A stretch of DNA of 64,000 bases from Spirochaetia bacterium (lineage in GTDB: Bacteria; Spirochaetota; Spirochaetia; DSM-2461), in contig OY764216.1 of the NCBI GenBank assembly GCA_963668315.1, forward strand, positions 4,096,001 through 4,160,000, given 5' to 3'. A model generated the notes under the pieces. That model did no database searches. It was not told the origin of the DNA and worked only from the letters and a program-made list of their open reading frames with translations. Within the stretch, counting starts at the first letter, position 1; every line of letters starts with the position of its first letter. Below, in pieces: positions 1 through 64,000 of the stretch. A program made the translations under genes and the position numbers.

Positions 1-20
1 AAAATCCTTCCCTGTCCGCC

Positions 21-3000
21 TTAGAAACAGGAGGCCTTCAGATTCTGGCCGATCCCTTTGAACACATAGGTGAGCGGTTTCTGTCTTTCCCGGCCGATCT
101 TCAGATTTTTTTTCAGTGCCGCAATATACTGATCTCCCCTGCTCAGATAAAAGGCCATGGCCTTTGAGTAATTCTTACCGAGGAATCCGTCGAGGAACAG
201 ATTGCCTATCATTTTCTTTCTCTCAAGGACAGACTGGAACCTCAGGAATATCAGCCTCTCCTCGGGAGTCATCTGCTTCACCATTGCCTTGAGCACCGTC
301 CGGGCATGGGGCTGGTAATACCAGAAATAGAGAAGATCCAGGGCATCATAAATGGAAGAGTTCAGCAGCTCCGGATCTTCGATCTTAATGGTCTTTGCGA
401 CTTTCTTGGGGTTCTTCAGAAGATGGAGAACGCTGTCTTCGGGCAGAAGCAGCTCCATTCTGATAAAGGACCGGTACATCTGCCTGATCTTCCGCTGATA
501 ATCCCTTCGCCTCAGGCGGATATTACGGTTCCTGTCCGCCGTTCCCTCTATGACACCGGCGACACAGTCGGAAGCGGCCTTTGAAATGACGGCGGCCCAT
601 TTCTGGAGTATCATCTCAACGCCGGCAATACCCAGGGAGCCCAGCAATCCTCCCAGAAGGGCGTTGAAGGCAATAGCAAGGGGAATGGAGAGAATGGAAC
701 GGAAAAAATTACCGGCGATCGCCCCCGTGGGGAGTCCCCTCAGAAAATTGTGACTGGAAATATAAATTCCGTTCACCAGTGCCATGATTCCGTAAAGGGC
801 CAGCACATTGGTGGAGGTGTTGATTCCGAATCCCCTGTCCAGGAGGAGGGATTTAACGAGAAAATCCAGAAGGGGAACGGAGAACCCCGTATAAAGCAGG
901 GAGTCGGCGACGCGGCTCCAGTTCACATAGCTGTTCCAGGAAAGGAGGGGCGAACGGCGCAGGCTGTCCCCTCCCAGAACGGACTGCAGTATGTTCCTCA
1001 GCCCCGTTATGCCGAACCAGATGGGCGCTCCCAGATAGGCCAGAACCCACCACTGCTTGGTCAGGGAAAAGGTCAGGAATGCCGGGATGAAGCCTATGGC
1101 CACCTTGATGACATTCTTCATATTACTGTTAAGATATTTCCATTTATAGGAGAGACTTGATCGGTTCTCCCGAGCGTTCTCCCGCTCGGGAGCGGACTCT
1201 GAGGCCTGGGGTTTCCATCCCAGGGCGATGACATTATTGGCACCATCCCTGTCGGAGGAATAACTCTCGGCCAGCCACTCTCTGTTTTCGGTGAAACGGT
1301 TGACCATCAGAGGATTATCCTCTGAGTTTGAATAACGCTTAGTCTTCGCGGGAAAATATGTCCGCCTTACTCTCACGGGGAGGTAGATGGGCAGCAGCCG
1401 CTGCTCGTCCCTTTTTCTGACCTCCCTCTGGGTTTTTCTGGGCAGAGTGTCGATCACGGCAAGGCCCATTCCGTACAGCTGGCTCGACCTTCCCGTAGAG
1501 TCACTGCCCCACCGGTCGGCGATGGGATGATTCTCATAATAACGGAGAAGGCCCGGCAGGTCATTGAGTATATGATTCAGATTCTCCACGCGCTGCTCGG
1601 TATCCTCCTCATCCGACTCTTCCGCCTCTTCAATCAATGAGAGGATGGCCCTCTTCAGGGCAATGGTATTCCCCCTGTTGAGGGGATGCTGAAAGGACCG
1701 TATCCGGGGAATTTCATGATCCAGACCCTGGGCCCAGTCCTTATGGTTATAGATTTCCAGAGCTGATATGCTCCCTTTGCTCCGGTAGATAAGCTCAAGC
1801 ACATCTTCTGCATTAAGTCCCGTCAGATTGAGAGTTAATCGGTAGCCCGGATGTATGGAATCCAGCCTGTCAATCAGCTCTTCGAGGGGGGGATTTTTCT
1901 CCCCTTTCTTCTCCTTTTCCTGCTGTCCTCCGTCAAATTCCCGGAAATACTCCTCAAATATTTGTTCGGAGATACAGTTTTCCAATAGATCGATCTGATC
2001 TTCCAGAGCTTCTCTTTCGGGACCGGAGGCCCCTTCCGCCGCCTTACGGCAGATATCCAGCCTCTTTTTGAAGAGAGGCTGGGCCCTGGTATAGATGTAC
2101 TCGGAAAGATGGAGCATGGAAGCCTGACCGGTACCCACGAAACTCCTGAAATCCTTCGATTCCAGTTCCGGAAGATCCACGGCGTAGACCTTATTGAAGT
2201 TGAACCGCATCACCCGGTTGAACACTTTGAGGGCGGCAAAGACTTTCTTCTCCCTTTTACGGCTGAATTTAGCCCCCTCCTCCATAAAGGAGACAACTTC
2301 CGGTCTTTCCAGAAAACGCATGAAGCCGTCCGCATCGGAGAACCCCCGCGGGGTCCAGATCAGGGAAACGGCCCTTCCCCGCAGATCGGCTTTAAATTCC
2401 ACCCCTATGCGCAGTTCGATTTCCATGTATGAAGCCGCTGTCAGCAGTTCCTTGGCCGCTTCGGCGGGTATATAATTGTAATAGACAACGGTAAGAGAGC
2501 GGATGCCCTTAATCCAGGCATCCATAATAAGATGGGAGGGTGTCTTCCGCCCCTTGGTATGGGCATCGTGGACATGGTGATCAAAGGTCAGCTGATTCCA
2601 CTCTTCCGGCATTTCCAGGAGATGATAGGCTTTGAGAAATTTGCGGACAACCGCCGGCTTTCCCGTTAAAATGTTATGAAAATCATAGGCCAGTTCAAGG
2701 CGGCGCCGTTCATCCCCTTCTTCTCTGAGAAGATCTTTCATTACGGAAAGAAGGGCCCGCGCCGTATTCTTGCTCATCGATCCCTGGGAGCTGAAAATGA
2801 CCTCATCCCTGAGTGAGTGCAGCGCCTTAAGCCTATCGTCAGAGGAACCCTCTTCGAGGGTATCCAGAAGATTCCTCATGAGATTCGCCACCCGTATACC
2901 CTTGGAATCACCCAGTTCCTTGATCCCGCTCGGATGCATATGGTAATTAAAAAGGGGCTGCGGCTTTTTTTGCCGCCCCTGGTTTGCTCTTCTGTCGGGG

Positions 3001-3050
3001 AGATGCTCAAGTAATCTCCGGTCCCGTTCATTAAATAAAAAATCCCGCAC
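21..3050 (-). CDS. Large hypothetical protein with PHP-like metal-binding domain and C-terminal transmembrane region
   Basis: 1009-aa ORF, GTG start preceded by GAGG. PHP-like motifs FDHHVHDAHT, IGVEF, LEIYN and GSDS. Several hydrophobic helices at ~aa 645-835. Confidence 0.7.
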   Translation of the reverse strand: MRDFLFNERDRRLLEHLPDRRANQGRQKKPQPLFNYHMHPSGIKELGDSKGIRVANLMRNLLDTLEEGSSDDRLKALHSLRDEVIFSSQGSMSKNTARALLSVMKDLLREEGDERRRLELAYDFHNILTGKPAVVRKFLKAYHLLEMPEEWNQLTFDHHVHDAHTKGRKTPSHLIMDAWIKGIRSLTVVYYNYIPAEAAKELLTAASYMEIELRIGVEFKADLRGRAVSLIWTPRGFSDADGFMRFLERPEVVSFMEEGAKFSRKREKKVFAALKVFNRVMRFNFNKVYAVDLPELESKDFRSFVGTGQASMLHLSEYIYTRAQPLFKKRLDICRKAAEGASGPEREALEDQIDLLENCISEQIFEEYFREFDGGQQEKEKKGEKNPPLEELIDRLDSIHPGYRLTLNLTGLNAEDVLELIYRSKGSISALEIYNHKDWAQGLDHEIPRIRSFQHPLNRGNTIALKRAILSLIEEAEESDEEDTEQRVENLNHILNDLPGLLRYYENHPIADRWGSDSTGRSSQLYGMGLAVIDTLPRKTQREVRKRDEQRLLPIYLPVRVRRTYFPAKTKRYSNSEDNPLMVNRFTENREWLAESYSSDRDGANNVIALGWKPQASESAPERENARENRSSLSYKWKYLNSNMKNVIKVAIGFIPAFLTFSLTKQWWVLAYLGAPIWFGITGLRNILQSVLGGDSLRRSPLLSWNSYVNWSRVADSLLYTGFSVPLLDFLVKSLLLDRGFGINTSTNVLALYGIMALVNGIYISSHNFLRGLPTGAIAGNFFRSILSIPLAIAFNALLGGLLGSLGIAGVEMILQKWAAVISKAASDCVAGVIEGTADRNRNIRLRRRDYQRKIRQMYRSFIRMELLLPEDSVLHLLKNPKKVAKTIKIEDPELLNSSIYDALDLLYFWYYQPHARTVLKAMVKQMTPEERLIFLRFQSVLERKKMIGNLFLDGFLGKNYSKAMAFYLSRGDQYIAALKKNLKIGRERQKPLTYVFKGIGQNLKASCF

Positions 3051-3190
3051 TTTATTATCCTCAAGTCAAAAATTCGTCTAGGGAATACACTTCCCCCTAT
3101 TGCTTATGCCCGAAGCCGGGGCACAAAATATTATACACCCAAAAAGGCACACGTGTGCTTTCTTTTTCTATTTTTCTTCCCCCGGGACAT

Positions 3191-3233
3191 AAAAGAAGAC
3201 CTCCGGCGGATCGTTTTTTCATCCGCCGGAGGT
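3191..3233 (-). terminator. Rho-independent terminator downstream of the histidine phosphatase gene
   Basis: Inverted repeat ACCTCCGGCGGAT (3199-3211) / ATCCGCCGGAGGT (3221-3233), followed on the minus strand by CTTCTTTT. Confidence 0.75.
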
Positions 3234-3258
3234 TGATAATTAAGACCAGGTCCCGCCC

Positions 3259-4689
3259 TTAATAGTCGGCTTTCAGTGTTTCGATGTTTTCTTCCAGGGT
3301 CGTCTCAAGGCCGAAACCCAGATCCTCCACCTTCCTGCCGTAATAGGCTTTCACATCGGACCAGTTATAGTAGTGTCCCGATACGGGCTTTATGGTTTCG
3401 GCAAAAGAAGTCTCCTTCTCATTAAGCAATACCTTCACCAGAGGTTTCTTTCCGTCGGCGGTATAGACGATCCACTCCAGATTCGCGGCCATGGGCCCGT
3501 AGTAAGCCACATCCCAATACTCTATGGCTTCAGCAATATCATCGCTGGGCACGGCGGAATCCTCGATCTCAAGAAAACCGACCAGGGGTACCACCGTCTC
3601 GGCATGGGCGAAACTGAAAACACCCGTGTAGTCCGTCTCTCCCGCCAGATAGGCATCCACCTCGTTTATCATCCTTTTCGCCAGGGGCGCCATGATCTCC
3701 AGGGAGATGGGCTCTTCATTCACCCTGCCCGGTCCTTTCGTGTAAAAGGATTTGGCATTCTGAACTTTCTCGAACAGCACAAGCTCTTCCTCTTTGAAAT
3801 AGCCGCTCATATCAACATCGGAAAAACCGTCGTCCTCAAGGGCGGGCAGAATGATGTACATTTCCCAGAGAGCATTGGTGGCCGTTGCCAGGCTGTTGAT
3901 AATAACATCGTCATCCTCGCTGTAAAATTCGAATTCCCCCTTATCAAGCCGATCGACAAATTCCGGGGTGAAGAACTGGGAAATAACCCGCTTGTTGATG
4001 GCCCTTGCCTCATCGGTTTCGGTAAAGGAGATAATGTCCTCATACCAGTCGCCGTTTTCCTTATAGTCATCATACTTTCCGGCGATATCAAGGGATCTCA
4101 GATAGGGGTCTTTTTTCTTTTCATTCTGTACGACACTTATTTCCCCACTATATCCCGTCGTCCTTAGTCCGGTCAGGAAACTGTCCCTGGACTCGCAGGT
4201 TCTCTCCTTATAGGTGGCGTCGGCAAATAGGGGCCTGCCCTCATCAAAAAGATCCTTATAGAGGACTCCGGTTCTCTGTCCTATCATATAGAGCTCGTTC
4301 TTTCCGAGAAGCGTCAATAAGCCGTATTTGCCCTTTTCATAGGCTGCGATTCTCTCTATATCCTTCTTTACAGTATATCCCGCCTCGGATAGAGCCCCTT
4401 CGGACTCGGCCAGAGCTATCATATCCAGCCAGGATTTGTCATATTTGAAGCCGGACAGATTTCTTGACCCGTGACGGTTCAGCCAATAGATAAACTCCGC
4501 CTCATACCCTTCCGGCGGCTGTGTATACACGGCTCCCACCGGCTCCGGATAGGGAACCTTCGAGCCCAGATAGAGAGAACCGGTACTTTCTGCCTTCTCC
4601 ACGGCAACCGCACCGCCATCCGTCCTGCCGGAAGGAAAAAGGGTGAAGGATAAAGCAAAGACACATAAAAACAATAAGACTTTTCTCAT
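3259..4689 (-). CDS. Secreted histidine acid phosphatase (clade 2), MINPP/phytase-like
   Basis: RHGSR catalytic motif and C-terminal HAE proton-donor motif (FAHAET). Signal peptide MRKVLLFLCVF. Start moved to ATG 4689 (GGAG SD). Confidence 0.85.
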   Translation of the reverse strand: MRKVLLFLCVFALSFTLFPSGRTDGGAVAVEKAESTGSLYLGSKVPYPEPVGAVYTQPPEGYEAEFIYWLNRHGSRNLSGFKYDKSWLDMIALAESEGALSEAGYTVKKDIERIAAYEKGKYGLLTLLGKNELYMIGQRTGVLYKDLFDEGRPLFADATYKERTCESRDSFLTGLRTTGYSGEISVVQNEKKKDPYLRSLDIAGKYDDYKENGDWYEDIISFTETDEARAINKRVISQFFTPEFVDRLDKGEFEFYSEDDDVIINSLATATNALWEMYIILPALEDDGFSDVDMSGYFKEEELVLFEKVQNAKSFYTKGPGRVNEEPISLEIMAPLAKRMINEVDAYLAGETDYTGVFSFAHAETVVPLVGFLEIEDSAVPSDDIAEAIEYWDVAYYGPMAANLEWIVYTADGKKPLVKVLLNEKETSFAETIKPVSGHYYNWSDVKAYYGRKVEDLGFGLETTLEENIETLKADY

Positions 4690-4857
4690 AAAAAACTCCC
4701 TTTGAACATAGTTCAAAAAAGGCGGTAAATCATGCTGCCGCAGACATATCCGATTCTCATTAGACATACGTATGTTTACTTTTAAAGACCGGACAAACCG
4801 AGATTAGCCGTCCGGATGACATGGGATTTTTCTCCCTGCAAGATATTTCCTATTTTT

Positions 4858-4917
4858 TTATAGGCAAATTAGATAGATAAACCCTACCCTTAGGTTATGA
4901 TATTGTATTTCTACCAT
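4858..4917 (-). CDS. Putative 19-aa upstream ORF MVEIQYHNLRVGFIYLICL
   Basis: AAGGAG SD 4 nt before the ATG. Lies between a consensus promoter and the phosphatase gene. Translated by hand. Confidence 0.35.
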   Translation of the reverse strand: MVEIQYHNLRVGFIYLICL

Positions 4918-4962
4918 ATCGCTCCTTCTTTATACAGATTTGTAAAAAATGGCTCAAACTTC

Positions 4963-5007
4963 CTTAAACGTTTAAGTAATTATAATATCAAAACGGCAAA
5001 CTGTCAA
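4963..5007 (-). promoter_or_regulatory. Consensus sigma70 promoter with adjacent LacI-type palindrome
   Basis: TTGACA (5007-5002), 17-nt spacer, TATAAT (4984-4979). Perfect palindrome CTTAAACGTTTAAG at 4963-4976 over the predicted start site. Confidence 0.75.
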
Positions 5008-5155
5008 GGAAAAATAATGAAGCTCTCCGATAGGGTACGGGAATGTTTCCCCGGAATGGGAGAAACTGGTTTATGATCAGGAAAGGGGATGAAAACCGTC
5101 CGATCACCACAGATCAGGTCATCGATACGGTTTTCCTTCGGTTCCCCTCTTCTGC

Positions 5156-5914
5156 CTAAGACGTCCCAAGAAGCTGACTTCTCAGGGACACTAGTTCTTT
5201 CACATGCATGGTGGTTATGGAATGAACGCCGGCCCTTATATATTTCTCAAAGTCATCCCCGGGACCGACAGTCCAGACGGCTATGGGAAGGAAGCGCTGA
5301 TCCGCATGGACCTGCAGTTCCTTTCTGTAGAGATTATGACGGATATTAATGCCGCAGCAGCCGGCGGAAACGGCCGTGTCACAAATGCCCTTCACCTTCC
5401 TTTCATAGGAGTAATCGCTCCTCTCCATAAACGCCTCATCGGCATTCAAGAGAACCTGGAATTCGGGATAGTTGGACTTCAAGTAGGACGCTCTGACCTT
5501 GCCGCATCCGGAAAAAATCACCCCTTCCGCCAGATCGCGGTTTTTCACCAGTTTCGCCACAGGAACGATACACTCATCATCCTTGATATCCAGATTAAGA
5601 AGAATTCCCTTATCCCTGGCGATCTGCAACGCTTCCGCCAGGGGGATGATCTCTCCGTACGAAGAGGAATGGGTAATTTCCTTCCTTTTGAAGAGGCCGG
5701 ATATCTCATCGTAGCTCAGCTTCTCTATGGGTAGTTTCTCCCCCTCCTTCGTCTCCAGGAAATCGTCATGCCAGAGAATCGGGACTTCATCACCGGTGCC
5801 CCTTACATCAACCTCACAGACATCGGCACCCCACTCGGCTCCCTTCAGAAGGGACTCTATGGTATTCTGCGGCGTATCATTACACCCGGTATGGGCGGTT
5901 ATCAGAAGATTCAT
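5156..5914 (-). CDS. Glycerophosphodiester phosphodiesterase family protein (GDPD)
   Basis: AHTG...PQNT...EVDV...HD and WTV motifs of the GDPD TIM barrel. Confidence 0.85.
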   Translation of the reverse strand: MNLLITAHTGCNDTPQNTIESLLKGAEWGADVCEVDVRGTGDEVPILWHDDFLETKEGEKLPIEKLSYDEISGLFKRKEITHSSSYGEIIPLAEALQIARDKGILLNLDIKDDECIVPVAKLVKNRDLAEGVIFSGCGKVRASYLKSNYPEFQVLLNADEAFMERSDYSYERKVKGICDTAVSAGCCGINIRHNLYRKELQVHADQRFLPIAVWTVGPGDDFEKYIRAGVHSITTMHVKELVSLRSQLLGTS

Positions 5915-5927
5915 TTTACCCTCCTTC

Positions 5928-6761
5928 CTACTTCAGCCCCATGGAGAAGCCGTCTGTCAGGTGCTTGTAGTAGAAACCCGAGAAGAGCAGAACAGGAAGG
6001 GTCGCCAAAAGGCCGATGGCCATCAGCTCTCCCCACAGGGTCTCGTACTCGGTAATGAAACTGACGATTTTCAGGGGCAGGGTCTGCAGGGAGGGAGTTC
6101 TGATAAAGAGCAGGGCGAACAGGAACTCATCCCATGCGATGATCACACTGAAGATCGCCGTGGCCACGATGCCCCCCGAAGAGAGGGGAACCACAATATG
6201 GGTCAGGATCTTCATCCGGGAAGCCCCGTCTATCTCGGCGGCCTGTTCAAACTCGAGGGGCAGGGATTTCATAAAGCCGAAAAGCATCCAGATACAGTAA
6301 GGAAGCGTGTATACCTGATAGACCATGATGAGGCCCCAATGGTTGTTTATCAGCTTCACCTGGGAAAACAGGGTATAAAGGGGGATGGAAAGTACCATGG
6401 GGGGAAGGATCTTGACGACCAGAACCCATATGAGGAAGATCACATTCAGCTTAAAGGGGAAATTATGCCTGATGAGGGCATAGGAGGCAAGAAAGGCAAG
6501 GACCAGCGAGATGGCCGTGGATGTGAAAGCCACAAATATACTGTTCATCAGGTTCGTCAGAAATCCCCCTTTCAATACGTTGACAAAGTTCTCCAGACTG
6601 ACGATTTTAGGAAAAAACGTCGGGATGGGAGCGATATTCTCCAGGGGGGTCTTCACGGCTGTTATGAGAATCCAGTAAATGGGAAAAAGGGAGACCGCCA
6701 GCACAAGGATCATAAAAATCCAGAAAAAGATGCCCTTCCGGGCCATTACGGAACCAGCCAT
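5928..6761 (-). CDS. Carbohydrate ABC transporter permease (MalG-like)
   Basis: EQAAEIDGAS EAA loop, 6 TM segments, WDEFLFA motif. Confidence 0.92.
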   Translation of the reverse strand: MAGSVMARKGIFFWIFMILVLAVSLFPIYWILITAVKTPLENIAPIPTFFPKIVSLENFVNVLKGGFLTNLMNSIFVAFTSTAISLVLAFLASYALIRHNFPFKLNVIFLIWVLVVKILPPMVLSIPLYTLFSQVKLINNHWGLIMVYQVYTLPYCIWMLFGFMKSLPLEFEQAAEIDGASRMKILTHIVVPLSSGGIVATAIFSVIIAWDEFLFALLFIRTPSLQTLPLKIVSFITEYETLWGELMAIGLLATLPVLLFSGFYYKHLTDGFSMGLK

Positions 6762-7639
6762 CAGTTGTCCTCCTTCATTATGCCCCGAATGTAGAACGAA
6801 GCGATGATAGCGATAACGATAAGTACATAGAGGGCGGAGGCGCTGGCCCGTCCCAGATTGAAATAGGAGAAACCTTCCCGGTAGATATAGTAGGAAACCG
6901 TTTCGGTGGCGTTTCCCGGCCCTCCCTGGGTCAGGGCGTACACCTTACCGAAGATTCGGAAGGTGTCGATGGTGCGCAGCATGATGACCAGAAGGATCTG
7001 GCTGCTCAGGATGGGAAGAGTCACGGCCCGCAGATTGAGAAAATATCCCGCCCCGTCGATACTGGACGCCTCGAATATCTCCCTGGGTATGGAATTCAGC
7101 CCCGCCTGCATCACAAGGAAGGCGAAAGGGGTCCACTGCCATATATCCACGATGATAATGGAGGAGAGGGCCCGCATCTTGTCGGTAAGCCAACCCACCG
7201 GTTCAAGGCCGATAGATTTTAATATATAGTTGAAAAGTCCGATGTCATAGTGATAGAGAACTTTCCAGACGGAACAGACAACCATGGTTGACACCATCAT
7301 CGGGAAGATGACGGTTATCATGAAGGGCCGTTTTCCCGGGAAATGACCGTAAAACATCAATGCCAGAAAAATTCCCAGGGTTACCTCGAAAATCGTCGCA
7401 AAAAAGGCGAAGACGATCGTATTGAGGAAGGCCGTCTGGAAAACCGTATCTTTTCCTATGGAGATAAAGTTCTTTAAGCCGACGAAGCCCCGGTCATCGG
7501 AAAGATAGTCATATTTGAAAAAGGAAAGAATGATAGTATTCAGTACCGGATAGATTGTTAGAAACAGGATGACTAACAAAGCGGGCATAAATATCAATGT
7601 ATAAAAGGTCGTATTTTTCTTTGAGTATATAGTGTTCAT
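6761..7639 (-). CDS. Carbohydrate ABC transporter permease (MalF-like)
   Basis: EASSIDGA loop, TQGGPG motif, TM helices. Start uncertain (7639 or 7651). Confidence 0.92.
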   Translation of the reverse strand: MNTIYSKKNTTFYTLIFMPALLVILFLTIYPVLNTIILSFFKYDYLSDDRGFVGLKNFISIGKDTVFQTAFLNTIVFAFFATIFEVTLGIFLALMFYGHFPGKRPFMITVIFPMMVSTMVVCSVWKVLYHYDIGLFNYILKSIGLEPVGWLTDKMRALSSIIIVDIWQWTPFAFLVMQAGLNSIPREIFEASSIDGAGYFLNLRAVTLPILSSQILLVIMLRTIDTFRIFGKVYALTQGGPGNATETVSYYIYREGFSYFNLGRASASALYVLIVIAIIASFYIRGIMKEDN

Positions 7640-7664
7640 AAATACCTGCAATAGTGGGAAATGA

Positions 7665-7685
7665 CCCGGTCCGCTCGGGACCGGG
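7665..7685. other. Intergenic stem-loop after the SBP gene
   Basis: CCCGGTCC-GCTCG-GGACCGGG between the SBP and permease genes. Confidence 0.55.
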
Positions 7686-7697
7686 ATGGGGAATTAC

Positions 7698-8969
7698 CTA
7701 TTCAACAATCTCGCCGATCTTGGCGTTTACCTGATCGAGTGCTTCCTGAGCGGTGAGATCACCGATAAGAGCCACCTGGAGATAGGTGCCCAGGGCTTCT
7801 TCTATCTCTTTCCATTTATTCGTCCGGGGACGGGGAACGCCGTTCTGAAGACCGTCCAGCTGAGCGGGATACCAGGCGTACTTCTCTATCAGGGAAGGTA
7901 TTTCGTGAACGCTCTTCCTGGTGGGGGGAATACCCGTGGCGTCGGCCATTTTCGCCTGCATGTCGGCGCTTGTCAGAAACTGGAGAAAATCAAAGGCTGC
8001 GTCTTTGTTATGGGACGATTCGGGAATACCGGCCAGCCAAACGCCGATCATGGGAGAGGATTTCTCCACCTGGGCGGGATGCTTGGTGACAACGACCTTG
8101 CCCACAACATTGGACACGGCGGGATTATCCAGGTCGCTGATCCAGCCGGGCCAGACTTCGATGGCCATGGCGCCGGTTCCGGCATAGACCGCATCCTTCA
8201 CCTGGGCCGACTGATACATGGCGACCCCTTCGGGAGCGTACTTGGCCAGGGCCAGGAAAAATTCCAGAGCCGCCAGCGCCTCGGGGCTGTCCATGGCGGG
8301 TTTGCCGTCCACCAGCACCTTTCCGCCGAAGGACCAGAAAAGGGGCAGGAAACCGGTTACGATGGGGTTTCCCTTGGCGCCTCTGAAGAGAACGGGGAAG
8401 ACATCCGGTTCATTGGCATCAAAGGTCTTTGCCGCCGCCATAACCTTATCCCAGGTATCGGGGACGTCCAGGCCGTATTTCTCGATAAGGTCCTTTCTGT
8501 AGGCGAACAGCTCCACATTTCCCACCAGGGGAAGGGAGTAGAGAGTTCCCTGGTCACCGTAGGGATACCGCCCCAGTTTGGTGAGTGAGGGAATGAAATC
8601 GGGATCCAGGGTGAGGCCCTTTGCGTCATACATGGCGCCCAGATCGGCCAGCCATCCGGCTTTCTGTATCTGAGTGGCGTTGGGGTCATCTATGAGAATC
8701 ACATCATAGGTTCCCACGCCCCCTTTCATGTCGATGACGGATTTTTCAAACAGACTGGAGCCGGAAAGCTTCAAGATCTCAAAGCTGATGTCGCTGTGCA
8801 GGGCGGCATATTCATCGCAGGCCATCTGCATCGCATCACCATAGGCGCCGTCTCGGCCGGCAATAGTCAGGGTAACCGGTCCTCCCTCATCCTGTCCGCC
8901 CGAGGCGAATACAGCCTGCGGGACAACAAAAAGAAGTGCCGTTAACAGAACAATGATTTTTTTCTTCAT
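7698..8969 (-). CDS. Sugar/polyol ABC transporter substrate-binding protein (family 1)
   Basis: Signal peptide MKKKIIVLL...VFASGGQDE, SBP family 1 features, operon with two permeases. GGAGG SD before ATG 8969. Confidence 0.9.
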   Translation of the reverse strand: MKKKIIVLLTALLFVVPQAVFASGGQDEGGPVTLTIAGRDGAYGDAMQMACDEYAALHSDISFEILKLSGSSLFEKSVIDMKGGVGTYDVILIDDPNATQIQKAGWLADLGAMYDAKGLTLDPDFIPSLTKLGRYPYGDQGTLYSLPLVGNVELFAYRKDLIEKYGLDVPDTWDKVMAAAKTFDANEPDVFPVLFRGAKGNPIVTGFLPLFWSFGGKVLVDGKPAMDSPEALAALEFFLALAKYAPEGVAMYQSAQVKDAVYAGTGAMAIEVWPGWISDLDNPAVSNVVGKVVVTKHPAQVEKSSPMIGVWLAGIPESSHNKDAAFDFLQFLTSADMQAKMADATGIPPTRKSVHEIPSLIEKYAWYPAQLDGLQNGVPRPRTNKWKEIEEALGTYLQVALIGDLTAQEALDQVNAKIGEIVE

Positions 8970-9118
8970 AAAATCCTCCATTTACAGAAAAAATTATAGA
9001 AAGAGTCTCGCAAATTGACAATGATTTTTTCCCCGCCGCTTATTTAGCGAAAAAAGATTAATAGCGAAATACACGTAATAAGTGTATAATGCTTGTTAAG
9101 TTTATTTTGTGAGTGTCT

Positions 9119-10090
9119 ATGGAAACGAATAACCCGGGAAAACGCCGTCTAAAGCAGCAGGATCTGGTCTCCAGTATTTTCCGGCTCTTCGCCGATGAAT
9201 ATGAGAACAGTGATGCCGAATCCATCTGGGACATTAACCTTCCCATCGAACGGATAAAAGAGTACCTTAAAGAGAAGCATGATACGTCCTACCGCAGCAA
9301 CCTGTGGATATACACCCAGCTGAAGCGCTATGAGGAAGAGGCGGGCATCAGGCTTTTCACCAAAGAGCAGAGCGGGCGGAACAACCAGATGTTCAACCTG
9401 CGCATCTACGACAGAATGCTCTCCTTCGCCCAGAAACAGCATCTCTATGTGACAAGGAAGATAAAGGTTGCCAACGGGGTTTTCGATAAAATCATCAACA
9501 GGCTGAACGAGCAGCCCGATTCCCGGCCGGTGACCCTCATGCTCGGAGCGGGCAGCACCATCTTCCATCTGGCGGAAATCATAGCGGAATATTCACAGCA
9601 GAGCCGCCATGAATGGCATATATACACCCACAATATAGGGGTCATCCACCGGCTTCTGGCGCCCGATGTCAACTCGTCCAGGGTAAAGCTGTCCATTCCC
9701 GGAGGAAATATCGATCCCGCCACCTACTGCATCGTCTCGGAGGATGTCAGCTTTTACGAAAACGTCCCCTTTGATTTTATCGTCCAGGGGACCAGCAGTG
9801 TGGTGGACGGGGAACTCTATATCGAGTCGGTGGAGGAATCGGCCATGAAAGAGGCCATTCTTCACAACTGCACGGGAGAAAAGATTCTTGTCCTGACAAA
9901 GCACGAATTCAGCAACCCCCTGGCGGGCAGAAAGTCCTACGGGAAAATATCCGACTACGATTTTCTGGTCATCCCCCGCATTCAGAAGGATTCGGCCCAC
10001 AAGAAGGATTACGAGAAGGAATTCGACCGGTACAGGGACCTCTTCCAGGCCTATATCGTCAACTGGAATTACGAGATACTCTCTTCCTGA
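9119..10090 (+). CDS. DeoR/GlpR-like transcriptional regulator (divergent N-terminus)
   Basis: C-terminal DeoR sensor motifs (K..IA-like, LGAGST, THN, GG, E...K..I). Divergently transcribed from the ABC operon. Confidence 0.7.
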   Translation: METNNPGKRRLKQQDLVSSIFRLFADEYENSDAESIWDINLPIERIKEYLKEKHDTSYRSNLWIYTQLKRYEEEAGIRLFTKEQSGRNNQMFNLRIYDRMLSFAQKQHLYVTRKIKVANGVFDKIINRLNEQPDSRPVTLMLGAGSTIFHLAEIIAEYSQQSRHEWHIYTHNIGVIHRLLAPDVNSSRVKLSIPGGNIDPATYCIVSEDVSFYENVPFDFIVQGTSSVVDGELYIESVEESAMKEAILHNCTGEKILVLTKHEFSNPLAGRKSYGKISDYDFLVIPRIQKDSAHKKDYEKEFDRYRDLFQAYIVNWNYEILSS

Positions 10091-10099
10091 TTCAGACTA

Positions 10100-10258
10100 T
10101 CATCCGGCGATGAGTATAAGCAGTACCACCCCCATGGTAATGCTTAAAAGCTCCAGAAGACCAATGCATAAACCTGCATCCTTGACCTTCACCGGTCTGT
10201 TGAATGTGACCTTGCTGTGATGGGCATGTTCTGTGGGAAACGGTAATATCCTGTTCAT
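10100..10258 (-). CDS. Small 52-aa protein with C-terminal TM helix (not in ORF track)
   Basis: AGGAGAG SD upstream of ATG 10258. Translates as MNRILPFPTEHAHHSKVTFNRPVKVKDAGLCIGLLELLSITMGVVLLILIAG*. Confidence 0.55.
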   Translation of the reverse strand: MNRILPFPTEHAHHSKVTFNRPVKVKDAGLCIGLLELLSITMGVVLLILIAG

Positions 10259-10346
10259 AAGTCTCTCCTATGGGACTATTTCACCACGGAAGGGACTTTT
10301 TTCCCATATGCTGTTTGGTACAATTTCCCCGAACTCCCCTACCGGT

Positions 10347-11513
10347 CTATTTCGTATTCAGTTTGATAAGGGTGACTTCGTCTTTCCGGGCTTCCTTGGA
10401 TTGCCTTTCGAACATGGTGTCGATGAAGCTCACCATCTCCTCGAGGGATTGATCCATAAGGACATTGATGTTGATGAATTCCAGGAGCTGTTCAAAGGAG
10501 TATTCGTTATTCATCTGTCTTTCCATAAAGATTCCGTTTGTAGAGATGATTACCTGCTCGCCCTTCTCCAGAGTCATTTCCTCGTCCTCCCACCGGCTTT
10601 CCCCGTTGACTCCCAGGGGAAGGGATTTTTCCCCGTGGAGATAAACATGCTGATGGCTGAGACGCAGCAGGGGCGGCTGGCCGGCCTGGGCGAAACGGAG
10701 AGAGCGGTCCTCATGGTTATAGAACAGAACGGTAAAGGAGACAAAGGAGCCTTCGGGAAGGAAACCCGGCTTTGAGAGATGCCGGTTCAGGGAATCGAGG
10801 ATTCGGGAGGGTGAGGTAAAACTTTCCATACGGGGGAGCAGCTCCCCATGGATCAGTCCTTTCAGGAAAAGGGAGATAAACGCCGAAGTCAGTCCCATCC
10901 CGGCCACATCTCCCAGGAGCAGAAGAAGGCTGTGATCATCGGGTCTCAGAATATCCCAGTAATCACCGCCGAAGGGATAATCCGGCCCGTCGCTATGAAA
11001 AAGCTCCAGCCTGCATCCGGGAACCTGAGGAAGGTCGGGATGCCTGAAAAGCTTCTGATAACTCAGGGCGCTTTCCCTTTCCGCCTCCAGAAGCTTCCGG
11101 GTTTTGCGGCTCTCCACCCGGTGGTGGTAGAGCTCCAGTCCCCTTTCCAGATGAATCAGCAGATTCTGTTTCTCCCAGGGCTTATCTATGCAACCGAAAA
11201 GATTATGTCTAAGGAAATCGGGGATATCCGAAGAAGAGACAAAACCGGATAATACGATGGTAACAATGTCGGGATGGAGGGTATTCACATGCTCCAGCAG
11301 CTCGTTTCCCCTCATTTCCGGCATCTTCAGATCGGTGATGACAAGAGAGACATCTTCCCTTTTGAGGATCTCCAGAGCCTCCGAAGCCCTTGAGGCTTTC
11401 ATCAGTCTGTGGTTGCCCCTGATAACCCATTCGTGCAGCTGCCTGGCAAGAGCCGAGATGACTTCCGGCTCGTCGTCTACGAGAAGAATGATATCTCCCT
11501 TCCCCTTTGTCAT
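10347..11513 (-). CDS. Response regulator receiver fused to SpoIIE/PP2C-type (RsbU-like) domain
   Basis: REC motifs LLVDDE, TDLKMP, KPW. SpoIIE motifs GGDYWD, GDVAGMG, AGQPP. ATGA overlap with the upstream kinase stop. Confidence 0.88.
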   Translation of the reverse strand: MTKGKGDIILLVDDEPEVISALARQLHEWVIRGNHRLMKASRASEALEILKREDVSLVITDLKMPEMRGNELLEHVNTLHPDIVTIVLSGFVSSSDIPDFLRHNLFGCIDKPWEKQNLLIHLERGLELYHHRVESRKTRKLLEAERESALSYQKLFRHPDLPQVPGCRLELFHSDGPDYPFGGDYWDILRPDDHSLLLLLGDVAGMGLTSAFISLFLKGLIHGELLPRMESFTSPSRILDSLNRHLSKPGFLPEGSFVSFTVLFYNHEDRSLRFAQAGQPPLLRLSHQHVYLHGEKSLPLGVNGESRWEDEEMTLEKGEQVIISTNGIFMERQMNNEYSFEQLLEFININVLMDQSLEEMVSFIDTMFERQSKEARKDEVTLIKLNTK

Positions 11514-12916
11514 GAATCCTCCCCGGTCAGAGGGAAGTGCAGCTGAAAGCAACTGCCTTCTCCCCGGATGTCTTTGATATTAATGCTGCCGTTATGAGCC
11601 TCCATGACTCCGTGAGCGACAGCCAGTCCCAGTCCAATTCCCTGATCCACCTCTTTGGTAGAATAGAAGGGCTCGAAAATTCTTTCCCGGTGTTCCCTGG
11701 GTATGCCGGCACCGGTATCTTCGATTTCGATTATGACTTCCGAACGCTTCTTATCCAGGAATCCCCTTATCGTCAGGAGCCCCCTGTCCTTAATAGCATC
11801 GGCAGCATTCAGAAACAGATTGACGAAGACCTGCTGCAGTTTATGCTCCGTCCCTTCGATCGGGGGCAGAGATTCAATCTCCCTTATCACCTCGATACGG
11901 TTATTCAGTTTGTTCCCGACAATATGGAGGGCATCTTCAATGATATCCGGTAGATTCAGCGGCTTCTTTGTATCATGGCTCTCCCGGGCGAAAGACTGGA
12001 GTCCCTTGACGATTTTGTTAATCCGCCTGGCCCCTTTCTGGGAGTCTTCCAGAAGACTTCCGATATCCCCCCGGATAAAGTCAAAATCCTCCTCCTCCTT
12101 CTTCTTCTCCAGAAGGCCCAGAAGTTCTTCTCTCTTTTGCCCGTTCTTTTCGGAAATTATCCTTTCAGAAAGTTCCAGAAGAGATTGATAGACATGAAAA
12201 TACTCTGATAGAGTCTGGGTATTGCTCAACAGGAATCCAGTGGGGTTGTTGATCTCATGGGCGACACCGGCGGCCAGCTCTCCGAGGGAAGCCATTCTTT
12301 CCTGGCGTATCATCCGTGTCTGGGCCCTGCTTAATTGCCCCAATGACTCTTCCAGCTCATGGGTCCTCTCTTCCACCTTTCTTTCCAGTAGATTGGAATA
12401 TTCCCTCAGCTGCCGGTCTTTCAGTTCGGCGAAATAGGCATTGCCGATAATGCCGCAGATGGTCCTGAGCAGCTCCAGCTCCCTCTGCTTCCATTGGCGG
12501 ATCCGGATATTCTCATCGAATCCGATAAACCCTTTTATAAAGCGCTCCATAATAAGAGGATACACCAGGAGGGACTTGATCTCCTGAGGTTCCAGTATCG
12601 CCCTCAGGTCCTCCGGCAGCGTAGAGATATTCTCCGAGAAGACCCGCCCTTCCCTTTCCATCAGCCTCCGCCAGGAGGGAATGGCACCGTAGGGTATGAA
12701 CTGCAGTTCATCAATCTGGGGACCGATTCCCCGGTTGCACCATTCATAGGTATTGCTGGTGGTCAATCCATCGGGGGCATCCAGAAATATATAAACCCGG
12801 CTGACATCGAGATGATTCCCGATCAGGGAAAGCACCGAGTTGATTCTCCCGTCAAAATCGGTCTGCCTGTTGATAAGATTCAGGGCTATCTCAGACAGGA
12901 TTTCAAGGTCTCTCAT
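11510..12916 (-). CDS. Cytoplasmic GAF-domain sensor histidine kinase (NtrB-like)
   Basis: GAF (TYEWC...GFIGFD), H-box AHEINNP, N box, G boxes DTGAG and GIGLGL. Confidence 0.92.
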   Translation of the reverse strand: MRDLEILSEIALNLINRQTDFDGRINSVLSLIGNHLDVSRVYIFLDAPDGLTTSNTYEWCNRGIGPQIDELQFIPYGAIPSWRRLMEREGRVFSENISTLPEDLRAILEPQEIKSLLVYPLIMERFIKGFIGFDENIRIRQWKQRELELLRTICGIIGNAYFAELKDRQLREYSNLLERKVEERTHELEESLGQLSRAQTRMIRQERMASLGELAAGVAHEINNPTGFLLSNTQTLSEYFHVYQSLLELSERIISEKNGQKREELLGLLEKKKEEEDFDFIRGDIGSLLEDSQKGARRINKIVKGLQSFARESHDTKKPLNLPDIIEDALHIVGNKLNNRIEVIREIESLPPIEGTEHKLQQVFVNLFLNAADAIKDRGLLTIRGFLDKKRSEVIIEIEDTGAGIPREHRERIFEPFYSTKEVDQGIGLGLAVAHGVMEAHNGSINIKDIRGEGSCFQLHFPLTGEDS

Positions 12917-14175
12917 TCTTCCCCTCCCGAATGTTCCCTGCAGACGGGAAAGGATAATCGGAAAAGAGAGCCCTTCTCCTTTTCCGATTCCACCTCTATT
13001 TTCCCGTCATGGCTGTTGATAATATCCAGGGAGATGGATAAGCCCAGGCCGGTTCCCGCTTCCTTCGTCGTAAAGAAGGGTTCAAAAATCTTCCTCTGAG
13101 TATCCCCGTCCATACCGCAGCCGTTGTCGGCGATCTCCAGAAAAACCTCTTCGTTTCTTTCGTAACTCACCAGGGAAATCCGCCCCTTTTCCCTGTCCAC
13201 GGCATCGGTCGCATTAATAAGAAGATTGACGATGACCTGCTCTATCTGATTTTTATTCCCCCGGATGGGGGGGAGGAAACCGGGCTTTGTCTCGATTGAG
13301 CCGATGTATTTCAACCGGTTGCCGACAAGCTGAAGGGCATCCTCCATAACATCGTTCAGGTCGACTTCCTCCTTTCTCTCCTCATCCTTCCGCGCATAGG
13401 TTTTAAGCCCTTTGACGATCTGGGCTATCTTCTCTATTCCCTGGCGGTAATCCCTTATCAGGGACTGCAGATCGTTCCGGATGAAATCGAAATCCACTTC
13501 CCTCTCCATCTCCTCAATCCGGCGGAGGATCTCTCTCCTCTGCTCCTCCCCGTCAGAAGGGACTGTCAGAGAGAGCCTGTAGAGATTAATCAGCCTGTCA
13601 TAGGAGGATATGTAATCGGCCAGGGTCTGGGAATTCCCGTATAAATAGCCGGCGGGATTGTTGATTTCATGGGCGATACCCGCGGCCAGCTGTCCCAGAG
13701 AAGCCAGACGCTCCTGTTGTATGATCTGCTTCTGAGCCCTGGACAGCTCAGAGAGAGACCGTTCCAGCTCTTCGGTTCTCCGGGCGACCTGTTCCTCCAG
13801 GGAGCGCTGCCGGCTTTTCAGAGTTTCCGTCATCCGGTTGAAAATCTCACCCATGAGTTGAAACTCCCGGGGCTTGTGAATGGACAGTTTGACGGATAAA
13901 TCGCCCCGGGCCACTCTTGCTGCCGCCCGGGACAGTTCCTTAAGGGGCTTCCTGAACCAGGAATACACCACGGAAGTGATCAATACGGAATATATGATAA
14001 AGGATGAGGACAAAAGCCCCAGAAGAAACAGCTTCCGCTGAAAAGTCACGCCGCTGCCCTTGAGGAGATTCTGAAGGAGAAGAGCCGAAAAAAACAGGAT
14101 AACCAGCGCGGAAAGACATAATAACAGAATCATCCGGCGGCTCAGTTTATCGTTCATTCCTCTTCTCATGTACAA
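12913..14175 (-). CDS. Membrane HAMP-domain histidine kinase (NtrB-like)
   Basis: Two TM helices, HAMP, AHEINNP, DNGCG, GTGLGL. Confidence 0.92.
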   Translation of the reverse strand: MYMRRGMNDKLSRRMILLLCLSALVILFFSALLLQNLLKGSGVTFQRKLFLLGLLSSSFIIYSVLITSVVYSWFRKPLKELSRAAARVARGDLSVKLSIHKPREFQLMGEIFNRMTETLKSRQRSLEEQVARRTEELERSLSELSRAQKQIIQQERLASLGQLAAGIAHEINNPAGYLYGNSQTLADYISSYDRLINLYRLSLTVPSDGEEQRREILRRIEEMEREVDFDFIRNDLQSLIRDYRQGIEKIAQIVKGLKTYARKDEERKEEVDLNDVMEDALQLVGNRLKYIGSIETKPGFLPPIRGNKNQIEQVIVNLLINATDAVDREKGRISLVSYERNEEVFLEIADNGCGMDGDTQRKIFEPFFTTKEAGTGLGLSISLDIINSHDGKIEVESEKEKGSLFRLSFPVCREHSGGEE

Positions 14176-14343
14176 CCCTTCCCTTCTCTGTTAATCTTAA
14201 TGAACGGTTAACGTATTTTCCAGAATTTTCTTTCCCATGGTAATTTTGTTTCCCATCCTCCCCCAATTTATAATTCAAAATATACATTCCGGGAGGATTG
14301 TGATGAAAAAGGATTCGACTCTTCCTTCGGCCGCCCTGTGTTC

Positions 14344-15279
14344 TCAGCCGGCCGATTTCTCGTAAAATTCACCGTAACAGACCGGTTCATTCGATTCCAT
14401 GAGGGCCATTGCCTTGCGGGGGTGCTGATTCAGGATTCCCGAAACGGCATAGGGGATCCGGTATCCCCACTTGAGCCGGTTCATCAGGGGTTCGATTTCC
14501 CTCTGGATGACATTAAAAACGGGTATCAGATTGCCCGAGGAGGACCCGATTTTGGAAAGGAGCAGTTCCAGAGGCGTATTGCCTGCCCCCCGCCCCATTC
14601 CGAAATAGGAGCCGTCGATATATTCGGCGCCCGCTTCGACGGCGGCAAGACTGTTTGCCAGGGCCATCTGCGTGTTGTTATGTCCGTGGAATCCCAGTTT
14701 TTTTTCGGGACAGAACGCTCTGTACTCCTCCAGACGGCTCTGGATATCCCGGGGAAGAAAGGAACCGAAGGTGTCGGAAAGGTATATCCCCGACGCGCTG
14801 GAACGGTTCACCTTTTCCAGACACGCCCTCACCTCTTCGGGAGTGCCGGTGGAAACAGCCATGATGTTGATGAATGTCTCATATCCGAGATCCACCAGAT
14901 AATCGGATAACTCCAGGGCCTCATCGATCTGATGGACATAACAGGCCAGACGGAAGATATCGATGAAGGAATCCCTGCGGGGGATAAAGTCCTCCTTATA
15001 GACTCTCCCTATATCACCCATGACGGCGATTTTCATATTTCCCTTTCCCCGGACGGCGACTTTCCGGATCAGCTCCTCGGGGCAGAACTTCCAGGGTCCG
15101 TGCTCTTCGGGATTGAAAACTTTCGGACTGACCCGGTAGCCCATCTCCATGACTGATATCCCGGCGGCCTTATTGGCTTCAAATAAGCCGGTGACCGTCT
15201 CCAGAGAGAATTCCCAGTTGTTCATCAATCCCCCGTCCCGCACGGTGCAATCGATCAGTTTCGGTTCCATAGTACTCAT
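14344..15279 (-). CDS. DRE-TIM metallolyase, 4-hydroxy-2-oxovalerate aldolase-like (HMGL-like), function unknown
   Basis: DCTVRDGG, DTFGS, GFHGHNN (metal-binding HxH) and GMGRGAGN motifs. 311 aa with no regulatory domain. AAGGAG SD. Confidence 0.88.
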   Translation of the reverse strand: MSTMEPKLIDCTVRDGGLMNNWEFSLETVTGLFEANKAAGISVMEMGYRVSPKVFNPEEHGPWKFCPEELIRKVAVRGKGNMKIAVMGDIGRVYKEDFIPRRDSFIDIFRLACYVHQIDEALELSDYLVDLGYETFINIMAVSTGTPEEVRACLEKVNRSSASGIYLSDTFGSFLPRDIQSRLEEYRAFCPEKKLGFHGHNNTQMALANSLAAVEAGAEYIDGSYFGMGRGAGNTPLELLLSKIGSSSGNLIPVFNVIQREIEPLMNRLKWGYRIPYAVSGILNQHPRKAMALMESNEPVCYGEFYEKSAG

Positions 15280-15307
15280 ATCTCAACTCCTTGAATCGGC
15301 TGAAGGC

Positions 15308-15345
15308 AAAAAAAAGGACCCGGGATTTTGTTGATCCCGGGTCCT
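15308..15345 (-). terminator. Attenuator terminator in the aldolase 5' leader
   Basis: Minus strand GGACCCGGGAT-CAACAAA-ATCCCGGGTCC followed by 8 T, ending ~28 nt upstream of the aldolase ATG. Confidence 0.88.
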
Positions 15346-15364
15346 GTAATTACCGTCTGGTAAA

Positions 15365-15466
15365 TTACCGCATTCTCTGCGGCGTACAACGACCCGGGCA
15401 TCTAAAGTAAAAATAGAAACCAAAAAAATAGGAGAAAGTAAAATTTCTTGCCAGGGTCATATTCAT
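15365..15466 (-). CDS. Phe/Tyr-rich attenuator leader peptide MNMTLARNFTFSYFFGFYFYFRCPGRCTPQRMR
   Basis: 33 codons translated by hand. 7 Phe + 3 Tyr in codons 9-21. Contains antiterminator segment CCCGGGTC complementary to the terminator 5' arm. Confidence 0.8.
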   Translation of the reverse strand: MNMTLARNFTFSYFFGFYFYFRCPGRCTPQRMR

Positions 15467-15475
15467 ATTAACAAC

Positions 15476-15504
15476 TCTTTACCAAGGATTCCCTTTTTTG
15501 TCAA
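15476..15504 (-). promoter_or_regulatory. Putative sigma70 promoter of the leader-aldolase transcript
   Basis: TTGACA (15504-15499), 17-nt spacer, TAAAGA (imperfect -10). Confidence 0.5.
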
Positions 15505-15533
15505 GGTACCGCCTATAGAAAAGGCTCTTTCAG

Positions 15534-16277
15534 TCAAGGCTCAATTCCGTACCTTTCCAGTATGCTCAGGTATGTTCCGTTCTCTCTTATCAGGGCGAGA
15601 CCGGTATTAAAAGCGTCAATCAGCTCCCGGCCCTTGGGATTATCCCTCCCCGCGGCGACGTACAGGGGCTTAACGGAAAGGGAGTTTTCTGTGAATTCGA
15701 TTTTTTCCAGAAGATCCGGATCCGCACGGAGAATCACCTCCCTGGCGACCAGTTCATCTTCGAGGGTAAGATCAATTCTATCGACAATCAGCTTGCGAAT
15801 ATTGGTAATAAGATCTGACGAGCTGTCTTTACTGAAAAAGGAGGCTGCCTGAAACTCCTCATCGTAGATAAATCTCTTGATGACGCCCACGTTCTTTCCC
15901 CGCAGACTCTCCAGCCCCTCATATTCGAAAGGGTCTCCCCGTCTCTTGATGAATTTCACCGTATTGGTGATATAGGGATCACTGAAATACATGAGGCCGT
16001 TCCTTTCCTCACTGTACCAGGTATCGGGAAGGATATCGTATTTACCCGATATCACTCCCAGCTCGGCCCGGGCCCAGGGAATGTATTCCATCCGAACGGT
16101 ATATCCCTGAGTTGACAGGGCGGCCCTGATAATCGCCAGCGATATGCCTCCGGTGTCGTCTTGTTCATCAACGTAGGGCACCCACTGACCGGCGGCGGCA
16201 GAGACAGTTCTTTCCTGAGGGAAAAATAGGGTTGAAGAAATAAGGAAAAAAAACACCCCTTTCATGAATCTGGCCAT
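15534..16277 (-). CDS. Stand-alone solute-binding protein family 3 (polar amino acid type)
   Basis: WVPY, PWARA, FSDPY, LRGKNVG and FNTGL motifs. Signal peptide. No adjacent permease. Confidence 0.85.
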   Translation of the reverse strand: MARFMKGVFFFLISSTLFFPQERTVSAAAGQWVPYVDEQDDTGGISLAIIRAALSTQGYTVRMEYIPWARAELGVISGKYDILPDTWYSEERNGLMYFSDPYITNTVKFIKRRGDPFEYEGLESLRGKNVGVIKRFIYDEEFQAASFFSKDSSSDLITNIRKLIVDRIDLTLEDELVAREVILRADPDLLEKIEFTENSLSVKPLYVAAGRDNPKGRELIDAFNTGLALIRENGTYLSILERYGIEP

Positions 16278-16396
16278 ATATCCTGCTCTTAATCTCCCTA
16301 TGCCGATCTACTAATATCATAGGTTAAAAACAGGTAAAAAGCGAATTCATAATGGGGTGTTCTCTTGATTCCTCTAGCCCCTTAGGCCGGGAGAAA

Positions 16397-18280
16397 TCAT
16401 TCGCCCGCCAGCACTTCTCCGGCGGCTTTCTCTCCGGCGATCCGTCCCGTGTTCATGGCGAAGCTCATGGTGAGGCCTTCCAGATCGGGATAGGAGTTGT
16501 CATACATTCCGCCCGCGTCGGCGCCTACGGCAAAAAGGCCGGGAATGACAACCCCGTCTTCCTTCATGGCCTGGGCGTCTTCGTTAATCCGGACTCCCCC
16601 GATGGAACCGTAGGAGGAACCGCTGACCTTAACAGCGTAGAAGGGCCCCTGTGATACGGGATACACCAGATAATCGGGATTTTTGTAGAACATATCGTCC
16701 TTACCGGATCTGACAGCCTCATTATACCGGGCGGCGGATTTTTCCAGTTTTTCCGCCTTCATGCCGGTGGCTTTCGCCAGATCAGCCAGGGTATCTCCTT
16801 TGAAAAGGACATTTCCCTGATCCATCAGCTTATTGATATCATCCTGGAGAGAGGGAAGAGGACCAATAACGATATTCACGTCGTTTCCTCCCTGGGGATG
16901 CATCAGTCCGGAACCGTTCATCTGATAGGCGCCGGTCAGGTTGAGTCCTTCGGTCATGAAGGTATCCACGCTTGCCTGGTCGAAGACGGCGAAGTACTCA
17001 CCGCCGGCGGCAAAGGTGGCGTTGCCCCAGATAACATTATCGTAGGCGACCCCTTCGTCCACAAACCGGGTTCCCTCTTTGTTTACCCAGAAGAGGGGGG
17101 CGTCCTTGACCTGGGCCACGGCGCTGTCCCCGTAACGGTTGAAGATGGTCTTGGAGCCGCTGATATCGCCCAGATGGATCTGAATGGCGTGGTTGCCCAG
17201 CTTGTCCGCTCCTGCTTTCCAGGCCATTTTCACCCCTTCTCCCTGGTTTCCCAGGCCGAAGTAGTTGTAGTGATTGATCTGGCTGTTCTCTTTCATCATT
17301 TCGGTGTTTCCCCCGAAACCGCCCGAAGCCAGGATCACTTTCTTGGCCCGCACGGTCAGGATGCCTCCGTCCTCTTTCTCGGCGATGACACCGGCAATCT
17401 GTCCCTCTTCATCCTTCAGAAGGTCGACGGCCCGGGTGTTCAGCCGGAGGTCGAGACCATACTCATTCTGCATTCTTTCATAAAGGGCGGGGAAATCTTC
17501 CTTGGAGTTATCCCACATATGGTAGGTTTTGGGATAATCCAGATGGGCTTTCTGGTCGATACCCAATCCCAGATGCAGGCGGATCCCGTTCTCCATCAGC
17601 CAGTCGATGGTGGAGGAGGATTTATCCAGCACGGCTCTCATCAGGGGGCCGTTGGATCGGTAATGGTTGTACTCGATAAGGTGCTTGAAAATTTCTTCCG
17701 TGGTGACATGGTAGCCGGCGGCTTTCTGCAGGGAAGATTCGGTGGCCAGAAGTCCCATTCCGGTCGTGGCCAGACCTCCCACCTTATCCAGCTTTTCCAG
17801 AACGGTGACTTTAACCCCGGCCTGGGCGGCGGAAAGGGAGGCTCCTGTTCCCGACGTACCCGCACCCACGATGACCACATCGGTGGAAATCTCTTCATCC
17901 ACACCGGAAGCGACCTCTTGGGGGATCATGCTATCCGGATCGATGCCCGCCTTTGCCAGAGCGTCGGAAGCGGCATCCAGGATGGCTTCGCTTGTCTTGC
18001 TGGCACCGGATACCGCATCGATTTTTGTGCTCTGCCGTTCCAGTATCGCCTTCTGCAGTTTGGTCACGGCCAGAGAACCGATTCCCTCCGTTTCATGGGG
18101 GGCCGATATCTGCACATCCTTGATGACTCCCTTCGTATCGATGTCCAGGGTGACGGAGAGATTCCCCCCCATCCCTTCCGCTTCGGACGTATAGGTGCCC
18201 GGTTTCACCTTGTTTCCCCCGCAGGAAAACAGGGCCAGGGCCAACACTAAAATGGCCGTGATTGTTAACACTCTTTTCAT
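16397..18280 (-). CDS. Lipoprotein flavocytochrome c-type FAD oxidoreductase with N-terminal FMN-binding domain
   Basis: Lipobox LFSC. FMN-bind domain with DAVSGASKTS flavinylation motif. GAGTSG FAD-binding motif, ASGGFG, GGVRIN. Confidence 0.9.
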   Translation of the reverse strand: MKRVLTITAILVLALALFSCGGNKVKPGTYTSEAEGMGGNLSVTLDIDTKGVIKDVQISAPHETEGIGSLAVTKLQKAILERQSTKIDAVSGASKTSEAILDAASDALAKAGIDPDSMIPQEVASGVDEEISTDVVIVGAGTSGTGASLSAAQAGVKVTVLEKLDKVGGLATTGMGLLATESSLQKAAGYHVTTEEIFKHLIEYNHYRSNGPLMRAVLDKSSSTIDWLMENGIRLHLGLGIDQKAHLDYPKTYHMWDNSKEDFPALYERMQNEYGLDLRLNTRAVDLLKDEEGQIAGVIAEKEDGGILTVRAKKVILASGGFGGNTEMMKENSQINHYNYFGLGNQGEGVKMAWKAGADKLGNHAIQIHLGDISGSKTIFNRYGDSAVAQVKDAPLFWVNKEGTRFVDEGVAYDNVIWGNATFAAGGEYFAVFDQASVDTFMTEGLNLTGAYQMNGSGLMHPQGGNDVNIVIGPLPSLQDDINKLMDQGNVLFKGDTLADLAKATGMKAEKLEKSAARYNEAVRSGKDDMFYKNPDYLVYPVSQGPFYAVKVSGSSYGSIGGVRINEDAQAMKEDGVVIPGLFAVGADAGGMYDNSYPDLEGLTMSFAMNTGRIAGEKAAGEVLAGE

Positions 18281-18294
18281 AAGATCTCCTTTTA

Positions 18295-18355
18295 TGACCA
18301 TGGTCACTGACCGCGGTCACCGAAGCATTCTACAGAGACATCTTTTAATTGTCAA
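18295..18355 (-). promoter_or_regulatory. Sigma70 promoter plus two tandem palindromic operators
   Basis: TTGACA (18355-18350), 17-nt spacer, TAGAAT (18332-18327). Palindromes TGACCATGGTCA (18295-18306) and TGACCGCGGTCA (18308-18319). Confidence 0.8.
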
Positions 18356-18383
18356 TTTATTATCGATATTAATGGAACGATTT

Positions 18384-18992
18384 TTAGAGCGTCAGCAAAT
18401 CAAGGAGGATTTGAAAACGGCCGGCCACATATTCCTCAATGGAATATTCCCCGCTCTTTGTACACCACCTCTGGATCGACCCGAATAGGAAGTCCTGCAG
18501 AATATCGGCCAGAAGCCCCGGCTCCATCTCCCTGAATATCTCTCTCTCCTGCCCTTCCCGAACAATTTCATATATGGTCTGCCAGTGCTGATTGGATTCC
18601 ACCACGGCGGGATCGGGATTCTGCTCCAGAATGATCTTAAGAATCTCCCGGGAAAATTCATATCCCTGACGGGTGACGATTTTCACGTAGCAGCTGAGAA
18701 AATCCTGTATTTTCAGAACGGGATCGGTCTGGTTTTCCCAGGAGCGCTCGGCAAACATATCACGGTTGATGCTGGCGAGTATTTCGAAAAGGATATCCTT
18801 CTTCGAACTGAAATAGAGATAGAATGTCCCTTTGGCGACCCTGGCCTCTTTGCATATCTGGCTGATGGTCACCTGGCTGTAGCCCTGTTTCCTGATCATA
18901 TCCATGGCGAGCTGCCGTAATCTGCCCTTCGTATTTTCCGCCTGTAATTCTCTGCTTGATGGGGTCACAGGGGAATCATATAGGATTTGCAA
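18384..18992 (-). CDS. TetR/AcrR family transcriptional regulator
   Basis: HTH VTISQICKEARVAKGTFYLYFSSK. Start codon uncertain. Confidence 0.9.
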   Translation of the reverse strand: MQILYDSPVTPSSRELQAENTKGRLRQLAMDMIRKQGYSQVTISQICKEARVAKGTFYLYFSSKKDILFEILASINRDMFAERSWENQTDPVLKIQDFLSCYVKIVTRQGYEFSREILKIILEQNPDPAVVESNQHWQTIYEIVREGQEREIFREMEPGLLADILQDFLFGSIQRWCTKSGEYSIEEYVAGRFQILLDLLTL

Positions 18993-19088
18993 CTCCTTGA
19001 CAATGATTCCCCCTCTCCAAAGGAGTTAGGAGAAAAACCGCTTGACCGAAGGGGCGCTTTTTTCCATTATAGAGGCAGAGGAACCACG

Positions 19089-20189
19089 GTGAAAATAATC
19101 CGCAGCATACACGTTTTTTCCCCCCATGACATGGGGGTTAATGATATTCTGATCTGCCGTAACAGAATAGAGGAGATATCTCCCCATATTTCTATAAAAT
19201 ACAAGGAGCTGGAAGAAATTGACGGCACGGGGCTCATGGCTTTTCCCGGCCTGATTGACCAGCATGTGCATATTCTGGGAGGGGGCGGAGAAAAGGGGTT
19301 TGACAGCCGGATCCCGGAGATCGGGGCCGACGCTCTTTATAAGAGCGGAATCACCACGGCGGTGGGGCTTCTCGGAACCGATACGTCCACCAGAACGGTG
19401 AAATCCCTTTTGGCCAAGACGAAGGAACTGAGGCTGAAAGGGCTCTCGGCCTACTGCCTGACAGGCGGATACGCTTATCCTTCCCCCACGTTTACCGGCG
19501 ACATCCATGACGACATTGCCTATATCGATGAAATTCTCGGGCTCAAACTGGCCATGGCCGATCACCGGAGTTCCTATCCCACGGAGGAGGAACTGATTAA
19601 AGCCGCCTCCGCCGTCAGAAAAGCCGGTCTGCTATCGGGAAAAAAAAGCTATCTCCATATCCATATGGGCGATGATGAAAATCCCCTTAAGACGATAAAC
19701 TCCCTTTTGAGGAATACCTCTCTTCCCATCACTCTTTTTCACCCCACCCACTGCGCCAGAATGATGAATGATGCCATTGACTTCGGGAGGAAGGGCGGTT
19801 ATATCGATTTTACCGCCTCCGAAAACCCGGAGAGGACAGCCGATGAACTGGCGGAGATAAGCGGGGCCGTGGAGGACAGATCACTCATAACGCTCAGTAC
19901 CGATGCCAACGGCAGTCTCCCCCTCTGGAACAGCGAAGGGGAACTGGTCTCCTTTAAAGCCGCCTCGCCCCGTTCCCTGTTTGACTCGATAGGCTATCTT
20001 ATAACTTCGGGGAGAATGACGGTTCCCGAAGCTCTCTCCTTTGCCACGTCCCACGCAGCGGGAGCCATAGGTCTCTATCCGCAGAAGGGAACGCTCCGCC
20101 CGGGCAGCGACGGGGATATTCTTCTGGTGGATAGTAATTACACTATCCGGTCGGTGATAGCCGGAGGAATTTTCCTTTTACGGAATTGA
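19089..20189 (+). CDS. iadA: Beta-aspartyl peptidase (isoaspartyl dipeptidase)
   Basis: IDQHVHILGGGGE, GLLGTD, DHRSS, HPTH and STDANGSLP match IadA. Start moved to GTG 19089 (GAGG SD). Confidence 0.88.
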   Translation: MKIIRSIHVFSPHDMGVNDILICRNRIEEISPHISIKYKELEEIDGTGLMAFPGLIDQHVHILGGGGEKGFDSRIPEIGADALYKSGITTAVGLLGTDTSTRTVKSLLAKTKELRLKGLSAYCLTGGYAYPSPTFTGDIHDDIAYIDEILGLKLAMADHRSSYPTEEELIKAASAVRKAGLLSGKKSYLHIHMGDDENPLKTINSLLRNTSLPITLFHPTHCARMMNDAIDFGRKGGYIDFTASENPERTADELAEISGAVEDRSLITLSTDANGSLPLWNSEGELVSFKAASPRSLFDSIGYLITSGRMTVPEALSFATSHAAGAIGLYPQKGTLRPGSDGDILLVDSNYTIRSVIAGGIFLLRN

Positions 20190-20215
20190 ATATGAATATC
20201 TAAGGAGGTATTTAC

Positions 20216-21361
20216 ATGATTATTATAGCAAACGGAAACCTTATTACCTGTGCCGAAGAGAATTACGTCCAAAAAGACATACTCATCGAAGAGGGGAAAA
20301 TCCGTAAGATCGGCGATATAGACAAGGAGCTGTACTCAAAGGCCGAAGTCTTTGATGCCGAGGGCCGATACGTTACTCCCGGACTGATGGATCCCCACTG
20401 CCACATAGGTATTCTGGAAGAGGCGATCCGCCGGGAAGGGGCCGATGTCAACGAAACGACCGATCCCAGCACTCCCCATCTCAGGGGCTACGATGCGGTC
20501 TATCCCTTTGATGTGTCCTTCAAAGATGCCCTGGAAAACGGTGTGACTACCGTCGCCACCGGACCGGGAAGCGCCAATGTCATCGGCGGCGTCTTCTGTG
20601 TCCTGAAGACCGTGGGAACCAGCGTGGAGGAGATGACGGTAAAACAGGAATCGGCCATAAAAATGGCTCTGGGAGAGAACCCGAAGTTCTTCTACGGCGA
20701 TAAAAGCATGGCCCCCGCCACCAGAATGGCTTCGGCAGGAATCATGCGTACAGAACTGATCAAAGCCAGGGAGTATCATGAAAAACTGAAAAAAGAGGAG
20801 AGCAAGCCGGATTACGATCCCAAAATGGCCTCCCTCTGCCGTGTTTTCGACGGTTTTCCCGTAAAGATCCACGCCCACAGGACTGACGATATCCAGACGG
20901 CCATGAGAATAGCCGAGGAGTTCGGCCTGAATTACACCATTGAGCACTGTACCGAAGGCCATCTCATAGCCGACGAACTGGCCCGTAGGGGTGCCCGGGT
21001 CATTGTCGGGCCGTCCATGGGAACGAAATCAAAGTACGAACTGAGAAACAAGACATACAAAACCGCCGGCATTCTGGAAAAAGCGGGGGTCCCCTTCTCC
21101 CTTATGACCGATCATCCCGTTATGGCCCTGGCCGACACGAAAATACAGACGGCGCTCATGATCCGCGAAGGTCTTACAGAGCTGACCGCCCTTAAGGCCA
21201 TGACCATCAATCCGGCGCGTTTCAACGGCGTGGCCGACCGGGTCGGCAGCATTGAACCGGGCAAGGATGCGGACGTGGTAATCTGGACCCATAACCCCTT
21301 TGATGCCCAGTGCCGGGCTTCGAAAGTTTTTGTCAACGGAGAACTGGTCCACAGCCTGTAA
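20216..21361 (+). CDS. Amidohydrolase family protein
   Basis: PGLMDPHCH, KMALGENPK, HAHR, EHCTEG, TDHP motifs. AAGGAGG SD. Confidence 0.9.
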   Translation: MIIIANGNLITCAEENYVQKDILIEEGKIRKIGDIDKELYSKAEVFDAEGRYVTPGLMDPHCHIGILEEAIRREGADVNETTDPSTPHLRGYDAVYPFDVSFKDALENGVTTVATGPGSANVIGGVFCVLKTVGTSVEEMTVKQESAIKMALGENPKFFYGDKSMAPATRMASAGIMRTELIKAREYHEKLKKEESKPDYDPKMASLCRVFDGFPVKIHAHRTDDIQTAMRIAEEFGLNYTIEHCTEGHLIADELARRGARVIVGPSMGTKSKYELRNKTYKTAGILEKAGVPFSLMTDHPVMALADTKIQTALMIREGLTELTALKAMTINPARFNGVADRVGSIEPGKDADVVIWTHNPFDAQCRASKVFVNGELVHSL

Positions 21362-21480
21362 TCCGGGGTCGGTCAGTTGTAAACATCTTGAAAAAATGAT
21401 AGGATTCCCTGTCTTTACTCAAGGATTATTTCCTTGATGTAAAAATATTTAATTAGGATTATTTTTTCAAGATTACCATT

Positions 21481-22503
21481 ATGAACAAAGAGATTTTTAC
21501 AGAATATGAACTGGGCCGTCTTACCCTGAAAAACAGAATAGTACGGTCGGCGACCAACGAATACTGCGGGAATACGGACGGTTCCGTTTCGGAAAAACAG
21601 ATGGCCGTTTATGAGCGGCTGGCACAGAACAGTACGGGACTCATCGTTACCGGGAATTTCTATATCGAACCGAAGGGAATGAACGATGAAACGCAGAACA
21701 GTCTGGCCGCCGGCTACTCCCCGGCCTCGGTGAAAGAGCTGACCACCCGTGTCCATCGGGCGGGAGCGCCCCTTATAGCCCAGATCAATCATGCGGGCTG
21801 CCAGTCCAAAAACCGTCCCGACGCCCGGGAAGATTACGCCGCGCCGTCCCTTCTGGACCATGGGGAGATAGAACGGATAGCCGGGCTTTTCGCCGATGCG
21901 GCTCAGAGGGCCGCCGACTGCGGATTCGACGGTGTTCAGCTTCACTGCGGACACGGCTACCTTCTCTCCCGCTTTATCGATCCCGCCACGAACGACAGGA
22001 CCGATGAGTTCGGCGGTCCCATTGAAAACCGCTTCGCCTTTGCCGAGCTTATTCTGAAAAAGATGAGAGCCCGCCTGGGAGAGGACTACCCCCTTCTTAT
22101 CAAGATCAACAGCAACACCTCGGCGGAATACGACTTCACTCCCGATCTTCTCTCTGTAGCCCGAACTTGCGAAAAGCTGAATATCACCGCCGTGGAACTG
22201 AGCGGCCACGACTTCATCACGATGAAAAGGGACCGGCACAACTATTATACCGAAGCGCTGAAAGCGGTTAGAGGGAAGTGTTCGATTCCCCTGATCCTTA
22301 CGGGAGGAATCCGCAGCATCGATGATTTTGCCGCCGCTCTTGATGACGGCGCCGATCTGGTCGGAATCAGCCGTCCCCTGATCTGCGAGCCCGATTTTGT
22401 CACCCGCCTTGAGAAGGACCACGGGTATAAGAGCCGATGCATCAGCTGCAACAAGTGCTTCACTCTCTACAAGGAGAAGGGAAAACACTGCGTTTTCCAT
22501 TAA
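21481..22503 (+). CDS. NADH:flavin oxidoreductase (Old Yellow Enzyme family)
   Basis: LKNRIVRSAT, QINHAG, FDGVQLHCGHGYLL, NDRTDEFGG, C-terminal CISCNKC. Confidence 0.9.
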   Translation: MNKEIFTEYELGRLTLKNRIVRSATNEYCGNTDGSVSEKQMAVYERLAQNSTGLIVTGNFYIEPKGMNDETQNSLAAGYSPASVKELTTRVHRAGAPLIAQINHAGCQSKNRPDAREDYAAPSLLDHGEIERIAGLFADAAQRAADCGFDGVQLHCGHGYLLSRFIDPATNDRTDEFGGPIENRFAFAELILKKMRARLGEDYPLLIKINSNTSAEYDFTPDLLSVARTCEKLNITAVELSGHDFITMKRDRHNYYTEALKAVRGKCSIPLILTGGIRSIDDFAAALDDGADLVGISRPLICEPDFVTRLEKDHGYKSRCISCNKCFTLYKEKGKHCVFH

Positions 22504-22524
22504 AAAAAGCGGGCCGAAGCCCGC
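22502..22524 (-). terminator. Terminator between convergent genes
   Basis: GCGGGC-CGAA-GCCCGC (UUCG loop on the minus strand) with a 7-T tail on the minus strand. Confidence 0.7.
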
Positions 22525-22569
22525 CTGGAGAATGTCAACTCCGCCCGATGTTTCAGGGCGGATATATAA

Positions 22570-23961
22570 TTAAACCGGTTTAGCCTCCCGGTATATAAAC
22601 TTACCCCCCGAAGCGTTCTCCACGGTTTTACCGTCTTTGGCGATCACTTCGCCCCTTCTCAGGGTCATCACGGGCCAGCCTTTGATTTTCCGTCCTTCAT
22701 AGAGGGACCAGTCGGCAAAAATCGGCAGCAGATTGGGAGTGATGACGGCTTCCTTTTCCAGATCGACCAGAATCAGGTCGGCATCGCTTCCTTCCAGAAT
22801 CGCGCCCTTTTTCGGATAGAGGTTGTAGGTTTTCGCCGTATTGGCCGACGTGATCTCGGCAATTTTCTGCAGGGATAGGCCGCGGTTGTAATAGCCTTCG
22901 CTCAGCACGATGGGGAACATGAACTCCGCTCCGCCGAATCCCAGGGCGCACTTGTCTATGGCATATCCCCTGGCGAACTTCTCATCCCAGTTAATGGAGA
23001 CATGATCCGTTCCGATATAGGTGATGATTCCCTTTTTAATGCCTTCCCAGAGGGCGTCGTTATCGGCCTTGTGCCTGAGGGGCGGCTTGACGATTCCCCC
23101 CAGTTCCTTGGGATTATCCACCGTCTCGACCAGGTAGTGGGGACAGGTTTCTATATGCATATTCTCCCTGTCGAACCAGGGAAGATTTTCCAGGGCCTCC
23201 ACACTTTCACGGGCGCTGCAGTGCACAACGGCCATCTTGGCATCGAACTGTTTGGCCAGATAGGTCGTCCTTATGATATTTTCTGTCTCCACGATTCCCG
23301 GATTCCACTTGTCATAAAACTCCAGATGGTCCTGATCCTCCACATGGGCGTACTGCTTTTTAAAATACTTGCCCATTTCCACGTTTTCGCAATGGATAAG
23401 CAGCATCAGGTCCTTGGAAATGGTATTCATTTTCTCGTAGATATCCATAAGCAGCTCATCGTCGAAGGAAATATCCGTTCCGTAGCGGGATTTTTCCAAT
23501 CCTTTGTAACCGAGGAAAAGCTTGTAGGATGTGATTCCCAGGTCTTTCACATAGGATTCCATCTCTTCCAGATGTTCACGGGTCATGACGCCCAGATGAA
23601 AACAGAAATCAATGATGCCGTTCTCTTCCCCGATTTTTTTCTCTTCGGGAACCTGTTCCTTATAGCTTCTTGTGCTTCTGACAAAATTGACGATCGTCGT
23701 CATACCGCCGATGGCCGAAGACCGGGTGGTGATGCGATAATCCTTCGCCAGGCGCTCCTGATCTCCGTAAACGCCGTAGTGGCTGTGGCCGTCGATGGCT
23801 CCGGGGAAGATATGCTTGCCCGCCGCATCAATGATTTCGGCCCCTTCGCAGCTGAGATTCACCCCCAGTTCGGCGATCTTGCCGTCCTTTATGGCTATAT
23901 CGCACTCTTTGATCCCTTCATAGGGGATAACCACTTTTCCCTTCTTGATGATTGTATCCAT
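22570..23961 (-). CDS. Cyclic amidohydrolase (dihydropyrimidinase/allantoinase/dihydroorotase family)
   Basis: DGHSH, GGMTT, SYKLF (carbamylated Lys), HCEN, ETCPHYL, PPLR, GTDH. ATG 23961 overlaps the upstream stop. Confidence 0.9.
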   Translation of the reverse strand: MDTIIKKGKVVIPYEGIKECDIAIKDGKIAELGVNLSCEGAEIIDAAGKHIFPGAIDGHSHYGVYGDQERLAKDYRITTRSSAIGGMTTIVNFVRSTRSYKEQVPEEKKIGEENGIIDFCFHLGVMTREHLEEMESYVKDLGITSYKLFLGYKGLEKSRYGTDISFDDELLMDIYEKMNTISKDLMLLIHCENVEMGKYFKKQYAHVEDQDHLEFYDKWNPGIVETENIIRTTYLAKQFDAKMAVVHCSARESVEALENLPWFDRENMHIETCPHYLVETVDNPKELGGIVKPPLRHKADNDALWEGIKKGIITYIGTDHVSINWDEKFARGYAIDKCALGFGGAEFMFPIVLSEGYYNRGLSLQKIAEITSANTAKTYNLYPKKGAILEGSDADLILVDLEKEAVITPNLLPIFADWSLYEGRKIKGWPVMTLRRGEVIAKDGKTVENASGGKFIYREAKPV

Positions 23962-24665
23962 TATGCTTTCTCCCCCAGTCCTTCGACATAAGCCTTGGCA
24001 TCTTCCACGCTCAGAAGGTCGGCATATTTCATCCACATATCCAGAAGGCTCACCCTGTGGGAAAGCTCGATTCTGTCAAAGAGACATTCGTAGAGAACGC
24101 CCACCTTATAGTTAAGGGAAGCCGCGTCGACCACAGCGCCCCGAACGCATCCGGAAGTGACGCCGCCGCATATCAGCAGGGTGTTCACGTCAAGCTGATT
24201 CAGATATTTGATAATGGGCGTCCCGCTGAAAATACTGGCGCTCGTCTTCTCGATCACGATATCCGTATCCTGGACATTCACCTCTTTTACCAGCTCCGTA
24301 TTGGGATGGCCGTCCACATAGCCGGAACGGTCGCGGCTGGATTTGCGGGCAAAACCGTCAAACTGCAGATACTTGGCAATCTGGCGGGTAAATATCACGG
24401 GCAGTCCCTTTTCCCGGAAAAGTTCGATAACGGGTACGGCCTTTTCCACGGCGGCCCATGCCCTGTCGCCTACTCCGGTGGGGTATTTATCGAGCTGATC
24501 CAGGATAGGCCCCCGGTCGCCCACATAATTGGGCTGGGGATCCACGACCAGAAGAGCCGGTCTCTGTCCCAGTCCGCGGGGATTACCGAATCCCCCCTTC
24601 TTAATGACTTCCGCGTCGTCGCCGATCAGCAGATCGCTCCAGATATCTTCCACTTTCATGGTCAA
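23961..24665 (-). CDS. Isochorismatase-family cysteine hydrolase (maleamate/N-carbamoylsarcosine amidase-like)
   Basis: RPALLVVD, EKTSASIF and TSGCV give an Asp-Lys-Cys triad. Confidence 0.88.
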   Translation of the reverse strand: MTMKVEDIWSDLLIGDDAEVIKKGGFGNPRGLGQRPALLVVDPQPNYVGDRGPILDQLDKYPTGVGDRAWAAVEKAVPVIELFREKGLPVIFTRQIAKYLQFDGFARKSSRDRSGYVDGHPNTELVKEVNVQDTDIVIEKTSASIFSGTPIIKYLNQLDVNTLLICGGVTSGCVRGAVVDAASLNYKVGVLYECLFDRIELSHRVSLLDMWMKYADLLSVEDAKAYVEGLGEKA

Positions 24666-26140
24666 ACCTCCTTGGTTTCCAATAGTAAATTATTTATTTC
24701 ATCGTCGTCCTCCCGGGATTCCCGCGGGGATACCCGCAGATAGGACCCGGCGATGGCGACCAGAATCAGACAGAAAAGAACAATGAACGCCAGGCGGAAC
24801 CCCCGGCTTATCAGGGCCATGTCATTTCCGGCGAGCTCTGCCTTGGCCCCGTCGTAGACCGCGCCCTTCAGGCGGGCGGGCAGGCCGGATGTCACCACCA
24901 TGAGGGAAAGGGCCGTACTGATGACGGTACCCATATTCTGGATCATGGAGCGCATGCCGTTGGCGATACCCCGGCGGTTCACCGGTACGGTCAGCATGAT
25001 GGATTTGGTATTGGGCGTCATGAAAACGCCCGATCCGAAGCCGATCAGAAACTGCCCCGCCGCGATAAAGGGAAAACTGGCGCCGGGATGCATATTTAGG
25101 ATCAGAAACAGCATGCCCAGAGCCGCAAGGGCGAGCCCCGAAGTGGACAGTTTCACCGTACTGTATTTCCGGCTGAGCACTCCCACCAGGGGCGAGGCGA
25201 TCAGCATACCCAGGGTGATGGGCAGAACCTTGAGCCCCGCGCCGAAGGTGTTCTCCTTATCCATGACCTGGAAAAAGAGAGCGATAAGGAGCACCACCGA
25301 AGAACGGGCCAGGGAATTCAGGAAGTTGGAGAAGTTTGCCATGCAGTATTCCCGGTTCCTGAAGAGATTGAAATCGATGGTGGGACAGGAAGTCCGTTTT
25401 TCCCAATAGATGAATACAATTGTAAAGACGGCAAAAAGGACCAGTCCGGCTATGACCGAAGGAGCCTTCCAGCCGACAACCCCTCCCTGGGAGAGGGAGA
25501 AGATAAAGCCGCCCAATCCCAGAAAAATACAGAGATTCCCGAAGTAATCGATCTTTTCATCCAGGATGCGTCCCCGGGAAGGCTTGAGAATGAGAAGGCC
25601 CAGGATAAATCCCAGCAGCCCCAAAGGCACGTTGAACCAGAACACCCAGCGCCAGCCCAGGCGGTAAACGAGCAGTCCCCCGATAACCGGCCCCAGCAGC
25701 TGGGAAGCGGAGGAAACCAGTACATTAATACCCAGTGCCACCCCCAGATCCTTTTCAGGGAAGGAATCGGTGATATAGGGTGTCGTGTTTGTCACGACCA
25801 GAGCCCCGCCCACGGCCTGAAGAACACGCAGAACGATTAAAAGCCCAACGGAGTTGACAAATCCGCATAAGAAGCTGACAAGAGTCACCAGCCCCAGACC
25901 GGCCAGATAGAGCTTCCGCCTGCCGAAGATGTCCGCCGTCTTCCCGAATACCAGGATCAGGATGGAATTGACCAGCATATAGGAGAGAAGAATCCAGTTG
26001 GTCGCCAGCGGTCCGGCATGAAAAAAGCTGGAAATAACCGGCAGCACCACGTTGAGAGAGCTCATATTCAGAAAAACGACCATGACTCCCAGACTGGTGA
26101 CGATCAGAAGATGCCAGGGATATTTTGAATCCTCCATCAA
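24662..26140 (-). CDS. MFS transporter, DHA2/EmrB-like
   Basis: GKTADIFGRRK motif A, WRWVFWFNVP, ~14 TM segments. Confidence 0.9.
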   Translation of the reverse strand: MMEDSKYPWHLLIVTSLGVMVVFLNMSSLNVVLPVISSFFHAGPLATNWILLSYMLVNSILILVFGKTADIFGRRKLYLAGLGLVTLVSFLCGFVNSVGLLIVLRVLQAVGGALVVTNTTPYITDSFPEKDLGVALGINVLVSSASQLLGPVIGGLLVYRLGWRWVFWFNVPLGLLGFILGLLILKPSRGRILDEKIDYFGNLCIFLGLGGFIFSLSQGGVVGWKAPSVIAGLVLFAVFTIVFIYWEKRTSCPTIDFNLFRNREYCMANFSNFLNSLARSSVVLLIALFFQVMDKENTFGAGLKVLPITLGMLIASPLVGVLSRKYSTVKLSTSGLALAALGMLFLILNMHPGASFPFIAAGQFLIGFGSGVFMTPNTKSIMLTVPVNRRGIANGMRSMIQNMGTVISTALSLMVVTSGLPARLKGAVYDGAKAELAGNDMALISRGFRLAFIVLFCLILVAIAGSYLRVSPRESREDDDEINNLLLETKEV

Positions 26141-27495
26141 GTCTCCTCCGATCTGTCGGGAGAGCAGAGGTGAATCAGTGAAAGCATATCTTTCTCTTCT
26201 TCCAGATTCCAGATGGTTGTGAGGATCTCTTTCTGCCGTTCCGGGGTATAAACCGATTTGGTCAGCTGCCGGAATTTTTCCTCAATCTCCTCTATGGAAA
26301 GGGGAACGCCCGGTCCTCCCTTGGCGATGGAACAGCTGCGGCGGAACTCCTTCCCCCCTCTCGTTACAACGGTCACGTAGGCCGGCATTTCGGTGGGATA
26401 ATTTTTCTCGCACTCTTCTGTGGCCACCACTTCGGTCAGGGAGGCGATTTTACGCACGCGGGTATCTTCAAACAGGTGAGGAGCAAAGCAGTCCTGATCC
26501 GGTTCCCCCCCATAGCACAGGATCCCCAGAGCGTAGGGGATGGAAAATTTGGCCGCCAGAACATTCTTCGGATCGGTACTGCACAGCCCGGCCGCCCGGC
26601 TGTATGTCTCTACTTTTATGGATGCTATATCATCGGGGCAGACCCCATCCTTCTCCAGGATCTCCTTCATGGCATCAATGGGAGCATGGCTGTATCGGCA
26701 GAACGCATAGGGTTTGAAGTAGTTGTCCCTGATCTCCCATTTGCCGTAATCCTTTTCCAGAGGCAGCGTATCCAGCCCTTTTCCCAGAGCCTCGGTGAAA
26801 ACATATGTCAGATTGTCCCGGGGCGCGGTAAAACCGGCTTCCACCATTTCGGGAAGGGCGATGGCCGCTTCGGCGCAGTGGCCCATGTAGGCGTTCCTGA
26901 CCAGAGCTCCCTCCAGAGCTGCGGTCCACATGGTGGGCAGGGCAAAGCTGGCGCTCATAAGGAGCCCTTCGGCAAAGGCTTCATCATCGGTTTCCGCCAG
27001 AAGCATGGCCGCCGCCGCGGCTCCGGCGACACCCCATCCCCCGTGACCGTGGGCCTGGGGATTCAGGGTAACCGCCCGGCCGAAACGGGAGGACACCTCG
27101 TAACCGGCCAGCAGATATTCCAGAAATGTCTTCCCCGGAACGGAGCGGCCCTGAACGCGGGTAAGAAGGGTGGGAATGACATGGGCGCCGGGATGCCCCT
27201 TGCTCCACTGGTGTCCCTCGTCCATCTCGGTGGCCACGGACCCGCATCCGTTCATAAAGGCCGCCTCCTTCGCGCTGAGGGAGACGGGAGTCCCGATAAC
27301 CGCAAAGGGGCCGTCCTCCCATCCCTTCCTCTTCTCCTGAAGAGCCCGGTTTTCCGGTGTATTGTTACCGAAAACAAGGGCGCCGAGGGAATCTATCAGT
27401 GTCAGTTTCAACGCTTCCCGGGTTTCCCTGTCGCAGGTTTCCCAGGAGGCGGATCTTATCCGTTTAATCAATGGTTTTAAATCAATCATCATCAC
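26137..27495 (-). CDS. MmgE/PrpD family protein
   Basis: AAFMNG, GHPG, GYEV, YFKPYAFCRYSH, AKFSIPY, EEKF. Confidence 0.9.
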   Translation of the reverse strand: MMMIDLKPLIKRIRSASWETCDRETREALKLTLIDSLGALVFGNNTPENRALQEKRKGWEDGPFAVIGTPVSLSAKEAAFMNGCGSVATEMDEGHQWSKGHPGAHVIPTLLTRVQGRSVPGKTFLEYLLAGYEVSSRFGRAVTLNPQAHGHGGWGVAGAAAAAMLLAETDDEAFAEGLLMSASFALPTMWTAALEGALVRNAYMGHCAEAAIALPEMVEAGFTAPRDNLTYVFTEALGKGLDTLPLEKDYGKWEIRDNYFKPYAFCRYSHAPIDAMKEILEKDGVCPDDIASIKVETYSRAAGLCSTDPKNVLAAKFSIPYALGILCYGGEPDQDCFAPHLFEDTRVRKIASLTEVVATEECEKNYPTEMPAYVTVVTRGGKEFRRSCSIAKGGPGVPLSIEEIEEKFRQLTKSVYTPERQKEILTTIWNLEEEKDMLSLIHLCSPDRSEET

Positions 27496-28814
27496 GCCCC
27501 TAGCAGCGGCAGCAGCTCGTTCATATCCTCGATAGTTTCAAGCCGCTCCACCAGGTCAATTATTTTTTCCCTGCGGGACTCATCCCAGAGGAAAGAGGTC
27601 ATTCCATGGAATTTCTCTTTAAGTTCTTCATCGCTCAGGGGAAGAGAAAAATCCCCCTTGATCTCGGTAATCATCAGTTCCATGGGTTCCTTTTCTTTCC
27701 TGATGACTTTGATCCTCATGGCCCTCGTATCGGGCAGCCACGAATTGAGTTCTTCATCCTCCCGGACGGAGATCTTTCCGGCCAGGTCTCTTATCTCTGT
27801 GTCTCTGATAACGGGAAAGGTCATCTCTTCGGCCGTAACCTGTCCCCTGAGCAGCATGGCCGCCGCCGTAAAGGGGATGGAAAAGCGGGCGGAAAGGATC
27901 TGGTCGGGGCGGGTTTCCCTTAGCATAGCGGCCGCTTTATAGGCCTCCACTTCGATTCGCTCCACCTCGCAGGCTTTCAGTCCCTGAGCCATAAGCTCCT
28001 TGAGGCCGTCCAGCACGCCGTGGGTATAACGGCAGCTCGGATAGAGCTTCATATAATTTTTTTCAATATAAAGAAGCCCCCGCTCCGTTTCGCCCAGCTT
28101 TTTTCCGTCCAGAGCGGTTCCCAGGATCTCCGTAAACAGGGAAACGACCACTTCCGGTTCGCTGAAGATTCCCGTTTCCACCATGGCCGGTACCATAAGA
28201 CCGTGAAGATTGCTGAGTCCCACATAGGCGTCGCGCACATTGGCCCCGGCGAAGACGCTGGCCCAGGCGGTGGGCATGGGAATACTGTTGGCCAGGATCA
28301 GGGCCTTATGGATAAACTCCCGGCTCCTGCCTTGCAGCTTCGAAACGGCCGCCGCCGCGCTGGCCGTTCCCCAGTTGCCGTGGGGATGGACTTTCGCGGT
28401 CAGGGAAACCGCGCTTCCCCACAGAACCGCCGTCTCGTAGGCGGCCACCATAACGGTAAGGAAATCCTTTCCCGAATAGCGGCCTTTCCGGATTTCTGAG
28501 AGCAGAGCCGGAAGAAAATGGGAGGCCGGATGCCCCTTGGCAAACTGATTCCCCTCATCCAGTTCTGTGGAAACCATAGCCGTTCCGTTCAGGAAGGCGG
28601 CCCACTCCCCCGAAGCGGTTCCCTCTTTTCCCACGACGCAGGAAGGGCCCTCTCCCAGGCTTTCCGGACTTTTCAGCAGAGCCGATCCGGCGGCCATGGC
28701 GGCCAGGGAATCGAGAAGCACCCGCTTTGCCGAGGCGATGATATTCTTATTCAAATTCTCAAACCGGAGGGATTCAATCCATTGAGCCTGTGCTTCAAGT
28801 GCTTCTTTAATCAT
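27492..28814 (-). CDS. MmgE/PrpD family protein
   Basis: AAFLNG, GHPA, AYE, KLYPSCRYTH, ARFSIPF, KEKF. Confidence 0.9.
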   Translation of the reverse strand: MIKEALEAQAQWIESLRFENLNKNIIASAKRVLLDSLAAMAAGSALLKSPESLGEGPSCVVGKEGTASGEWAAFLNGTAMVSTELDEGNQFAKGHPASHFLPALLSEIRKGRYSGKDFLTVMVAAYETAVLWGSAVSLTAKVHPHGNWGTASAAAAVSKLQGRSREFIHKALILANSIPMPTAWASVFAGANVRDAYVGLSNLHGLMVPAMVETGIFSEPEVVVSLFTEILGTALDGKKLGETERGLLYIEKNYMKLYPSCRYTHGVLDGLKELMAQGLKACEVERIEVEAYKAAAMLRETRPDQILSARFSIPFTAAAMLLRGQVTAEEMTFPVIRDTEIRDLAGKISVREDEELNSWLPDTRAMRIKVIRKEKEPMELMITEIKGDFSLPLSDEELKEKFHGMTSFLWDESRREKIIDLVERLETIEDMNELLPLLGA

Positions 28815-28815
28815 T

Positions 28816-29520
28816 TTAATGTCCCAGATAGGCGGATTTTATTTTTTCGCTGTTCAGAAGTTCGTCCCGGGAGCCTTCCAGAACGATCCGGCCGTTCTCC
28901 ATGACATAACTGCGGTCCGAAAGGGCCACCGCCTCCTTGGCGTTCTGCTCCACCAGAAGGACAGTCACACCGTGGCTTTTAATCGTCTTGATCGTCTCAA
29001 AGACCTCTTTCGTCAGCAGGGGGGATAAGCCGATGGAAGGCTCATCCAGGATCAGCAGCTTGGGTGCGGACATCAGTCCCCGGGCGATAGCCACCATCTG
29101 CTGCTGGCCGCCGCTCATGGTCCCCACGATCTGCGCCTTTCTCTCTTTCAGAATGGGAAACAGTTCGTAGCAGAAATCCAGATTGGCCTTTTTGATTCTC
29201 CGCGCCTCATAGGTGTAAGCCCCCAGTTCCAGGTTCTCCAGAACAGTCATATCCGTAAAGAGCTGCCGTCCCTCGGGAACCTGAACCAGACCCCTCTGAA
29301 CGATCTCGTTCTGGGGAATATTGTCGATACGCCGGTCCTGAAAATGGATCTCTCCGGCACTGTTATGGACAAATCCCGAAATCGTTCTTAACAGGGTGGT
29401 CTTTCCCGCTCCGTTGGAACCGATCAGGGAGACGAATTCCGTCGGTTTTACATGAAAGGACACCTCATGGAGAACTTTCAGCTCCCCGTATCCCGAAGAT
29501 AGATTTTCCACTCTTAGCAT
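28816..29520 (-). CDS. Branched-chain amino acid-type ABC ATPase (LivF-like)
   Basis: GSNGAGKT, VPEGR, MSGGQQQM, LDEPS, LVEQN. Confidence 0.93.
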   Translation of the reverse strand: MLRVENLSSGYGELKVLHEVSFHVKPTEFVSLIGSNGAGKTTLLRTISGFVHNSAGEIHFQDRRIDNIPQNEIVQRGLVQVPEGRQLFTDMTVLENLELGAYTYEARRIKKANLDFCYELFPILKERKAQIVGTMSGGQQQMVAIARGLMSAPKLLILDEPSIGLSPLLTKEVFETIKTIKSHGVTVLLVEQNAKEAVALSDRSYVMENGRIVLEGSRDELLNSEKIKSAYLGH

Positions 29521-29522
29521 TG

Positions 29523-30236
29523 TCACACTCCTCCCAGATAGGCTTCGATAACCATCGGGTCTTCCATAACGGCCTTGGGCGTGCCCTCGGCGATTTTTTC
29601 TCCATGGTGAATAACCATCACCTTGTCGGAGAGCTTGGTCACGGCCTGCATGAGATGCTCGATAAAACAGACGGTGATGCCGCTCTCCCGAATTTTGTAG
29701 ATAAGGCCGATCATTTCCTCCACCTCCACGGGGTTCAGACCGGACATCACCTCATCCAGGAATAGCAGCTGAGGCTGAGTCGCCAGGGCCCGGGCCATCT
29801 CGACTTTTTTCTGTTCCACGAAGGTCAGATCCTTCATGCGGATATCGGCTTTTTGGGAAAGGCCGACAAAATGGAGCCTCTCCCGGGCCAGCTCTGAAGC
29901 TTCGGCCGCTTTCTTGATGCGGTTGAAAGCGCCGACCATAACATTTTCCCTGAGCGTCAGGTTTCCGAAGGGCTGGACAATCTGAAAGGTACGGGCGATA
30001 CCGGCCTTGCAGATAAACTCAGGCTTCCAGCCGGTGATCTCCTCCCCGTTGAACTCGATGGCCCCCTCCTCGGGTGTATAGAAACCGCAGACCGTATTGA
30101 AAAAGGTACTCTTGCCCGCCCCGTTCGGACCGACGATACCGACGATCGATCCCTTCTCCACTTCCAGATTCACACCGTTGACGGCGACAAGACCCTTAAA
30201 ACGCTTTGTGACGCCGGATACTTTCAATATAGACAT
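29523..30236 (-). CDS. Branched-chain amino acid-type ABC ATPase (LivG-like)
   Basis: GPNGAGKST, GIARTFQ, LDEV, IEH, EAYLG. Confidence 0.93.
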   Translation of the reverse strand: MSILKVSGVTKRFKGLVAVNGVNLEVEKGSIVGIVGPNGAGKSTFFNTVCGFYTPEEGAIEFNGEEITGWKPEFICKAGIARTFQIVQPFGNLTLRENVMVGAFNRIKKAAEASELARERLHFVGLSQKADIRMKDLTFVEQKKVEMARALATQPQLLFLDEVMSGLNPVEVEEMIGLIYKIRESGITVCFIEHLMQAVTKLSDKVMVIHHGEKIAEGTPKAVMEDPMVIEAYLGGV

Positions 30237-31249
30237 TATTCGCTCCTCCCCTGCTTAACAGACTTGAGAAAGGGGATTCTTTCCTTAACAACACTCCAGA
30301 CCTTGAGAAGAGGCTTTTTGATCCGGTCGAAAATACTGACGATGCCGTCGGGCAGAAACAGAATGATCACGATTACCAGAACGCCGTAGATGACCAGATG
30401 GAGACCGGGAAACCGGCTGAAGTAGGCGCTGGTGATCTCGCTGAGGGGCACCGTAAAGAGAGCGCCGACCAAAGGACCCCAGACCGATCCGGTTCCGCCT
30501 ATTACCGCGGGAAGGAGAATATCCACCGAGGTGGAGTTGCCGAAGGCTTTCACCGGATCGATGTACAGAATGTACTGGGTATAGAAGGAGCCGCCGACCG
30601 CGGTGAGAAGGGAACTGAGCCCGATGGCGATCATCTTATTTTTGTAGGTATTCACACCGAGGGACTGGGCGGCGTCTTCGTTTTCCCTGATGGCGACCAG
30701 GTCGAATCCCAGTCTGGAACGGCTGATCTTCCCTGTCAGGAAGGTGATCAGAACCAGGAAGAGGCCGATAACGTAGTAGTACCCCTGCCCCGTATTGAAC
30801 TGGAAGTTCATAAAACCGGGCTTAAGAGGAACCAGTACGCCCATGGTCTTGTTCATGAAAGCCGTATTTTCCACAATGATCCGGCAGATCTCGGCAAAGG
30901 CCAGCGTCGCCAGGGTAAAGTAGGCACCCTTCAGATGGTAGCGGAAGCTGAGGAATCCGATGAACAGACCCACCAGGGCCGCCAGTGCGGCGCCGGCCAG
31001 GGTGCCGATCCAGGGATTGATTCCGAGCTTCACGAAAAGCAGGGACGATGTATAGGCTCCGATTCCGTAGAAAGCGCCGTGGCCGAAGGAAAACTGTCCC
31101 GAGTAGCCGCTCATGATATTCCAGGCCTGACTCACATAGGCATAGAACATCAGCATAATGACCATATGAAGGAAATAATCGTTCACCATAAAGGGAAGAG
31201 AGGCGAACAGGGCCAGAATTATTGCTGCAAAAATCAGTTTTTTCATCAT
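30236..31249 (-). CDS. Branched-chain amino acid-type ABC permease (LivM-like)
   Basis: GYSGQFSFGH, AIRENEDAA, GGTGS. Confidence 0.92.
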   Translation of the reverse strand: MMKKLIFAAIILALFASLPFMVNDYFLHMVIMLMFYAYVSQAWNIMSGYSGQFSFGHGAFYGIGAYTSSLLFVKLGINPWIGTLAGAALAALVGLFIGFLSFRYHLKGAYFTLATLAFAEICRIIVENTAFMNKTMGVLVPLKPGFMNFQFNTGQGYYYVIGLFLVLITFLTGKISRSRLGFDLVAIRENEDAAQSLGVNTYKNKMIAIGLSSLLTAVGGSFYTQYILYIDPVKAFGNSTSVDILLPAVIGGTGSVWGPLVGALFTVPLSEITSAYFSRFPGLHLVIYGVLVIVIILFLPDGIVSIFDRIKKPLLKVWSVVKERIPFLKSVKQGRSE

Positions 31250-32121
31250 TTTTTCACCTTCCCGCCGAAGATTCCGTTCGGCCTGAGCATAAGAACCAGG
31301 ACGAAGAGAACGAAAGTCAGAATCTCTTTCCAGCTTCCCGACATATAGGCTCCTCCCACCGATTCGGCCAGACCGATCAAAAGGCCGCCGACCAGGGCGC
31401 CTACGAAGTTGCCCAGACCGCCGAGAACGACCACGACGAATCCTCTGGTGACGAAGCTCGCTCCCACGGTGGGAGTGGCGTAGAAGAAGGGTACGATGAG
31501 AGAACCGGCAATACCGGCCAGAGCCGTGCCGAGACCGAAGGTCATATAATTAATCCACTTTACATTGATTCCAACGATAGCCGCGCCGCTTCGGGTATTC
31601 GCCGTAGCGCGGATCGCTTTTCCCAGTGTCGTTTTTTTCAAAAGCCAGAAAAGGAAAGCCGTCAGCACCAGGGTGAACAGAAAGGCAATTCCCCTGGGTT
31701 TATTTATCAGAAGAGATCCCACTTCGATGGGCGACTGAAGTGACGGAAGGGAGAGAGAACGGGGATCGGGGCTGCAGGTCAGCAGTATGAGGTTCTCCAG
31801 CACCATCATGATACCCATGGTCACGAGCAGCTGATTGTGCTCGGGGGCGTCCATCGTCTTCTGCAGAAGTGTCCCCTGCAGCAGGAGTCCCAAGACGAAA
31901 AGGGCGATAATTGAAACGGGGATGGTGATATAGGGACTTATCCCCATGGCGTTGCTGAGACCGTAGGTAATGTACATTCCCAGCATCATGAATGATCCCT
32001 GGGCGAAGTTAATCATCTTCATGACTCCGAAGATCATGGTTAATCCGACGCCGAAGAGACCGTAGATACCGCCCATCAGAATTCCGTCTATAATTGATTG
32101 AAATAACAGATTCATATCCAT
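31246..32121 (-). CDS. Branched-chain amino acid-type ABC permease (LivH-like)
   Basis: GLTMIFGV..INFAQG, GKAIRA, VVVLGGLG. Confidence 0.92.
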   Translation of the reverse strand: MDMNLLFQSIIDGILMGGIYGLFGVGLTMIFGVMKMINFAQGSFMMLGMYITYGLSNAMGISPYITIPVSIIALFVLGLLLQGTLLQKTMDAPEHNQLLVTMGIMMVLENLILLTCSPDPRSLSLPSLQSPIEVGSLLINKPRGIAFLFTLVLTAFLFWLLKKTTLGKAIRATANTRSGAAIVGINVKWINYMTFGLGTALAGIAGSLIVPFFYATPTVGASFVTRGFVVVVLGGLGNFVGALVGGLLIGLAESVGGAYMSGSWKEILTFVLFVLVLMLRPNGIFGGKVKK

Positions 32122-32135
32122 ATAAGATCCTTGAA

Positions 32136-32177
32136 AAGAGGCCGCCACCGGACAGGTACGCCGACAGGCGGCCTCTT
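32136..32177. other. Intergenic stem-loop after the SBP gene
   Basis: AAGAGGCCGCC (32136-32146) / GGCGGCCTCTT (32167-32177). Confidence 0.6.
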
Positions 32178-32193
32178 CTTGTTTTTAATTGAT

Positions 32194-33411
32194 TTACTGA
32201 ACGATGATATCGGTCTGCTTGAATTCCTCGGGGAAGACAACCAGGGATTTTCCGTCAATAATCTGACTCATAACGGCGGCCGCATTCTTGTTCTGTCCGT
32301 CTTCACCGAAGACAACTGCCTCCTGGGGAAGAATATGGTCGGTATAGCTGGTCTTTCTCAGAGCTTCCATGATGGCCGTGGTATCGGTGGTACCGGCGGC
32401 CTCTACGGCCTGGAGAAGAACCTTGGTCGCTTCATAGGAGTAAGCGGCGTTGGGACCCATCTCTTTTCCCGTGGCAGCCAGATAGTCGGCTTTGACCTTG
32501 TCGGCCAGGGCGCTTTTGGGGTTGATGGTGTAGTTGACATCCATGAGGTACTGGTTAAGCTCGGTTTCCCCGGAAATGAAGCTGGCGTTGCTGATGGCGC
32601 CGTTGGCGACACCGACGATGGCCTTGGGAGCGAAGTTGGAACTCTTCATGGTCTGGAACAGAAGTTTTCCGTCTCCCAGATAGGTAATGGGGATGACCAG
32701 ATCGGGATTGAGGGACTTGATCTTGTTCACATCGGAGGTCAGCTCGGCCGCACCGGCGGAATGGGGCATGACCTCCAGGATCTCCAGTCCCACTTCGGGA
32801 GCATGCTCTTCGAGATAGGCGGCGATGCTGGAACCGAAGACAGACTGCTCATGGGCAATGACGGCGGTCTTGAGTTCTCCGCCGAAAGCCTCATTAAGGG
32901 CGGGGTAGAACTTCAGAAAATTATCGGCCATGACCGATGCGGGGGGCTGAAGCCGGAAGGTATATTTGAAACCTCTTTCGGTAACGGAATCAACGGCGCT
33001 GATAGTCGTCACAAAGGGAATCTTCTGCCTCTCGCACTCCTGAGTGGCCGATAGAGTCACACCGCTGGAATAGGAACCGAGAACACCGACAACACCTTCG
33101 CGGACCATTCTCTGAACTTCGGATACACCCTTTTCGGCTTTCATCTCATGGTCGCCCACGACGACTTCCACCTTGGCGCCTCCCAGGGATTTGATTCCCC
33201 CCGCCGCGTTAATCTCTTCCACGGCCATCATAACGGCGTCGTTCATCTGCTGGCCTTCCAGAGCGGAAGAACCGCTTATGGGATGGAGAGAACCGATTTT
33301 AATCACGCTGACTTCTGCCGCGCCATTACCGGCCTCTTTCTTGGAACAGGAAGCTGTCACCAGAATCATGGCGCAGGCTGCCAAACCCAATACGATCTTA
33401 CTTAATTTCAT
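32194..33411 (-). CDS. LivJ/K-type ABC substrate-binding lipoprotein
   Basis: Lipobox TASC, IKIG..P.SG, EINAAGG, GSYSSG, YTFR. Confidence 0.92.
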   Translation of the reverse strand: MKLSKIVLGLAACAMILVTASCSKKEAGNGAAEVSVIKIGSLHPISGSSALEGQQMNDAVMMAVEEINAAGGIKSLGGAKVEVVVGDHEMKAEKGVSEVQRMVREGVVGVLGSYSSGVTLSATQECERQKIPFVTTISAVDSVTERGFKYTFRLQPPASVMADNFLKFYPALNEAFGGELKTAVIAHEQSVFGSSIAAYLEEHAPEVGLEILEVMPHSAGAAELTSDVNKIKSLNPDLVIPITYLGDGKLLFQTMKSSNFAPKAIVGVANGAISNASFISGETELNQYLMDVNYTINPKSALADKVKADYLAATGKEMGPNAAYSYEATKVLLQAVEAAGTTDTTAIMEALRKTSYTDHILPQEAVVFGEDGQNKNAAAVMSQIIDGKSLVVFPEEFKQTDIIVQ

Positions 33412-33451
33412 CACTTTCTCCTTATTTCTTTTCAATGAAATAGTTACTGAA

Positions 33452-34198
33452 TTATTTATTGTGCCCCATCTGCCTGGATATAATCGTTGAGGCTTCCATT
33501 AATTTCTCGATATATCCATCCACATGCACGGTAATCCTGTCGGCCGGTCCCGATAGGGACAGACAGCCTATGACACTACCGTTCAATCCGAAAAGAGGAG
33601 AGGAAATGGCCGCCAGACCGGCAATACGGTTCCCGACGGAGACATAACTTCCCTTTTCCCTTATCCCGGCGAGAATCCCTTCCAATTCCTCCATCTGCCC
33701 GGTATCCAGGCCATCCTGTTCCATAATGCTTTTCCGGGATTCCCGATCTTCATAGGCAAGAAGTGTTCTGCCGGCGGCTCCGAAACAGGGGGAGAGCCGC
33801 TCTCCTATTTTTACAAAACTCCTTATTTCATGGGAGCTTTCCAGCATCTCCACACAGACTCTCCGGCCGTAGTGAAGGACATTGAGATTGACCGTTTCTC
33901 CGGTCGCCTCGTTCAGCGTCCTCATGAGGGGGAGCGCTTTGTTTCTCAGGTTCATTCCCAGCCCGTAGACCTGTCCAAGAAAGTAAAGCTTGAAGCCGAG
34001 ACGGTACTTCCGGGAAACCTCGTCCTGCTCAATGAAGCTTTTGGCCTTGAGCGTACCTAAAAGTCTGACAACCGTACTTTTAGGAAGAGAGTGCAGCTCT
34101 GCCAGCTCGGCAACGGAATATTCCTGTCTGCTGGAACTGAAGGAATCCAGTAGATCAAGGGCGCGTGCTACGGATGTCACAAGATCGTCATTCTGCAT
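33452..34198 (-). CDS. IclR family transcriptional regulator
   Basis: SVARALDLL, LPKSTVVRLL, YRLG, TGETVNL, LSLSGP. Start moved to ATG 34198 (GGGGAG SD). Confidence 0.92.
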   Translation of the reverse strand: MQNDDLVTSVARALDLLDSFSSSRQEYSVAELAELHSLPKSTVVRLLGTLKAKSFIEQDEVSRKYRLGFKLYFLGQVYGLGMNLRNKALPLMRTLNEATGETVNLNVLHYGRRVCVEMLESSHEIRSFVKIGERLSPCFGAAGRTLLAYEDRESRKSIMEQDGLDTGQMEELEGILAGIREKGSYVSVGNRIAGLAAISSPLFGLNGSVIGCLSLSGPADRITVHVDGYIEKLMEASTIISRQMGHNK

Positions 34199-34220
34199 TA
34201 TTTCAAACTCTCCCCGATTG

Positions 34221-34249
34221 CGTTTCACCATACGGAACGCATTCCGTAT
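34221..34249. promoter_or_regulatory. Putative IclR operator palindromes
   Basis: CGTTTCACCATACGGAACG (34221-34239) overlapping ATACGGAA-CGCA-TTCCGTAT (34230-34249), just upstream of iclR. Confidence 0.55.
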
Positions 34250-34473
34250 CTTGGTATACACTCTCTATAACAAAAGATATGCCAAGTAGGGAAAACCGGG
34301 AGAGAGGATTAACTCTATATTTCTATTTCATAGATATTTATGTTTTATTGATGGGATAAAAAAAAAGAAGGAAAACAAATGGCAACATATGTTTTCCTTC
34401 CAATTTGTAGCTTAAGTTCGCTTCTTTTACATTTATGTTCAGTCCATTTTCCGAGTAATCATCAACCGGGAAA

Positions 34474-36438
34474 TCAAAATTCCTCAAATTCTCCGAGATC
34501 CTCTTCGGAAATCCTTTTCTCCGCCTCCTTCGGTTCAGCCCCGGGTGCAGGGGTCGGAGGAAGCAGGGGGCCTGGGGCAGTCTCCCTCTTCCTGCCTGCC
34601 CCGGGCCCGGTCTGATTTACCCTCTGTTTCCCGGGAGTCTGCCCGGTGTTCCCCAGCTTGAAATAGAGCATCAGCTCCTTCAGCTGTTCCGCCTGGTGGG
34701 AAAGGTTTTCCGATGTGGCCGCCAGCTCCTCCGAAGAGGAAGCATTGCTCTGAATCGTCTGATCCAGATGCTGTATGGCCGTGGTTATCTGATCCACGCC
34801 GGACTGCTGCTCCCGGCTGGAGGCACTGATTTCCTTCACCAGATCGGCGGTTTTCTCAATGTCGGGCACGACCTTGGCCAGTTTTTCTCCGGAAGACCGG
34901 GACAGAGAAACCGTCGTGGATGCCAATTGGGTAATCTCTCCGGCGGCCGTCTGGCTCTGCTCGGCCAGTTTGCGAACTTCCGCGGCGACAACGGCGAAAC
35001 CCTTTCCGTACTCCCCTGCCCGGGCGGCCTCAATGGCCGCATTCAGAGCCAGCATGTTGGTGCTGCGGGAAATCTCTTCGATTATACCGATTTTTTCGGC
35101 GATGAAATTCATAGCTTCAATAGCTTCGTTAACGGTCTTGCCCCCTTCCTTGGCGTCGAGGGCGGCCTTGGTCGAGATATCCTCGGTCAATTTGGCGTTT
35201 TCTGCATTCTGGGAGATATTGGCATTCATCTGCACCATGGAACTGGAGACCTCTTCGGCGTTGGCCGCCTGCTCGGTAGCCCCGCTTGAGAGCATCTGGC
35301 TCGATTCGTTCACCTGCATACTGCTGTTGGCGATGCTGTTGGAAGCGGTGATAACCTGACTGACGATTTTCTTGAAACTGCCTGCCATATCGTGAAGGGA
35401 TTGTGCCAGAAGACCGATTTCGTCGGTTCTTTCCCGCAGTTTTTCTTCCACGTCAATGGTAAGGTCCCCCGAAGCCAGAACTTTCACCTTTTCCGACAGA
35501 ACCTTAATGGGCCTTGAAAAGGCGTTCCCCAGAAAGACTCCGAGAAGGATACCGAACAGTACCCAGAAGATTCCTATCATGGACATCTGTGTTTTTAGTC
35601 TGTCCAGGGATTTCAAAGCGGTTTTCTCCGGTATGTTGATGGCCACATCCCAGCCGAATTCCCCTATGGGCGTATAGGCGACAAACAGACGGTCACGCCT
35701 CGTGCCGTATTCACCGATACCCCTGCCGCCGGCCATCATATCCTTAACGATAGCCCCGAGTCCGGTAAAACTGGAATTCGTTTTTTCCAGTTCGGTCGCA
35801 TCAATCTTGGCGGCCACCATGGCAGGATCGGTATGGGCGACCGGCCAGGGATCACTGGAAATAATGAAGTTGGAGGCTCCCTCTCCGTTATCCACCGTCT
35901 GCAGATATTCGCTCAGGAATTCGGCATTTCTCTGCCCGATCAGAACGCCCCTCAGGACGCCGTCCCGCATAATGGGAACGGCGATCAGTACGGTGAGCAG
36001 GTCCTCTTCCCCCTCTACGGCGCTGAAAACGGGATCTGAGATAGCCGGGACTTTCTCCCTCAGGACCTTCTGCATATAGGCCCTTCCCGAAAGATCCGGT
36101 GTCGCACCCGTAACAAGGTGGAGGATCCCGTTCGTATCGGCGGGTGTGATGGAATTGAACCCCAGCCGGGCCGACTCAACCGCCAGTGCGTCATACATCT
36201 CCGGGGAGTAGTCGAAGGTAAGGTAGCGGGTAATCGCGCTCATTTCGATGAACTGACTGTCTATCCAGTTCTCAAATCCATCGGCCAGTTTATCCGCCTC
36301 CGATTCAAGACGGGACTCCACCTCCGCCCGTAGAGCCCGCTGTGAAGTGAAAAAAGAGAAGAGACTCAAGCTGATGATAATGATCAGAGAGGTTCCCACA
36401 AAACTGATAATCTGCTTTGTCCTTACAGAAATGTTCAT
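34474..36438 (-). CDS. Methyl-accepting chemotaxis protein (dCache-HAMP-MA)
   Basis: [34 protein letters not shown] hairpin, two TM helices, C-terminal EFEEF pentapeptide. Confidence 0.96.
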
Positions 36439-36524
36439 AATAATTTCCTTTCATATTTTATAAAATAGATTCTAAAATTCCATAAACCTGTTTTCAAGAA
36501 AAAAAATTCCCGGCGATCCCGGAG

Positions 36525-38144
36525 TCAGTAGTCATCCCTGACCGTATATCTGTTCCTCCCCGCTTTCTTGGAATCGTACAGAGCCTCATCGGCCGAAGAG
36601 AGAAGTTTAGCCAGATTCTGCACAGATAGGGAAAACGTACCGCAGGAGATTCCGATGCTCACCGTCAGAATGGGGCTGGTGGGAGAATCGGCATGCTCTA
36701 TGGCCAGGCGCTCGATGTTTTTCATAATCCTTTCGGCGACCCTTACGGCACCCCGGCAATCGGTTTTCTCAAGAATAATGAGAAACTCCTCCCCCCCGTA
36801 ACGGCAGGGGAAATCCGTTTCCCTGGTGACGACACTCTCCAGTACTCCCGCAACCTCGCGGAGACAGACATCGCCGGCGAGATGGCCGTATCGGTCGTTG
36901 TAAAGCTTGAAATGGTCAATATCAAGCATGATAAAAGCACCGTCTCTCACAGCCTCTCCGGAAGGGTCCGACTGCTTCGACTCCTGCCAGTTCCGGATGA
37001 ACCTCTTGTTGTAGAGACCGGTCAGTTCATCACTGTTGGCCTGATTATGAAGGTCTCTGTTCTTACTGCTCAATTCATGGGTCTGAGCCTGGATAACATC
37101 CAGAAGGCCGTTGAAACTCTCGCATAGACGGCCGAATTCATCGTCACTCCCTACGGGGATCCTGAAAGTCAGGTCCCCCTCTTCCTTAATGCGGACAACA
37201 TTATGATACAGATTTTTCACGGGGAGCAGATAATGGTGGTTCATGAACTTGAGATCTCCGATGGCGACGAGAAGGACTCCCGCGATAATTATCGCCAGAT
37301 AGAAAAAAAAGGTTTTCCAGCCGAGCTGCATCAAATCCCGGTTATGCCTGATGATAATCAGAATATCATAGGGAACCGCGGGCGATCCGCGGGGAATCAT
37401 GCAATAGGATGTGATTACATCCTTCTCCCTCTCTACAAGATGGCCGTCTTCCAGCAGCTGGGTATTGCCGATCCGGGGAATCCTTGTGATATCGTTTCTC
37501 GACAGAATCTGAAAATCCACATTAATCATCTCGGAGAGGCTGTGGACAACCAAATCGGTCATCTCCCTGGCCAGGATAAGGTACCCCGCAGCATCGTCCG
37601 AATCGGAACCGGGTATGATGGGACGGGCCACCATCATATAAACCCGGGGACCGACCGTTACCAGCCCCATGGGACTGTCGCTCAGGGCAAAAGAGAAAAG
37701 CCTCTCGGAAAAGGCATCCTCCGGGAAATCCCCGGCGAAAACCGGCTCCTCTTTTTCAATATCAACGGTCATCTGCCATTTGACCGACCGGTCTTCCCTG
37801 ACGAATGACATGAGATTCAGATCCAGCGTAACGAGGGTCTCAAGGGATAGATTGCTATCGATAAAAGAGGGATTTTCCTCCCTCATAAATGCCCAGGCTT
37901 CATCCCAGACAGACCAGTCTTCACAGGTTTTTATCAGGTAATCCTCCATGGACGTTATACTTCTCTGAACCCTCTCCTTCCTGTCTATCTCCAGCATATT
38001 CTCGAACATAAGCACTTTTCTGATGAAAAGAAAATAGCCGGCCGATGTGCTTATCACCAGAAGAAAGAGGAAGGAGTATATGATATACCGTGTCAGGACC
38101 CGGGTAGCTTTGAACTCCGTTGCATGGACTTTTTTAGTAACCAT
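36525..38144 (-). CDS. Diguanylate cyclase (CHASE4-HAMP-GGDEF)
   Basis: DWSVWDE (CHASE4), DELTGLYN, DIDHFK.YND.YGH, RETD I-site, RYGGEEF. Confidence 0.93.
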   Translation of the reverse strand: MVTKKVHATEFKATRVLTRYIIYSFLFLLVISTSAGYFLFIRKVLMFENMLEIDRKERVQRSITSMEDYLIKTCEDWSVWDEAWAFMREENPSFIDSNLSLETLVTLDLNLMSFVREDRSVKWQMTVDIEKEEPVFAGDFPEDAFSERLFSFALSDSPMGLVTVGPRVYMMVARPIIPGSDSDDAAGYLILAREMTDLVVHSLSEMINVDFQILSRNDITRIPRIGNTQLLEDGHLVEREKDVITSYCMIPRGSPAVPYDILIIIRHNRDLMQLGWKTFFFYLAIIIAGVLLVAIGDLKFMNHHYLLPVKNLYHNVVRIKEEGDLTFRIPVGSDDEFGRLCESFNGLLDVIQAQTHELSSKNRDLHNQANSDELTGLYNKRFIRNWQESKQSDPSGEAVRDGAFIMLDIDHFKLYNDRYGHLAGDVCLREVAGVLESVVTRETDFPCRYGGEEFLIILEKTDCRGAVRVAERIMKNIERLAIEHADSPTSPILTVSIGISCGTFSLSVQNLAKLLSSADEALYDSKKAGRNRYTVRDDY

Positions 38145-38210
38145 GATATCAGTATAAGCGATGGGCGGAGGATTTTCCTGCCCTCCGTAAAAAACCGCCG
38201 GATTTTGCTC

Positions 38211-39584
38211 TTATGGGACATATTCAAACCAGAACTCGGTAAGCCCCCCGTCACAGGACACCCCGTAGGGCAAACCGTGGGCATCCAGAATGGTTTTCAC
38301 AATGGAGAGGCCGATGCCCGTCCCCTTGTTGCGCCCGCCGTGATGCTGGCTTCTGTGGTATTTTTCCCAGATAAGCTCATAATCTTCGGCGGAAATGGGT
38401 TCTCCCGGATTAATTACGGCGACATGGGCAGAAGCTCCTCTCTTACTGATAACGACCCTGATCAGCCCTCCGTCCGGCGTATGGTTGACCCCGTTGTTAA
38501 GAAGGTTCCGCAGTACCTGACAGATTTTCAGAGCATCCACATAGACAGGGATATCATCGGCGTAGCTGTCAAGTTGTATCTCTATCCCGTATTCAACGGT
38601 TTCCAGTTCCCGGCGGGAGATCTCCGACTCGGCGAGCTCCCGCAGATTATATTTGTCCCTGTTAAGCCTATAGTATCCCGCCTGAAGCTGGGAATAATCC
38701 AGGATATCGTCTACCATCTCGCTCATCCGACGGGATTCCCTGATAATCAGCTCCAGATCTTTGTTCCGTTTCTCATCATCCTTCCAGTCGATATCCCGTA
38801 TAAGCTCCCCGTAACCGGATATCAGCGAGAGAGGCGCCCGCAGTTCATGGGAAACATTGGCGATGACCTCCTTTCTGAGCACATCCACCCGCCTGAGCTC
38901 CTTCGACAGGTCTGCCACGGACCGGGACAGCTGGCCCAGCTCGTCATGCAGCCTGACACGGGGAGAGGCGGTAAGATCCCCCCCGGCCAGCTGATCAACC
39001 GATATCCTTATCTCCTTGACGGGCTTGACGAAGTGGGCGGCCAGGAGGGCCGCCAGCGCCGCGGTCAGAATGGTGAGGACAATACTCAAAAGAATCAGCT
39101 GATTCCGGTTCATCTGCAGAACCCGGTGAAGCTGGTCAAGGGTCTCGTAGAAGACAACGGCGGAGCGTCTGTTCTCATACTCTATGGGAATGCCGATTTC
39201 CAGGGCGATGAGATCGCTACGGTTTTTCAGAACACGGTTATAGGAGACGCCCTTCAGAAGAGCCCCGTACTCTTCGCTCTCCTTCAGATATCCCAATACC
39301 TTCTCCATGGCCGCCATGGAATCGCCGTTAAGCTCGTGCCCGGCGCTGTAGAGGGCGATGAGACGGCCGTCCCCGTCGATAATCATCATTTTGCCGTTAA
39401 CCGATCTGGAGAGGGAGGTCATCATGTTCTTATCGAAGGACCGGTTCTCCTCCAACTCTTCCAGAAGAGGCTCAAGTTTCTCCCTGATTTCCGAGGCGGT
39501 GGATTCGATGAAATTCCTCTCGAAAAAGACAATCTGAACCATCCACATGAAAGCGATGGCAAGATATACGAGCAGCATCATCAT
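38211..39584 (-). CDS. Sensor histidine kinase (OmpR-partner type, HAMP)
   Basis: ANVSHELRAPL, NLLNN, GTGIGL. True start may lie slightly upstream. Confidence 0.92.
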   Translation of the reverse strand: MMMLLVYLAIAFMWMVQIVFFERNFIESTASEIREKLEPLLEELEENRSFDKNMMTSLSRSVNGKMMIIDGDGRLIALYSAGHELNGDSMAAMEKVLGYLKESEEYGALLKGVSYNRVLKNRSDLIALEIGIPIEYENRRSAVVFYETLDQLHRVLQMNRNQLILLSIVLTILTAALAALLAAHFVKPVKEIRISVDQLAGGDLTASPRVRLHDELGQLSRSVADLSKELRRVDVLRKEVIANVSHELRAPLSLISGYGELIRDIDWKDDEKRNKDLELIIRESRRMSEMVDDILDYSQLQAGYYRLNRDKYNLRELAESEISRRELETVEYGIEIQLDSYADDIPVYVDALKICQVLRNLLNNGVNHTPDGGLIRVVISKRGASAHVAVINPGEPISAEDYELIWEKYHRSQHHGGRNKGTGIGLSIVKTILDAHGLPYGVSCDGGLTEFWFEYVP

Positions 39585-39639
39585 GAGCCAGAGGCGTACG
39601 GCGATTTTCGAACGGCAGAGAAGGGGAAGATTTTTCAGG

Positions 39640-40305
39640 TTAAGAAGAAAATTTATATCCCACCCCCCAGACGGTCTGGACCGCGTCGCGGTATTCGCCC
39701 AGATGCTCCCTCAATGATTTGATGTGGGTATCGATCGTCCTGACGTCCCCATAGTAGTTATATCCCCAGACGGCGTCGAGTATCTGCTCCCGCCTGAGGA
39801 CCAGCCCCGCGTTCCGGGCGAGGTGCAGCAGAAGATCGAACTCCTTGGGTGGCAGGGTGACTTCGGTATCGCCGAGCTCAACGACCCTTGCCTTGACGGA
39901 AATACGGAAGTCACCGCAATCCATAATGTCCGGGAGGGAATGGCCGCTTCGTTTCTGAACAGCCCTTATCCTGGCCATGAGCTCTCTGGGACTGAAGGGC
40001 TTGGGAATATAATCGTCCGCCCCCAGCTCGAACCCCAGAAGCTTGTCGTACTCCTCGCTCCGAGCGGTCAACAGAATGACAGGGACCTGGCTGAACGTCC
40101 GGATTTCCCTCAGCGTCTCGAAGCCGTCCAGCACAGGCATGAGAACATCGAGCACCACCAGATCGAAGGCTGATTCGTTCATCAGGCCGATGGCCCGGTG
40201 ACCGTTCTCGGCCTCGACGCACTCGTACCCCTCGTTCTCCCCGTAGGAGAGTACGAGTCTTCTCAGATTGGGATCATCATCGACAATAAGTAATTTCCCT
40301 TTCAA
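39640..40305 (-). CDS. OmpR/PhoB family response regulator
   Basis: IVDDD, LDVLMP, GADDYIPKPF, winged helix RTIDTHIKSLR..TVWGVGY. TTG start with GAGGTG SD. Confidence 0.95.
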   Translation of the reverse strand: MKGKLLIVDDDPNLRRLVLSYGENEGYECVEAENGHRAIGLMNESAFDLVVLDVLMPVLDGFETLREIRTFSQVPVILLTARSEEYDKLLGFELGADDYIPKPFSPRELMARIRAVQKRSGHSLPDIMDCGDFRISVKARVVELGDTEVTLPPKEFDLLLHLARNAGLVLRREQILDAVWGYNYYGDVRTIDTHIKSLREHLGEYRDAVQTVWGVGYKFSS

Positions 40306-40370
40306 AGGATCACCTCACACCGCAGTATACCACCAAAACGCCCTTCCCAGAATATCCTCCCCCCAAGGGA

Positions 40371-41279
40371 TCAGAGAATGAGGTTCACCGTCATTCCGGC
40401 AAACAGGGCGAAAAACATATTATAGGCCAGATAGAGGCCGAATCCCCCGGCTCCCAGAACTATTTTAAGAGCTCCCAGATTGGTGATTTTCGTGGCGGGG
40501 CCGGTGATCATGAAAGCCGCGGCCGCCCCCGGGGACATGCCCCGGTAGAGCCAGTCCTGCAGAAGCGGCACGGTTCCCCCTCCGCACACATACAGGGGTA
40601 CCCCGATAGTGGCCGCCATGAGAACCCCGAAGGCTCTGTTGTTCCCGAACAGCCAGACGACCGCATCCTCGGGGACATAGCGCTGGAACAGGGCGGTCAG
40701 AGCCAGACCGGCCAGAAAGTAGGGAACGGTCGCTTTCACGTTGCGGTAGATATTCTTGAGCAGCCTTAAAAACGGATTCGGGTCGATATCCCGGTTGGAA
40801 CAGGCTCCGAAGCGGGAAAAATCAAAGAAGCTCTTTCCCCGGCCCAGACAGAAGATCCTCACCCCGATTCCGGCGGCGATTCCGGTCAGACAGCTTAAAG
40901 CGATGCGGATGATCAGCACCGCAGGGCCGAGGGCGGCGCTGTAGAATATCAGCTGCGGATTCAGCAGAATGGAACTCATCATAAAGGCGGCCAGCCAGTC
41001 GTCCCTCATGCCCTTTTCCGAAAAGGAGGCGGCGATGGGAATGGTTCCGTACATGCAGAGGGGCGAAAGGACCCCCAGAAGGGCGGCGGGGATGACACCC
41101 AGAACTCCGAGCTTTCTTTTCTGAAGCGCGGTGAAAAGACCATGTATGCGCTGCTTCCCGAATACCGAGATGAGGGAACCGAGAAGGATGCCTCCTATCA
41201 GGTAAGGAAAAATCAGGGAGAACTGGACGGAAAAGTAATACCAGAAGTAAATACCTTCCCGCCGCAGAATATCACTCAT
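40371..41279 (-). CDS. DUF318/ArsP-type permease
   Basis: SPLCMYGTIP and GVPLYVCGGG repeats, AFMITGP, multiple TM helices. Confidence 0.8.
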   Translation of the reverse strand: MSDILRREGIYFWYYFSVQFSLIFPYLIGGILLGSLISVFGKQRIHGLFTALQKRKLGVLGVIPAALLGVLSPLCMYGTIPIAASFSEKGMRDDWLAAFMMSSILLNPQLIFYSAALGPAVLIIRIALSCLTGIAAGIGVRIFCLGRGKSFFDFSRFGACSNRDIDPNPFLRLLKNIYRNVKATVPYFLAGLALTALFQRYVPEDAVVWLFGNNRAFGVLMAATIGVPLYVCGGGTVPLLQDWLYRGMSPGAAAAFMITGPATKITNLGALKIVLGAGGFGLYLAYNMFFALFAGMTVNLIL

Positions 41280-42342
41280 CTATGCTGACCAGCCTGTACT
41301 CCCTGCTGCCGAAGCCGATCGCGGCGGCGTGTTCCAGAATATGGGTCCCGTTGCGTGATTCGATGCGTTCAATGACCGAACCGCCGTCCGGTGCGGCGTA
41401 GACATAGTCGACGCAGGCCTGGTCGATGGCCACCGGGTCAAAGGAGGCGAATATGCCTATATCGTGCATATCCGGTTCGGCCGGGTTGGCCACGCAGTCG
41501 CAGTCCACCGATATGTTGTTCATCACGTTGATATACATGATATCCTCCCCGTGTCCCAGATAGTCGGAGACGGACTTGGCCGCCTCAGCCATGGACTCGG
41601 TGAAGTCGTCGGCGGGGGTACCGAAGCTGAGACCGGTCCGCTCCTTTCCCGCCGAATGAATCAGGGATTTCCCTTCGGCCGAGGCGATGCCTATGGAGGT
41701 GTTTTTCAAAGCTCCGCCGAAGCCTCCCATCATGTGCCCCTTGAAGTGGGAGAGCACCAGAAAGGAGTCGTAATCGGCGAAATGGGCTCCCACCTGATTC
41801 GTTTTCAGCCAGACTCCCCCTTCCACGGGGATTTCCAGCCCCCCGTCGGCATCCATGATGTCCACGGGCGCGATGGCCGTGTAACCCCGGTCTTCCGCTA
41901 CCTGGAGATGCATGGCCGTATTGATCCGGCTTCCGCCGTAAGCCGTATTGCACTCGACGATGGTTCCGTTCAGCTGCTGAACCAGCTCCCTGATGAAGTC
42001 GGGCCTGAGGTGATTGCTGTTTTCTCCCTCTCCCGTATGGAGCTTGACGGCGACCTTTCCCCGGGGAACGCGCTGCAGCGCCTCATAGGCGGCCATCAGT
42101 CCGGCGGGGCTGATATCGGTGGTCATATAGACAACGGGAGCCTGTCCGGAATCGGTTCTGTGCTCAAGGGCCGTCAGGGGAATCAGCTCTCCCGCCGTAA
42201 CCCTTTTCCCCTCTCCGGTATCCTGACTATCAGCGGAAGCCGCCGTTTCTTCCGTCACCGGTTCGCCCTCATCGGCATGTCCCAGGCTGAACGCCTGCAG
42301 GGCAATTGCCGAGACAAAAAGATACATTAAGACTCGTTTCAT
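41272..42342 (-). CDS. DUF362 domain protein with signal peptide
   Basis: VAVKLHTGE, ECNTAYGG.R, SHFKGH, GGALKN, DCDC, DPVAIDQAC. Confidence 0.85.
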   Translation of the reverse strand: MKRVLMYLFVSAIALQAFSLGHADEGEPVTEETAASADSQDTGEGKRVTAGELIPLTALEHRTDSGQAPVVYMTTDISPAGLMAAYEALQRVPRGKVAVKLHTGEGENSNHLRPDFIRELVQQLNGTIVECNTAYGGSRINTAMHLQVAEDRGYTAIAPVDIMDADGGLEIPVEGGVWLKTNQVGAHFADYDSFLVLSHFKGHMMGGFGGALKNTSIGIASAEGKSLIHSAGKERTGLSFGTPADDFTESMAEAAKSVSDYLGHGEDIMYINVMNNISVDCDCVANPAEPDMHDIGIFASFDPVAIDQACVDYVYAAPDGGSVIERIESRNGTHILEHAAAIGFGSREYRLVSIDE

Positions 42343-42385
42343 CCTATTCCTCCTCCCTGTTTTCTTTCCCTAACCCTACAGGAAA

Positions 42386-42405
42386 GTTGTGAGAAAACTG
42401 TGAAA
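42386..42405 (-). promoter_or_regulatory. OmpR/PhoB-type direct repeat upstream of the DUF362-permease-two-component operon
   Basis: Minus strand TTCACA-GTTTT-CTCACA: TCACA repeated with an 11-bp period (42388-42392, 42399-42403). Confidence 0.5.
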
Positions 42406-42419
42406 ACCGGCCCCCCCCC

Positions 42420-44765
42420 TTAAAGTAGAGTGATTTTTACTTCTGGCCTTGTTCCGTCCACCCTCACTTTCATATCCCGGGGCACCGACAGTTCCAGCTC
42501 ATACTTATCTCCCGCCCTCTTCCAGGCGGCCTTAACCGGTCCTCTGGGCGTACGGACCGTCCCCCTGGCCCATTCCAGATTCCCGAACCGGGGATTCACC
42601 CCTATCTCCCCATATCCGGGAGCGGAGGGACGTATGCCCAGCACGGCGGAGGGCAGTTCCCAGAGGATGAGCGCCCCCCATCCGTGACAGTCGCTCCGGC
42701 TGGTGACCGGATCCTCCTCGCAGGTGGTAAGATTTTTCCCGATCATATCCCGCCAGATATCCCAGAGGCGGTCCGTTTCGCCGTACAGCCCGCATAGCTC
42801 GAGGGCCCGGAACAGATAGAACATCATAGCCACCGAACACTGGGCGAATTTCTCTTTATGGATTAGGGTCTCTCTCAGGAACCCCTTCCCTTCCTGCGGA
42901 TGCAGCGTTCCTGTAAGGACACCGAAAACCTGACAGTGCTGGCTGTACTCCTCCGTCTCCGGACCGTCCCTGAGCATGCCCGACTCACCGGTGCAGTGGA
43001 TTCTGATATTCTCCCTGAGCCTTTCCGCCTCCTCTCCGAACCTGGCCGACAAATCGTTCTGTCCGATGAACTTCATCAGATCCGCCCCGTACTGCAGCCC
43101 CAGAAGAAAAAGAAGACTTTCCATGGTCAGCGGGCCGTTTCTTGTGGCCCCGGGAGCTCCGATGGTTTCGTTCCACTCCTTCGTCCAGTCGATAAAGGAC
43201 CAGAAGGGCCCTTCCAGATTGGGCCCCCCCAGCTTCCCCACGATGCCCTGACCGGTCAATCTCGATCTGAAGAACTGCAGGACAGAGAGGACCGCCGGCT
43301 CATGATGCTCCACCAGCTCCCTGTCGCCGAAATACATCATGTGGTCATGAATCATACCTATGTAGTAGACGGCAAAACCGGGGATCAGATTGGGTTCGTA
43401 ACTGGGATAGGAGCAGTTGATCATCCCGTCCGCCCTCACAGAACGCCTGAAATCTTCCATGCACTGCCGGGCCAGCCGGTCGTCCGCCGAGAGGGCGTAG
43501 GTATAGAGGATCTGGTTCCGCGAGTCCATGGAGTACTGAAGCTGCTCGTAGAAGGGACAGTCCTCGTAAGTGTCGTGCATACAGCATCGAAGGGAACGCT
43601 CGCTGATATCCCAGATTTTCTCCATAGAGGGATCGGACGTCTCCACCTTCGTCCCCCTATCCAGGGGATAGCCGGTCTCCCTGAAACGGAATGACTTAAG
43701 GATCAGGGGTTCATCGCCGGTGACCACGGAGAGGCGGATATACCGGAATGTTCTGAACCAGTAAGGTTCGTACAGCTCCGCTTCCTCCCCGGTCCCCGCG
43801 CCGCCCACTTCGTAGCTGTCGGTGAATCCGTAGAGCGTTCCCTTTACATGGTCGGTCCTGTCGCCCTTGCGGGGCATCAGAAAACCGTCGGGATTCATCT
43901 CTCCCTCGTAGGCGTAGCATTCGGAGGTGAGAATGGTCACGCGGGCTCCCCCTCCCCCGGCCATGGCCAGGGAGAGATAGGCCGTTCTCTCCACCTCCCC
44001 GTCTATCTCGACAATCTCTTCGCTGCCGGGGGGAATTTCCAGGGGGCATTCCGACGTAAGCAGGGATTCCCAGGACGATCTATCCCGTGCGCTTTTCCTG
44101 ATGCATTTGATTCCTTTGAAAGATCCCACACGCCTCCGCTGAAAGGGGGTCATGCGCGGTTGGAGATTGACCGGGTGGAGGACTCCCGCCAGGTCGAAAA
44201 AAGTATAGACGCGGGCGCTCTGCCAGGGGGAATCATCATACCCGGGAGAGTGCATCCCCCGGCTTTCGTTGTCGCAGCGGGCCCTTTCAAAGATGTACAA
44301 AGGAGCGAACCGATCCGATTCGGCGTAGAATTCCACCGGCGCGGTTCTCATCTTCCAGGTCCCGTCGGCGATGAAGTCGGGTGATTCCCCCTTTTTCTCC
44401 CTATACCCTTTCAGATAGAGCCCCGGGCTGTCCGTCCTGAACAGGGAGTGATTCCCCCGGCGGTGCGCTTCGGGGTAGATCAATACGGAGGCGACGATCA
44501 CATTCTTCCCCGGGACAAGGGAAGCTCCGATATCCAGCGTATCGAAGTAACGGGTCTGATTGTCCCCCTTCTGGGGCCCCTCTTCCCGGAAGATGCCGTT
44601 CACATATAACTTGTAGCGGGAATCGGCGCTTAATTCGAGGAAAAGATGTTCCGGCGGAGTTTCGAACTCCATCACTTTCCGAAAGTGGACGATCCTGGCC
44701 CGATCGGTACCCGTCCTCCCCTCTTCCCGGTTCGGACCTATCCAGCCCAGTGGTGATACTGCCAT
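42420..44765 (-). CDS. Alpha-L-rhamnosidase, glycoside hydrolase family 78
   Basis: SADSRYKLYVNG N-terminal domain, DCPFYEQLQYSMD, FIDW, RSDCHGW. Start moved to ATG 44765. Confidence 0.88.
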   Translation of the reverse strand: MAVSPLGWIGPNREEGRTGTDRARIVHFRKVMEFETPPEHLFLELSADSRYKLYVNGIFREEGPQKGDNQTRYFDTLDIGASLVPGKNVIVASVLIYPEAHRRGNHSLFRTDSPGLYLKGYREKKGESPDFIADGTWKMRTAPVEFYAESDRFAPLYIFERARCDNESRGMHSPGYDDSPWQSARVYTFFDLAGVLHPVNLQPRMTPFQRRRVGSFKGIKCIRKSARDRSSWESLLTSECPLEIPPGSEEIVEIDGEVERTAYLSLAMAGGGGARVTILTSECYAYEGEMNPDGFLMPRKGDRTDHVKGTLYGFTDSYEVGGAGTGEEAELYEPYWFRTFRYIRLSVVTGDEPLILKSFRFRETGYPLDRGTKVETSDPSMEKIWDISERSLRCCMHDTYEDCPFYEQLQYSMDSRNQILYTYALSADDRLARQCMEDFRRSVRADGMINCSYPSYEPNLIPGFAVYYIGMIHDHMMYFGDRELVEHHEPAVLSVLQFFRSRLTGQGIVGKLGGPNLEGPFWSFIDWTKEWNETIGAPGATRNGPLTMESLLFLLGLQYGADLMKFIGQNDLSARFGEEAERLRENIRIHCTGESGMLRDGPETEEYSQHCQVFGVLTGTLHPQEGKGFLRETLIHKEKFAQCSVAMMFYLFRALELCGLYGETDRLWDIWRDMIGKNLTTCEEDPVTSRSDCHGWGALILWELPSAVLGIRPSAPGYGEIGVNPRFGNLEWARGTVRTPRGPVKAAWKRAGDKYELELSVPRDMKVRVDGTRPEVKITLL

Positions 44766-44776
44766 GATAAACTCCC

Positions 44777-45613
44777 CTATCCCTTGATGGCGCCGCTGAC
44801 CAGTCCCGAAACCAGCTGTTTCTGAAAGAAAATAAAGACTATCAGGGGCAGCAGGGCCACGACGACCACGTCGGCGAAAACCAGATTCCACTGGCTGCCG
44901 AACTGGCTGACGAAACTGAAAAGCGTCAGAGGAGCGGTAACTTTCTTCGTCCCCGGAAGAAAATAGAGGGGACCGACGAAATCATTGAAAATATTCACCG
45001 TAGAAGTGACGATGACCGTAACGATGGCCGGCTTCAGCAGTGGCAGAAGTACTTTTCCGAACACCTGAAGGGGCGAAGCGCCGTCCACCACGGTGGCTTC
45101 GTCCAGTTCCCGCGGAATCGTCCCCATGAAAGATCTCATGACCAGGATGGCGAAGGGCATGTTGAGGGCCGTATTGACCAGAATCATACTCAGAAGGGTC
45201 TTGTAGAGGCCCAGCGCCCGGAAAACGAAGATGGTGGGAACCACGGCAGGGGGCAGAATGAGTCCGGCCAGCATAAGGGCGCTGACGACGGTCCCCAGCC
45301 TGTCGTTCCTCCGCTGAAGGACAACGGCGACAAGGGCCGCGCAGACGATGGTCAGAACAATGGAGCCGGCGGTGATCACAGAACTGTTGAAAAGGGCCAG
45401 GAGCATACGGTAATTCCCGAATTGAAGCACCTCTCCCAGGTTCCGGAACAGCTGCGGCTCTTCGGGAAATGAGAAACGGAACTGCCCCGCCGCCTCGGGC
45501 GTTTTGGCCGCCGTCATCAGGATGAAGATGAAGGGGATGAGATACAGCATACCTATGGTGATGAATACGAGAAAATCCACTCCGTAAAATCGGGCTTTGC
45601 TCTTTTTTTTCAT
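44777..45613 (-). CDS. Carbohydrate ABC transporter permease (MalG-like)
   Basis: ELDEATVVDGAS loop, FNDF, GAIKG C-terminus. Confidence 0.92.
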   Translation of the reverse strand: MKKKSKARFYGVDFLVFITIGMLYLIPFIFILMTAAKTPEAAGQFRFSFPEEPQLFRNLGEVLQFGNYRMLLALFNSSVITAGSIVLTIVCAALVAVVLQRRNDRLGTVVSALMLAGLILPPAVVPTIFVFRALGLYKTLLSMILVNTALNMPFAILVMRSFMGTIPRELDEATVVDGASPLQVFGKVLLPLLKPAIVTVIVTSTVNIFNDFVGPLYFLPGTKKVTAPLTLFSFVSQFGSQWNLVFADVVVVALLPLIVFIFFQKQLVSGLVSGAIKG

Positions 45614-46491
45614 AAATCCAGCTCCTTTCTGTTGAAGAATGACATCATGGGATAGGCGATTACCGTCACCAGCAGAAAAAGGACCACATTGCCCGCTGTC
45701 GAGAGTCCGTAGAATCCCGCGCCGTACTGTTTGAAAATGACCGAAGTGAGCACATCCGAGGAAAAGCCGGGCCCTCCGTGGGTCATGCTCCAGATAAGAT
45801 CGAACGTCCTCAATCCCCCGATAAAGGAGAGCAGGATGACGGTAAACATGGAGTTGCGGCTCAGCGGGAGAATGACGTGGCGGAACTTGACCCAGGCGCC
45901 TCCCTCCAGTCTCGCCGCGTCCAGAAGCTGGTCGCTGATGGAGATGATTCCGGCGATATAGATGATCAGTGCAATGCCTATTCCCCGCCAGATATCGACC
46001 AGGGCCACCGAATAGAGGGCCAGACGGGGATTTCCGAGCCAGTCCGGTCCGGTCAGACCGAAAAAGGCGAAGACATTATTAATAAGACCGTAGCTTGGCT
46101 GCATGAGGGCGGAAAAGGTGATTCCCACGGCCACGGTACTGATAAGTGTCGGAAAGAAGACGATGCTTCTGTGGACAGTCTTGAGCTTAACAGCGGAAGA
46201 AGTGAAGAGAACGGCCAGCAGAAGGGCCAGGACCACTTTCGAGCCGCTGGTTATCACGGCGTAGACGATGGTGTTCTTCAGACTGGTGACCATCATCGGG
46301 TTGCTCAGGAATGTCTGATAGTTTTTCAGACCGATGAAGGTGGCATCGAATAGAGTCCATCGGGTCAGGCTGAAATAGAATGCCAGAACCGTGGGAAGAA
46401 CAAAGAAAATGCAGAAGATGATGCCTGCCGGGATATAAAACCAGTGGGGATATGTCTTCAGCATGATCTGAGAATGTTTTTTGCTGTTCAT
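45610..46491 (-). CDS. Carbohydrate ABC transporter permease (MalF-like)
   Basis: DAARLEG loop, FDLIWSMTHGGPG. Confidence 0.92.
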   Translation of the reverse strand: MNSKKHSQIMLKTYPHWFYIPAGIIFCIFFVLPTVLAFYFSLTRWTLFDATFIGLKNYQTFLSNPMMVTSLKNTIVYAVITSGSKVVLALLLAVLFTSSAVKLKTVHRSIVFFPTLISTVAVGITFSALMQPSYGLINNVFAFFGLTGPDWLGNPRLALYSVALVDIWRGIGIALIIYIAGIISISDQLLDAARLEGGAWVKFRHVILPLSRNSMFTVILLSFIGGLRTFDLIWSMTHGGPGFSSDVLTSVIFKQYGAGFYGLSTAGNVVLFLLVTVIAYPMMSFFNRKELDL

Positions 46492-46560
46492 GAGACCTCT
46501 CGATAGTTCGATAGATGAGAAAGCCGGGAGCCCCGGAGGCATCCCGGCCGACGTTACTTT

Positions 46561-47874
46561 TTACCAGCCCTGCAGCCCCAGCTGCTGAGCCTGCTGCTCC
46601 ACGTCCCTGTCATAGGCTTCCGCGGCTTCCTGAGCCGTCATGGAACCGGTACCCACGGCGGCGCACAGCTGCTGGAGATTGGGCCCCTTGACGGGGGAGA
46701 GAAACTCCAGTGCGGGGAAGGCCTTGCCCGAATCGATGTAACCGTTCAGATCATCAACGAAGCTGAGAACTTCACCGGGGAGCTTCGCCCCCTTGATGAG
46801 ATAAGGTCCGGCCGGAATGACCTTGGCATTGATGGCGTCGGTTCCCCGGGTGGATGCGGCGAAGGCCAGAAACTTCTTGGAGAATTCCACCTTGTCGGAA
46901 TTCTGCGGAATATAGAACGCCAGAGGCATCCAGAGGGTGGCGCCGTTTTGGGCGACATCCTTTCCGGGCAGGGCGAAAAAGCCGATGTCATTCACCAGAT
47001 CGGGCCAGCTTGTCGCCACGGTATTCATAACCTGGGTCAGCATGGGATAGTGGGCCACGCTGCCTTCGGCGAGCATCTGAAGGCCCTGCTCAAATCTCGT
47101 GGTAGCGAAATCCTTCTGATACCATCCCTTCTCGTAAGCCTCCTGGATATACTCAAATCCCCTGCGGGCCGAAGAAGAGGTAGAATATTTCACCCTGTTC
47201 TGTGTATAATCATCTGCGAAATTCGGCTGAGACTGGGCTACATTGTAAAAGTCTGCCAGGACGAACAACTGTGCTGTCCAGTCATCACCGAAGGTTGCCA
47301 GAACCGGGGAGATACCCGCCGCTTTAATGGTTTCGTTATTGGCGGCGAATTCTTCCCAGGTTCTGGGTTTTTCCAATCCAAGTTTCTCGTATATCCTTTT
47401 GTTATAGAGAATACCGCCTGCACTGGCGTATCCCACGGGAACACCGTAGATACCGTCTCCCTGGGAAACGGCGGGGGTGAAGGATTCGGAAACATTAGCC
47501 ATAAAAGATTCTCCGGAAAGATCAACCAGAGTCTGGGCAGGCCTGAGAGTCTGAAGCAGTGACCCGCAATTGTAATAGAAGATATCATTCATATCCCCCT
47601 GGGCGACTCTGAGCTTCACCAGATTATCGATCTCCACACCGACTCCCGGCGGTACCTCAACATCAAAGGTGATGTTGGGGTTTTGCGCCGTGTAGGCATC
47701 GATCAGGGCATTTATCATTAACTGGTCGTTCTGATTCTGCGATGTCAGCAGGGTCAGCTCCACCGGCTTGTCACCGTCGGCTTCTCCTCCGCCGTTGGCC
47801 CAGAGGGCTCCCGACATAACCATCCCCGTCAGCAACAGGGCGGCCACTCTTTTCAGATTTTCTCTGATTTTCAT
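46561..47874 (-). CDS. Carbohydrate ABC transporter substrate-binding protein (family 1)
   Basis: Signal peptide ...LWANGGGE, GIYGVP, YNK.IY, P.TWEEF. AAGGAG SD. Confidence 0.92.
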   Translation of the reverse strand: MKIRENLKRVAALLLTGMVMSGALWANGGGEADGDKPVELTLLTSQNQNDQLMINALIDAYTAQNPNITFDVEVPPGVGVEIDNLVKLRVAQGDMNDIFYYNCGSLLQTLRPAQTLVDLSGESFMANVSESFTPAVSQGDGIYGVPVGYASAGGILYNKRIYEKLGLEKPRTWEEFAANNETIKAAGISPVLATFGDDWTAQLFVLADFYNVAQSQPNFADDYTQNRVKYSTSSSARRGFEYIQEAYEKGWYQKDFATTRFEQGLQMLAEGSVAHYPMLTQVMNTVATSWPDLVNDIGFFALPGKDVAQNGATLWMPLAFYIPQNSDKVEFSKKFLAFAASTRGTDAINAKVIPAGPYLIKGAKLPGEVLSFVDDLNGYIDSGKAFPALEFLSPVKGPNLQQLCAAVGTGSMTAQEAAEAYDRDVEQQAQQLGLQGW

Positions 47875-48013
47875 AAATTAACTCCTTATAAAAAATGGGG
47901 GACTGCTTTCAGATGACCCGAACCGGCGCACCGTCCCTTTGTCCCGCCGATCGGCACTTTTATCCTCTCTTTCCCTTTTCCTCCTTCTGCCGTGTCACTG
48001 CCCACGGATTGTA

Positions 48014-49039
48014 TTATTTCACCGGTGCGGGACCGGTCGATTCTCTGATGATGATACTGCTTTCGGCCGAGCGGCTCCTTGGGGGGCCGTCGTACCCGTT
48101 CATTCGGTCCAGCAGCATGAGAAAGGCCTGTGCTCCCAGATCTTCCGTATCCTTGCCTACCGTGGTAAGGCGGGGCACGGAATACCCGCTGTCGGGGATA
48201 TTGTCAAAACCGCAGACGGAAAGATCCTCGGGTATCCCGATTCCCAGATCCGCCGCCGCCCGGAGAACACTCATAGCCAGATAGTCATTAATCACCAGAA
48301 TGGCGGTGGGACGGTTTTCCCCTTCCAGAATCTCCCTGGCCCGATCGTAACAGGCTTCCTGTGTCGGCTCGCAGGAGATAACGGGGTTATCCCCGGGGGC
48401 GAGGCCTTTCTCATCAAGGAATTCTCTGTATGAGTCAAGCCTGTCGTAACCATTCTCTTCGTTGGCCAGGCCGCTCAGGAAATTGAAGCGGCGGTGTCCC
48501 TCCCCATAAAGATAGGCCATAAGCTCCTTAGTGGCCCGGTGATAATCGGATTTGATCCTATCGAAGGGACTCTCTTCGGCGGACATGTCCACGATGGCCA
48601 GATGGCTTTTCGCCAACAGCTTCCTCTTCTCTTCCCCATCCCGCACGTAGGAGGTATTGATGATGGCTCCGTCAATCCTCTTCTGGGACAATTCGTTCAG
48701 AGCCACATGCTCCTCGTTTTTCTTCAACGCCGTATGAAAAAGCATGATAATGTACCCGTGCTTGTGGGCTTCCCTTTCGATCCCGGCCAGATGCTGCCAG
48801 AAATGGGGATTATGGATATCGATAAGAAAGATACCGATAGTCATGGTGCGGCCCGACCTGAGGGTTCGGGCCTGCTGATTGGGGCTGTAACCGGATTTCT
48901 CAATCGCCTCCAGCACGCGCTTCCTTGTCTCCTCAGATATGGGTACGCCCTCTTCTGTCTTCCCGTTAAGAACATAGGAAACTGTCGCCCTTGATACTCC
49001 GGCCAACTCGGCCACATTTTTCTGCGTTACCCTTTTCAT
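48014..49039 (-). CDS. LacI family transcriptional regulator
   Basis: VAELAGVSRATVSYVLN, YSPNQQAR.L, IPEDLSVCGFD, IIRES. Confidence 0.95.
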   Translation of the reverse strand: MKRVTQKNVAELAGVSRATVSYVLNGKTEEGVPISEETRKRVLEAIEKSGYSPNQQARTLRSGRTMTIGIFLIDIHNPHFWQHLAGIEREAHKHGYIIMLFHTALKKNEEHVALNELSQKRIDGAIINTSYVRDGEEKRKLLAKSHLAIVDMSAEESPFDRIKSDYHRATKELMAYLYGEGHRRFNFLSGLANEENGYDRLDSYREFLDEKGLAPGDNPVISCEPTQEACYDRAREILEGENRPTAILVINDYLAMSVLRAAADLGIGIPEDLSVCGFDNIPDSGYSVPRLTTVGKDTEDLGAQAFLMLLDRMNGYDGPPRSRSAESSIIIRESTGPAPVK

Positions 49040-49056
49040 TACCGATCCTTTGCCAT

Positions 49057-49111
49057 TTACACGTGTAAGCTGATACGTGTAAATGATAAAGTCGGATCTT
49101 CTATCTGTCAA
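49057..49111 (-). promoter_or_regulatory. Sigma70 promoter with two LacI-type operators
   Basis: TTGACA (49111-49106), 17-nt spacer, TATCAT (49088-49083). TTACACGTGTAA (49057-49068) and TGATACGTGTAA (49071-49082). Confidence 0.78.
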
Positions 49112-49123
49112 GAAAAATCAATG

Positions 49124-49165
49124 AGAAAGGGCGTGCTCCTCTTTCTGAGGGGACACGCCCTTTCT
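49124..49165 (-). terminator. Stem-loop/terminator after the oxidoreductase gene
   Basis: AGAAAGGGCGTG / CACGCCCTTTCT inverted repeat. Confidence 0.65.
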
Positions 49166-49220
49166 GATTAGGGGGAATTCCGAAGGCAGAGAAAATCGAG
49201 GCCCGGCGGGGAGTCTCTTT

Positions 49221-50351
49221 CTAAACGATCAGGCTGCTCTCCTCAAAGGAGACAAAGCTGTAATCAAGAAACCCCTTGGGCAAGGGCGGCATTTTCTCGA
49301 AGGTTGATGCCAAAGGATAAAAGGCTTTGCTCTCTCCGCTCCTGTTAAAACCGTGGAGCACTTCCAGAGCATGGTAGGCCATCTCCTTATTCACCCGATG
49401 CTTCCTCCCCTTGATCAGAGACCAGGCCATCTCGGCGGCCCCAAGCCCCCGGGATTCGGTTCTGAATCCGTGGGTCTGAGGGACGGAGGTATAGCCGTCG
49501 TTCCCTTTCAGGTAAACCTTCACGTCTCCGCCGAAATGATTCGGATCGGCCATCTGCATCACTCCCATGCTGCCGTGGACAACCAGCAGGGGCTGCTCGG
49601 GGAACTGGGAAATGCTGTTGCCCGTGAAGAGCACATTCCCCACCACACCGCTCTCGAAATTCATGATCCCCGAAACCAGGTTCTCGCACTCCAGGGTATA
49701 GGTTTCCCCCATGCGTTCCGTTTTCATGTAAGATCTTGTCCCATGAACGGTCTTCATCATGCCCGCGACCTCTTCTACCGGTCCGAAACAGCTCAGCAGG
49801 GCGGTGATATAGTAGATTCCCACATCAAAGCCTATGCCGCCGCCCCTCTGAGTCGTAAAGGGAAAGGCCTCCCCCATCAGAGCGCCGTCCCGGTTGAGGG
49901 AGCAGACGAAGGAGGTGACCTCTCCGATCATGCCCGATTCGATCACGTCCCTGGCGGTCTGGACGGCCGATCCCAGGAAGGTATCCGGGGCGACACCCAG
50001 GGCCAGACCCTTGCTGTCGGCCAGCTTGACCAGTTCCGCCGCTTCCTCCAGATCGGCGGTGAGAACTTTCTCAGAATAAACATGCTTGCCCCCTTCCAGA
50101 AGGGTCTTCACGATCTTGAAATGGGCGGGAACGGTGGTCAGATTCAGGACGAGCCCTATGGAATCATCGGCGATGATCTCCTCCAGGGTCATGACCTTTC
50201 CCCCGTAGGCCGCGGCGGCTTCCCTTGCCTTTGCCTCATCCAGATCGCAATAGCCGACCATATCCAGCACCTTGAACTTTTCACTGATGCTCTTCAGATA
50301 GGCCTGGCTGATCACGCCGCATCCGACTACGGCGGTTTTCATTTTTTCCAT
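49221..50351 (-). CDS. Gfo/Idh/MocA family oxidoreductase
   Basis: VVGCGVIS Rossmann motif, GKHVYSEK, APDTFLG, FDVGIYY. Confidence 0.92.
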   Translation of the reverse strand: MEKMKTAVVGCGVISQAYLKSISEKFKVLDMVGYCDLDEAKAREAAAAYGGKVMTLEEIIADDSIGLVLNLTTVPAHFKIVKTLLEGGKHVYSEKVLTADLEEAAELVKLADSKGLALGVAPDTFLGSAVQTARDVIESGMIGEVTSFVCSLNRDGALMGEAFPFTTQRGGGIGFDVGIYYITALLSCFGPVEEVAGMMKTVHGTRSYMKTERMGETYTLECENLVSGIMNFESGVVGNVLFTGNSISQFPEQPLLVVHGSMGVMQMADPNHFGGDVKVYLKGNDGYTSVPQTHGFRTESRGLGAAEMAWSLIKGRKHRVNKEMAYHALEVLHGFNRSGESKAFYPLASTFEKMPPLPKGFLDYSFVSFEESSLIV

Positions 50352-50361
50352 ACTGTCCTCC

Positions 50362-51240
50362 TCAATTCTCATAACTTACAAAAGCGATTTTCCTGCTGTC
50401 CGGCGACCAGGAATTGACATTGATCGTCCCCTGCCCTCCCCGGAACCCGGCCAACAGCCTGTCATGGCTCCCGTCGGCATCCATCATTCTCAGCTCCACC
50501 CGCTTATCGGGCAGATGCTCTCCCGGTTCCAGCTCGCCCACGGCGTAGGCCAGGTAGACGATTTTCTCTCCGTCGGGGGAGCAGTGGGGAAACCAGCAGT
50601 TCTCCTCCCGGTCCATCATCTGGGTCTGTTCCGAACCGTCCGCGTTCATCCGCCACACCTGCATCCGCCCGCTGCGGGACGAATTGAACCAGATATATCC
50701 TCCGCAGGGGGAAAACTCCGGACCGTCGTCCAGCCAATCCCCCTGCGTCAGCCGGGTTTCATCCCTCCCTTCGGCGGTAATGGTGTAAATATTGTACTCC
50801 CCGTCCCTCTCTCCGCAGAAGCTGAGAAGATCCCCCCGGGGGGACCATCCGTGAAGATAACTGGGCCCCTTTTCCGTAACGAGCCGGGGGGTACCCCCCG
50901 TGCGGGGCAGAATATAGATACGGGAGACGATATCCTCATCACAGAAATGACTCACCGCCAACAGACTGCTGTCCGGGGAAAGGACATGGTCGTTATTGCA
51001 GGTGCGCACATGGGCCGTATCTATCTGCCGGATCTCTCCCGTCTCCAGGCGGTAATCATACATCAGTCCGTTGCTGTTGTAGATGAGGAATTGGCCGTCC
51101 CCCGTCCAGTTGGGCGCTTCGATAACCCTGTCAAAGGTGTGCAGTTTCTCTCTCTCCCCGCTCTCCACATCCATGATCTCCAATGTGCAGTGCTGATGTC
51201 TGTCATTCATTAACCGCAAAAGCTCATCCCTGTTAATCAT
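50362..51240 (-). CDS. TolB-like (PD40 repeat) beta-propeller protein
   Basis: Repeated W/F-SPDG units (EAPNW, LSPDS, HGWSP, PEFSP, SPDG, SWSPDS). Confidence 0.85.
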   Translation of the reverse strand: MINRDELLRLMNDRHQHCTLEIMDVESGEREKLHTFDRVIEAPNWTGDGQFLIYNSNGLMYDYRLETGEIRQIDTAHVRTCNNDHVLSPDSSLLAVSHFCDEDIVSRIYILPRTGGTPRLVTEKGPSYLHGWSPRGDLLSFCGERDGEYNIYTITAEGRDETRLTQGDWLDDGPEFSPCGGYIWFNSSRSGRMQVWRMNADGSEQTQMMDREENCWFPHCSPDGEKIVYLAYAVGELEPGEHLPDKRVELRMMDADGSHDRLLAGFRGGQGTINVNSWSPDSRKIAFVSYEN

Positions 51241-51255
51241 TCTTTCTTCCTCCCC

Positions 51256-51273
51256 TATGGCAACGTTGCCATA
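51256..51273. promoter_or_regulatory. LacI-type operator, copy 1
   Basis: Perfect 18-bp palindrome TATGGCAACGTTGCCATA. Confidence 0.85.
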
Positions 51274-51285
51274 TTCCATAAAAAA

Positions 51286-52302
51286 TCATACTTCCTTCCA
51301 TGATCTGACCGATCCCCTGTCGGCGAGATAGGTCTCGTTTATAATCTCCCGGGACTCCCTATCCCAATCGTCCCTGCGGGATAGAAGAAGGGATACCGCT
51401 TCCCGGCCCAGATTTTCCAATTCAAGCCCCACGGAAGTGATCGGCGGGGAAAGCATCATGGAGAGGGTATCATCATAACCGACCAGCGAGATATCATCGG
51501 GCACGATAATCCTCTTTTCATAGCAGACTTGCAGAAAACCGCATACAAAAAGATCGGATGCCATAAAAACGGCCGTAGGCGGAACATCCCTGTTCAGAAG
51601 TTCCTCCGCCGCGCGCCTTCCCTCTTCCACCCCGTAGGTATCCCACAGGGAGATCAGCGAAGAATCGATGGGCCGGCCCGCCTCTTTCAGAGCGTCCCGG
51701 TAGCCCCGGAGCCGCATCCTCTCCACCGGATGATCCGCTTCCCTGCCGACATAGGCGATACGCCGGTGGCCCCGGTCGGCAATATGCCGCACCGCCTCAA
51801 AGGCCCCCCGATAATCGGCAATGACAATTCGGTCCGTATGATCCCCTTCCCGGGTCCTCTCCACCATGACCAGGGGGATATTCCGGCCGGTAACCTTTCT
51901 CAGCACCCGCTCGTCCAGATAGGGATGGGAGGTAATGATAATCCCGTCGACCCTCCGGGCGATCAGTTCATCCAGGATATTCTCCCAGTTTCCGTCCTTC
52001 AGTTCCACCGTATAGGTCAGGACCTGATAGCCCACTTCATGGGCGGCGCTGTTCACGGCTTTGCTGATCCGTTCATAAAGCATATTGCTATTGAAAATGG
52101 TCAGATGGCCGATGAGATTCGTCTTCCTGCTTTTGAGCCCCTGGGCTACCCGGTTCGGGATATAGCCGGTATCCCGGATAGCCTTCTCCACCAATTCCCG
52201 CTTCTCGCCGGAAACATAACCGTTCTTTCTGACAACCCGCCCCACTGTCGTCAGAGAGACCCCGGAAATCCGGGCTATATCAACCATTGTCAGTTTGTCC
52301 AT
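51286..52302 (-). CDS. LacI family transcriptional regulator
   Basis: TMVDIARISGVSLTTVGRV, YIPNRVAQGL, VPDDISLVGYDD. Confidence 0.95.
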   Translation of the reverse strand: MDKLTMVDIARISGVSLTTVGRVVRKNGYVSGEKRELVEKAIRDTGYIPNRVAQGLKSRKTNLIGHLTIFNSNMLYERISKAVNSAAHEVGYQVLTYTVELKDGNWENILDELIARRVDGIIITSHPYLDERVLRKVTGRNIPLVMVERTREGDHTDRIVIADYRGAFEAVRHIADRGHRRIAYVGREADHPVERMRLRGYRDALKEAGRPIDSSLISLWDTYGVEEGRRAAEELLNRDVPPTAVFMASDLFVCGFLQVCYEKRIIVPDDISLVGYDDTLSMMLSPPITSVGLELENLGREAVSLLLSRRDDWDRESREIINETYLADRGSVRSWKEV

Positions 52303-52319
52303 CCCTTACCCCATGCCCA

Positions 52320-52363
52320 TATGGCAACGTTGCCATACTATCAGAGAAATCCAGCTCTGTCAA
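52320..52363 (-). promoter_or_regulatory. Sigma70 promoter overlapping LacI-type operator copy 2
   Basis: TTGACA (52363-52358), 17-nt spacer, TAGTAT (52340-52335). TATGGCAACGTTGCCATA at 52320-52337. Confidence 0.85.
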
Positions 52364-52553
52364 ATTTGCCATTGATCCCCCAAGCGATAGGGAACCGCCC
52401 TCATAAGAAACAGAACGGAATGTTCCGAATGATTGACATATTCCCGATAAGACCCGATCCCCTGGCGTCATCGGCTTCGAAAAACGGGACAGGGCTTCGG
52501 ATTTATGATCCGCCGGGGGCAGACCGTTATCACCTAAAAGCTCACCCCTCTCC

Positions 52554-53714
52554 TTACAGGGATATGTCTCTTCTTCCCCTGACGAAAATGGCCAGCCCTA
52601 TGATGAATGCCGCGGTGGAAATACCACCCGCCACCCAGGCGAGGGAGAGAACCGAGAGAAAGCTTATGACCAAGCCTCCCGCTGCGGCCCCCAGGGCAAA
52701 GCCCAGCTGATTTGCCGACGATCCTATGCTGATCATAATCCCCGAGGCCTCGGGTGCGATGATAATGAGGTTTAAACTGAATGTCTGCCCGGTCATCCAT
52801 CCGGCGAATATCCACCCGAGCAGAAAGAGAACCGTCAGCAGATCGGAGGATGAAGAGAAAAAGACGAGCATCAGAAAGAGGGCCTGCGACGCCGTTCCCA
52901 GGACCAGCGTGCCCATCGGTCCGATTCGCCCCACGAGAAATCCCCCCGCCTTCGATCCGAAAAAACAGGATACACCCAGCGCCATGAGAACCAGGCTCGT
53001 GCCTCCTCCGAGACGGGGGCTTACCCCGTTAAGGTAGGGGGCTATATAGGTGAAGATCATGGAGTAGCTGATAAAGGTCACGGTACAGGCCAGGAGTATG
53101 GCGAGTATTTTTCCCTTTCCCAGATAGGAGAGCTGTTTTCTCAGCGGAGCGACCGCCGCCACGGCCGTGGAGGGAAGCAGACGAAAAGCCGCAGCGATCA
53201 GGAGGAGCAGCAGTACGGCGAGGCCGGTGAAAACGACCTGCCAGCTGAACAGATTCGTCACGAATCGGCTGGCGGGCATACCGAAGATCAAGGCCACACT
53301 CGCTCCCAGGGCCAGGTCGAAAAGCGCTTTCCCCCTCTCCTCGGGCGGAACGATATTGGTAATAATGTCCGTACCGGCGACAATGGCGACGCCCGACGCC
53401 AGGCCTATGAAGACTCTGACGATCAGCAGCATGGGAAATCCCCGGGACCCGATGGTGAACAGGGTTCCCGCGAGGAGTACGCTCAAGGCGATGAGAAACA
53501 ATCTCCTCCGATCCAGACGGGCCCCGGCGATAACAAGGAGGGGCGTCCCTACGGCAAAGGCGATAGCGTAAGCGGTGTTGACCTGACCGGCCAGGGCCAC
53601 GGAAACATCAAAGGCCGCGGCGATATTATCAAGAATGCTGGCCATGACGAATTGCTGCATACTCACAAGAAAATAGGTACAGGCCACCAGAAATATCTGA
53701 GATTTGTTTTTCAT
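52554..53714 (-). CDS. MFS transporter (DHA1/PbuE-like)
   Basis: 12 TM segments, RLDRRRL, PPEERGKA. Confidence 0.88.
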   Translation of the reverse strand: MKNKSQIFLVACTYFLVSMQQFVMASILDNIAAAFDVSVALAGQVNTAYAIAFAVGTPLLVIAGARLDRRRLFLIALSVLLAGTLFTIGSRGFPMLLIVRVFIGLASGVAIVAGTDIITNIVPPEERGKALFDLALGASVALIFGMPASRFVTNLFSWQVVFTGLAVLLLLLIAAAFRLLPSTAVAAVAPLRKQLSYLGKGKILAILLACTVTFISYSMIFTYIAPYLNGVSPRLGGGTSLVLMALGVSCFFGSKAGGFLVGRIGPMGTLVLGTASQALFLMLVFFSSSSDLLTVLFLLGWIFAGWMTGQTFSLNLIIIAPEASGIMISIGSSANQLGFALGAAAGGLVISFLSVLSLAWVAGGISTAAFIIGLAIFVRGRRDISL

Positions 53715-53825
53715 TTGTACTCCCCGATGACAATAATAAATCCAAATTTGAAAAAAGGAACAGATTATTTTCTCCGAATCCTGCTCTTTTCCCCGGATAT
53801 TCGCGTTTTCCGTCCCTTCCGGGAG

Positions 53826-55358
53826 CTATTTGTCTTTCATGATGGTGTCCATGGCGCCGTCCCTTTCCTGAACGCCTTCCATGGGAACGCCGTTATTGTA
53901 GTCGTAGAAGGGTATCCCCGAACCGTTATCCGGCTTGGGCCTTTCCGGGCCGCTCCAGTCGTCCCGTTCCGAACGGCTCCAGTATCTTCTGACCCAGTGG
54001 CTGCCCCGGAAAGAGTCGCGGATAGCGTCCATATGCTCAATCAGCAGGCCATGGAGCTCGTCCCGAATACCGGCGGAGGCGGGATCTTCGATGAGGTTGA
54101 CCATCTCCTCCGGATCGGTCTCCAGATTATAGAGTTCGTCCCTGTCCATCAGATGAAGAGTCAGCTTCCAGCTCCCCCGGACGATGCTCCGGTTGGGCTG
54201 GAACGCACCGAAACCATCATGGCCCGTCTCATAGCGGGTGTACTCCATGAAGGCGGTCCGGTTATCATCCCGCCTGCCATCCCGCACGTGGGGGACAAGG
54301 CTCTCCCCCTCCAGATTATCCGCCGCCGGAAGGCCCGCGTAATCCAGCATGGTGGGAATCAGATCCAGATGGCTGACCACCGTATCGTTCACTCCGGGGG
54401 TGACGAGAGAGGGCGGACCGTTAAAGATAAAGGGAATATGGGTGATCTCCTCGAAGGCGGCGGGGCCCTTGATGTTCAGCCGGTGGGCTCCGTGCATCTC
54501 CCCGTGATCGGCGGTGTAAATAATGATCGTATTATCGGGGCAGACCCGCTTCACGCAGTCGATAACCCGGCCGGCCTCATAATCGGCATAGCTGTTGCAG
54601 GCGAAATAGAAGGGATTCCGGAAGACAGGTGAAGGTGTTGATACGCCGAATACCGATTCGGCCCACTCCCGGTAATGGGCCGGCTTGTCCTCCAGGCTGT
54701 CGAAGGCCGAATCCCCCAGGGCGTATTCGTAGTCGGCGAACTCCCTCAGATAGCCGGGGGGACAGGTCCAGGGGTGATGGGGCTCGTCGTAGGAGACCAC
54801 CAGAAGAAAGGGATTATCCCTCTTCTTCCCGATAAAATCGATGGCTCTGGTGCCGCTCCGATGGGCCCAGCAGAACTCCTCGTCTATGCCGTGAGCCCTC
54901 AGGTCTTCTTCGCTGGTCAATCCCTTTCGCCAGAGGATTTTTTCCTCATCGCTCAGGCTGTCCAGATAGTTTTTCCCGTCGAACCAGTAGTCGGCGTCCC
55001 AGCCTTCGGGGCAGAGACCGTTTCCGAAGTAGTCGTGCCCGTCCAGATGCCATTTCCCCACATAACCGCAATCGTATCCGGCGGAGGAGAAAATTTGCCC
55101 CATGGTCCGGACGTCCTCGCCCAGGGCCGGTCCGTTGGTGTAGACCCCCGTATTGACGGGCATCATCCCCGTGAAGATTCCCGCCCGGGCCGGCGAACAG
55201 AGGGGACAGGACGTGTAGGCGCGGGTAAACCTGACCCCTTCCTCAGACAGCTTGTCCAGATTCGGGGTTTTCAACTCCCGGCCCTTTCCGTAGGCGCCGA
55301 CCAGATCGGCTCCCTGGGTATCGGTCATGATCAATACGATATTGGGGGATTCTGCCAT
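53826..55358 (-). CDS. Sulfatase, YidJ-like (Cys-type formylglycine)
   Basis: PNIVLIMTDTQ, CSPARAGIFTG, GKWHLDGHDYFG, WDADYWFDG and DHGEM closely resemble E. coli YidJ as recalled. Confidence 0.92.
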   Translation of the reverse strand: MAESPNIVLIMTDTQGADLVGAYGKGRELKTPNLDKLSEEGVRFTRAYTSCPLCSPARAGIFTGMMPVNTGVYTNGPALGEDVRTMGQIFSSAGYDCGYVGKWHLDGHDYFGNGLCPEGWDADYWFDGKNYLDSLSDEEKILWRKGLTSEEDLRAHGIDEEFCWAHRSGTRAIDFIGKKRDNPFLLVVSYDEPHHPWTCPPGYLREFADYEYALGDSAFDSLEDKPAHYREWAESVFGVSTPSPVFRNPFYFACNSYADYEAGRVIDCVKRVCPDNTIIIYTADHGEMHGAHRLNIKGPAAFEEITHIPFIFNGPPSLVTPGVNDTVVSHLDLIPTMLDYAGLPAADNLEGESLVPHVRDGRRDDNRTAFMEYTRYETGHDGFGAFQPNRSIVRGSWKLTLHLMDRDELYNLETDPEEMVNLIEDPASAGIRDELHGLLIEHMDAIRDSFRGSHWVRRYWSRSERDDWSGPERPKPDNGSGIPFYDYNNGVPMEGVQERDGAMDTIMKDK

Positions 55359-55432
55359 AAGACACTCCTTTGGATGATAACGTGAAAATTGTAATTTATT
55401 TATGCCGTTGAGAAAATACGCGGTCCCCCAAG

Positions 55433-55463
55433 GGTCAAGAATTCCCCACAGATGTCAAGAATT
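55433..55463 (+). promoter_or_regulatory. Tandem GTCAAGAATT activator site (20-bp period)
   Basis: GTCAAGAATT at 55434 and 55454. TATAAG -10 at 55490. Confidence 0.65.
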
Positions 55464-55525
55464 TGCCATTTTCGCCTAAGCCTTTTGGCTATAAGGTGAA
55501 TGAAGACGCTAAGGTGAGGTAGATT

Positions 55526-56431
55526 ATGTTAAGCAAGGAAATTCAGGATGCCATAGAGATGTTCCGGAAGCAGAAGGAAGCATCAAAGGGCCGGGCCATC
55601 ACCCCGGAAGGAGCCCTGGAAGCCCGGAAAAATATCGATAATATCCTGGGGAACCGGCCGAACGGCAAAGGTATCACCGTGGAAGAAGTCAGGACGCCCC
55701 GGGTTACCGGCGAATTTTACCACTACGACGAGAGCGATCCGGACAAGCTCAAGGGGAAGGTCCTCCTTTACATACACGGGGGCGGCTTCATGACCGGTTC
55801 CGTTCTCTCGCGCAGAAAAAATTGTCATAACCTTCTGGAACAGGCCAGAATGGACGCCTTTTCCGTGGAATACGGCCAGTGGCCGGAAGCGGAGCATCCC
55901 CGGGGCCTGGACGACTGCGTGGCCGCCTACCGCTGGCTTCGGGGCAAAGGATACGAAGGAAAGGACATCTACTTCTACGGGGGGTCCGCCGGAGCCATGC
56001 TCACCCTCACCTCCATTCTGTACCTGAAAGATCACGGCGAGGAACTTCCGGGGAAAGCCCTGGTGTTCTCGCCGGTGGCCGGGCAGGACATGGATCTTCC
56101 CTCTCACACAGAGCTGGACGACAGGGATCCCATGATCAGCTACGAACCGGTCATTCCCTACTATGAAAAGGCCGATTTCACAAGCCCCTATGTCTCCCCC
56201 GGCTACGGCGACTACCGGGGATTTCCCGAACTGGCCATTCATGCGGGAAGCGAAGAGGTCCTTCTGGATGACGCGAAGCTGATCTACAGCCTCTGTGAGA
56301 AAGCGGGAGTGAAGGTGTCCCTGAAAATCTGGGAAGGCCTTTTCCACGTGTTCACCCTGGTCGATTCCCCCGAATCGGAGGAAGCAACGAGGGAATTCGC
56401 CCGGTTTTTCAGAAACGAAGATAATGTTTGA
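55526..56431 (+). CDS. Alpha/beta hydrolase, HSL family esterase
   Basis: YIHGGG oxyanion motif, GGSAG nucleophile elbow, EVLLDD, HVF. Confidence 0.92.
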   Translation: MLSKEIQDAIEMFRKQKEASKGRAITPEGALEARKNIDNILGNRPNGKGITVEEVRTPRVTGEFYHYDESDPDKLKGKVLLYIHGGGFMTGSVLSRRKNCHNLLEQARMDAFSVEYGQWPEAEHPRGLDDCVAAYRWLRGKGYEGKDIYFYGGSAGAMLTLTSILYLKDHGEELPGKALVFSPVAGQDMDLPSHTELDDRDPMISYEPVIPYYEKADFTSPYVSPGYGDYRGFPELAIHAGSEEVLLDDAKLIYSLCEKAGVKVSLKIWEGLFHVFTLVDSPESEEATREFARFFRNEDNV

Positions 56432-56519
56432 AAGAATTGACAATATTTTGTTGAGATGCGGGTAATCCGGTAATAATCGCTCTCCCTCTATTCGGATAAC
56501 GAATAGAAGGAGGGCTGAT

Positions 56520-57620
56520 TTGAAAGAAGAAATCTACTGCCCCAACCCCCAATGCAGGAATCATAATAATCCGCCGACTGGTAAGGTTTGGTTTTGGAAG
56601 AAAGGCTTTGCTTTCACAAAAAGAGACGGGAAAGTACAGCGTTTTCAGTGCAAGGAGTGTTTGAAAACATTCTCCCTATCTTATTTCACCATAGATCATT
56701 GTGTTCATAAGCGTCTGTCCTGTGCCAGGATACTAAGCCATCTCATCAGCGGGTCGGGAATCCGGGATATGGCCCGGGCCATGAACTGTTCTCCCCATAT
56801 GATAACCCACCGCTTACAACGTCTTTCCCAACGAATTACTTCTGTATGCGCAGAAGAAATCAACTCTCTTAAGCTCTCCGAATCGATGGCAGCCGACGGT
56901 TTGGAGAACTTTATCCTATCCCAATACTTCCCCACCAACGTGAATATTCTGGTTGGAAAACGCTCTCAGTTCATCTATACCTTCAATGCCTTTCACTTCA
57001 AGCGAAAAGGAACTTGTACAGACGAACAAAAGAGAAAGAAGCAAGATCTCTATGAAAAAGCCAGGTTTGAGAAGAGAGCGGCGTCCCGTCGATTTCGGGA
57101 AATCCTGGATTTTCTTTCACAGAAGGCAGAACAATCTTCCATGACTTCCCTTATCCTTGATACGGACGAGCATCCAATCTACCGTTATCAATTTGACCAT
57201 AATGAATCCCTTTCCCCTAAGATTATCCATAGAAAGACAAACTCTCGAGTTGAGAGAAATTATCAGAATAAACTATTTCCTTGTAATTATATAGATCGTC
57301 AGATAAGAAAGGACTTGGCTGAATATATAAGAGAAACGGTACAGTTCGGGAGAAACATGAATAACAGTATGGACAGGTTTACCTGCTACTGCTTTTGGCA
57401 TAATTTCATGAAGCCCCATCGCATAAACAAGAGCAAGAGAAAATATGAGTATCATAGCCAGGCGGCCGGGTTCTCAGTACAGGAAACGAATAAGATTGTC
57501 TGGGAAGTTTTTCATGGGGTGAAGAAGAGAGAGAAGGATTTTATGGGATTCCTCACCGAGTATCAGAAAGCTCATTGGGAGAGAGATCTGGTAAATCCTC
57601 TGAATAGAAGGGCTGTCTAG
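56520..57620 (+). mobile_element. IS1-like transposase gene (element ends not defined)
   Basis: Zn ribbon CPNPQC...QRFQCKEC, HTH GIRDMAR, acidic motifs ADGLE and DTDE, C-terminal HNF..PH. More AT-rich than its left flank. No clear terminal inverted repeats. Confidence 0.75.
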
Positions 57621-57660
57621 GAAGGGAGGAATGTATAGGGTTGGGAACATTCCCCGAAAG

Positions 57661-57687
57661 GAGGGACTCTCCCTAAGAGAGCCCCTC
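57661..57687 (-). terminator. Stem-loop between convergent genes
   Basis: GAGGGACTCTC-CCTAA-GAGAGCCCCTC (one mismatch). Confidence 0.55.
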
Positions 57688-57720
57688 GCAAAAACCAAAA
57701 TAGTCCTTTCTATGCCTGAT

Positions 57721-58803
57721 TTACTGTGGTATAAACATAGTAATGGTAATGGGTACGGACCAGTATGAACTGGCGGAATCATCAAGATTGACTACATATT
57801 TATATCCCACATTCAAATCTGCGAAGGGTACGACATCGGCCTTCATGATGTACTGGGGATGTACCACGACGAGATTGTCCATCGAACCGCCTTCAAAACT
57901 GCCTTCCCCGAAGTTATCGGTATAGCGGAGATCCAGACGGGCGACATCCTTGTTAACCGGTACATCCGTGCGAAGAGCCAGGGAGTAGACCGGATCCACA
58001 TCGGATAAGGCTACCACATTCTCCGTAGTCATGACGAAGTCGTCAGCGGCATAGCTGAGTTCCACGCCGATTCTGGATTGTGTCGCACCGGATTTATAGG
58101 TGTAATCAAAGCCGGCTCCGGCGGATACCCTTTCAATGAAACCGGGTGCCGTTTTGAAGTTGGCGAAGAAACTCTCCTTGTATCCATTGTAACCACCGAT
58201 TATCCTACCCATACCATCCAGATCGTACTGCACAGCGGCTTCTACCTTCTGTATGGCAGTGGCTGTTTTATAATACGTACCGGGTGCTGTTTCAAGAATT
58301 GGGTAATATAGACCTGCCGCGAGCCCCTGAACAGGTGACACTTTTGTCATCAGTCCCATATCACGATCTTTTCCCATTTTTCTCGTGATGTAATCCTGAC
58401 TGGTAACCGGACCTCTCAGAATAAAACTCTCATCTTCGAATTTTCCGATGGCCGTAAAGAGTTTTCGGTCGAAGAGGGAAATGTGGAGGTCATAGGTCCA
58501 GGGCTGATAAGCGGCACTATTCGGAATACCAGGGACATAGTCACCGCTGTATACAGCCCCCTTGTAGTTGACTCCCGAACCATTCGCATCGGCACCGAAT
58601 CCCCCAATTCCCATAAACAGGTTGTTGTTCGTAGTAGCCTCATCTCCGTCAACGGATTTGGCAACTTCAACCGTCGTCTCAAAGTAGCCGGAAAGGGTGA
58701 GGCTCGGTAATTTTGCAGGTCCCTGATCCGCAGGCGCATCCTGTGCAGACAACATGGTGGCCGCCATCAAACCGGTAAGCAACACTGAAAGAATTTTTTT
58801 CAT
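57721..58803 (-). CDS. Secreted hypothetical protein, probable outer-membrane beta-barrel/porin
   Basis: Sec signal MKKILSVLL...LSA. Alternating hydrophobic beta-strand pattern rich in Gly/Tyr/Phe. No TM helices. Confidence 0.55.
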   Translation of the reverse strand: MKKILSVLLTGLMAATMLSAQDAPADQGPAKLPSLTLSGYFETTVEVAKSVDGDEATTNNNLFMGIGGFGADANGSGVNYKGAVYSGDYVPGIPNSAAYQPWTYDLHISLFDRKLFTAIGKFEDESFILRGPVTSQDYITRKMGKDRDMGLMTKVSPVQGLAAGLYYPILETAPGTYYKTATAIQKVEAAVQYDLDGMGRIIGGYNGYKESFFANFKTAPGFIERVSAGAGFDYTYKSGATQSRIGVELSYAADDFVMTTENVVALSDVDPVYSLALRTDVPVNKDVARLDLRYTDNFGEGSFEGGSMDNLVVVHPQYIMKADVVPFADLNVGYKYVVNLDDSASSYWSVPITITMFIPQ

Positions 58804-58880
58804 AAAATCTCCTTTTTTCATTTCACGATGATCGTGTGAAAACCATTATAGGGAGGATTTTCTATACCGGGATATAGGAA

Positions 58881-58911
58881 TTAATTGACATTACTATTCA
58901 TATATTGACAT
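58881..58911 (-). promoter_or_regulatory. Tandem TGTCAA site (20-bp period) upstream of the porin-like gene
   Basis: Minus-strand ATGTCAAT at 58911-58904 and 58891-58884. TATAAT at 58850-58845. Confidence 0.6.
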
Positions 58912-58966
58912 ATTTGAATACATTTTAATTCTTTTTATTATAACGATTTCCAACATTTAAAAAATA

Positions 58967-58996
58967 GTCAAGAAATCAACACAAAAATCAATAAAT
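58967..58996 (+). promoter_or_regulatory. Degenerate tandem site upstream of the histidine kinase
   Basis: GTCAAGAAAT (58967) and ATCAATAAAT (58987). TATTCT at 59025. Confidence 0.45.
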
Positions 58997-59077
58997 TACA
59001 ATTTTCTATCTTTTATGTCAGGTTTATTCTTATAAAGTCTGTGCCTAATCAAAGAATCCATATTACAATGTATTGTC

Positions 59078-60769
59078 ATGTCAAATAAACGAAACATCAG
59101 CGTATTTAACAGGCTCTTTGCCATCCATACTTTACTTCTCATTCTTATCTACCTTCTGTCGGTGGCTTTTTTTCTCAATAATATCAGGCAATCGTCCCAG
59201 GGAATGGTGGAATCGAAAAGAATTCAGACGAAAATGTTCCTTGCCAATCTGGAACAGCAGCTGGACAGTATTTACAGCCAGGAAGTAAGCCTGGCCAATT
59301 CGGCTATTATGTCAACGCTGGCCTATGGCTATTACAAAGACAATTACGAAAGGTCCCAGCTTCTTCTGGAAATTCTCAAGACGATTCAGGGAATTCAGAG
59401 CATGAGCCCCCTCATAGAGGAGATTGTCGCCACGTTCCCCTCCCAGGGAATCCGTGTGTCGACAAGGAACGGTTACAATAGAGGTTCCGAATGGGAACAG
59501 GTGGAAAAGGGAGCGGAATACGATTACTTTATCAGTTATGATAACCGAATCATCATGAATTTCACCTATCCCCTCATGTATTCGGAGAACGACAGCTATG
59601 TACCGGACTTCAACATTCAGGTCGTACTGTCACCTGATCAGCTGGAAGGATCTTTGGGTGCTTTCAATGATGGTATAGGAAGCGGTGCCGCTATCCGGTT
59701 CAGGGTGAACAGGGAATATATCATAGAGATTGACGACGGCTCCATAGTTGCCGGTTACTACAGAGGATCGGCTGCCGAATTAAAAGATTATCAGTTCATT
59801 TCATCGGACAGCATGAAGTTTCCTATCTCTGTTGTGGCTTTCATAGACAAACAGGTCTTCAGGGATATTATTATGCAGTATATTACGATTCTGACCATTG
59901 TCATGGTCATCCTGACCTCTTTGTACGCTCTCTCCCTTACCTATACGAAAAGAATCATCATAAAACCCCTGAAAGAGTTGATGGGCGCCTTCGACAAAAT
60001 CCGCGGCGGGGATTTCGAAGTGAGGATCTATCATGAACCACATGACGAGTATAACTACCTCTACGCCGGCTTCAACGATACGGTGACCCATATTCAGGAG
60101 CTGATAGACAATATATATGAGCAGGAAGATCTTATCCAGAATGCCGAGCTTGCCCAGCTGCAGTCCCAGATAAATCCCCACTTTCTATATAACAGCTTCT
60201 TCATTATCAACAGGATGGCCAAGAACGAAGCCTACGACCAGATAACGAGTTTCGTCACATCCCTGGCCCGCTACTACCGCTATATTAATAAGGAAACAAG
60301 CCCGTTCATTCCTCTGGAAAAAGAGATTGAACATATGGCCAATTACATCGATATCCAGCAGATGCGCTTCAGCGACAAGATAAGTGTGGAATTGGCCGAT
60401 CTGCCCCTTGAATACAGGAATATATCCGTTCCGAAACTGATCCTTCAGCCTGTCATAGAGAACGCTTATAACTACGGCCTCGCCGATAAGCTGGAAGACG
60501 GGCTCATTAAGATAAGCTATGAACCGAAGGGAACTCTTTTTACCATTTCCGTGGAAGACAATGGAGAAGAGGCTTCCGACAGGCTGATTGAATCTATGGG
60601 AAACAGCCTGGATGTAGATATCCGGGGTTCGAGCCACGCTCTGGCCAATATCCACAGGAGACTGGTGCTGGCATTTGGAACGCCCTGCGGCGTATCGGTC
60701 GATCGGAGTATTCTCGGGGGAGTTAAAGTCACCCTGATCATAGATATGACATCCCGCCCCGACAGATAA
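59078..60769 (+). CDS. YesM/LytS-type sensor histidine kinase
   Basis: Two TM helices, HAMP, LQSQINPHFLYN, IQQMRF, LQPVIENA, EDNG. Confidence 0.93.
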   Translation: MSNKRNISVFNRLFAIHTLLLILIYLLSVAFFLNNIRQSSQGMVESKRIQTKMFLANLEQQLDSIYSQEVSLANSAIMSTLAYGYYKDNYERSQLLLEILKTIQGIQSMSPLIEEIVATFPSQGIRVSTRNGYNRGSEWEQVEKGAEYDYFISYDNRIIMNFTYPLMYSENDSYVPDFNIQVVLSPDQLEGSLGAFNDGIGSGAAIRFRVNREYIIEIDDGSIVAGYYRGSAAELKDYQFISSDSMKFPISVVAFIDKQVFRDIIMQYITILTIVMVILTSLYALSLTYTKRIIIKPLKELMGAFDKIRGGDFEVRIYHEPHDEYNYLYAGFNDTVTHIQELIDNIYEQEDLIQNAELAQLQSQINPHFLYNSFFIINRMAKNEAYDQITSFVTSLARYYRYINKETSPFIPLEKEIEHMANYIDIQQMRFSDKISVELADLPLEYRNISVPKLILQPVIENAYNYGLADKLEDGLIKISYEPKGTLFTISVEDNGEEASDRLIESMGNSLDVDIRGSSHALANIHRRLVLAFGTPCGVSVDRSILGGVKVTLIIDMTSRPDR

Positions 60770-60792
60770 TAAGATCCGGATTACACTCTTTA

Positions 60793-60824
60793 ATGTCAAT
60801 AATTGAACTCTCATGTCAAGAATC
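60793..60824 (+). promoter_or_regulatory. Tandem ATGTCAA site (20-bp period) upstream of the ABC operon
   Basis: ATGTCAATAATT (60793) and ATGTCAAGAATC (60813). TACCAT at 60853. Confidence 0.65.
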
Positions 60825-60916
60825 TTTCATAGGCAGGAGAAAGAAGTGGATGTACCATAAATTAGGTAATCGCCATATATAGGATTTTTATTTACGAAAA
60901 GAGAGGAGATTTAACA

Positions 60917-62605
60917 GTGAAAACCTTAGGTAAAAGCAGACTGACCTTCGGGGCCGCGGCCCTCATGCTTTTGTTTGCCCTGCTTCCCGCCGCCGCCAAC
61001 GGGGCACTGGATGAGGAGCAGTCAACCGTAGAGATCGGAGACGTATCCGATCCCATGGCCAAATACGACGAGCCGATAACGGTCTCGACCTATTTTGAAA
61101 TAGAACCGCCCCTTGTAGAGTTCTTTACGAAGGACAGGATCATGAACAACGTGTTCCAGAAGAGATACCGGGAAGAACTCGGCATAAACCTGGAATACAA
61201 ATGGTTTGCCAACCAGTCCGACGAGGACAGCGTCCAGAAAAAGAACATCGCCATTGCCTCCGGAGACATCCCCGATTTCATGATGGTGAACAAGGAACAG
61301 CTCGCCCTTCTCTCCAAAACGGATCTCATTAATAAGGACATGGGCGTCTATTTTGACAAGTACGCCTCCGACCACTTGAAGGAGTGGATGTATCAGGAAG
61401 GCTCCGCCGCCATGGATTCGGCGACTTTCAACGGACAGATTATCGCCATTCCCCAGCTTGACTCTTCCATCGACACGGCTCCTTTCCTCTGGCTCAGAAA
61501 GGACTGGCTCGACAAGCTCGGCCTGGACGTACCGGAGACCATGGACGATCTGTATAAAGTGATGGTCGCCTTCCGGGACAATGACCCCGACGGAAACGGC
61601 AGGGACGATACCATAGGCCTGATACTCCAGAAGGATATCATGTCCACCCGCGGGACTTCCGACGCCGGCGACGGGATCGGCCTTTTCAACGGCTTCGGCG
61701 CCTATCCCCGGGCCTGGGTGGAAAAGGGCGGCGAGCTGGTCTACGGCAGCGTTCAGCCCGAAATGAAGGAAGCCCTGGCCTATATGAACAAACTGTACAG
61801 TGAAGGCCTCATAGAACAGGATTTCGGCGTCAAGGATCTGATGAAAGCCTCTGAGCTGGCCGCTTCCGGTACGGCGGGAGTGCAATACGGCGCCATGTGG
61901 AACGCCATGTGGCCCCTGGGCAGCACCCTGCAGAACAATCCCGAGGCCGATTGGGAGCCCTTTGTGATTCCCTCCGCCACAGGCAAACCGGCTGAACCCC
62001 AGATCAAGCTGAATGTGGTTCTCTATTTCGTGGTGAACAAAAACTGCGAGCATCCCGAAGCCCTCATCAAGCTGCTCAACTTCTTCGTCGAAAAATTCGG
62101 CTTCTCCGACGAGGAAGAGTACGCCAACTACCTTGTCACCGATACGGGGATCCCCAGTTTCGCTCTCCATGACACCATGTTCAAAACCTACAACGCCCTG
62201 AGAAATCTCGAGGCTTACTGGAAAGTAAGCGAGGCCTTCGAAATGAACGATCCCTCCTCCCTGAATGCGGAACAGCTGAATTACTACAACGCCATCGTCA
62301 AGTACAAAGGGGGAGATCTGTCCCTGGCCGGCTCCGATAAGACCTACGGGGAGAACGGCGCCTTTAAAGCGATGGACTACTATTACCAGAATGACCTGTT
62401 CATGATGGATCAGTTCTACGGAGCTCCCACGAACACGATGAAAAGAAAACTGCAGACCATCAAGGACAAGGAGATCGAATACTTCACCAAGGTCATCATG
62501 GGCGTAGAAAGTCTCGATAACTTTGACGATTTTGCCCAGACTCTCGGAACTCTCGGACTCGACCAGATTACCGAAGAAGTCAACGCCTGGTATTCAGGCA
62601 GATAA
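60917..62605 (+). CDS. LplA-like oligosaccharide/aldouronate ABC substrate-binding protein
   Basis: Signal peptide, ASGDIPD, WLRKDWLDKLGL, DPDGNG.DDT. GTG start with GGAG SD. Confidence 0.9.
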   Translation: MKTLGKSRLTFGAAALMLLFALLPAAANGALDEEQSTVEIGDVSDPMAKYDEPITVSTYFEIEPPLVEFFTKDRIMNNVFQKRYREELGINLEYKWFANQSDEDSVQKKNIAIASGDIPDFMMVNKEQLALLSKTDLINKDMGVYFDKYASDHLKEWMYQEGSAAMDSATFNGQIIAIPQLDSSIDTAPFLWLRKDWLDKLGLDVPETMDDLYKVMVAFRDNDPDGNGRDDTIGLILQKDIMSTRGTSDAGDGIGLFNGFGAYPRAWVEKGGELVYGSVQPEMKEALAYMNKLYSEGLIEQDFGVKDLMKASELAASGTAGVQYGAMWNAMWPLGSTLQNNPEADWEPFVIPSATGKPAEPQIKLNVVLYFVVNKNCEHPEALIKLLNFFVEKFGFSDEEEYANYLVTDTGIPSFALHDTMFKTYNALRNLEAYWKVSEAFEMNDPSSLNAEQLNYYNAIVKYKGGDLSLAGSDKTYGENGAFKAMDYYYQNDLFMMDQFYGAPTNTMKRKLQTIKDKEIEYFTKVIMGVESLDNFDDFAQTLGTLGLDQITEEVNAWYSGR

Positions 62606-62621
62606 CGGGTTATCCGATGAC

Positions 62622-62646
62622 GGGGCTGATCCTGCGGGTCAGCCCC
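62622..62646. other. Intergenic stem-loop after the SBP gene
   Basis: GGGGCTGATCC-TGC-GGGTCAGCCCC. Confidence 0.6.
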
Positions 62647-62690
62647 CATTTTCCCATGTAATCAACCATCTATGAAAAGGAGAGGAAAGC

Positions 62691-63605
62691 ATGAGTATGA
62701 ATAAGGTCCTCCTGAAAAGGGAAGTGCCCCTGCATATTTTAATGCTGCCGGCCGTTCTGGTGGCCGTGGTCTTTTATTATATTCCCATGGTCGGCAATGT
62801 TATGGCCTTTCAGGACTTTATCCCGTCCAAAGGGATGGGGCAGTTCTTCAAATCGGAATGGATCGGACTGGAGAATTTCCAGTATATCTTCTCCATGCCC
62901 GATTTCAAAAGAGTACTTGCCAATACAATCGTCATCGCCCTATATAAAATCGTTCTGGGCATTTTCGTCCCCCTCCTTATGGCGCTTCTGCTGAACGAGG
63001 TCCGGAACCTTCATTTCAAAAAGTGGGTTCAGACGATTGTCTATATTCCCTATTTTCTCTCCTGGGTTATCCTGGGGGGAATCCTCGTAGACCTCCTCTC
63101 TCCCTCCGGCGGATTTATCAATACGCTGATTACCGCCTTCGGCCGTGAGCCCGTCTATTTCCTGGGAAACAACAAAACGATCCAGGGCGTCATAGTCACG
63201 ACCCATATCTGGCAGAGCGTCGGCCTCAACCTCGTGATTTTTCTCGCGGCCCTCACCGGCATCAACCCGAATCTTTACGAGGCGGCCACCGTTGACGGGG
63301 CGGGAGAGTGGAAAAAGCTGACCCACATAACCCTCCCCAGCCTGAAGCCGATGATCATTCTCGTTTCCGTCCTGGGGCTCGGGCAGATCCTAAACGCGGG
63401 ATTTGACCAGATCATGAACCTCTACAGCCCGATTGTTTATGAGAAGGCCGATATCATCGACACCTTCGTCTACCGGACCGGTATGCTGCAGCTCCAGTAC
63501 AGCGTGGCGACCGCCGCGGGCTTCTTCAAATCTTTCGTCGGTCTGATTTTTATATCGGCGTCCTTTTACCTGGCCAAGAAATTCGCCAATTACCGATTGT
63601 TCTAG
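62691..63605 (+). CDS. LplB-like ABC permease
   Basis: LLLNEV, YIPYFLSWV, LYEAATVDGA, DIIDTFVY. Confidence 0.93.
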   Translation: MSMNKVLLKREVPLHILMLPAVLVAVVFYYIPMVGNVMAFQDFIPSKGMGQFFKSEWIGLENFQYIFSMPDFKRVLANTIVIALYKIVLGIFVPLLMALLLNEVRNLHFKKWVQTIVYIPYFLSWVILGGILVDLLSPSGGFINTLITAFGREPVYFLGNNKTIQGVIVTTHIWQSVGLNLVIFLAALTGINPNLYEAATVDGAGEWKKLTHITLPSLKPMIILVSVLGLGQILNAGFDQIMNLYSPIVYEKADIIDTFVYRTGMLQLQYSVATAAGFFKSFVGLIFISASFYLAKKFANYRLF

Positions 63606-63615
63606 GAGTTATTAG

Positions 63616-64000
63616 ATGGTAGAAAATCAAACCTTATCAAGGAAAGTTTTTATAACATTCAATTATGTTTTCCTGGGAGCGGCCACGCTGCTCTCCCTCT
63701 TCCCCATCATCCATGTCCTGGCCCTTTCGTTCAGCTCCAATGCGGCGGCCCAGGCGGGCTGGGTCACCGTTTATCCCGTGGATTTCACCTTAGGCTCTTA
63801 TAAGTATATCCTGGGGAAAAGCGAGTTTTTCAAGGCTTTCGCCGTCTCCGTGGAAAGGGTTGTCCTGGGAACGGTGATCAGCCTTTTTCTCACGTCCACC
63901 AGCGCCTACGCCCTCTCCCAGTCGGATGAGAATTTCCGCGCCAGAAAGTACTATGCCTGGTTCTTTATCGTCACCATGGTATTCATTCCCTCCATCATTC
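63616..64000 (+). CDS. LplC-like ABC permease (partial, runs off the window)
   Basis: Hand translation MVENQTLSRKVFITFNYVFLG...FPIIHVLALSFSS...AYALS. AGGAG SD. Confidence 0.88.
   Translation, partial: MVENQTLSRKVFITFNYVFLGAATLLSLFPIIHVLALSFSSNAAAQAGWVTVYPVDFTLGSYKYILGKSEFFKAFAVSVERVVLGTVISLFLTSTSAYALSQSDENFRARKYYAWFFIVTMVFIPSII

Follow-up and report, generated by a model that had tools for sequence, protein, structure and literature searches.

A stand-alone DRE-TIM enzyme of the RDGGL family

The minus strand of the window, the 64,000-nucleotide stretch of the source genome (G000) analysed here, carries a gene for a 311-residue DRE-TIM metallo-aldolase (14344 to 15279). We refer to its family as the RDGGL family and treat the protein as a candidate DAHP-forming enzyme. 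It matches the Pfam HMGL-like model (PF00682) with 98.2 bits against a threshold of 29 and contains the motifs R14-D15-G16-G17-L18 and H198-x-H200, both invariant or nearly so across 34 homologues. With its HMGL-like barrel, the R-D pair in the first helix, a conserved glutamate and HxH metal ligands, the protein belongs to the DRE-TIM metallolyase superfamily; R14, D15, E45, H198 and H200 are invariant in the 34 aligned homologue sequences. The earlier note, made from the letters alone, had described a stand-alone 311-residue DRE-TIM enzyme with RDGG and HxH, and the open reading frame, the 98-bit HMGL-like match and the motifs agree with that description. R92, R110 and H286 are also invariant in the 34 sequences, N284 is nearly so, and a C-terminal N-x-H-P is conserved among them. 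R92, R110, N284 and H286 may be considered candidates for phosphate binding and acid-base roles.

The gene is flanked by an SBP_bac_3 binding protein and two histidine kinases, in line with the earlier statement that it has no catabolic neighbours. The kinase genes lie downstream on the same strand together with a response-regulator phosphatase-like gene (10347 to 14175), a context that is not common to the orthologues. On the other side, a 636-residue predicted lipoprotein of the FMN-binding and flavocytochrome c type (16397 to 18307, minus strand), read from sequence only, adjoins a TetR-like gene.

The closest characterised relative is 4-hydroxy-2-oxovalerate aldolase (HOA; DmpG/BphI/HsaF; TIGR03217, NF006049; PDB 1nvm, 4jn6, 4lrs), which shares the DRE-TIM barrel, the R-D pair and HxH. 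Pyruvate-enolate aldol chemistry is probably common to both, and DAHP falls in the class of 4-hydroxy-2-oxo acids on which HOA acts. HOA models are the top family matches of the protein, though far under their cut-offs (110 of 286 bits for TIGR03217 and 125 of 229 for NF006049), and four further RDGGL-family members likewise score below them. In HOA, the histidine after RDG(S/M) has a catalytic role; the RDGSH of HOA aligns to RDGGL here, with leucine in place of the histidine. Pfam reports no DmpG communication domain (PF07836, DmpG_comm) in the protein. The partner acylating acetaldehyde dehydrogenase (TIGR03215), which the earlier note had described as lacking next to the gene, is absent from the whole source genome (0 of 1; 96.95% complete). 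Regulation and context, described below, also differ from HOA in being biosynthetic.

These differences bear on a catabolic reading, in which the enzyme is an HOA-type aldolase that splits a 4-hydroxy-2-oxo acid into pyruvate and an aldehyde, or another chorismate-branch enzyme, and its aromatic links are local recruitments. That HOA models rank first favours this reading, as does a 42.7%-identical member on a Priestia plasmid that sits two genes from a meta-cleavage cluster without an annotated HOA. We nevertheless consider it highly unlikely: the scores are far under the HOA cut-offs, the RDGSH histidine is a leucine, DmpG_comm and the acylating dehydrogenase are missing from protein and genome, respectively, and an attenuator that is read through under starvation is what one would expect of a biosynthetic rather than a degradative gene.

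An acyl-CoA-condensing, LeuA-like enzyme, or some other unrecognised step of aromatic amino acid supply, seems very improbable. Such enzymes belong to the same superfamily, and the conserved N-x-H-P could contribute active-site residues. However, homocitrate, citramalate and isopropylmalate synthase models give only weak matches (at most 65 bits against cut-offs above 400), which place the protein outside those families; the glutamine of RDGxQ, the motif of acyl-CoA-condensing DRE-TIM enzymes, is absent; and no leuBCD-like gene recurs among the neighbour clusters of 80 family loci.

The protein has no match to PF00793 or PF01474, the class I and class II DAHP synthase models, and PF00682 is its sole Pfam match. 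Judged by these profiles and motifs, the enzyme is neither HOA nor a member of either DAHP synthase class. Its top PDB match is 3dxi, a "putative aldolase" (E 5e-41).

An aromatic leader-peptide attenuator precedes the gene

Directly upstream, on the same strand, a 33-residue leader peptide (15365 to 15466) contains seven Phe and three Tyr codons, all within codons 9 to 21 (about 15404 to 15442). Segment 1 of the attenuator (15449 to 15460, leader codons 3 to 7) pairs with segment 2 (15385 to 15402) in naked RNA. Segment 2, which includes one of three CCCGGG boxes in the leader region (15393 to 15398), pairs with segment 3 to form the antiterminator if a ribosome is held up within the aromatic codons. 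Segments 3 and 4 form an intrinsic terminator followed by a U-tract (15308 to 15345; stem 15315 to 15345, 12 bp with 8 G-C), 29 nt from the start codon. By eye, although not reported by the promoter scan, we read a putative sigma-70 promoter (TTGACA, 17 nt, TAAAGA) at 15476 to 15504 of the minus strand.

The leader region folds with a z score of -4.54, equalled in none of 200 shuffles. Among 220 terminator-like sites genome-wide, only this one has nine of 12 Phe/Tyr codons in an upstream short open reading frame; the runner-up has six. A search of 41 genomes found orthologues at 60-70% identity in four relatives from two families, and the leader, antiterminator and terminator are kept before all four. 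The same leader and terminator are absent from the six homologues at about 40% identity that were read. TTGACA occurs at similar spacing upstream of all five leaders, again by eye. A consensus fold of the five recovers the 1:2 and 3:4 pairings, with two-sided change in 5 of 31 consensus pairs, and no Rfam family matches the five leader loci at gathering score.

We also simulated the position of the ribosome. When a ribosome is placed on a middle aromatic codon and the transcript is truncated ahead of the final terminator arm, the 2:3 antiterminator forms in 5/5 genomes; a ribosome placed at the stop codon instead gives the terminator in 5/5. Under simulated ribosome cover, the antiterminator reaches -31 to -35 kcal/mol and the terminator -23 to -27 kcal/mol across the five genomes. 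On the full-length transcript, the terminator wins in four of five even with a stall, which means that the switch has to be kinetic, as such switches usually are.

Ribosome-mediated attenuators of the pheA, trp, leu and thr type combine a leader peptide rich in control codons with alternative hairpins. The present element has the same control-codon run and the same alternative 1:2, 2:3 and 3:4 hairpins, and differs in its mixed Phe/Tyr(/Trp) run, in preceding an uncharacterised gene and in occurring in spirochaete-like genomes. Control codons, mutually exclusive antiterminator and terminator, U-tract and conservation are found in all five genomes, and attenuation presumably operates in vivo. 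The earlier note had placed the gene directly behind a Phe/Tyr attenuator. Its position, leader and terminator stand, with conservation in 5/5, and only the label needs refining: four of the five leaders contain one Trp codon (the window's own has none), so the sensor is better called aromatic. The Trp codons point to the common aromatic pathway as the likely target of control.

Leaders in G000 seem to mark biosynthetic genes, because leuA-like and asd-like genes (names read from sequence) carry matching ones: an Ile/Leu/Val-rich leader-peptide attenuator before the former (C1 near 872663, minus strand) and a Thr-rich one before the latter (C1 near 465925, minus strand). A short open reading frame with Ile/Thr and Lys runs and a terminator before a lysyl-tRNA synthetase-like gene (C1 near 3906642, plus strand) may be a leader or chance.

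The source genome retains two canonical DAHP synthases

According to the earlier note, the enzyme may replace or supplement AroF/G/H. The search of the source genome for class I and II DAHP synthases that it had called for returned two class I enzymes and no class II: a class I-beta domain fused to prephenate dehydratase (631 residues; L001:580-2475, C1:5129765-5131660) and a class I-alpha enzyme. G000 also has AroB and AroA, with no DHQ synthase II. Replacement of AroF/G/H in G000 is therefore rejected. Related spirochaete carriers resemble it, with a class I DAHP synthase in 10/10 and two in nine of them; frames of 630-660 residues resembling the class I-beta fusion occur in most related carriers. 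Neither canonical synthase of G000 is preceded by an aromatic leader.

The family is widespread and in places clusters with aromatic genes

The earlier note called the enzyme an orphan, a label that does not survive: the RDGGL family comprises at least 2003 proteins at E<=1e-40. The closest homologues carry Spirochaetales names, and the best 80 of 599 genome loci come from Bacteroidales, Desulfobacterota, Nitrospirae, Omnitrophota, Fibrobacter, Bacillaceae, Clostridia, Campylobacterota and Verrucomicrobiota. The motif reads RDGGL in 120/120 family matches. A 583-residue open reading frame at locus L102 looked like a fusion and proved to be an early start call only, and a second DRE-TIM protein at L078, considered as HOA, is an HMG-CoA lyase. 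In a protein tree of 45 chosen rows, which included four full-length leader-bearing proteins, the latter form a long-branch subclade within the RDGGL clade. Their function could thus differ from that of the rest of the family.

Canonical aro/phe/tyr genes neighbour 10 of 130 family loci and none of 129 control loci. The Fisher p value of 0.0016 overstates this enrichment, because L100 and L297 are duplicates, L294 and L295 represent one event, the L098 neighbour is 5.9 kb away and the control loci hold less DNA (0.70 against 1.16 Mb). The arrangements are varied and come from unrelated phyla. With gene names confirmed by NCBIfam, they include aroB-eda-GENE (L036), eda-GENE-pheA-hisC-aroF (L094, with hisC read from sequence), tyrA-aroA-GENE (L100, the same as L297), aroB divergent from GENE-eda (L101), tal-DAHPS II-GENE (L103) and PDT-GENE (L143); the single event at L294 and L295 is aroF-GENE. 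Clustering with aro/phe/tyr genes, which the earlier note had proposed to look for, is thus present and extends to aroB, aroA, aroF, DAHPS II, pheA, tyrA and an AroQ-like gene, although most family loci have no aro neighbour. A tmRNA gene lies directly downstream of the family gene in two Fibrobacterota genomes, G105 and G099 (L196:4623-4978 and L197:4661-5016).

Two further neighbours recur. In 22 of the best 80 loci, all Bacteroidales, the gene immediately upstream is AroQ/PchB-like. Having an AroQ-fold gene as neighbour is reminiscent of the chorismate mutase-DAHPS complex of Mycobacterium tuberculosis (PMC4281200). The top score of the Bacteroidales protein is to isochorismate lyase, below cut-off, which counts in favour of the catabolic or other-branch reading. 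The second neighbour, an Eda-like gene, is adjacent in 17 of the best 80 loci and in 20 of 130 family loci overall. PTGG, the motif in KDPG aldolase alignments, is absent from all 17 adjacent Eda-like proteins; nine have AVGG, whose valine presumably marks KDPGal aldolase.

These Eda-like proteins suggest a different division of labour, in which DAHP is the product of the KDPGal-aldolase-like neighbour and the role of the DRE-TIM enzyme is to provide the donor, for instance by decarboxylating oxaloacetate. Besides the motif counts (no PTGG in 17/17, AVGG in nine), the same Eda subfamily occurs in Fibrobacter, and the consulted part of PMC2431125 reports a KDPGal aldolase variant that can make DAHP. 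Against this, the G000 leader controls the DRE-TIM gene alone, and G099 and G105 lack both a DAHP synthase and Eda, yet keep the family, AroB and AroA. We regard an Eda-based route as a distinctly improbable account of the family.

Aromatic regulation does not extend to the wider family. None of 110 other RDGGL-family loci has a convincing aromatic leader (13 passed a loose filter), and no T-box was found in 14 Bacillota family loci. This lack of aromatic regulation signals outside the spirochaete subclade counts against a DAHP role.

Some Fibrobacterota have the family and no DAHP synthase

To our knowledge, PEP-dependent synthases of class I and II and the archaeal-type AroA'/AroB' bypass are the only known ways into the shikimate pathway. 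We examined 50 carrier genomes from the best 80 loci, with DAHP synthase class assigned mostly by open reading frame length and score, and 45 of them keep a canonical enzyme. The exceptions are three Fibrobacter genomes, the metagenome-assembled genome (MAG) G043 and Schinkia G062. The last, with no PF00793 match, was dropped as a likely assembly gap, because 7/7 other genomes of its family have PF00793. Eight genomes with KdsA-sized or fragmentary PF00793 matches also appeared to have holes; seven have a class II enzyme, leaving only G043. Among 61 carriers, AroB is present in 59 and DHQ synthase II in three.

The association is clearest in Fibrobacterota, where we sampled 91 genomes, many of them MAGs and with kin that are not independent. 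Thirty-nine lack PF00793, and the same 39 lack a class II DAHP synthase. The family is present in 38 of these 39, compared with 28 of the 52 with PF00793. Subsets of the hole genomes keep AroB (5/5), AroC (4/4) and AroA (3/3), and in the Fibrobacter genome G173 aroE lies beside an aroK-aroB fusion. AroA', AroB' and NeuB were each found in 0/5 tested hole genomes. In a RecA tree of 30 of the 91 genomes, the holes fall in two lineages, a clade of 12 rows and the pair G099 and G105. The six nearest sampled relatives of this pair have a DAHP synthase and lack the family, as does another clade of five Fibrobacterota genomes. Eda is absent from G099 and G105 and present in the other three of the five tested hole genomes, where it could be the DAHP-forming enzyme instead. 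At L290 and L292 (Fibrobacterota G125 and G173), an Eda from the subfamily that neighbours the family gene elsewhere is unlinked to it; an open reading frame two genes away looks to us like MqnA, and the fragment has no NCBIfam match.

G043 has only KdsA, no class II enzyme, an aroB-eda-GENE cassette and a separate complete AroA'/AroB' operon. With only KdsA present and the AroA'/AroB' operon separate, its canonical AroB has no known source of DAHP; since the AroA'/AroB' route is complete, however, G043 does not need DAHP. Other genomes count against the association. The Fibrobacterota genome G091 has AroB and AroC and neither a DAHP synthase nor the family. All nine carriers among 110 scored Clostridia have PF00793, and the family is in 0/12 of those without it, mostly small genomes in a count that covers PF00793 and the family. 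A general anti-correlation of the family with DAHP synthase is thus rejected on the carriers, the spirochaetes and the Clostridia.

The profile against DAHP synthase absence proposed in the earlier note gives a mixed picture: 38 of 39 Fibrobacterota and G043 agree with it, and 45 of 50 carriers, G091 and the Clostridia do not. Replacement in particular fits two Fibrobacterota lineages and one further MAG, G043, and is wrong for G000 and for most carriers.

A proposed PEP-independent route to DAHP

The enzyme very likely has a role in aromatic amino acid synthesis. The role in Phe/Tyr synthesis suggested by the earlier note is upheld by the conserved attenuator, the aro clustering and the genomes without DAHP synthase, leaving aside replacement in G000. 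Because of the attenuator, the aro clustering and the presence of the family where the known first enzyme is missing, the family probably carries out the first step of the aromatic pathway by different chemistry. As the best single explanation, we lean towards a PEP-independent DAHP-forming aldolase that would use pyruvate or oxaloacetate with erythrose 4-phosphate. The wider proposal, that the RDGGL family is a natural PEP-independent DAHP synthase across many phyla and the sole shikimate entry in Fibrobacter and a second Fibrobacterota lineage, we regard as evenly balanced between right and wrong.

We infer the reaction, the donor and the metal chemistry from sequence relationships. By homology, a divalent metal on D15, H198 and H200 would stabilise the pyruvate enolate, or an enolate arising from oxaloacetate decarboxylation. 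The enolate would then add to the aldehyde of erythrose 4-phosphate to give DAHP, which AroB would remove irreversibly. With pyruvate as donor the aldol would be reversible, and AroB would have to pull; with oxaloacetate it would be irreversible and would avoid a futile cycle beside PEP-dependent synthases. In G000, the enzyme would join the two canonical DAHP synthases as a third isozyme, and of the three it alone has an aromatic leader: low charged tRNA-Phe/Tyr would stall the ribosome in the leader, the 2:3 antiterminator would form and the gene would be transcribed. For the two Fibrobacterota lineages, it may provide the sole way into the pathway. The product and pathway position proposed here are those of DAHP synthases I-alpha, I-beta and II (PF00793, PF01474), with which the enzyme has no Pfam homology; these use PEP, whereas DRE-TIM chemistry would imply pyruvate or oxaloacetate.

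There is a precedent for such a reaction. As the earlier note had stated, and the consulted part of PMC2431125 confirms, an engineered KDPGal aldolase forms DAHP: evolved DgoA was selected for this activity in DAHPS-deficient Escherichia coli. A route from pyruvate and erythrose 4-phosphate to DAHP thus works in vivo. Evolved DgoA is an engineered Schiff-base class I aldolase of another family, whereas the candidate here would be natural and metal-dependent.

Several observations count against a DAHP role: the carriers that keep canonical synthases, the Clostridia, G091 and the plasmid member linked to meta-cleavage. Moreover, a DAHP aldolase that works freely in both directions could set up a futile cycle with a PEP-dependent synthase. 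Some of these facts would suit an accessory enzyme of the shikimate pathway, one that works together with a canonical DAHP synthase, with Eda or with the AroQ-like protein and either salvages side products (dephosphorylated DAH, an incorrect epimer or KDPG-like adducts) or supplies a substrate. The family gene usually coexists with a class I-beta or II DAHP synthase and sometimes lies directly behind one, an Eda-like neighbour is present in 20/130 loci, and all nine Clostridia carriers have PF00793. An accessory role would leave unexplained what feeds AroB in the 38 family-bearing Fibrobacterota without a DAHP synthase, and why this gene alone in G000, and neither canonical synthase, has an aromatic leader. 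We consider it unlikely.

In its boldest form, the DAHP-forming proposal would have the enzyme use oxaloacetate in an irreversible decarboxylative aldol reaction, the adjacent Eda-like enzyme clear a KDPGal-type by-product (speculatively, one formed with GAP), the AroQ-like protein regulate the enzyme in Bacteroidales, and a sister clade, described below, provide the matching PEP-independent replacement for KdsA-type ulosonate synthases.

If true, the proposal would close a gap in the annotation of Fibrobacter, an important cellulose degrader of the rumen, and assign a function to at least 2000 proteins that now carry the label "aldolase catalytic domain-containing protein" or HOA. For metabolic engineering, it would mean a natural way into aromatics that spares PEP, which has so far come from directed evolution. 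In the literature searched, with subscription journals mostly outside it, there is no description of the RDGGL family or of a natural pyruvate-dependent DAHP synthase. In the parts of the GapMind 2026 paper (PMC13759103) consulted, the main text does not mention DAHP, aldolase or Fibrobacter, and six supplements do not mention aroG or Fibrobacter. A table in the consulted part of PMC9026213 lists 14 gut genomes missing AroG/AroB and names no substitute.

A sister clade in the presumed synthase position of Kdo-like loci

RDGGY proteins fall outside the RDGGL clade in the 45-row tree. This HOA-like clade, which we take to be CDD cd07944 and to include PDB 3dxi, shares DCT.RDGG, HxHxN and a C-terminal WG segment with the RDGGL family, and differs in its separate place in the tree, in identity (about 29% for plasmid members) and in its KdsB-like and HAD neighbours. 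On a Leisingera plasmid, a member with 29% identity belongs to a polysaccharide locus in which a KdsB-like cytidylyltransferase and a HAD hydrolase come next. All 80 related metagenome loci have RDGGY; a KdsB-like gene is present in 40 of the 80 (34 of the 52 with enough downstream DNA) and a HAD gene in 59. Neither neighbour was found in 110 RDGGL-family loci. A C-terminal extension is present in 78 of the 80 metagenome loci; in this clade (L204:6995-9997 and L210 to L289) it matches no NCBIfam family at E<=1e-20.

Kdo synthesis is laid out as synthase, phosphatase and CMP transferase. The RDGGY loci have the same layout, with the DRE-TIM protein in the position of the synthase. By analogy, this suggests that RDGGY enzymes condense a pyruvate unit with aldose phosphates; with erythrose 4-phosphate as the aldose, this would be the DAHP reaction. 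The clade, for which the literature searched gave no characterised enzyme, is a candidate PEP-independent 3-deoxy-ulosonate synthase in its own right. Another DRE-TIM subgroup, on Paraburkholderia and Mesorhizobium plasmids (L205 and L208), lies in SDR-aldolase-(aminotransferase)-HAD clusters that probably encode a small-molecule pathway.
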